This document shows positions 1-64,000 of a DNA stretch of 64,000 bases, piece after piece. The position numbers and the translations under genes were made by a program. Each line of letters starts with the position of its first letter. Within the stretch, counting starts at the first letter, position 1. Location of the stretch: assembly GCF_001447785.1 (NCBI RefSeq), contig NW_015172553.1, forward strand, positions 1,900,128 to 1,964,127. The letters run 5' to 3'. Source of the stretch: Gekko japonicus (taxonomy: Eukaryota). The notes beneath the pieces were generated by a model that was not told where the DNA came from, did not search any database, and saw only the letters and a program-made list of their open reading frames with translations.

Positions 1-1790
1 ATGTATAATTTTATAAACCTCTATCGTGCTGCCCCCTTTAGTCGTCCCTTTTCTAAACTGAAAAGTTCCAGACTCTTCAGCCTTTCCTCATAGGGAAGGA
101 GCTCTTGATTGCCCTCCTCTATACTTTTTCCAGCTCTGTAATGCCCTTTTTGAGATAGGGTGACCAGAACTGTGCACAGTATTCCAAATGTGGCCACACC
201 ATAGATGGATGTATACCTTACAATATTGGTCATTTTATTCTCAATGCCTTTTCTAATAATCCCTATCATAGAGTTTGCCTTTTTCACTGTTGCAGCACAC
301 TGGGTTGACACTTTCATTGACACTACAACGCCAAGATCTTTTTCTCAGACTCAGCAAGTTCAGACCCCATTAGCCTCCACCTGCAGCCAGCTGGGTGATC
401 TTGGGTCAGTCACAGTTCTCTCAGAGCTGTTCTCTCACGAGCAGTTCTCTCAGAGCTCTCTCAGCCCCACCTATCTCACAGGATATCTGTTGTGGAGAGA
501 GGAAGGAAAGGAGATTGTAAGACGCTCGGAGACTACAAGTGAAGGGCGGGGTATAAATTCAACTCTTCTACTTGAAGCTGGGATTTTTTTTGTTCCAATA
601 TATGCATCACCTAGCAACACTGAACTTAATTTGACACACTGTTGCCTATTCAACCAGTTTGTGGAGGTCCTCTTGGAGCTCTTCAGTCAGCCTTGGTTTT
701 TACCATCCTGAATAATTTCATGTCATCTGCAAACTTGGCCACTACACTACTCACCACCAGTTTCAGATCACTGATGAATAACTTAAGTAGTACCGGCCCC
801 AATACCGATCCTTGTGGAACCCCACTGCTTACTTCCTTCGATAGTGAGAACTGTCCGTGGATTCCTACTCCTTGCTTCCTGTCATTTAGCCAGTTTTTAT
901 CCATAAGAGAACCCATCCTCTTATCCCATGACTGCCAAGTTGATGCATGAGTCTTTGGCGAGGTATCTTGTCAAAAGCCTTTTGAAAGTCCAGGTATATA
1001 GTGTCTACTGGGTCACTGTTATCTACATGCTTGTTCACTTTCTCAAAGAATCCCAAAAGGTTGATGAAGCAGAATTCCCTTTGCAGAAGCCATGCTGATT
1101 TTCTCTCAGCAACCTTTGTCCCTCCATGTGCCTAATAATTTTATCTTTGATTACATTTTCTACTAATTTGTCTGGGACAGACGTTAGGCTGATTGGCCTG
1201 TAATTTCCTGGTTCTTCTCTGGATCCATTGTTAAAAATTGGTGTAAAATGTGTACTCTCTAGTCATCTGGTACAGTGTCTGTAGGTTACATATACGGGTT
1301 AGTAGATCAATGATCTCACATCTGATGAACTCCTTAAGAACTCTCAGGCACATGCCATCAGGACCTGGAGACTTATCAGTTTATAATTTCTCCAGTAAGT
1401 CTAGAATTTCAATTTGGCTCAGTTCTTCAGACACCTTTCCTGAAAATGGGGGCTGTGGCATGGGTACGTACCCCACACTTTCCCCAGTGAACACAGAAGC
1501 CGAAAAGTCATTGAGCTTCTCTGCCATCTCCCCATCTTCCTTTAGCAATCCCTTTATTCTGAAGGCCCCACTGCTTCTCTGGCTAGTTTCCTGCTCTGGA
1601 TATATTTTTAAAAAACGTTTATTGTTTGTCTTGATGCTTTTAGCAACCCACTCCTCAAAATCTATTTTTGCATACCTAATTACTGACTTGCATTTCTTTT
1701 GCCAGAGCCTGTAGTCCTACCAATTCATTGGGACAGACCTTCCACTTTTTAAAAGCCTCTTAACTTTTTATAGCTTCAAAGTGTTGGCTC
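1..1790 (-). mobile_element. CR1-clade LINE, decayed ORF2 (reverse transcriptase) fragment
   Basis: Minus-strand frames give GVPQGSVLGPVLLKLFISDL...KFADDMKL and QCAATVKKANSMIGIIRKGI...PYEERLKSLELFSLEKGRL, typical of the CR1 RT region and C-terminus. Many stops and frameshifts; right boundary approximate. Confidence 0.85.
374..572 (+). mobile_element. 5'-truncated squamate tRNA-derived SINE (Sauria/Squam-like) inserted into the CR1
   Basis: Matches the body and tail of the full-length copy at 43536-43812 (ctctcagccccacctatctcacagg...gaagggcggggtataaat). Confidence 0.7.
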
Positions 1791-2231
1791 TGACCGTATA
1801 GGTCTTAAATGGTTTAGGAGCAGGCTACCCAAAGGACTTCTTTCCTCCCATACTGTCCAGATTGCCACTGGGACCACTGTATTCACATGCAGAGAGACTA
1901 TACATCCTCTGTATTTTAGTATATTTCTTTTTCAGAATAGTATATTAAAATACTGAATGTAATACAAGGAATATTGGAATGTTTGGCTGACAAAAAACTG
2001 CACCCACCTCAAAAAAGAAAAAAAAATCCTGTTAAGTGACCTCCATGCCTGAGAGGAATGAATGGAGAGTCTGTGTCTTATTTTGACATATTTATTGCTT
2101 TACAACCGTTGACCATATAACCTTAGCTTGTTATTTAGTTTTGTCTTTGCCTATCTTAAAACATGTTCATCGTGTTACATGTTAATTTGCTGTTCAGCCC
2201 ATCTATAAGTTTGAACCTTACCTTCCATTCC

Positions 2232-2315
2232 AATGTATTTGAAAAAGTGTGTGCACACACAAAAGCACATGCCTTGAATAAAACTTTGTTGGTCTTAAAG
2301 GTGCCACTGGACTGT
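2232..2315 (+). mobile_element. Penelope-like element pseudo-LTR relic (degenerate hammerhead)
   Basis: Shares ...gaataaaactttgttggtcttaaaggtgccactggact with copies at 11285-11415 and 44060-44280; hammerhead core is mutated. Confidence 0.5.
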
Positions 2316-2839
2316 AAATTTGCTTTAAACTATGTTAGCCACTTTTGGCAGATCCTGAAGTCTTGTAAATAAAGGGAGGTGTGAAAAAGCTGAAGAGAAG
2401 TTTGAGATTCAACATAGTGACAACGCTCAAAAGTTAGTAGGAACTTCTGCATTGGTCTGAATTTCTGTGTTGGTCTGAGTTTCTGCCAAAAGAACTGTCT
2501 TTCGAAACTAGTTTCAGATGTGATTGCTCAAGAATGCCCTTCTGTTGTTCTGATGTACCACAACCTCCCCATCTAACCTGAGAACTTACAAAAGTTAGAT
2601 ACACATTATCTATGTGCTTGCTGTAATTTATCTAGGGTGGCTGTTATCACTGTAGGCAGTATGATTAAAGTAACAACAGCAAAAAAGAACCAAGCCCCAG
2701 GCTCCTGCCTCCAAAAGTTTACAGTCTTGTTGATAGTGGGAATGTTGACAATGGGAAGACAGCAAAAAATAAATTGGTAGAACAAGAACAGGAAGTGTAT
2801 ATATGTGAGCACATACTGTGGAAATATAACATTTCAGAG

Positions 2840-4298
2840 CAGGGGTGTTGAACTCGTTTTTTATGAGAGCCTGATCTAAAGACCTTGTTGGGCCAAGTCA
2901 TGTGTGTCATAAAATGTAATGCCAGGTAGCAGAAAGATAAACTTTATAAAGGACACAAACACAATTTTTTAAAATTTAAAACATGCTTAAAACATTAGCA
3001 CTCTTGCAATGTTTTGTTTATTTAACAATCTCAGATAACTGACACCTAGGGGTGTTGAACTCATTTTTTATGAGAGCCTGATCTAAATAAGACCTTGTTG
3101 GGCCAAGTCATGTGTGTCATAAAATGTAATGCCAGGTAGCAGAGAGATAAACTTTATAAAGGACACAAACACAATTTTTTTTTAAATTTAAAACATGCTT
3201 AAAACATTAGCACTCTTGCAATGTTTTGTTTATTTAACAATCTCAGATAACTGACACCTCTTGCTCTGAATTATTGCATCAAAATCTGGAGAAAATGTGC
3301 TGTGGCAATCTTGAATATGCTGTTCAGTTGTGTATCTGTAAGTTGCAAACCTACTTTTGATTTATTGACATTTATTACAGAAATCTCATGGTCAATGCTT
3401 TGAGCCTAAGACCCAAGGGAAGTCATGAAATGACTGGGCATTGCAAGCTTTTGTATATAAGTTGCTTTGTGTGCTGGTCAAGAATATGTGAAGGCACCAT
3501 GACATAGACTGTGGGCTACTTGTTTGTCTACAAAACTATAGTCTTCCCCAGATAAATAACTACAATTCCTATAAAGCAGTGCAAGAATAGAGAGACAGCA
3601 ATGTATAGTGGTCAGTATCAGCATACTATCTGGGAAGTCTACGTTCAAAATCCTCAGTCTACAAAGGAAATGTGCTGGGTGAACTTGGTCAGGACGTGCA
3701 CTCTCAGCTTAATCCACCTCACTGGCTTGTTGTTATTCCTCATCTAAACAGTTCACACTGCTTTCCTACTAAGAACGACTGGATTATGAGGGCATGAATA
3801 CAGTGAGAAAGAGGAGGGGAACCGAGTTGCAGCCAGGAGAGCCCTGGGATAACGAGCCCAACAAAACACACACACTCTCTCTGTGTGTGTGTAGAAAGGG
3901 AAAATGCTCATACCTTGAATATAACTTTGGTCTGAAAGGTGCTTTTTATTTCTCCCATGTGATTGAAGGACCTGGGCAAAGTAAGCTCTCACTCTTTCAC
4001 TCCCCCCCCCAGGAGGGAAGAGAGGCTTGGCTCAGTAGCTCTGCTATGCAATTGAGAGAGCCTGGCAAGCCAAGATCTTGCTCTTTTCCTCCTTCTCCAA
4101 GGGGGGGGGGAAGCCTTAGCCAATGGAGGGAATGCCCGTTAGCTCTTGTGCGATTGAGAGAGCCTGGCAAAGCAAACTTACGCAGATGGAAACATGTGAG
4201 TGGGAGAAGGAAGCAGATGAGAGCCAGTTGCTCGCGGCCCAGATACAAGCCCAGTGGGGGCCAGATCCGGCTCGCAGACTGCATGTTTGATACCCCTG
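2840..4298. mobile_element. Probable non-autonomous hAT-type DNA transposon (possibly composite)
   Basis: Inverted ends caggggtgttgaac / gtttgatacccctg; 8-bp flanks tttcagag / ctttagag match at 6 of 8 positions. Confidence 0.45.
2841..3259. repeat. Tandem duplication of ~210 bp
   Basis: 2841-3047 is repeated almost exactly at 3048-3259. Confidence 0.9.
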
Positions 4299-4393
4299 CT
4301 TTAGAGGGACTAATCACAGGATGAAACAAAACCATTGAAATTAAAACCAGAATGTAAACTATCCTAGCTTGCTTCGTAGGCAAAACGTCATAC

Positions 4394-4600
4394 CTAATTC
4401 TTCGACAAAATGCTTCATGTGCAGGTTAAGAGGGTGGATGGCAGATCCTCCTGCTTCATAGTCTTCTCCTTCCAGGTTGACAGTAGCCAGACGGCCACCC
4501 ACAGCCCCTCTTTCAAATACATCAATCAGGACATCTTTTCCAAACTTCTGGCGCAGAAAGTAGGCTGCAGATGTGCCCCCAATGCCAGCTCCAATTACAG
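4394..4600 (-). CDS. PCYOX1: PCYOX1 exon 2 (207 nt)
   Basis: Acceptor tctttcag, donor g|gtatga; encodes the Rossmann GAGIGG motif. Confidence 0.95.
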
Positions 4601-7037
4601 CTGAAAGAGTTGTGCATACATTTTATTTCCACAAAACTGAGAGGGATACCAGCCAGCTCTTCCCTTATGCTTATGAGATCAAGATAAGGAAGGATGCTCT
4701 CATACAGGTTTAAGTATGTGGATCATCATAATTGATTTTTCTCTCTGTCTCCGTTGAGACTTTCAAAAGCATCTGAAGCCTTTGCTCCAGAGTATTGTTG
4801 GAAATTTTCAGTTAAGCTACTTTGGCAAATGTTTAATTCCATGAACCATTTGGTTAGGGACTCAACACAAATTTTGTGACAAAAAGCTGAAGAATCTTAG
4901 CACATTACCTTTGCTGAAAGAAGATTAAGGTGGGAGAGGACAAGTACTGTTAGTTTTCAAAAACTCAAAAAATATTGATAACAGGGAGAACACTTCTTTC
5001 ATGTTAACCCATTAAGCCACGGTGGAATAACAATAAAAGCAAGAGGAAACAGACACCCCGAAAACCAATTGTCAGTGTATATTGACACCAACAACTTTAA
5101 ATAAAGAACTAAAACAGAATACTTAACAGTTAATTAGTCTTGAAACTAACATGCAAACATTGCAGAATACACTCTTTAACAATGTACATTATATAATGCA
5201 ATACACGAGTTTAGCAAGTTTCCAGTGTACTTTTCATGTGCTTGAGAGAAAATGTCCGTATAATGAATCCCATAGATAACCTGAAAGTTGCAACAAAAAA
5301 GGAGAAAGTTGGCTTATGGGGTTCCAGATATACCAAAAGTTGGCTTACGGGTTGTATATCCGGAACCCCGTAAGCCCCCAGGGCTTTGCGGAAGAACAGA
5401 AATTTGAAACAGGTTGTATATCCAGAACCCTGCAAGCCAACTGTTGCTTTGCAACCCTTCAGAAATCTGTGGGATTCGTTTAGTGAATATTCCTTCTCGA
5501 GCACAAGACTCACACACCAAGCTAACTTCCACTTTTTTGTTGCAACTTTCGGGTTATCTATGGGATTCATCATGGACATTGTCTCTCAACTGCATGACAC
5601 GCATACTGGAGACTTGCTAAACTTATGTATTGCATTATGTAGTGTACATTGTTAAAGAGTGTATTCTGCAACGTTTGCACGTTAGTTTCAAGGGCAATTA
5701 ACTGTTGAGTGTTCTGTTTTAGTTCTTTACTTGAAGTCCTTGGTGTCAATATACATCAACAATTGGTTTTTGGGGAGGGGGGTTTCCTCTTGTTTTCACA
5801 TGCAGATTTGTGTCAACATACACACACAGCCCAATTCTATGCATGGTCACTTAGATATGAATCCCACCAAGTTGAATGGGATTACAATTTGAGAAAGAGA
5901 TGGCAGACTTTCTGTCCTGGATTTGGTAGTTGTCATAGCCTCAGTCTCAGAAGAAGAAAATAATGATTTTGGAGATTTTATTTTGTATTTGTCTGAACTG
6001 ATGGCATGTCAAAATGATGCATTCCAGATGAAAAAGACAGGAAATGCTGCAAAAACTTCACAGATTTGCCCCAGTCATTGCTTGGTGGCACAGAAGAGCT
6101 ACACCTAGTAATATTCTCCCTTCTCTGTATCTCTCTGTGACAAAGACATTCTGCCAATTAAGAGTAGATCAAGGCCGGTTACAGACCCTAAGTAAACTTC
6201 CAAAAGCAAATGAAACCAGGCAATTAAATCATTAGGTAAAATGGGGGAAATTGGGGCTGCAATTCTGTGAACATGTATCTGCCGATGTAATTCTGACCTC
6301 AGCAAGTCTTACTTCCAGGTTAACATGGGTAGGATCAGTCTTGTACATCTCCTGTTTGCACAGCTCCATAATACTGTGGAAACTTTTTTTTGCAAGTTTC
6401 CTGAAAGACTTGCTTAGGTGTCAGAATTTTTGAGAACAAAATATGTCAATTTTACATATAGCCCCACATTTCCCCTTATCTTCTGCAGTTGTTAAAAGCA
6501 GAAACATAAATCATGTGGGGCTATATGTAAAATTGACATATTTTGTTCTCAAAAATTCTGGCACCTAGGCAAGTCTTTGCCTTGGCCCAGAATGAAGAGT
6601 ATTTCCCCTCCACTTTGTATTATTTAAATAAAAAGGACCAGTATCACCGGCAAAGTGATTCTGAGCTTGTGCAGCTTGCCGGAAAGCAACAAGGCAGCTT
6701 TTGGGGGGGTCGCTATGAAGACAAGCATGTGCAGAGCCTGCTCCTCTTAAAAGCCACCCACCTGAAGCCATGGCACACGCTAGCAGCCAGATTTAAAAGA
6801 GACTCTGTGGCTACGTACAAACCCACTCGGGCCAGACAAATTCTGACCGGTGCCAACAACCCGAGTGGAGCGGGGAATTGCTCCGCAGTGACCTTTCCCC
6901 GCCAGTCCCGCGTTTGGTTCCCCCCTACCTATTCGCTTAGGCGGGTAGCGCAGCTCCTGGGACCCCGAGGAAAGCCCCCTGCACATGGAGGCCAGGAGCA
7001 GGAGGAGGCGAGCGGATCCCGTCCAAGGCACCCACAT
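4394..7037 (-). CDS. PCYOX1: Prenylcysteine oxidase 1, partial (exons 1-2; remainder lies left of the window)
   Basis: complement(join(4394..4600,6929..7037)). Signal-peptide-like [36 protein letters not shown] joined to [70 protein letters not shown] (FAD-binding GxGxxG). GT-AG sites, matching phase 1. Confidence 0.95.
5035..5796. repeat. Long imperfect inverted repeat (~280-bp arms)
   Basis: 5035-5315 is the reverse complement of 5519-5796 with scattered mismatches. Confidence 0.9.
6404..6578. repeat. Near-perfect inverted repeat (66-bp arms, 43-nt spacer)
   Basis: 6404-6469 pairs with 6513-6578 with two mismatches. Confidence 0.92.
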
Positions 7038-7360
7038 GGCGGCGGCGGCGGCCGCGGATGAGGAGAGCGAGACCGACCGGCCGACCGACGCGCGGAAGCA
7101 AAGGACAGGCCTGTGGCTCAGTAGTCCGCCCCGCCCCGCCGCCTTAGTCGTCAGGGGGCGGGCAGCAGCAGGGGCTGTGTCTTAAGGGAGTTAAGGCCCG
7201 GGCCTGAGGCGGGGGTCTCCGGGATTGCCTGGAGGGGGAAGGCCGTCCAGCGAAAATCTACCCGTCGGACGTGGCCGCAGGCGACATCTCTTCCCTCCAC
7301 GTTGCCGGTCCTCAGCCGGCGGTTGCTGAGCGCTGGAGATCCCGGCGATTAGGTGCTGTA
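6860..7360 (-). promoter_or_regulatory. CpG-island promoter of PCYOX1
   Basis: High GC/CpG density around exon 1; overlapping GC boxes ccgccccgccccgcc near 7126-7140. Confidence 0.7.
6929..7037 (-). CDS. PCYOX1: PCYOX1 exon 1 coding part (109 nt)
   Basis: ATG preceded by gccgccgcc in a CpG island; donor ag|gtaggg. Confidence 0.93.
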
Positions 7361-9420
7361 GACTAATGGACCGTGGAATTGATCCAGACCTTGATATGAA
7401 CGAGAGAACAGCGTTGATGGGTCCAAAGGAGCATTGGTCAGCCTTCATGCGGGGTAACCGTGTTAGTCTGCACCAGCAAAATGAAACAGTTCAAATTTAT
7501 TCCACCATAAACTTCCCTGAGCTATAAATCAACGCGTTCATCTGGCAGATACATTAGTGTCCTAAACTACAAAGAACAATTTTGTTCTGCAAAGGCCCTT
7601 GGTAAGAACATGAGAACTGCCTTTCTGAATTTCAAAGAGAGGCGTTTTACGCTTCAGACTGGATAACAATGTTGGACTCTACCAACAAAATTAAATAAGA
7701 ATTTAGTGACACTTTAAAGAGGAACAATTATTCCAGCATAAGATTTATTGTGTCAGATAGCTGAAGTGTACATTTACGTGGCAGATAGATATATGATTAA
7801 AATTACAAACATCAGATGTGATGGAAGAGCAGCTAGTACTTTCATGCAGCTGAATAATGAACTTTCAGTGCACTTTAGCCATCGTTTGCCCTTTCTCACG
7901 GTAAGATCCAGTTGCAAAGAGCACTGAAAGTGTGTGAAAGCGTAAGAGGCCCAGGAAACTATTTATTTTTCTTTTTTTTGATTAAACTGTTTTTATTACT
8001 TTTAACATGTATATCACAATATAGAGCAGGTTAACAACATTCAAACAAAACTAATATACCTGAGAAAAATAAGATACCTATATAACAAATACAGTGCATG
8101 GCTACAACGTAAATGAAACCGTGAGTGTGTTACATGGATTATAATGAGTTCAGAAATGTAATAAGTTTTTAAAGTACGGATTCCTTGGAATGATTTCGCC
8201 TTCAGCAAGATACTGAACTACAGGGAACCAGATTGAAACTCTATTTCTCATGGCATAGTTGTGAACCATTTCATCGCAGGTCCACTCAGAATGGCCAGTA
8301 TCCACTGTCTACTGTTGTTAAACTGGCTGATGAAACTTTTAAGACATGCGAAACAGGATGCTGGACTACATAGACCACTTGTTTGATCCAGGCAGGCTTT
8401 TCCAGCTTTAGATGATCCCTGCAAATAGAGAACTGGCCCAGGTAAGAGAAAGGTTCCCCCATCCCCCTGCACTGGTTTTCTATATTTGTGTGTGTTTTAG
8501 ATATAGGGAGGCATTCCAAAATGTGATTCTTCCATCAGCAATTTAAAGTGCAAACTTTCCACCCCCTTGTTCTCTTGTACATGTGACCCAGGACTTAGGT
8601 GGGTGTTCCATTTGCAGCTGTTGTCTGTTGGTTTCCTTTGGACCTCAACAGCAGGTCAAGGAAAAGAGGAGCATCCCCTGTTTTGCTATTCAGCACAGCT
8701 GTTGTCAGGGCTGACAGCCATTGAGAAATCCAAGTATCCACAAAGTGTGTGTAAATTATGGTTGTGCTCCTACCCCTATAAGCAGGCTACCTGCGCAAGG
8801 TTGCCGCCTATTCAGCCTATTAATTGCTACCAAATGTGGCTGACCTTAATAAAGGAATCTGCACAGGGCACCAGCAATTTGTTAAAGATCCCCTTTCTAA
8901 TCACCTGTGCAAATGTCTAAATTAGTATAGTTTAGTTGAAACATTCAAGAGGCTGGAATTCTCTGCCTGAGAAGAAGATCGCACTAGACTCAATGGGTCA
9001 TTACTAGTGTCCATAGAAACCCGTTGTTACTCTCCTGGGATCCCCAACGAAGTCAACGGGACTTGCTTATTTATTTACTTAATAGTCCATCTTTTTCACG
9101 GAGACTCAAGGCAGATTACATGGTGTAAAATAATGTAATGAAATAGCATGACAGATCTGTTAAGAAATGCAATAAGACTGGTATGACAAAAATTAGACAC
9201 AGGATCAAAAGTATCAGGCATGACATGTGAAGAGGAAAATGATAGCATTATGAAGTATTACACTGACACGTATTTATAGATGATTTAGAACCATGTGTCC
9301 CTGCAAAACTACAGCTCTGATGGAGAGAGAAGTATGCAATAGCAAGTAATTCCTTGAATTTTGAAACCATACCGCTTATCTTTCTCTGTTAGGGTCTCTT
9401 TTTCAAGCTATTTGCCAGTC

Positions 9421-9491
9421 GCGCCGCTGGTGTAGTGGTATCATGCAAGATTCCCATTCTTGCGACCCGGGTTCGATTCCCGGGCGGCGCA
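9421..9491 (+). tRNA. tRNA-Gly (anticodon CCC)
   Basis: 71-nt cloverleaf: acceptor stem GCGCCGC/GCGGCGC, A box TGGTGTAGTGG, anticodon stem CAAGA/TCTTG with CCC at 9453-9455, B box GGTTCGATTCC. Confidence 0.97.
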
Positions 9492-9499
9492 ACAAATCC

Positions 9500-9503
9500 T
9501 TTT
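9500..9503 (+). terminator. RNA polymerase III terminator (T4) of the tRNA-Gly gene
   Basis: TTTT begins 9 nt after the tRNA 3' end. Confidence 0.6.
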
Positions 9504-9963
9504 AAGCCCTAAAATAACTTTCCAGAGTCAACTAAAATACCAGCATTTCCCACCGTAACGCCTAACTATCAGGCGTGAAACAAACTGCGTTTTTTAAAAC
9601 CAAGAAGAACGTAAAAGTGTTTGAAAGGAACGATACAGCAAGCATGTGCGAAGCCAAGTCTCGCGAGATCTACCCGGTATCAGGAGAAAGAGAAACCGCA
9701 TAGAGGCCGGCGGAGGACTGGATTGAGCGCCAACGCAGACGGGTGTCAGACCCGCCGCGCATGCGCAGTCAGCCCCTTCCTTCGGCCGGCTCGGGCCTCT
9801 CTGCCCGCCAGCGCCATCTTGAGAGGACAAGCGGGGACAGGGGGCCTTGTTGTCCGCCGCGGATCCCCGAGGGTCGGGATCTCCTTCGCGCGCGGACTCG
9901 ACCCACGGGTCGGCGCCGTGACTGGACCTGGACGGGCGAGGCTGAGGAGGACGAGCCGCCGCC

Positions 9964-34183
<24,220 letters not shown>

Positions 34184-37020
34184 GAGAGACGGACTCTGGA
34201 ACAGAAACAACTGATGGCTCTGAGGCTATATGGAGCATTGTAAATCCTTTGTTTACTTAAAAAAAAATCTATCCAATCAAGTCAGTGCAAATGTCAGAAA
34301 CAGTATTTATTTTTAATCATGAAACTTTTGTCCACATTTTTTTTAAAAACACACACACACACAACGGGAAATACTAGATGCTGGATATCTGCCAACTTTT
34401 GCCTTCTTTTCCTCTTTTGAGATGTGTTTCTTAAGATCCTTGTTTGAAACACAACTAATGCAGGGATTTCTGCCACTTTTAGATTGGGGCAGAAAATTGC
34501 ACAATATCAGACTTTTTTTTCCACTGAAGTAGCGTGCAGTTCTAGTTTGCATTCCTAGTATGATTTAAAAATGTGTATATGAAAGCAGTTATACAAAAAC
34601 CCACGCCAAAACTGTGTGAATTCTGAAGATTCATTGTGATCTTCAGCTTGTGCACAATTGTGTTCTAAAGAGAGCCTATTGTATAAAGCGTCCATCTCCT
34701 CACTTTTGTTATACGGGGGTTTCAAATATAACTTATTGGTTTACATTATTTTGTATCTAGACATTTTTCAAAAAGTGGTTTTTTGCCTTACTGTCAGCTG
34801 TTAAATTATTAAATGGGGGTGGGGGCAGGGAATTGATGATCAACAAAGCTAGTTGAGCGGGGCGCTCTGATGGATCCAACTCTTCATGTTGTTAACTGTT
34901 TCATTGTTAGATTTGAGAAGGTGCCTGGGAAATCCCTGTTGGATTTGCTTCAAGATCTTTTATCTTCACTGATGAATTTCAGCCCAGTATCAAATACTGC
35001 TAAAAATGTGACATTCTTATGAACCAGCTTTTTTAAAAAACAAACTGTCAGTTTTTACATTTAACATGTATCCTTTCTCATGTAAACTATTTTAGCAAAT
35101 TAATATTTTTCACAAAAGTTGGTCAACTTTTGTACGTCTCCTTCTTTGAAAGGGTAAAAAGGCAGAGATCTACATATGACTTATAAGTACAGTAGAAAAC
35201 TTTGGTTCTTGCATGTGAATATCAGATACATTTAGCTTTTTGAATACACAGTCCCCTTTTTCAGAGACACGTAGAGAAGACTTCAGTCTTACTGTTAGCA
35301 ATTTTTTTTACTCACATGATGGAGTAAGTTTGACTTGACTTTAGCATGTACAGGTAGAACTATGAAATCTTGTAGCATTGCGTAACTCAGGCCAGGTTAT
35401 GAGGAATGTTCCAGTGAAGCCTGAAGAACCAGCCAGATAAAGCATTTTCAACTGTTTAGAGGCCAGAAAACAACTCTTGTTATCCTACCTCTTTGAGCCT
35501 TCAGAGTGCAACGTCCCCTCCCCCAAAAACCAAAAAAAAAAACCCCACTCACCCAACAAACACAAAAAAGCCCATGGTACAGTATTTATTAATATTAATT
35601 TTGGAGTACTGGCTCTTTTTTGTTCTGCCTCATTTGCATTGGAGCAACTTATAAAAGACTGAGTTTAGTGCGGAGTGTTCCTATGACTGTATATTCTGTG
35701 GACAAGTAATATGACAGAGTGGGGGGTTGCCTTTGTGGTTGTTCTGCTTGTCTTGGTTTCAACCCCCTCATTGTTTGTCTTTGGGAAATTTATTCATGGA
35801 AAGAAGAGTTCTGGGAAGCTGTTCTGCAACTTGAAAGTATGCAAAGGAATTTTATTTTGCAGTGGGTGTGGAAGAAGGAGAAAGCACAGCCTAGGATGAA
35901 TGTAGAGAAATTATGTAGTACATGACTGTGTTCCCAACTGGCATTTCACCAAGACTGAGCAGGGCCAGAAATGGCATATCTACTGAGCAATTCAGTACAG
36001 CTCGGCTTAAAATTTGGCTGTAAAGAGCTCTCAGAAAATAAATTGTTAACCTTGTAGACAAGAGTGCCCCCAATTTGAAATAAAGTATACCGAAGAGACA
36101 CTTTTAACTCTGTAATGATGCCTGTTCAAGTTTGCATAAACATATTATAATTTGTGGTTACCACCTCTGCCTGTACAATTCTTTCAAAAGAGGACATTTT
36201 AATAGATCTGAGGTGAGTTTGGTGCACTGGAATTTTCTGTATTTGTGTGTTTTCAGCAATAGAACTGCCCAGGTTTTGGTCACCTTAAATAAAATTCCTG
36301 TCACAAAAATAGAATTAAGATACCATCGCCCAGTTCTTAAAAAAAAAAATAAGGGGGGAAGTTTCTTTCCATCTTGTCAGTGCTGATTTTTCTCTGTTTT
36401 GGTCACCCAGGAAAAAATTGAAGTCAGGCTCTCTTTTAATACCATAATCAGAGCTGTAATGCATTTCAGGAGCATGAATTATTTGAAGGGGTAAAATATA
36501 GTGTTCTTCAAAATGGTGAAGTTGTAAAGGTATGATAAAAATGAACTGATGGGGCCCCTTAAGAATGGTCGTACTGCTTAGCTGGTATTCTGTTCATAAG
36601 ACTGAGGTTGGGACTTGACAGATGTAACTCCAGAGTTCCTTTCTCTCCGCTGTAACCAATTACTAGTAACCTGAAGGCAACATAAGTTGACAATGGTTTG
36701 AGTCCATTTCTTCCTCACACTGTCACCCTTCTGCTATTTGGTTCAAGCATGTGTACATATGCCTGTGCATTTAAAAAAGGAGTTTTCTTGATGTGAGACT
36801 CGTAAATGGAAGAATATCCCATATAGATAGTGAAGGAAAATGAAGAGGTCTGGGGATTTTAGTAGCAGCCCATGTTTGTTTGTATGAACATTAAAACGCC
36901 TCATTTGAATTAATGTATTTTGACATTTTGTGTTTAGAAGTTCAAGTTCTTAACTCCAGAAGCCGTGACTTTTGAAAGCCATTAAGGGTGTAAATAAAAG
37001 ATGTAAGCTTGCATATTTTA
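34184..37020 (+). other. TIA1: Probable long, U-rich TIA1 3' UTR with tandem poly(A) signals
   Basis: Largely repeat-free U-rich tract; AATAAA near 36079, 36288 and 36993. End inferred. Confidence 0.5.
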
Positions 37021-37979
37021 CCCTTTGTTTACTTTACTACTCAGATTTTAGCACAGGTCAAGTCCGTAGCCAGCTCTTATCTAGGCCTAGGTTTGGAGAG
37101 AGAGTTCTTTAAAACTACCTTGAACTATGCTACTTGGACTTGCTGATCATCGGGTAGAAATGTAACAAGTTGACATGATCCCAGGGAATTGCATCTCATG
37201 TCCAGTAATGCTTGAGAAATTGCAGAGTTGTAAAGATACATGAAATAGAAGGTACTGTGTATGTGCTATAAAAATGCCAGATTTATCACTTGTAGCTGAG
37301 AGGATGTTTTGACTCCATGACATTAAGGATTATTGTATGGGTACTGCAATTCACTAAAGGCACAAAATTCTGCTTCACAAACTTAGTGTGGGGAAATAAA
37401 GTTGCTAGTTGTTTAAGCTGTAAAGAAAAACATGTTAAAACTATAGAAAACTGGATTTGCTCAATTGTGCATGTGCATATAGAAGGCTTCTGTGCCAACT
37501 GGTGGAATTGTTCTTGCCAGTATGGGATAGTAACAGTGTAGTGTTAGTTTTCTGGGAGACTCAGGTTAGAATTTGTACTGGTGCTGTGAAAGCTGGCTGG
37601 GTGACCTTGGGCCAGTCACACACACCCAGCTGAACTTACCTCACAGGGTTGTTGTGAGAATAAAATGGAGGAGAATTATCTAAGTCACTTTGGGTCCACC
37701 TTGGGCTGAAAGGTTTAAATGGTTTGATTCTAAGCCATGCCTCCAATTCAGAAGCTTGTAACTTAACTGTAGCTGTAGTGCTTGAGGAGCTTTTGCTTAT
37801 GAAACATTCTTGGAAAGGACATGTTAAACTTGGAAGGGAAGAAGATCTGTTCAAATTTATGTAGGGTAGGTGAACTAAAAGCAGGAGAAAGGCTTAAGTA
37901 AATTAGTATATGTAGACTGATTGTCAGTTGAAGGATAAATACATCAAGAGGATTACATATACACAAACATCCTGGTTAG

Positions 37980-38560
37980 ACCTGATTTAGAGCGGGCTAG
38001 CCCTGTTTCTTCCAATACAATGACAGGCGCTCGTGCTATAAATCAGTAGCGAGTCCTGCAACTTCCAATACGGAGCTCAAAATGGCTACAGAACTACATT
38101 TCCTATCATGCCTCTCACTTGGGCGCCTCTTGCACCTCGTGGCTCGGGTGGGCCTATAGAAAGCGCCGTTACAGATAGGGCTCGTTCTCCGTTTGTAAGG
38201 AACCACAGTGGAGGATGTTTGCTGACTTCCCTCGCTGGCCGCCGGGCTGGAACCCGATGCTAACGAGGCCGCCCAGGTAAGGGCGATGTAGCGGGGCCTC
38301 TGGTTTGGTCGGAAAGGGGAGGGGTCCTGCCCAAGGCCCGCAGCTGGAAGCGGCAGGAAATGATGTCAGGCAGGATGGAGACCTTCCAGGCCGGGCCTAC
38401 CATCCCTCTACCTCGGAGTTGCCATGGCAACGAACAGAACCGGGTTTATGATATCATTTCATGTCATGGCCAAAGGTTTTCTCCAAATCGTACGTCAGAT
38501 GAGAACTACTGCCGTGACGCCATTTAAGCGTGGGCACTTGTTCCCCTCCCTTTAGGGCGC
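37980..38560 (+). promoter_or_regulatory. Probable CpG-island promoter and non-coding exon 1 of C2orf42
   Basis: CCAAT boxes near 38012 and 38065; YY1-like caaaatggct near 38078; ZNF143-like actacatttcctatcatgc near 38093; strong donor cag|gtaagg at 38276/38277; X-box at 38418-38431. Confidence 0.65.
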
Positions 38561-38604
38561 CTGAGGCCGCATGCAGACGCCACCTGGAGAGCCTCTGTGT
38601 GTGC

Positions 38605-39206
38605 TAGGGTTGCCAGGTCCAATCTTCTCCCGGGCGGGGGGATTAGGGGGCGTTCCAGGTGGGGGGACATGGCCCGACGTGATGACGCCATAAAGGTCCT
38701 GGACGCAGCTCGCCCCTGCCTTTCCCCAAACATTTAAAGGGAACCTTCCCTTTAAATAGTGGAGGGGGGGCGGGGACGACCGAGTGCCATGCGCCGCCTG
38801 CCCTGCAAGAGGGGAACGTTCCTCTTGCCAGGCAGGAGCCGGCGCCCTCTTGAAAAGAGTAACGCAGGAGCCCGCGGCCCCCTGTTGTAAAGAGCAGGCG
38901 CTGGGCACTCCTGCCCTGCAAGAGGAGATCTCTCCTCTTGTAAGGCAGGAGCCGGTGGCCCCCGCCTGAAAAGTGTGGCGCCGGGCGCTCCTGCCCTACA
39001 AGAGGGGAACTCGCCTCTTGAGCAAGTCAGGAGCCTGGCCTGCAAGCAGTGAATTTGCCGCTTGGAGGGCAGGCGCGTGCGGCGCCCGCTCTTTTCAAGC
39101 GGGCCTGTAGACGACTGTTGTGGGCGGGGCCTCCCCACCCGGAGTCCGGTCTGAGCCCTAAAATTCGGGGGGAAACCCACCCCGCACCTGGGGACTGGCT
39201 TCCCTA
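38605..39206. mobile_element. CpG-rich hAT-type non-autonomous element with internal palindromic repeats
   Basis: Ends tagggttgcca / tggcttcccta; flanks gtgtgtgc / ctgtgtgc (7 of 8). Confidence 0.65.
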
Positions 39207-41847
39207 CTGTGTGCGTGCAAAGTACCGGCTGTACTGAAGGGAATCTGAGCACGCGCGGAGGTTGCGTTGCGGTGTAAAGACCGCCTTCGCCCTGCGTGTA
39301 CGCCGGCTACGAGTGGCAATTCTGTCCCAGTACTGGTGTCCGGGCTTTATGCCCCTCCGTGTTTGACAGCTGACCAAGCGCTTGACATTCTGGGCTGTCC
39401 AGTACAATTCCAGGTGGACTAGGTTGCCACCTTTTCCTGTTCTTGCTCCTCTTTATAGAACAGCTGCATTGCATAAAACATCGCAAATGAAGCCCTGACT
39501 GCCATAGAAATAAGATGATGGGGAACTACTTAAGTTCTGTTCAAAAAAGAGGTTGTGACCCTATTATAGGCCCTTGGAAAATCATATACCACCCTATATT
39601 AAAGCGCCATTACATTTGTTTGTCTCGTAATATTTTAAATTGGTTATGTGGCAGCAGGCACTGTGGTTGTGCAAGTCCTTCCTAGGACACATTGATTTAA
39701 ATATTGCAATCTTAATGATCACTTAGGTCAGTGGGTTAACATATTTATCAATAAACACCTTTCCTACACCCAGCATACATCCACACTCTGGTGGACTGTT
39801 TATCCATTTGTAATCAGAAATACAAGATCTCCCTTATCATTACAAGTAAACTGGAAATTCTGGTATGAATCTTGGCAGACAGGCTGCACCCCTTCTAGAT
39901 GGAAGAACTTGGCTGTTGTAAGCATTGATCTGAGCAGATCCTTCCTCCAATAGTGGCTACAGACTCCCAAAGAAACAGAGAGCAGACCCCTGCTTGTCTT
40001 TCAGCAGTAACACCCATTAACAGAAGTACGCATTTCCCAAACTCCTAATATTCATGATCTCCTGGCAGTCCTAATGACGACTTGAGAATCCAGACAGGAG
40101 TACTAACATTCTGCATATGTCTTGGCTATTGTGACTTCACTGGAGTGTCACAACACAGCATCTCAATGCAAAATGGCTTTGTTACGATGCTGCTGGGTTG
40201 ACTGTCTGTGTTATGGCCAGAACTCTGGGAGGATTCCTGGCATCGTCAGGTCTCCTCATTTTCCTTTCCATCCTCCGTTCCAGGACTACATGAAACAGAC
40301 CTTTTGCAGAAGTATACATTGCACTCATTGCCTATCGCTGTAACCTGACTGAATCACAGCCTGTGAGGAAGGTCTTTTGTTTTTCCCCGTGTACAGATGG
40401 CAAACCGAGGATGTGGTTAGCATGACATAGGGTTTACTTTATCTTCCCCCACGTTCCCCCACGTTAATACTTGATGTCTTTATTATTATCATCATCATCT
40501 CATGTAACAGTTCTCTTTAATCCAGGGCTCCTTGTGGGAAAGTTCAGTGTAGAGTTTCAGACTGGAACCAGGTAGACCTGAGTTCAAATTTTCGCTCAGC
40601 CATGAAACTCCCTGGGTCACCTTAGGACAGTCAGTCTCTCTCTCACCTTGACCCACATCACAGGTTTGTTGTGAGGTTAAAATGGGGAAGGGGGAGGCAG
40701 TGTTAATCAAGCTGAACTCCTTGGAACCGATAGGCCACCTCAAATTGATTTCAGTCTGAAAAGTGATTGTATGATTATCAGGCTGAGAATGCTTTGAATT
40801 CAACTCACATTAATAGAGTTTGACACAGAATGATTCTTCTAATGTTACATTTTCCTGGTCATGTTTTTTTAGAAAAATAGGGATGCAGACCAAAAAGGCC
40901 AAAATTGTGTATTTTCATAAGGTTGGAAATGTTAAACCTGCATCAGAGGGCCCCTACAAAGCATCATTTCTCTCCGCATCTTGCTTTGCTCGTCTCCTCA
41001 GACCCTTCCCGCTTCTGAGCCGTAATTGTTTATTCCTCAACTGAATAAAAGTCTCTGGATGTGTAACTACATCTGCTTCCCATTATTGCTTGTTTCTCTG
41101 GTCTTTCCCTTCTTACCTTTCAAATTCTATCATAGTTAAACTTTAGATTACACATTCCGTGGGGCAGGGTGTCTGTCTCTTTTGCGGGTAGGGTGATGAT
41201 GACGTTTTCTGTAAATATTGAGTTCTGGAAAATCTTTCAAAACTGTGCATTTGGGAAGATGATGCTCCTCCAGAGCTAACCTTTCCAAAAGGCAAGATGT
41301 GGTGGCCTGCTGCCTCAGGCACCAGGTTCATGCTCTTCAAAAGCAACACAGTAGGAGAAAAATGCATCTGATGCAGGTGGGCACAATTTAGTAGAAAGTG
41401 GAGCGTGCAAAGCCCATTGAAATAAGCAAGAACTGCACTAGAGCACCAGCGTGCCCTTCATTTAATTGGGGCTTGTGCATCTTGTGTTTTGTGGGACAGG
41501 GTGGAGGTGCCATTTAGAATGGCATAAGCTGACCACGTGCGTCTCTTTCAGGCTTATTCCTAGCACTTTTCTTAGAAAATCCTTAATATATGAGCAGAGA
41601 ATAACATCATTCAGGGAACACTTTTGAAACACTTCCCCCCCCCCTTAACACCGGCCTAACTTGAAGTCTCTTGAAAGTCTTTTTAATTGTCTTTATTTGT
41701 TACGACATAAGCCAGCAAATCTGAACATTATACATAAGCAATATAAACAGTTTGTTAAAATAATATCGGGTCAAGTCATTAGAGATTTGGAGTAATGAAT
41801 CAACCCTTTTCACATCTTTGTGGGTTTTTCTGTAGGCTCTGTGAAAG

Positions 41848-42670
41848 ATGGAATCAAACTCTGTAAGGAGTAAAGTCCCGGCTTTCTTATCTGACTTGGG
41901 GAAAGCAACCCTGAGAGGCATAAGGAAATGCCCCCGCTGTGGCACCTACAATGGCACCCGTGGGCTGAGCTGCAAGAACAAGACCTGTGGCAACATCTTT
42001 CGCTATGGCGCTTGGAAGCAGGCTGGTGTTGACGCAGTGAAAATTGTCACCGGCTCAGACTTGCAGGTCTACTCAGTGCGTCAAAGGGACAGGGGGCCGG
42101 ATTATCGATGCTTTGTAGAACTGGGAGTTTCGGAGACCGCCATCCAGACTGTAGATGGGACCATCATCACACAGCTCAGCTCTGGATGCTGTTACGTCCC
42201 ATCCTGCTTGAAAGCGGCCACACAAGGTGTGGTGGAAAACCAATGCCAGCACATTAAACTGGCTGTGAACTGCCAGACCGAGGCCACCCCACTGACCCTG
42301 AAAAGCTCTGTCTTAAACTCAATGCAGGCCTCACCAGAGATGAAGCAAACACTCTGGCAGCTGGCGACAGAGCCCACGGGGCCTCTGGTCCAAAGGATTA
42401 CCAAGAACATCCTGGTGGTGAAGTGCAAAGCCAGCCAGAAGCACAACCTGGGGTACCTCCACGTCTCCTTTGCTCACAAAGCTGGCCCCAAGAATGTGAT
42501 GGAGCACCGCTTTTTCTGTTCTTGCCAGTCCTTGAAAGCCAGCAAGGCCAGCTCTGCCAAAGAAGAGATGGGCCAGAAATGCATCCACTTCTTTGCCTGC
42601 ATCAGCGCCTTTGCCAGCGATGATAGTTTGACGCAGGAGTTTGTGGATTTCCTCAGCTGTGATTCCAGCG
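41848..42670 (+). CDS. C2orf42: C2orf42 first coding exon (823 nt coding; exon starts at 41836)
   Basis: CPRC...CKNKTC zinc finger plus two further Cys/His clusters; donor g|gtaggt. Confidence 0.95.
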
Positions 42671-45600
42671 GTAGGTAAAGGCAGAGAATGGCTGAGAGTT
42701 GGGTTGGCAGAATCCTCCACCTGGGTGAAATGAAAGGTTTGCCCTTCTTAGAGGGGGTTCCCCCAGGCCTTAACGCTGGTACTTGTGAAGCCGTCATACA
42801 GAGGAATTCTGGAGGCAGCCTAGTAGTGGGCATGGAGGAGAGGGGATCCTGCTTCAGCATGAAGCAGCAGAGTCCAAAATACACATTGTCTAATATGTTT
42901 AAAGGGGTGCCATAATTTTCATAAAATAAAAACAAGCATGTGTCAGCTATTCCTGTGTCTTTCTGCTCACTGGGCAAAGCGCTGGAAAGCAGGAGCCAAT
43001 CCCCGCACTGCCACAAGGGCCCCTGGGTAACCTTGGGCTATGGTGGTCGACTCTGGGTTGGGAAATTTTGCCAGAACTGGGGGTAAAGCCTGGGGAGGGA
43101 GCTCTGCAGGGTGTCAAGCCACACAGTCCACCCTCCAAGGCAGCCCTTTTCTCCAGGGGAACTGATCTTTTTAGTCTGGAGGTCAGTTTTAATTCCGGAA
43201 ACTCTCCATGCCCAGCTGGAGGCTGGCAACCCCACCTTGGGCTGGTCTCTTTCTTTCACCTGATCCTACCTGTTAGAGTTGTTGTGTGAGGATAAAAATG
43301 GAAGGGGAAACCATATAAGGTGCTCTGATCTCCTTGGAGGAAGGATGGGGTAACAATGTACCGGATAGACAGACGGCATCCTGAGCTATTGGTTCAAATA
43401 ATTCCCACATACCTTTGCAAGTAAAATCCTGAAAAACTTGCTAAAAATTAAAGCTGTAAATTCAGCAAAGGAGGCCCCTACAGATCTCTGCCCCTGTGCT
43501 TTTAGCCCTAAAATCCTTCCATGTGGAGCAGAAATGAAGAAGAAGAAGAGGAGGAGATTGGATTTATATCCTGCCCTTCACTAACCAAAGGAGTCTCAGA
43601 GTGGCTTATAATCTCCTTCCCCTCCCCACAACAGACACCCTGTGAGGTAGGTGGGGCTGAGGGAGCTCTTTTGAGAACTGCCCTTGAGAGAACAGCTCTG
43701 AAAGAACTTATGACTGACTCAAGGTCACACCAGCAGCTGCATGTGGAGGAGTAGGGAATCAAACCCGATTCTCCCGGATTAGAGTCCAAGCTCCTAACCA
43801 CTACACCAAACTGAAAAGGGTGATGCTGTTGTATTTCATAAACCTGATCGCTGTATGGTGATAAAATACAGACATTTCTAAACCATCAAATGTTTAGCCT
43901 TTTCTCTCTCCTGACTCCAGGTCTGAAGCCAGTGATAGGAGCCCAGCTTGTTTGCCAGCCAGAATCTGCTCTGCACTCTGCACAGGCTGCTGCCTCCAAG
44001 GCAAAGAGGAAGAAAAAAGATGAAATAGCGGGTGAGTGTCTTACAGAGTTACGTTAGCACAGACCATTGAACAAAGTTTGAGTCCAACAAAGTTTAATTC
44101 TGGATATAACCTTTCATGTGCATGCACACTTCTTCAGATACATTGAAACAGACTTCCTCAAGCCTTACATGCATGCACACAAAAGCTTATACCTTGAATA
44201 AAATGTTGTTGGTCTTAAAGGTGCCCCTGGATTCAAAAGTTGTTCTGTTGCTTCAGACCAACACAGCTGCGCACCTGAATAGCCCACTGTAGTCAGTGCG
44301 CTTAGTCTGGAGTAAGTGTGCCTAGGATTGCAGCGTATCTCATCTGTTCTTCTCGGCAGGTTAGTGTTCCATGTTGATTTGGGGTGGCCTTTGCTCCTGT
44401 CTACAGGGCCTGTTCCAGAGTGGGACCAGGTCAAGCACTTGCCAGGATCCTGAGATTCTGAAAATAGTATAACCGTTCTGCCATTCTCACTGCACAGGGT
44501 CCCCCAAAAGCTCAGAGGCGGGTTGACAATTTGCCTACCAAGAGCACCTTACTCAAAGGCCTCAAGATCCTGGCTTCATGGCCAGAACCCTGTGAAATCT
44601 GCCGGGGGGGGGGGGGATCCCAGTTTCTTAACTCTTATGGGCAGAATTCATTTTGCTAATCACAGTAGTGTTCTGGATTTCATTATTTCAGTCTGATTAG
44701 ATACTATACTATACTGATTAGATACTACTAGTCCGATTAGATAATATAAAGATCTTGATGAACATATGGTCTGATTTGGTATAATGCAGCTTCATGTTAA
44801 CAAAAAAAGTTATTAACAAAAAAAGTTATGTCGAGATGACTTCCGGTCTGTGGATTGGCGATGGCGGTCGCTCTCCCCAGACTTCGGGGGAGCGATTAGC
44901 ACACCAGCGGCATGGAGGGGTGTTACCTCAAGTGGCACCCCCACGGAGCCTTTGCGATAGGCTCCAGGCCAGAGGGCTTTTGAGGGTTAGCCTCTTCGAC
45001 GGCTCGATGCCGGAGATTAGAGGCTTTCCTCCACCCTGACGGTCCTGCCGTTGTGTGACCTTCGGGCACAAGCTAATTCAACTGGGACAAGCGTGGGAGA
45101 TCGAGCGGAATAACGAATGATGTGAGCGAGGTCAGAGATATGACCAACAATGAATGTGAGTTCTAAGTAAACGGATTATTCTGGGGGGGGGGAATGAATA
45201 CCCCCCCGGTGGGAAAAGCGGAGCACAAAGAGGGACGCCTCTTAAGCGCATGGACAGCTAAGCGTATCGAGGGGGGAAGGGAGGAAACAAATAGCGAGAT
45301 TGTTTTGAGAGACTTACTTAAGTACCGAGAGGGACGGGACGAGTTTTTCGAGCCCCTGCGAAGTGGTTTGGAACTGTAAACAAAGTTGTAAAATGGCAGC
45401 TTCCCGAGGAAAGTTAAAAGCGAAACCGGGCAGCCAGAGCCCAAGAGCGGAAGAGGGAGCAGACGTCATGAAGATGTTAGCGGATATGCTCAAGCTGATG
45501 ATGGAACAACTCGATGGTATTAACCAGCAACTGACCTCGTTAAACCAAAACTTTGCTTTGCAGCAGTTTCAGCTGGCAGAAACGGAAAACAAAGTGGAGC

Positions 45601-48600
45601 ATGCGAATGAGAGAATCACAGAGATGGACACCGCAAACAAGAAAATGAAGAAGAGAATGGGAGATGTTGAAACAAAACAAAACCTCCAAGAAAACCGTTT
45701 GTTACAGCTGCAAATGGAAAAGGCTAACATGATTCTCAGATTCCAGGGAGTTCCTGAAACTGAAAAAGAAGATTTGAAGAAGACTCTGGGCGAGATTATT
45801 GCTCCAGTAACAGGCTTATCAGCGGATGAAATAGTAAAAGATATGGAGACAGCCTACCGGGCTTACTCCAATTGTGGTCAGATTTGCAAGAAGACAGACC
45901 AGAGATGCTATATTAAAGGCAATGTCAGCAACTCCACTGAAATTGGGGAACACAGCCATTAAGACTTTAAAAGACATTCCAATTGAAATTCGACAAAAGA
46001 GGAAAAGCTACAAGGATCTAATCTCTTTTCTTCAAACTAATGGAATTCAGTACTGGTGGGCGATTCCTGAAGGGGTCATCTTCAAAATCAACGATAAAAG
46101 AGAGAAGATTGACTCCATTTTTAAAGCCAGGGAATTCTTGAGACGTCAGCTGGGATCGGGGGAAGAATCCAAAGAGGAAGAAACCAAATCAAGTGACTCT
46201 GCCACCTCTGGAACAGATGAGGACTCTGTGGTTGAAACGAGTGCGGGAGCAATGAAAGCTGACTTCAGAGATAGAAAACTGAAATAAGGGCAGAAGGACT
46301 TTGAAACTTGCCTTTTGAAGTAAAGAAGATGCTCAGAAAGTTCTCTCATAACAACTAACATACTAATATAGAAGCTGTGGGGAAAAAAAGAACTCTACAA
46401 GTATATTGTGTTAGTAACACTTGTATTACTACCATTTAGTTTAACATGGAGATGATCTCCCACTCTTGGGTTTTTAGTTAGTGTAGGTATCTTTCCTTTA
46501 TCCATAGTTGTAGGCCCCCCCCCAAGTTTCTTTGTAGTTATGTAGTCTATGCAAAAATAATAAAAATACCCCTGTGGGTTTTTTAAAAAAAAAGTTATGT
46601 CAGCTGACTCTAGGAAAGGCACTTTGTGAAGGAAACCAGAAGCCTGAGTATAGGGCCTGCTTTTGTGGGGCAATGTCTCTGTGATGTAATCCTGTAAATT
46701 TTTCCATGCTTTACTCGTTCTCACATATACACCCCCCCCACAGGAATATCAAGCTGAACAATTCTGTTAGCTTTTAGTGGATGAATTCATGCTGAGTAAA
46801 TTTTACTACAGGGAAGGAGGGGAGCATTTTGCAAGGAAGGGTAATTGAGTAAAGATTATCACTTTGTAGTAATATTTCCCTGAACAAGTTAATTCTGTAA
46901 AGCCTCAACAGATCTTGGTGTTTTTTTCCTTTTGTTTCTTGTACTGCTGCCATTATTGGCAGTATTCGGAAAGTGGGAGATGTAAATGAAATGAGAATTC
47001 TTGAGGACTGTCCTGCATGCCTTGTAGATGGTCTCCCACTAATTCTTCTGGGTTGGGGGGAGCTGCTGGGCATATACAAATTCTGAAGCTGTTTAAAACT
47101 TGACTTTAAGGCACACAAGCAAGCAGCCCCCTCCTGTCTCAAGATGTGGCAAACAGCAACCTGAGGAAGAGTGGCCTGAAAAAGCCATCAGTTGCTTCTC
47201 TTAAAAAACAAGGTATGTTTCAGCTAGAGTGCCTCTCCCCCCGCCCCCCGCCCCCCAAGTCTCCACAGGAATACTTGGAAAGAAAAAAACACTCTGAACA
47301 CAAAATTGGGAAGACGTCTGAGAGCAGTTTCTGCAGAAGACCCTGTGCTACACCTACAACATACCACTTTTCAGGGTAAACAATGTTTCAAGTGTCTTTA
47401 GTGTTTTGCAGCCTTCCCTTCATACATTGACCTTGACACTGGAACATACAGTTTCTGGCAGTGCAACCCTATGCAGTGTTACTCCAGTCTAAGCCCATTG
47501 TCTTTGGACTGGAGTAACTCTGTGTTGGACTGTATTGTAACTCTCTTAAAGCTGGGAGTTGCTTTTCAAAACAGGGTGGGGGAGACTGGATGTTAGGGTA
47601 AGGCTTGGGGATTCGCCTGTTCCTTCTGCACTCACAGAAGGCTAATTTGCAAACATTCTTGTATTTTGGCTTTTTGACACTGTGTATAAATTCTGAGTAT
47701 TGTATATCTGCTGTGATCAGGTGCTTCAAGAGCAATCCAAATGCAGCTGACCAACCAGGTATAGTGGACCACCAGATACTTCACACATAAACCTCGTATT
47801 TTTGTAGATCAAGAATGTAGCAAGGATAGGAAGTCTCCACGCTATACCTGGTGCTTTGTGGGTTTCAAGTAATGCTGGGCTGTGCTAGGACCATGCGGAA
47901 TGCAGAGCTAGCCTAGCCTTCATGTTGGATGTGGGGGGAGGCAGTGTGTAGATCTCAGTTTGCGGTCTTGATGATGAGCAAATAAGCTCTTGTGTGCTGA
48001 GCTTGACTTTTCTTAACTGGAAATAAAGCCTGTGGGTTTCAATAGGACTGCCTCCCAGGAAAGTGACCTTAGGATCAATTTGTAGGTCTGGAAAGTGCTT
48101 TGTTCTGGTATAGTTCTAGTATCTCAGCAGCCCTGAGAGGTCGGCTGTTAGGATTGTTTCCAGACAGAAGTCTGAGGCTCCAGTACTATCCAGGAAGTCC
48201 CTTCCTAAACTCAGGCCTGGATTTCTTGGGTGGCTCAAGTTCAGCAAAGTCAGCCAACTGAACTACAAAACCAGCATGATGGGGCTTTGCAGCTGAAGTT
48301 GCCCCACGGCCAGCGATTCCACAGGAGGTTGTGACGTTGAAAGATGCATTGCAGGCCAGAGGGGAGAGCCTTTCCTCTGTAAATACCCCTGCCTGTTGTC
48401 ATGGTGATCAGTTCTGGCCTATAATTTTTATCCCACCTCCAGAAAGTTCAGTAGTAGTCAGAAACAGTACTAACCAATCCTGTACATCTGGTTGTTGTTT
48501 GTGTGTGTGTGTGTGTGGGGGGGGTTACATGATGGGAGTGATCAGTGTGTTTCTACCAAGGTTTGCATTTTAAAGTTTTGTGACATGAAAGCCTTTCCTT

Positions 48601-51600
48601 TTTCTTAGCTTGCAATCAAGTGCTTGACGAATCGCAGGTGACGTTGTCTTTCCAGGAGTGGCTGGCCAGCGTCACTGAACGCATCCATCAAGCCATGCAT
48701 TACCAGTTTGATGGTAAGTCAGGAGGCACTCAGGCCAACCGCCCTGTCTTCCTTGATTTTGATTTGATTTATTTGATTTATACCCCAGTCTTCCTGCTAA
48801 GGCAGGCTCAGGGTGGCTTCCTTGAATGGTTGTCCATATCAATGGATTACACTTATAAGAGGGAGTCTTCCTGCATAGCCTTTGTATATATAGTGATTTT
48901 TCCAAACAGAGGTAGAATTACCCTCTCTCTATTTTGCTTCTGAGTGCCAAACTAGATATTACAGCATCCACAGGGCGGACACCCAAGCCATGTTAGAGAA
49001 GCATTTGGCCATTTAAAAGTGCCCCCCCACACACACACACTGTTTTGGCACTTGAAAAGGTGTGGGGATGAGGACAAGATTGCCTGGCCCCACTGTGCTG
49101 TGGGCCCAATCAGGACCTGGGCCTTCACAGCATTTTTTAATGAGACGGAAGAATGGCTTAACAGCCGCAAAGTCAGTTGGGAAGCACACTTGGGAAGTTT
49201 AGCTTGCATGAATCTCTCTCTCCCTCTGCTTTATCAAGCTCTAAAGCAGGAGTCGCCAGCGTGATGCCCATGGGCGCAGTGGCACCCACTTACACTTTTC
49301 CTTGTATCCGCCAAGTGTTTTTAGAAAATGGGCAGAGCCAGGTGGGGTTTTTGCCAGTGGCTTCTGATTGGCCTTTGGAGATTTGATCATGATGGAGTGA
49401 TCAGTGTGTTTCTACCCAGGTTTGCATTTTAAAGTTTTGTGACATGAAAGCCTTTCCTTTTTCTTAGCTTGCAATCAAGTGCTTGACGAATCGCAGGTGA
49501 CGTTGTCTTTCCAGGAGTGGCTGGCCAGCGTCACTGAACGCATCCATCAAGCCATGCATTACCAGTTTGATGGTAAGTCAGGAGGCACTCAGGCCAACCG
49601 CCCTGTCTTCCTTGATTTTGATTTGATTTATTTGATTTATACCCCAGTCTTCCTGCTAAGGCAGGCTCAGGGTGGCTTCCTTGAATGGTTGTCCATATCA
49701 ATGGATTACACTTATAAGAGGGAGTCTTCCTGCACAGCCTTCGTATATATAGTGATTTTCCCAAACAGAGGTAGAATTACCCTCTCTCTATTTTGCTTCT
49801 GAGGGCCAAAATAGATATTACAGCATCCACAGGGTGGACACCCAAGCTATGTTAGAGAAGCATTTGGCCATTTAAAAGTGCCCCCCCCCACACGCACACA
49901 CACTGTTTTGGCACTTGAAAAGGTGTGGGGATGAGGACAAGATTGCCTGGCCCCACTGTGCTGTGGGCCCAATCAGGACCTGGGCCTTCACAGCATTTTT
50001 AAATGGCTGAGTTCTTCTCTAAAATAGCATCAGCGTGCATGAGTGTGCTAGGTTTGGCCCTGAGACGGAAGACTGGTTTAACAGCCACAAAGTCAGTTGG
50101 GAAGCACACTTGGGAAGTTTAGCTTGCATGAACCTCTCTCTCCCTCTGCTTTATCAAGCTCTGAAGCAGGAGTCCCCAGCGTGGTGCCCATGGGCGCAAT
50201 GGCACCCACTTATACCTTTCCTTGTATCCGCCAAGTGTTTTTAGAAAATGGGCAGAGCCAGGTGGGGTTTTTGCCAGTGCAGCTTCTGATTGGCCTTTGG
50301 AGATTTGATTGGCTGTTCAGGGTTTTTTCAGTGTTTCTTTGGCAGCCATGGATCTTCACTGTGTGACTGAAAGTAAGCTGCAGCAGCCATGTTGTGTCTG
50401 GCTTCACCTCCCATGGCAGCTGTTTTTTGGCAGCCATTTTGCGGCTGTGCCCACCACGCTGAGTCAGAATCCCAAAGGTCCTCGCAAGCAGTGTTCCCTC
50501 TAAGCTGAATTAGTGTGAGCTAGCTCACAGTTTTTTAGCCTCCAGCTCACACATTTCTGTCTTAGCTCAGGAAGGATGGCTCCAGAGCAGACTGATTTAT
50601 GCAGCAGCCAAATCGCTTGCTCACAACTTTAATGCCAGTAGCTCACAAAGTAGAATTTTTGCTCACAGGACTCTACAACTTAGAGGGAACGTTGCTCGCA
50701 AGCTGAAAAAGGTTGGGGACCCCTGTTCTAAAGCTGAAGCCACTACAGGACCGTGTTAATTGCTTGGAATCCTTTAGAAGTTCTCATCCTCTCCCCACAA
50801 GAGGGTGCTCATGTGTCACAGATTCAGTGACACTAAAGGAGAAGATTATACCTAGCATGTGCAGGGCTGGAGCATTATGAAGAACGGGAAGGCCCTGCTT
50901 ATGATCTCATTTATTTGGAAAAAGGAAGATGTTTCTTTAGCGTAATTGAATCTGCAACCCACTCCCTCTTGGCTAAAACACCATTCAGTTTATGCAAAGG
51001 AGTTCCTGCTACAAAAAGAGCCCTGACTGTTTATATAACTGCAAAGCCAGGCTTAGGTTCTGTGTGAGTGCATGGGACCTGTTTTTGATGACTTCGGCCC
51101 CAACACCACAATTGTCAGCTTGAGCAGGTGCCTTTATTTTCCATGTTAAATTTTTACCATGTTTTTATTGAGCAGAATTCCTACATGAACCCGCAAGTTA
51201 GTTAACATCTAGCCAGTGAGCCCTTCTGATGGTACTGACATCTTGTCCAACATAGTTGGCAACAGCATTTGTGCATTTGTTGAAATCCCCTCAGTTCTGG
51301 AACAGGCTTCCTGGAAGACTGCTTCTCTCTTGTCATTTCGTAAAGGATGTAAAACCTTCCTTTTCAGGCAGGCACTGAGATAAACATGGGGTCATTTTCT
51401 GCTTCAAATATTTTTATGTTAGGTGTTTCGGATTGTTTTTATGGATTCTTATAAGCCGCTTTGAATGAAGCACTGACATTTTTGTAAACCAAAGGAATAA
51501 ATACAGATTTGAGAAACATTTAGATTTTATTTCTAAGAGGTCCATCTGCAATTGCATCGCAGTCTGGCATTTTCTGTTTTAAAACCCTTCTCCCTCCTAT

Positions 51601-54600
51601 TTCTGTTACTTGTGCGGTTCCTTTTTCTCTCTCTTTTTTGACAGTCACCAAGGCATTGATTCCCAGTACGCGCGTAGCAAGAAGGCATGGAGCATGTCCA
51701 TTCGTAAGCAGAGTTATACCCTTCTAAGTCCATTGAAGTCAATGAGCATAATGGGTATAGCTCTCCTTAGAATGGCTCTATATGTTAATTAAGAACCTAA
51801 AAGTTTAAATGAATTCATTAAAATTCATTAAAAAACAATTAAAGGCCTAATATAGCCTTAACTTAGATTAAAAACATACAGTAAAACAAAGACCTTGTGC
51901 GACCCTGACCAGACACATTTCGGTCATATAGCCTTCTTCAGTGGTCAAGCATAAAAATTACACAGTGTCTCCAGACATTGCAAAAATATTACAATAATAA
52001 ATCAATATAGGACCAAGTTGGAATTATGTATTAATCCATACCCGTGGCTTAAGGCAGAGATATGTTAGGGAGGCCTCAACTGAATTCAGTTTGTGCGCAA
52101 GTCAGGTGCACATTTCCTGAATGGTAGTTCAGTTGTGTATCTCCCTGATTTTGGTCCAAAGAAATCAATCCAAAGTGCAGTATGGAGCCAATGTGGCATA
52201 GTAATGTATAGACATCCCCCCCCCCCTATTTTTGTTCTTGTGGCTCTGTATGTTGCCATGAAGGATGCAGGTGCTACTCGGTGCCCAGCTGCATTTGAAT
52301 GCTCTTCTTTCACTACCGATACTATACTAACCCAAAAGGAGAGTGGCCAGGCTTGTGTGGTTTCCCTTTTGGTGGTAGGGCTGCCGGTACAGTGCAGTGG
52401 CAATGGGGCTTTCACCTGGCAGGTTTCCCTGCAGTGCCCCTACCCAAGCAGTGACCATTCCCCCTCCTGTGGGTCACTGGGGCTTTTCCAATTTTTTAAT
52501 TTAAAAATCAGCAATTAAATATTATAATATTGATATAATGTAATGGCGACACTTGTATCAGGTTTTCTGAATTCCCAGGTTTTTAAAAAGTAAGTCTGTT
52601 GCCCTTTTTGTTGCTGAGATGTGTCTTTCCCCTGACATCTCCACAATGAAAGGGGCTAGAGATGTACTTTTTTAAAGGGAAAAAAATGGGAACTGGGAAT
52701 TCAGAGCATCTTATACACACATTTCTATTATTCAATTGCCAGTTTAAAACAAACAAAAAAGGCTCCCAATGGAAGGGGAAGGAAATCCCCCTAAGAGGGT
52801 CAGATAAAATAGCTACCATGTGGGTGAAAAAGATCCAAACTTTCCCTCCCACACAGCAGCCAATCCAGGTTTTACAGCAGTCTTTCCCCAAACTTCACAA
52901 TGAAGCAGGTTTGGGAAAGACTAGAAGAAAGCTGGGGAAACCCTGCAAGGTGTACAAATGCGCCATGAATCTGTGGAGGAGCAGGGGGGAAAACTTGCTT
53001 TCCAACAGCATTGAACTTGGGGCAAATACCCTGTGTGGAAATTACTGAAGACTTCCTTCCTTCCTTCCTTCCTTCCTTCCTTCCTTCCTTCCTTCCTTCC
53101 TCCCTCCCTCCCTCCCTCCCTCCCTCCCTTGTAATGACCTTTCTCTCTCTCCATATCAAAAGTTCAACCAAGAATACCCCTCTCCCCACTCCATGTATTT
53201 GCAGGCATTACGCAGCATGATCACACAGAGATGGTTCCTCTCTGAAGCTTGCCTTAAAAAGCCCACCCTCCCCTTGTGAAGACATCTGTTTATTCACCAC
53301 TTGTTAATCTTTGCACTACCCATTAAAGCAGAGATGAATGGTTTTTGTTTGTTTGATTTAATGCTCATGACTTTTAATCTGTGATCAGTCCTTAGAACTG
53401 ACCTTTGTCTCAGATAAAATTCTATATGGGTATTTTTTTCTTTTTCAAACCCCTTCTTGTTTGTATGCATGTGTGTGATTTTATACAGGCAAGCCAGAAC
53501 CGCTGGTATTCCATATCCCACAGTCTTTCTTTGAAGCCCTGCAACAGAGGATTTCTGTTGGGAGCACCAAGAAGCTGCTCCCAAATTCGACCACAGGTAT
53601 CTAATCTTTATAGCCCCTTCCCCCCCCCAAGCCAGTTGTGATAAAAATCAACTGCATCGTCGTCATGGGTCAGACAGGTTGAGCCAGTTTTCCCACAAGA
53701 GCTGGACTTTTGTTATATAGAAAGGAGCAGATGATTGGAGGGGACTGCAGCTGACAAGGCCTGGTTTTCAGGATCCTGTAACTATAGAATGGAGCTGAAG
53801 CAAAAAAAACCTTCATAAAACCTTACGGTATGTTTGCAAGCCTTAACAGTTAGCTTGAAAGTTGAAATTCCTAATAAGTTCATTTGCTTCCAGCTTTTGT
53901 CCGGAAGGACGCCTTGCCCCTGGGTACCTTTTCCAAGTATACCTGGCACATTACCAACATCTTGCAAGTCAAACAAATCTTTGATACTCCTGAGGTAAGA
54001 CTTATTTGTCCAGGACCTTCCTCTGTTATCCAAATAGGGTTGGAAGGGATTGATGGAGGGAGGGAGGGGGAATCCAAGTATGTCCATTCAAATAAGCAGT
54101 AGATTGTTGTCTGTAGGTCTAGATTTGATTGATAAGGGCCTGACCTTGTGTGGTGTCCTGTGGTTTGGCATCAACATTCTAGAACTGTCTTGTGGCCGCA
54201 CTCCAGGACTGTTGCATTCTGAGGCTACAGGAGGTGATCAGGCACCCGGGAAAGGAACAATTTTGTCCTGTTTTCAGCCCCTGCTCTTGGTTCCCCTTCC
54301 CAGATGCCCTTGGAAATTACCCGCAGCTTTATTCAGAACTGGGATGGCACTTACGAGCCCTTCAGGTGCCCCAAAGTTGAGGTGGAAAGCATCCCGGAGA
54401 CTTATGGCCGTCTGGAGAAGCAACCAGTTCTCCGGCCCTTGGAGCTGAAAACCTTCCTGAAAGTTGGTGAGTCCACAACTCGGTCCATTTGCAGCTGGCC
54501 TTAGGGGAGTGGCGTGCAAAAAGAGAACCTCGCTTCCCCCATGTGTGACATAGGAAGAGGCTCTCTAATGCTCCTTTCTGGTTTCCCTCCTACCAGGCAA

Positions 54601-54805
54601 CACCTCTCCTGATCAGAAGGAACCCACGCCTTTCATCATTGAGTGGATCCCTGATATCCTCCCCCAGTCCAAAATCGGCGAGTTGAGGATTAAGTTTGAA
54701 TATGGCCACTACAGGAATGGCCACACCACTGAATACCAGGAGCAGCGGCCTTCCCTGGAACAGGCTCTGGAGCTCATGCCTCTCACCACCATCACATTTC
54801 CTTGA
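41848..54805 (+). CDS. C2orf42: C2orf42 orthologue (N-terminal treble-clef zinc-finger protein); 573 aa with one copy of the duplicated exon, 608 aa with both
   Basis: join(41848..42670,43921..44031,47111..47212,48609..48713 and/or 49468..49572,53489..53596,53894..53994,54304..54466,54597..54805). Reads [48 protein letters not shown]...[15 protein letters not shown] introns; lies downstream of TIA1 as in mammals. Confidence 0.93.
43536..43812 (-). mobile_element. Full-length squamate tRNA-derived SINE (Sauria/Squam-like)
   Basis: Minus strand starts cagtttggtgtagtggttagg (A box), has a B-box-like gggtttgattccc, and ends in a (ctt)n tail. Confidence 0.8.
43921..44031 (+). CDS. C2orf42: C2orf42 coding exon 2
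   Basis: [37 protein letters not shown] (basic NLS-like run). Confidence 0.88.
44060..44280. mobile_element. Penelope-like inverted pseudo-LTR relic containing a minimal hammerhead motif
   Basis: A minus-strand CTGAAGA...GAAA core at 44104-44141 faces a partial plus-strand copy at 44168-44235. Confidence 0.65.
44833..46586 (+). mobile_element. ORF1-only L1-like retroelement (half-L1/HAL1-like) with 15-bp TSD
   Basis: CpG-rich 5' UTR; coiled-coil + RRM-like ORF1 at 45393-46287 (frameshifted near 45870); AATAAA near 46558; TSD aaaaaaagttatgtc at 44818-44832 and 46587-46601; no ORF2. Confidence 0.8.
45393..46287 (+). pseudogene. L1-type ORF1p, frameshifted
   Basis: Heptad-rich N-half, then [47 protein letters not shown] and [13 protein letters not shown], which resemble L1 ORF1p RRM and C-terminal motifs, in two overlapping frames. 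Confidence 0.75.
47111..47212 (+). CDS. C2orf42: C2orf42 coding exon 3
   Basis: [34 protein letters not shown]. Confidence 0.88.
48609..48713 (+). CDS. C2orf42: C2orf42 coding exon 4, copy A
   Basis: [35 protein letters not shown]; 105 nt, phase 1/1. Confidence 0.8.
49468..49572 (+). CDS. C2orf42: C2orf42 coding exon 4, copy B
   Basis: Nucleotide-identical to copy A with identical splice sites. Confidence 0.8.
50167..50725. mobile_element. hAT-type MITE (CAGGGGTCCCCA family) carrying a nested MITE
   Basis: Ends caggagtcccca / tggggacccctg; flanks ctctgaag / ttctaaag. Confidence 0.78.
50489..50694 (+). mobile_element. ~206-bp hAT MITE, nested, with perfect 8-bp TSD
   Basis: TSD CTCGCAAG at 50481-50488 and 50695-50702. 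Confidence 0.88.
51907..51946 (-). ncRNA. Degenerate minimal type I hammerhead ribozyme motif (Penelope-like element relic)
   Basis: GACCA-CUGAAGA-AGGCUAUAUGACC-GAAA-UGU-GUC-UGGUC with a 5-bp stem I (GACCA/UGGUC). Confidence 0.55.
53053..53128 (+). repeat. (CTTC)n(CTCC)n compound microsatellite
   Basis: Pure pyrimidine tetranucleotide run. Confidence 0.95.
53489..53596 (+). CDS. C2orf42: C2orf42 coding exon 5
   Basis: [36 protein letters not shown]. Confidence 0.93.
53894..53994 (+). CDS. C2orf42: C2orf42 coding exon 6
   Basis: [34 protein letters not shown]. Confidence 0.94.
54304..54466 (+). CDS. C2orf42: C2orf42 coding exon 7
   Basis: [54 protein letters not shown]. Confidence 0.94.
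54597..54805 (+). CDS. C2orf42: C2orf42 terminal coding exon
   Basis: [42 protein letters not shown]...PLTTITFP*. Confidence 0.94.
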
Positions 54806-55860
54806 ATGTGAGCGTTCATTGCACAGCTTGGTTTGCACAGCCCCCCACTCCGCAGCTGCTTGGCATAGTGCCGGTTATGAGTAGCCAATCGACTGGAGAG
54901 GTTGCTGGAGCTCAGTGAGGCTTATAGTACCATGGTAAATTCTCCCTGCGTCCCGCAGGCACCATATTCCATTTCTGCTCTCTCTGAAATTCTTCCCAGT
55001 GGTCTCCATTTCCAGGATTGCAAAGGAGACTGCTCACAGATGGGGCAGAACATTTGGCTGTTCTACTGAACTGTAATTCCTTTACTGGTTTACCTTGCAA
55101 TATATTTTTTAAAAATAAATTAAGACGGACCGACCCCAGTGTTCTCAGTTCAGTCTCTCACATGGTCACGAGAAAAATGAAGAGGAATATACAATCTCTT
55201 GTCAGTTGCTGGCAATTGTAAGTCTGAAATATGCAGGTCGAAGTGGTTCCTGTCCTAATTTACCTCTCCTCAGACATGTCAAAAACCCAGGATGGAGTAA
55301 ACAGGGTGCTGTCTCAGGCTTGCTGTCTATAGCAAACGGCGCATAGCTTGCTGACGGAGGAGCCAGCAACCCTGGAAGCGAACTTCTCAGCAAAAGTGAA
55401 GTGTATCAGCTATGACCCTGGAGCACAGGGGGTCGATTGAACCTTAAGTTAGTTGAAATGAAGACAGTAGGTAGCTTGTTTCTGAGTTCTGAAGTAGAGA
55501 GGGGGTGGGGGAAATGATCCGGGCAAAGTTACAAAGGCCACAGGGCTGCCACCAAAAACAGCAGCCCTGAGTCAGGTTCCTCCCCAACTTCTGAAGTACA
55601 GTTTACCTTATGGTACAGTCACACAGTCATCTCTCGCATCGCTACCCACCACCACTTCATTGATGTGATGTAGGATTCCAAGAAAATACAGGTCCTAAGA
55701 TCATTGGGACACAGGTAAGTTGAACTCCACATTACACAAAGGTGAGGAGGAAACTGGAGGAATGCCACGTTTTGGGGCCGACCCAAAGAATTTGCGACAT
55801 GGGCCTATTCTGCATCTAACATTCGCTCCACTGTTTGCGACTCATAGAATTTGCAACATG

Positions 55861-56194
55861 GGCCTATTCTGCATCTAGCATTCGTTCCACTGTTTTACCA
55901 AACCCACCCTGGAACAGAAATTCCCCTCTACATTGCATGCCACTTTCACTTTCTTTGATTGTCGGATTTTATGGTAGCCTCCACACTGCGTGCCCGGTTT
56001 CAATTCCTTTGCTCTCTTGGTTTTATGGTACTGTCTGCATAGATTTATGGCTATTTTATGGCTGTTCAGGGGTGACTCCGCAGTCAGTACAGTGTTGGCT
56101 TAGGATATTTGAATGTGGTTTTGAGCAGCATCTTTTTCTGTTCCAGTGTGGGTTTGGTACAACAATGGAGCAAATGCTAGATGCAGAATGGGCC
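55861..56194. mobile_element. MITE with ~60-bp TIRs (PIF/Harbinger-like ends)
   Basis: 55861-55920 is inverted at 56135-56194; left end partly tandem-duplicated at 55788-55846. TSD not clean. Confidence 0.6.
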
Positions 56195-58146
56195 ATTGAG
56201 TCTTGCCCTGGGTGGAGCTGTGAGTGTAAGAAAGTGTTGGCTAGTGACACTAGAGGGCAGTGTTTGGCCTAGGGAGCAAACAAGGCTGTTTCTCCAGCAT
56301 TCCTTGGCCGCCTTTTTGATGGGAACCTGACAAAAGATACCAAGCAGCCCTTCCTTCACGAGAAGTAACAAGCACAGCACAGCTCAGCTCAACTTGCGAC
56401 TGGGTTTTCTGAACAGGCAACTTCCTTGTACTGTGATGTTCATGTCATTTACATTAATTAAACTACCCAATTTAGTTTTAATTGACATGACACCTGATGG
56501 ATCACCTGAAATTTATCTCCAGAATTGTTAATACAATGACTACCAAGTCATTGGTCTCATCCAGTAAAGGATCCGTGAATCTCCCTTGGTGACAGAGAGA
56601 TACAGGGGAAATTGCTGGCCTTTGTCATTTCAGTGGAGAGATACCATTTATTCTTTCTTGGTCCCAGGAACTAGGGTACAAGCTGACACCAAAGGCTCCG
56701 TGTTACAGCTTCTTGCCTGCCAGTATAAAGCACAGGAATGCTGGTGAAAAGCCTTAAAATCATGGCCTGAAATATCTCCCCACCACCACCTTTTATTTTG
56801 TAACATCTAGCCTGATTAAGAATTGCAATGAAGTTGAAAGCTTGCAGTTTTGTGTTATTTTGGTTGGTCCTAATAAAGGTAACATGTGAGTTGTGCTTTG
56901 GTTTTGGATTTGGATTTTGGACCAGCACTGCTGCAAACAATTTTTGTTTAAAATTAATTCACTATCAACTTTTGCTGTGGCTCAGCACTGGCCTTCCGTC
57001 CGTATAGAGGAGTGAAGCTTCTGCCCCTGGGAATTTATTTATTCGATTTATACCCTGCCTTCCCCGCCGAGGCAGGCTCCGGGCGGCTAACAAGGCCTTT
57101 TGGCTTCATACACAATCAAATAATAAAACCATTTAAACAACTCAAAACCAGTTCAAATCAGAGGGTGAACTGTTCTGCTTCTACTGTTTGAGTTGTACAG
57201 TTGTGCCCCCCCCCCTTCCCCAATCCAGTTACTTAGCAGTAAGCTGCTCACTGAATTCAGTAGGACTTTTGCATCTGTCTTTTGGATTGAAGCATATACC
57301 TCTTAGCCCCATCCTTGTTAAAAGCACACTGCATCCTAATATCTGGTTACACAACTTTCAGCTGAACAATCCATAAAATAATTTCTCCACCTGCTAGGTA
57401 AATCTCCAAATTCTGCAAAAAGTCCAATGGAGGACTGGTCACAAATCAGAAAACAAGTAAACCTGGAAATAAAACATAGCACACATTTGATTTGGCAAAT
57501 GTAGCTGTTTTATTAAGACAAGCGGAAGGAGCATTCCCAGATAAACTTGCAGAGCATTCCCAGATAAACTCGCAGAGCATTTCTCACCATCATATAAAAA
57601 TGCCATTGCCCTTAAAAAAATAAAAGCAAGCTCAGCTTGTGTATAAAACCTATCTTTTACAATTCAACTTGCACTTCCTGAATGTACATTGCTCTAGTTG
57701 TGCCTGCTTAGCTGCTTCCTCCTGCTTTTAATGTGGCATTTTGCTGCTAAATTGCAGGTGCAAGAAATGTCCCAAGGGGAGGTTCCTCTTTCTCAGGGAC
57801 ACGCTGGCCTCAACACTGCAGAGTTCCCAGTGGGGTTGGTGCCACTCCTTGCTTTGCAGTTCTGTGTGGATGGATTAGAGGATGGAGCGGTTAATCACTG
57901 GCAGGTATCAGGATCAAGTGACTGCTGGATGTGTATCTGATCCCCTTCCAAATCTCCCTGGAGACACAAACCCTTTCATCACTGACCACTGATGTTTCTT
58001 TTGCTGCTGTTCTGTCACCCAGAGAAGATCAGGAGGTACTGCGCTAGCAAAATTAACTTGGCTGAGCTAGATATGAAATGCAAAAAGCTGATTCGACTAT
58101 TTCCCCAACTTCAAGATTGTGGGAAAGCATGGCATCACTTGCAGAA

Positions 58147-58186
58147 TTACTGAGTCTTGAAAGGGTAGTACTTATGCTCGCCCATC
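58147..58186 (-). CDS. AKR terminal coding exon
   Basis: MGEHKYYPFKTQ*; acceptor cttttgttctag. Confidence 0.85.
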
Positions 58187-61100
58187 CTAGAACAAAAGAT
58201 GACAATTATCAATCATTAACAGCCCCTAATCTTTTAAAACATATTTTGCTTCTGATATTAATAGAACCAAAAACATGTGCCTGTCCTTAACCAAAGCATT
58301 GATATCAACAGTCCAGTATGAATACAAAGATGTTAAAAAGGCCAAGGCCACACTGCAGGCCAAGGCCAAGCCACAGGGGGCTGCTGGGCTCAGCTTGCTC
58401 CAGGGCCATTTTGATGTCCCAGTACCCCCCTCCCCCCATAGCAGCCAGGGAGCCATTGTGCTTACCACATTGCATTTTGTTTTGTGTAGTGCATCTAGAA
58501 GTACCCAAATATTTTCAGAAAGGCTTTTGAAAATGTATAACATACCCCACGATGTCCCAGGCAACAGCCCTTGCCCCACAATGGAGAGATTCCAGCTTTT
58601 TAACCTCATCATCTGTGAGACAGAAGTCAAAGACCTACAAAAACAAAAGCTTCAATTGAATAACTTGGCTTACTAGACATGACATCTGGCATGTGCAGCC
58701 CCACAACAGTGCAAAGCATGCCCCCCCCCCCCGGGCCATTTTGACTTGAGAAAACGGCATGGAAGAAGGTCGAAGCCTTTTCCCAACCCTTGCCACAGTC
58801 CCAAGCCAAGGTGAGCCACTGGCATGCTTTGGAACATTATTTCCCAGGAGTAATGTTTGGCTGTGACATAGATCAAAGTTGGGGAATGCTGACCTGGCTC
58901 AAGCCAAATGTCAGGACTAGTTTGACTCTTTGCACTGTGCAAACAAGTAGAGTTTTAATTTTAAGAAAGACACCCAAGGCTTGGCTCCTGCATGCTCAAA
59001 GCTTTACTTGAATGACACAGACTTGGAAGCAAGCACCTAAGGAATGAATGGGATTGTTACCTGTTGCTCTTGATCATAGCACCAATGTGTAAACGTCAGT
59101 TGACGAGACAAGCCTTAGATTGTGGAACTCTTTTGCTTTAGAAACTCAGGGCATGAGTAAGCAAGAAGCTGGAGATCCACAACTGGATCTGCAGGTGTCT
59201 TTAGTTTTCTTTGAAAGCAGCTGGGGGGGCGGGGGTGTTCCGGTTTGGATCAGGGCTAGGATTGCCAGCTCCATGTTGGGAAATTCTTGGAGATTTGAGG
59301 GTGGAGCCTGGGAAGGGTGGAGTTTAGGGAGGGGAGACCTCAGCGAAGTATAATGCCATAGAGTCCATCCTCCAAAGCATCCATTTTCTCCTGGGGAACT
59401 GATCTCTGGAGATCAGTAGTAATTCTAGGAGATCTCCTGGCCTCAACTGGAGATTGGCTGCCCTAATCAGGCCATAGCCTCCTCCCCTACTGGATCCCTT
59501 CCCCTCACACCCTAAATGGACATGAGCACTGGTTTGGAAAAACAACTTGGATTTTCTTTTGCCATTTGGCCTAATAACGGCTAGGAAATAGAGCTGTGGT
59601 GTGATATGTGTGTGTGTGTGTGTCTGACAGAAGTGACAGCACATCCTTGGACCTCATTTGTGTGTTGTTTCTAATCTGCAAGAGTGAGAGTCACATTTTT
59701 ATGTGGAGTGTTTGTGCTTCTTGTTCATTCATTTATGTATCTGAGTCAAAATATTTGTATGCCTGCCTTTCTCCAGAGCATTTCGGGATCCAAACTGAGT
59801 CTCTCAGGATAGCTTAAAAGATGCTATTCCTTCGATCCAAAAAACGTTTTCCTTTCAGTGACCTTGAATAGTTTGAAACAAATTTCTATAATGTACTTTA
59901 TGGTAATTTGGAAGAACATAATGGAATTGTGATCACTAAACGTTGTGGCAAAGTGTAAGTCCAGATACCTGTTGAAGGTATTTTTTGCTTCCCTTTGATT
60001 TCTTTTTAAAGAAAATTAAAGACATTTGTAATACCGGGCTGAGCAGCTCAAAGGCTTTTTCTTGCTGCTATGTTTTCTAACTTTCTAGCTTCCTAGCTTT
60101 CACAACTTCCACTCTTGTGTTTAACTCTTAGCTCTCTTTCGCTAGCAAGTGAAGAAATAGAGTCGAAATAGATAGAAGTAAATAAACTAAATGATAACAG
60201 GCAAACAATCAGAGCTCCCTCAGAGATCGACTCAGCCTTCAGGCCACTCCAACCACACTCAAACAAGAGAGGGAGAGGAGGGGAGATTTTGGCACGGAGT
60301 CTATAAAACAAAAACAGAAAAATGGAGGGAGAAGGTAAAAACTAAAAACTGAGTAAGATAAGCCTAAATTAACAGAAAACAAAAGACAAATAAAGGACAA
60401 AGGACTAAAATAGATTAAAATAAAAATAAAGCGCCCCAAGGACAGAGTACAGCCTCGTAACGTCCTATCGCGTTGGAACCAAAACCGGAAGCCTCAGGTA
60501 GAACCAGTCATGGCTCTCTCTTGTAACGGCACACAGTAAACCAGCACCTCTCTAGGCTGACTTTTATTAGTTAAGCAGCCCTGCCTTTCCTTTTTAAAAA
60601 TTTGGGATATTTTAAGTAATTTTATTGGTCTTTGTGTGTTTCAAGCTGTGTTAATTTGTATGTCCTATAGTGTGGTGGGGTTGCGTTGTATATTTTTAAA
60701 GCACACTGTGATTCATCCATGGTGCTTTAGGGTACAGAAAAGTAAATATTCACATAAGTACAATCTGATCATTTTGAAAAACCAGTACTGAAGATTTTTG
60801 AACTAGAGGAAAGGGACTTGCCAAGAGTCAGTGCTTATGGAGTTTCCCGCCCACTACATGGAGTAATTCAGGTTAGCTTCCTTTGACTTTTTTCCTCATG
60901 CATTATCTAAAGTCAGTCTCTGGTAATATAATGGCTACCATGTTTCCCGTCTGCTCTCGGCCTAATGTTCCCAATCTTCAAGTGGGGCCTGGAGTTCTCC
61001 CTGAATGGCAGCTGATCTCCACGTTAGAGAGACCAGTTCTCCTGGAGGAGATGGCAGCCTCAGAGGGGGCAGATTCTCCGGCATCACATCCCTGCTGAGC

Positions 61101-63454
61101 TCTCCACCCTCCCCAAACTCCTCCCCCCCCCAGGCACTGCCCCCAGATCACCAGGAATTTTCAAGCTGGAGTTGGCAACCCTATCTCAGCCTTTTAAGTT
61201 TTCAGCCCATGGGACACAGGATGCTCAGGGAGTCACACCTGGTGGGTTGTGAGCCCCTCCCCCCTCTTTTTTGGCTGCTTTCTGGAAGGACTGGCTTCGA
61301 GTGCTCCATGCGCAGAAAGCAAGGGTGTCGTATCTCCTGCCTCTCCAGACACCCACTGGGAAGAGCAGCAAGATGGCGAGGCCAAGTCACTCAGCAATGG
61401 ATGAGATTCCTCTCTGGCTCTGACCTGACTCTGACCCTTGGCTTATCCCTCACTATGGTACACTTTCTGGTCTTCAGCTTGTGTTTCCTGTCCCTAGTTC
61501 TTTCACTCCGGCTGCCATAGACTTGTTGGTTCTGTTAAAGGGACATTTGATCAACAACTTTTTGATGCTTTCAACCAGGAGCTGCCATTTCCCCCTCTTC
61601 TTCCCAGAAGGCCAAAGGTTTGGCCTGATACCAGCTCCACTGAGCACCATTTTTTTTCTTTTCAGACTCACCTGGCATTCTACACAGGATGCAGAGAAGG
61701 TGTCTGAAGACCATGGCTTGAAACTGTTTGGTTTCCCTTCCCCCTTTTTTGATGTGTTTGAGCAACAAGCTTGATGACGACTTCTAGAGAATTTGAAAGC
61801 TTATACCCTGTTTTGTGTTATTCTGGTTGGTCTTAATAAAATGTATTACGTGGATCTAATGTTTAAAATAATCAGTCACAGTGCCAGAAGACACAATATC
61901 CATATTTTCAGCAGTGTTCCCACCTTCTGGGCTTTGAAATGGAGAGGCTGACCAACCTTCTAGTCCACAGGATAACAGGAATGAAAAGGTGTTCAGTTGA
62001 AGCAAGTAATTTATACTCTACCTTGGAGTTCTCAATGATGTGAGCAGGTGTTTCACTCTTTGGAATAGTGGCTATGCCAGCTTGTATATTAAAGCGGATC
62101 AGAATCTGTGAAGACATCAGAAAGGGGAAACTGGAGCTTGTAATTCTTGGGCCTGCACTTTCTAAACTCTTGCATCTGTCTATATAGCATATAAGGAACT
62201 CTGATCCCACTTGTCTGGCACCTGCAGTCCACACAGGGACTGTGCTGATGTGATCACTGCAGACTCATACAGCACAACAAAGAAGTCCACAAAAGGGATT
62301 AATCCACAAGTCACCTTGGCAATTCATGTCAACAGAGTAATTAACTGTCTTCCATGTAACAAAAGGCTTGCACATTTGCACATGACCCACATGCACCCCC
62401 CCCAATATCTTCCTTGTTGGCACACCTTCCTTGTGGTAATCTGTAGTCCTCTTCCTAGTTTAGTGCTCACCTCCACAGCACCGTTATCTAAACACATCCT
62501 TAGAGTAACCAAGGGAGCCCTTTGTATATCAGTGCATCAAATTGAGACAGCAAAGGCATGAGGATAAATGGTGCAGAAGCTTCACTTATTATGGAGGTGC
62601 ACCAAAGCCAGAGCCTGACCATCTTCCAGCAATATTCTAAGAGCTGCTTATAGGGAGGAGGGGATAGAGGTAGGCTTCCAGCAGAGGCTACAGCACACAT
62701 GAGTTAGCTAATTTTATTGGATTGCTTATGCTTGCTGTTTCTAACCCATGTGAAGACCTACAAGTCCTCCTCAATAAATTTGCATGTACCCAAAAAATTA
62801 TCTCATGATTCCCAGTTCCCTTGTGACATACACAAGGGCAGGGCTATTTTTGGGCAGGAACAGAGTTCCGGCTGGCTTCCGAGTTAGCCACGCCTACAGC
62901 CGAAACCTCTGCGCGTGTGTGGCTACAGAGGGAAGGCTTGGAGAGCGACCTCCCCCTGGTGATTCCGAGGCAAGTGGGCCAGGAGGGGCCTGGAAGTCCA
63001 AGGTCCGACTTGCCCGGGTGCCCCACAGTCGCGGAGCGCCCAGGCAAGCCAAGGGAAGGCAGTTTAAACTACCTTCCCTTCCTTTCCCTTAAAGGGTTGG
63101 CATGCCCGTGCTTCCCACAGCCGCGAGGCGCCCGGGCATGCCAAGGGAAGGCATGGGGGCGTGGCCTAATATGCTAATTAGCTGTACTGTCAGGGGTGTG
63201 GTCTAATATGCGAATTAGTTTCTGCTGTTGGGTGTGGCCTATTATGCTAATGAGTTCCTGCTGGGCTTTTTCTACAAAAAAAAGCCCTGCACAAGGGTAT
63301 GTGAAAGGTCACCCTAAGATCCCAGCGTTCTACACAAAGATATCCCCCTCTTGAAAGTCACTTTACCTGAGCAGGAGATTTCCCATGCTTCTTAGCAATT
63401 TCCTTCACCACTGGGTCTTCCATGCCATTCTTGGGATCCAGTTTACCTGGAGGG
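58147..63454 (-). CDS. Aldo-keto reductase family 1 (AKR1B-like), last four coding exons; 5' part lies right of the window
   Basis: complement(join(58147..58186,58546..58634,62022..62105,63367..63454)): PPGKLDPKNGMEDPVVKEIAKKHGKSPAQ / ILIRFNIQAGIATIPKSETPAHIIENSK / VFDFCLTDDEVKKLESLHCGARAVAWDIVG / MGEHKYYPFKTQ*. IPKS motif present; exon phases as in aldose reductase genes. Minus-strand AATAAA at 57508-57513. Confidence 0.9.
58546..58634 (-). CDS. AKR penultimate exon
   Basis: VFDFCLTDDEVKKLESLHCGARAVAWDIVG; donor gg|gtatgt. Confidence 0.85.
59257..59465. mobile_element. hAT-type MITE (TAGGGTTGCCA family), diverged
   Basis: Ends taggattgcca / tggctgcccta; related copies at about 43017-43235 and 60960-61182. 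Confidence 0.55.
62022..62105 (-). CDS. AKR exon with IPKS cofactor-binding motif
   Basis: 84 nt, phase 0/0. Confidence 0.92.
62839..63289. mobile_element. Young hAT-type MITE with perfect 8-bp TSD
   Basis: TIRs cagggctatttt / aaaaaagccctg; TSD CACAAGGG on both sides; CpGs retained. Confidence 0.88.
63367..63454 (-). CDS. AKR exon (EDPVVKEIAKKHGKSPAQ)
   Basis: Acceptor ttctctctctag gives phase 2; an alternative AG would start the exon at 63446. Confidence 0.82.
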
Positions 63455-64000
63455 CTAGAGAGAGAACACTCGGGTCTTCCAAACTAGCCAGTTCTACTGC
63501 ATTCTATTTACGCAGTGGACGATTAATCTGGGATGGAAGTTGTTAGTGGCAACAGCAAGTTTTCCTCCTTGGGGCTGCAAATTTGTGTGTACAGGCTTAG
63601 GTTTTAGGCTGTTTTGGTTTCAGGGAGTAAGTGTGGAAAGAAATGCAAATACTCAAGAAGGCTTAGCAAAGGAATGGCCGTTTTTGCTTATTAAATTACA
63701 GGTCACACTTTTTCTCAGAAGCTGCTTTTACAATGAGGTTTTAGTAATATGCATATACATTTAAGTGTACTCGATTAACCATCTGCCTTTTAACCAATTA
63801 ATCCCCTAAAACCTTTTTGCCTTTTGATGGTCTGGGTCATTCTGGTTTAGGACATTTTCTGTGCCGGGGCATACCTGTGTGGCACCTTCATCTCTGTAGA
63901 GAAAATCAGAGGTCTAGGAAAAGGCTGCCCCAGACTAGGCTGCTGGAGATTTTTACCCTGCTTAGTAGACCATGGAGACAGCCTCGCACACAGTGGCCCT

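Follow-up and report, generated by a model that had tools for sequence, protein, structure and literature searches.

A gap-free tandem doublet of a C2orf42 exon in the Gekko japonicus assembly, probably formed by two alleles joined during assembly

Gene and exon content of the locus

In this study, a 64 kb window, meaning the whole stretch of assembled G. japonicus DNA that was analyzed, was examined around a coding exon of the gene C2orf42 that is present twice (Table 1). The two copies and their splice contexts (40 nt at the acceptor, 20 nt at the donor) are identical, and a 754-nt intron separates them. With one exon copy the open frame comprises 573 aa, with two copies 608 aa. The one-copy protein is identical over 573 aa to the G. 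japonicus RefSeq protein XP_015276600.1 and bears an N-terminal zf-tcix domain (PF14952) above cut-off as well as the precomputed PF26708. The zf-tcix domain, full-length orthology and conserved exon phases all agree with membership of C2orf42. The gene name, exon phase, intron length and protein length given in a preliminary description were borne out, and the identity of the two exons and their splice sites was confirmed letter for letter.

The exon encodes the start of the conserved C-terminal region of C2orf42, and a comparison of 25 full-length amniote homologues gave 88% identity for it. Because of this conservation, double inclusion is likely harmful. Annotated isoforms without the exon occur, making up 13 of the 120 entries listed. 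None of the 248 homologues holding the exon peptide (out of a set of 345) carries it twice, and seven named gecko C2orf42 proteins have 572–573 aa. No solved structure matched the C2orf42 family profile. An exon duplication was not mentioned in the title or abstract start of any C2orf42 publication among the matches listed, and C2orf42 is absent from the study of Martinez-Gomez et al. (2022, PMC9741552).

Table 1. Positions in the window of the exons, doublet units, repeats and predicted RNA arms
Feature	Position	Strand	Remarks
Near-perfect doublets elsewhere in the window	2841-3259, 21887-21957, 28052-28122
Upstream coding exon	47111-47212	+	joined to the doublet exon in 7 reads of X22
(GT)n-G8 tract	48500-48524	+	just left of left breakpoint; predicted RNA docking arm
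Unit 1	48528-49387	+	860 bp; continuous with left flank, ends inside transposon
Identical tract	48559-48875, partner 49418-49734	+	317 bp; exon plus 212 bp intron
C2orf42 exon, copy 1	48609-48713	+	105 nt, phase 1/1, residues 346-380
C-run/(AC)n tract, unit 1	49022-49040	+	complementary to upstream GT/G tract, -44 kcal/mol
Truncated miniature transposon	49247-49387	+	in unit 1
Unit 2	49388-50309	+	922 bp; continuous with right flank
C2orf42 exon, copy 2	49468-49572	+	identical to copy 1
C-run/(AC)n tract, unit 2	49881-49903	+	complementary to upstream GT/G tract, -52 kcal/mol
Right arm of inverted repeat	49993-50039	+	mostly inside 57-bp segment
57-bp segment	50004-50060	+	in unit 2 and runs X1, X2; missing from unit 1
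Whole miniature transposon	50167-50725	+	terminal repeats and 8-bp target-site duplication
Element nested in whole transposon	about 50489-50694	+
Downstream coding exon	53489-53596	+	reached by reads scored past the donor

Structure of the doublet

Self-comparison of the assembled sequence placed the two units head to tail, and all coordinates given for them proved correct. The likeness between them is far above chance (self-BLAST E values of 0.0 and 3e-109). The junction at 49387/49388 is blunt, without microhomology, and neither there nor elsewhere in the 64 kb was a single N found. The left breakpoint lies 3 bp past the (GT)n-G8 tract, and the right end falls inside a very high-copy transposon, of which the part 49315-49387 reached a summed contig depth of about 100,000. 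That the junction cuts a miniature transposon, as described before, holds true for its starts at 49247 and 50167, its end at 50725 and the 8-bp duplication. It is a putative hAT element.

The units differ by exactly 20 substitutions (14 transitions and 6 transversions), which matches the earlier count of roughly 20, and by four indels of 1, 4, 57 and 2 bp, the largest of which had been put at about 58 bp. Divergence amounts to 20/860 sites (2.3%), of which 19/512 lie beyond the first 348 bp. Each unit has its own derived changes, as had been noted: in unit 2 the target-site match is broken at 50163, while in unit 1 the terminal repeat is broken at 49255 and the 57-bp segment is missing. Sequencing error is an unlikely source of the differences, given the excess of transitions and the fact that alleles of other animals match them. 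The units have only 6 bp in common at their start and 28 bp at their end, so that simple bubble arms with identical ends of k length were rejected.

The preliminary description had rightly reported the exon as identical and missed that the identity spans a tract of 317 bp including 212 bp of intron. An identical tract of this length is improbable under an even spread of differences (p 0.0003–0.002), and for its intronic share alone p is about 0.008. Zero differences between the exon copies have a chance probability of 0.04–0.07, with 3–4% difference in the 3′ intron parts. Selection on the exon, at which the identity had been taken to hint, is unsupported, since the identical tract reaches 212 bp into the intron.

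Elsewhere, the window contains a near-perfect doublet of 207/212 bp, whose copies differ by 3 substitutions and 2 indels. It also contains two exact doublets of 35 bp; the rough chance of equal length, calculated post hoc, is 0.015–0.026. Short doublets with 91–96% identity are also common, and thus natural doublets occur here.

Comparison with sequencing runs

Of 24 listed runs, four were compared: the genomic DNA runs X1 and X2, as contigs, and the RNA runs X21 and X22, of which about 3% and 12%, respectively, were read. The comparison covered 46850-49387, that is one unit only, with joints listed at 3 or more reads. Contigs can demonstrate that a sequence is present but not that it is absent, and a small junction fragment next to a high-copy repeat may have been pruned. 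The best share of the stretch's words in any listed run was 0.38, and none of the runs in that listing carried an RNA label in its record.

In X1, one contig of 2068 nt runs unbroken from the left flank across the breakpoint and through the exon to 48819, and none of the 6 joints listed leads from the unit end back to the unit start. No joint across the unit junction is listed in X2 either. There, a 541-nt contig covers the diverged part at a depth of 39.6, compared with 63.9 in the flank. From the 31-mers common to both units (126/513), a depth of 39.8 is predicted if the animal is a unit-1/unit-2 heterozygote; a single copy would give 64 when homozygous and 32 when hemizygous, and carriers of the duplication would give 48, 72 or 80. 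Of a putative second X2 allele, the effect on depth was observed but not the sequence. In X1 the diverged part has a depth of 70.5, above the 64.1 expected for a single copy and below the 72.7 for a heterozygous duplication. X2 contig 9 stops at 48557, exactly where a real junction would interrupt the graph; the same position is also 1 nt before an A/C site, and no X2 contig of this locus covers the exon. A read-through ORF search for further genomic copies gave 21 matches, one of them gecko-like (P0346), which informed a single site but not copy number.

Between the left flank of the window and X1, 20 differences are listed over 1636 bp (1.2%). Because the units are more diverged from each other than this flank is from X1 (Fisher p 0.044), a duplication younger than the split between the window and X1 is unlikely. 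Relative to the window, all four runs show synonymous changes in the upstream exon, and X22 shows them in the downstream exon too; the animals may belong to another population or species. The runs are diverged on both sides of the doublet and therefore cannot refute a private duplication. Their allele is mostly unit-1-like at 5′ sites and mostly unit-2-like at 3′ sites (p 0.024 over 12 sites, the state at five of which was deduced from tallies), and at the 3′ end it differs from unit 1 at 11/199 sites (p 0.0002 against the flank rate).

On the RNA level, all reads scored at 48715 continue into the next exon, 35/35 in X22 and 1/1 in X21. These 36/36 reads correspond to one copy per transcript, whereby identical copies are indistinguishable and the donors may be single-copy. 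An exon-to-itself joint is not listed in X21 or X22.

Predicted RNA structures

The competing intronic stems are predicted at −43 to −52 kcal/mol, compared with a background mean of −10.6 and a minimum of −31. In a folding prediction for a two-copy pre-mRNA, copy 1 is hidden. Folding predicts the GT/G stem for a one-copy exon too, but X22 transcripts include the exon, and any control of splicing by the stem is therefore hypothetical. As to exclusion by other means, an intron of 754 nt poses no limit and the 105 nt of the exon keep the frame.

Discussion

We consider it probable, at roughly 0.58, that the gecko was heterozygous for a single-copy stretch and that the assembler joined its two alleles, the units. 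The gene would then have one exon copy and encode the ordinary 573-residue protein. For this, the left flank would have been extended rightwards on one haplotype as far as the very high-copy transposon, where extension stalled, and the right flank leftwards on the other as far as the GT/G tract, where it stalled again. Both extensions would cover the same ~860 bp, and the overlap would have stayed unmerged owing to indels that lie 6 bp and 28 bp inside its ends. This reading is favoured because the X1 contig is unbroken and no junction joint is listed, because the X2 depth agrees with that predicted for a heterozygote, because the units are more diverged from each other than the flank is from X1, because both ends lie at assembly obstacles with a blunt junction between the units, and because the window holds other near-perfect doublets. 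Also, the RNA reads show ordinary splicing, no homologue carries the exon peptide twice, and such an assembly error has already been described: Kelley and Salzberg (2010, PMC2864568) report mis-assembled overlapping haplotype contigs and no mRNA with two exon copies, and Ko et al. (2022, PMC9516828) report false exon gains, some with junctions made gapless through incorrect gap filling. Falsely joined haplotypes, named in the preliminary description as an alternative, thus fit the data of the other animals best. Early tandem or mutually exclusive exon evolution, its main proposal, was unsupported: no double-exon joint is listed in the two RNA runs, no genomic junction in the two DNA runs, and the homologues examined hold no counterpart.

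A real, unselected tandem duplication private to the lineage or haplotype of the window is possible but less probable. If old, it would carry the 317 bp as a conversion tract, and unequal crossover of one unit with the other would have generated the single-copy alleles elsewhere; alternatively, it may have arisen between two haplotypes that had diverged beforehand. It would be tolerated because splicing would mostly include a single copy and leave the protein unchanged. The absence of N at the junction is in line with it, as are the long identical tract, the distance of the runs' allele from unit 1 at the 3′ end, the predicted hiding of copy 1 and the natural-looking pattern of transitions and transversions, although the latter is equally expected between alleles. 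Against two alleles stands the 5′-to-3′ switch of the runs' allele, which a collapsed old duplication would give, together with the X2 contig end at 48557, the X1 depth, the natural doublets in the window and the origin of the runs from a diverged lineage rather than from the assembled animal. A duplication is opposed by the unbroken X1 contig, the lack of a junction joint in X1 or X2, an X2 depth that fits alleles rather than extra copies, the obstacles at both ends and the probable harm of double inclusion.

That such a duplication was selected, with both copies forming the 608-aa protein or serving as regulated mutually exclusive exons, is very unlikely. Splice sites and frame are intact in both copies, the exons are identical where the 3′ intron parts are not, and the predicted competing stems resemble a docker/selector arrangement. 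However, identical exons offer no alternative protein, their identity may be due to chance and extends into the intron, the doubled peptide and the exon-to-itself joint were both missing from the homologues and RNA runs examined, and the GT/G stem is predicted at single copy with the exon still included. Also quite improbable is a real duplication born with its own splicing switch and collapsing to segregating chimeric single-copy alleles. Here, the duplicated segment would have included one arm from each of two intronic stems already in place, and the 57-bp deletion would have left unit 1 without its surplus arm. Copy 1 would be hidden by one pairing and copy 2 by a crossing one, so that the new exon would be masked at birth, and unequal crossover would then leave chimeric single-copy alleles segregating in the species.

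Compared with known systems, the doublet resembles the false duplications of PMC9516828 and PMC2864568 in its adjacent near-identical copies, allele-like differences, single affected exon, the absence of a two-copy mRNA from the reads examined and ends at repeat-rich obstacles. It is unlike them in that a gap lies between most false pairs of PMC9516828 and the gecko doublet has 0 N; according to PMC2864568, duplications within one contig are rarely mis-assembled. With tandem mutually exclusive exons (PMC9741552; Ivanov and Pervouchine 2022, PMC9013439) it shares neighbouring homologous exons and, in the assembled sequence, the same length, phase and intact splice sites. Those exons are mostly ancient and have distinct peptides, whereas the gecko copies are identical, were encountered in this sequence only, lack RNA support and are not retained in relatives, as judged from the homologues and the single-copy pattern of X1. 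In docker/selector structures, born by duplication of one stem arm according to Ivanov and Pervouchine (2018, PMC6071210), the likeness consists in one unduplicated upstream arm with two duplicated partners and strong predicted pairing, and in a single downstream right arm that serves two duplicated left arms, again with strong predicted pairing. In contrast to those structures, the gecko upstream stem spans the exon instead of lying within one intron, and the predicted arms are low-complexity or transposon-derived.

If the duplication is real, it represents an already known kind of event, in which the predicted stems would hide one copy and the identical exons would add no new protein sequence. 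If carriers also use the predicted stems, the origin of mutually exclusive exons would become testable at its first step in a vertebrate, and a duplication born with its own switch would be a living snapshot of their proposed birth. If the units are two alleles, the finding is a warning only: what looks like a new exon can be a tandem doublet at the allele level without any gap, and several such doublets are present in the window.

Doubled units and their differences

In a self-comparison, the pair of units 1 and 2 was the strongest repeat of the 64-kb window, and the doubling is present in the sequence as first described. By global alignment, the units differ by 20 substitutions and by four indels (1, 4, 57 and 2 bp), which matches the roughly 20 substitutions and ~58-bp indel reported in the preliminary description; the 105-nt C2orf42 exon (copies at 48609-48713 and 49468-49572) and its splice contexts showed no difference, so that the claim of two identical exons also holds. 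The junction is blunt, and no N letters occur anywhere in the window. Substitutions were unevenly spread along the units: the initial 348 bp hold a single one, the following 265 bp hold 9 and the final 247 bp hold 10. The longest run without differences, 48559-48875, covers 317 bp (p 0.0003-0.002 if differences were evenly spread). Since this run reaches into the intron, where the intron part taken alone gives p 0.008, the identity is a tract rather than an exon effect, and the earlier hint of selection on the exon is weak.

Doubled sequences in the window
Feature	Position	Remarks
Unit 1	48528-49387	global alignment
Unit 2	49388-50309	global alignment
Further tandem doublet	2841-3047/3048-3259	207/212 bp; 3 substitutions, 2 indels (including a homopolymer length change); begins at transposon-like end
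Exact head-to-tail doublet	21887-21957	35 bp; non-repetitive
Exact head-to-tail doublet	28052-28122	35 bp; non-repetitive; 6 kb from the preceding one
Short doublet, slightly diverged	25727-25797	period 38
Short doublet, slightly diverged	29216-29273	period 28
Short doublet, slightly diverged	55779-55895	period 59
Short doublet, slightly diverged	57529-57581	period 23

Nested inside the whole miniature transposon (50167-50725) is a ~206-bp element with terminal repeats (50489-50694), with copies at 17393-17600 and 18341-18546 (88-93% alike). The intron at 45309-46287 contains two long overlapping frames without a Pfam match above the cut-off, which resemble a frameshifted LINE ORF1 remnant. 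RRM-coding exons (PF00076) of the gene upstream, presumably TIA1 by gene order, are located at 31365-31697.

C2orf42 gene and protein

The eight coding exons (41848-54805) encode an open 573-aa product that equals Gekko japonicus XP_015276600.1 and differs by 12-36 residues from those of six other geckos. With both exon copies included, the frame stays open at 608 aa, as had been predicted. Residues 346-380, encoded by the exon, open the conserved C-terminal region. Across 53 distant rows of a 93-row alignment, the exon has an identity of 0.45 and an occupancy of 0.94; in the same rows, the two preceding exons reach an identity of only 0.17-0.25. Among 120 homologues listed, 13 annotated isoforms lack the exon (11 the exon alone, 2 also a neighbour). 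The commonest short isoform among the homologues listed is loss of the upstream exon (47111-47212). None of 248 proteins with the exon peptide (of 345 fetched) contained it twice, and no doubled form was found among the best 120 of 375 matches in a search scored on the exon region.

DNA of other animals

None of 24 runs listed shares half of the words of the stretch. Four runs from animals other than the assembled one (DNA runs X1 and X2, RNA runs X21 and X22) were compared with 46850-49387, i.e. with one unit only, where a true junction would give a backward joint. In X1, a single 2068-nt contig leads from the left flank through breakpoint and exon to 48819 without break. The 57-bp segment of unit 2 (50004-50060) is present in a second X1 contig (48951-49339) and in a 541-nt X2 contig (48858-49339), and the sole contig placed carries the unit-2 letter at 48901 (X2) and 49213 (X1 and X2). 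No joint from unit end back to unit start was among the 6 listed; contigs can drop joints.

The best sign of the units being alleles is the X2 depth over 48858-49339, 39.6 vs 63.9 in the flank. Predictions based on 31-mers common to both units (126/513) were 39.8 for a unit-1/unit-2 heterozygote, 64 for a homozygous single copy, 32 for a hemizygote, and 48, 72 or 80 for duplication carriers. The hint is an indirect one, through depth, as the second allele itself did not show up in X2. Against the units being alleles count the X1 depth of 70.5, between single copy (64.1) and heterozygous duplication (72.7), and the end of X2 contig 9 at 48557, 30 nt past the left breakpoint and just short, by 1 nt, of an A/C difference. 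By depth bookkeeping, the exon is without a contig of this locus in X2.

X1 differs from the window at 20 flank sites among those listed, leaving out four repeat-dominated rows (47467, 47477, 48051, 48066); the contig's own tally is 23 differences in 1970 bp. All four runs share two synonymous differences in the upstream exon (47121, 47127), and X22 has two in the downstream exon (53502, 53520). The window's animal seems to come from a diverged lineage or haplotype, and given these differences the run results probably concern another lineage than that of the assembled animal. X1 and X2 differ mutually at few of the flank sites listed (46850-48485), yet both differ from the window.

Divergence was 2.3% between the units vs 1.2% between flank and X1 (p 0.044), and at the 3′ end the runs' allele differs from unit 1 at 11/199. 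A duplication younger than the split from the run animals should be less diverged than the flank; the unit divergence reflects either deep alleles, an old duplication collapsed in the runs' lineage, or the joining of two diverged haplotypes. At 12 polarised sites (7 taken from tables and 5 deduced from tallies for each kind of change, the latter including one supported by another gecko's read-through protein), the runs agree with unit 1 mostly 5′ and with unit 2 mostly 3′ (p 0.024). This switch favours collapse, and a recombinant allele would give the same pattern.

RNA reads and predicted stems

In X22, 7 reads splice the upstream exon to the exon, the letter of the next exon stands at 48715 in 35/35 scored reads, and 31 loose ends match the next exon; in X21, the letter was found in 1/1 read. 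The exon-to-itself joint, proposed earlier as a check, was not listed in X21 or X22 at a threshold of 3 reads; reads returning to the exon start fall outside the 48715 tally, so that the bound on them is ≤2 per run in the part read. The reads, from donors that may carry a single copy, show ordinary splicing and not exclusion of one copy. In X22, upstream exon depth was about a third of the exon's (7 junction reads in, 35 out), which may reflect skipping, 3′ bias or filtering.

In a real duplication, the GT/G tract that precedes the breakpoint is predicted to pair with the C/AC tracts of both units (-44 and -52 kcal/mol), and the left arms of both units with a single right arm that only unit 2 retains (-43 and -50 kcal/mol; longer windows), compared with -10.6 ± 4.3 kcal/mol for randomly chosen intron windows (33 and 31 nt). 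When the RNA with two copies is folded to minimum energy, copy 1 is predicted to be hidden, and hiding both copies at once in a forced fold costs 22.5 kcal/mol. Such predicted competing stems would be similar to the model outlined in parts of PMC6071210. A GT/G-C/AC stem is also predicted around a single copy (48500-49040, enclosing the exon; z -3.5) and might favour skipping or back-splicing. Since single-copy RNA has the same predicted stem, yet X22 includes the exon, its function is only putative.

Origin of the doubling

We consider the units most likely to be two alleles joined in assembly (probability about 0.58), the main alternative named at the outset, with the X2 depth close to that of a heterozygote. 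From the left flank the sequence runs on into unit 1, which breaks off where the summed depth is about 100,000; from the right flank it runs on into unit 2, which breaks off 3 bp from a (GT)n-G8 tract. Filling of a gap from both sides along different haplotypes would produce this geometry; a published description of precisely this situation was not found in a literature search. According to the sections of PMC2864568 consulted, overlapping haplotype contigs may be set side by side, without any mRNA carrying two exon copies, and within-contig duplications are rarely false, the latter counting against joined alleles. A real but unselected private duplication is the less likely reading. False exon gains mostly have a gap between the copies, and some are joined through wrong gap filling (PMC9516828, in part). 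Gekko japonicus assemblies comprise a short-read version made with SOAPdenovo and SSPACE, with a contig N50 of 29.6 kb, and a PacBio version with a contig N50 of 2.0 Mb (PMC4673495 and PMC10776941, in part). Joined alleles are much more likely if the window comes from short reads; a 64-kb stretch free of N would be more usual with long reads.

The doublet at 2841-3259 looks like a second allele pair. The equal length of the two exact doublets (rough chance 0.015-0.026, post hoc) suggests a possible unmerged k-mer overlap of the assembler; older doublets (23-59 bp, 91-96% identity) are present too.

A selected duplication is very improbable, and one born with its own structural switch hardly less so. 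Known mutually exclusive duplicated exons are, in the portions of PMC9741552 and PMC9013439 consulted, mostly ancient and encode distinct peptides. The C2orf42 pair has neither feature. The idea of an early stage of tandem or mutually exclusive exon evolution was not supported.
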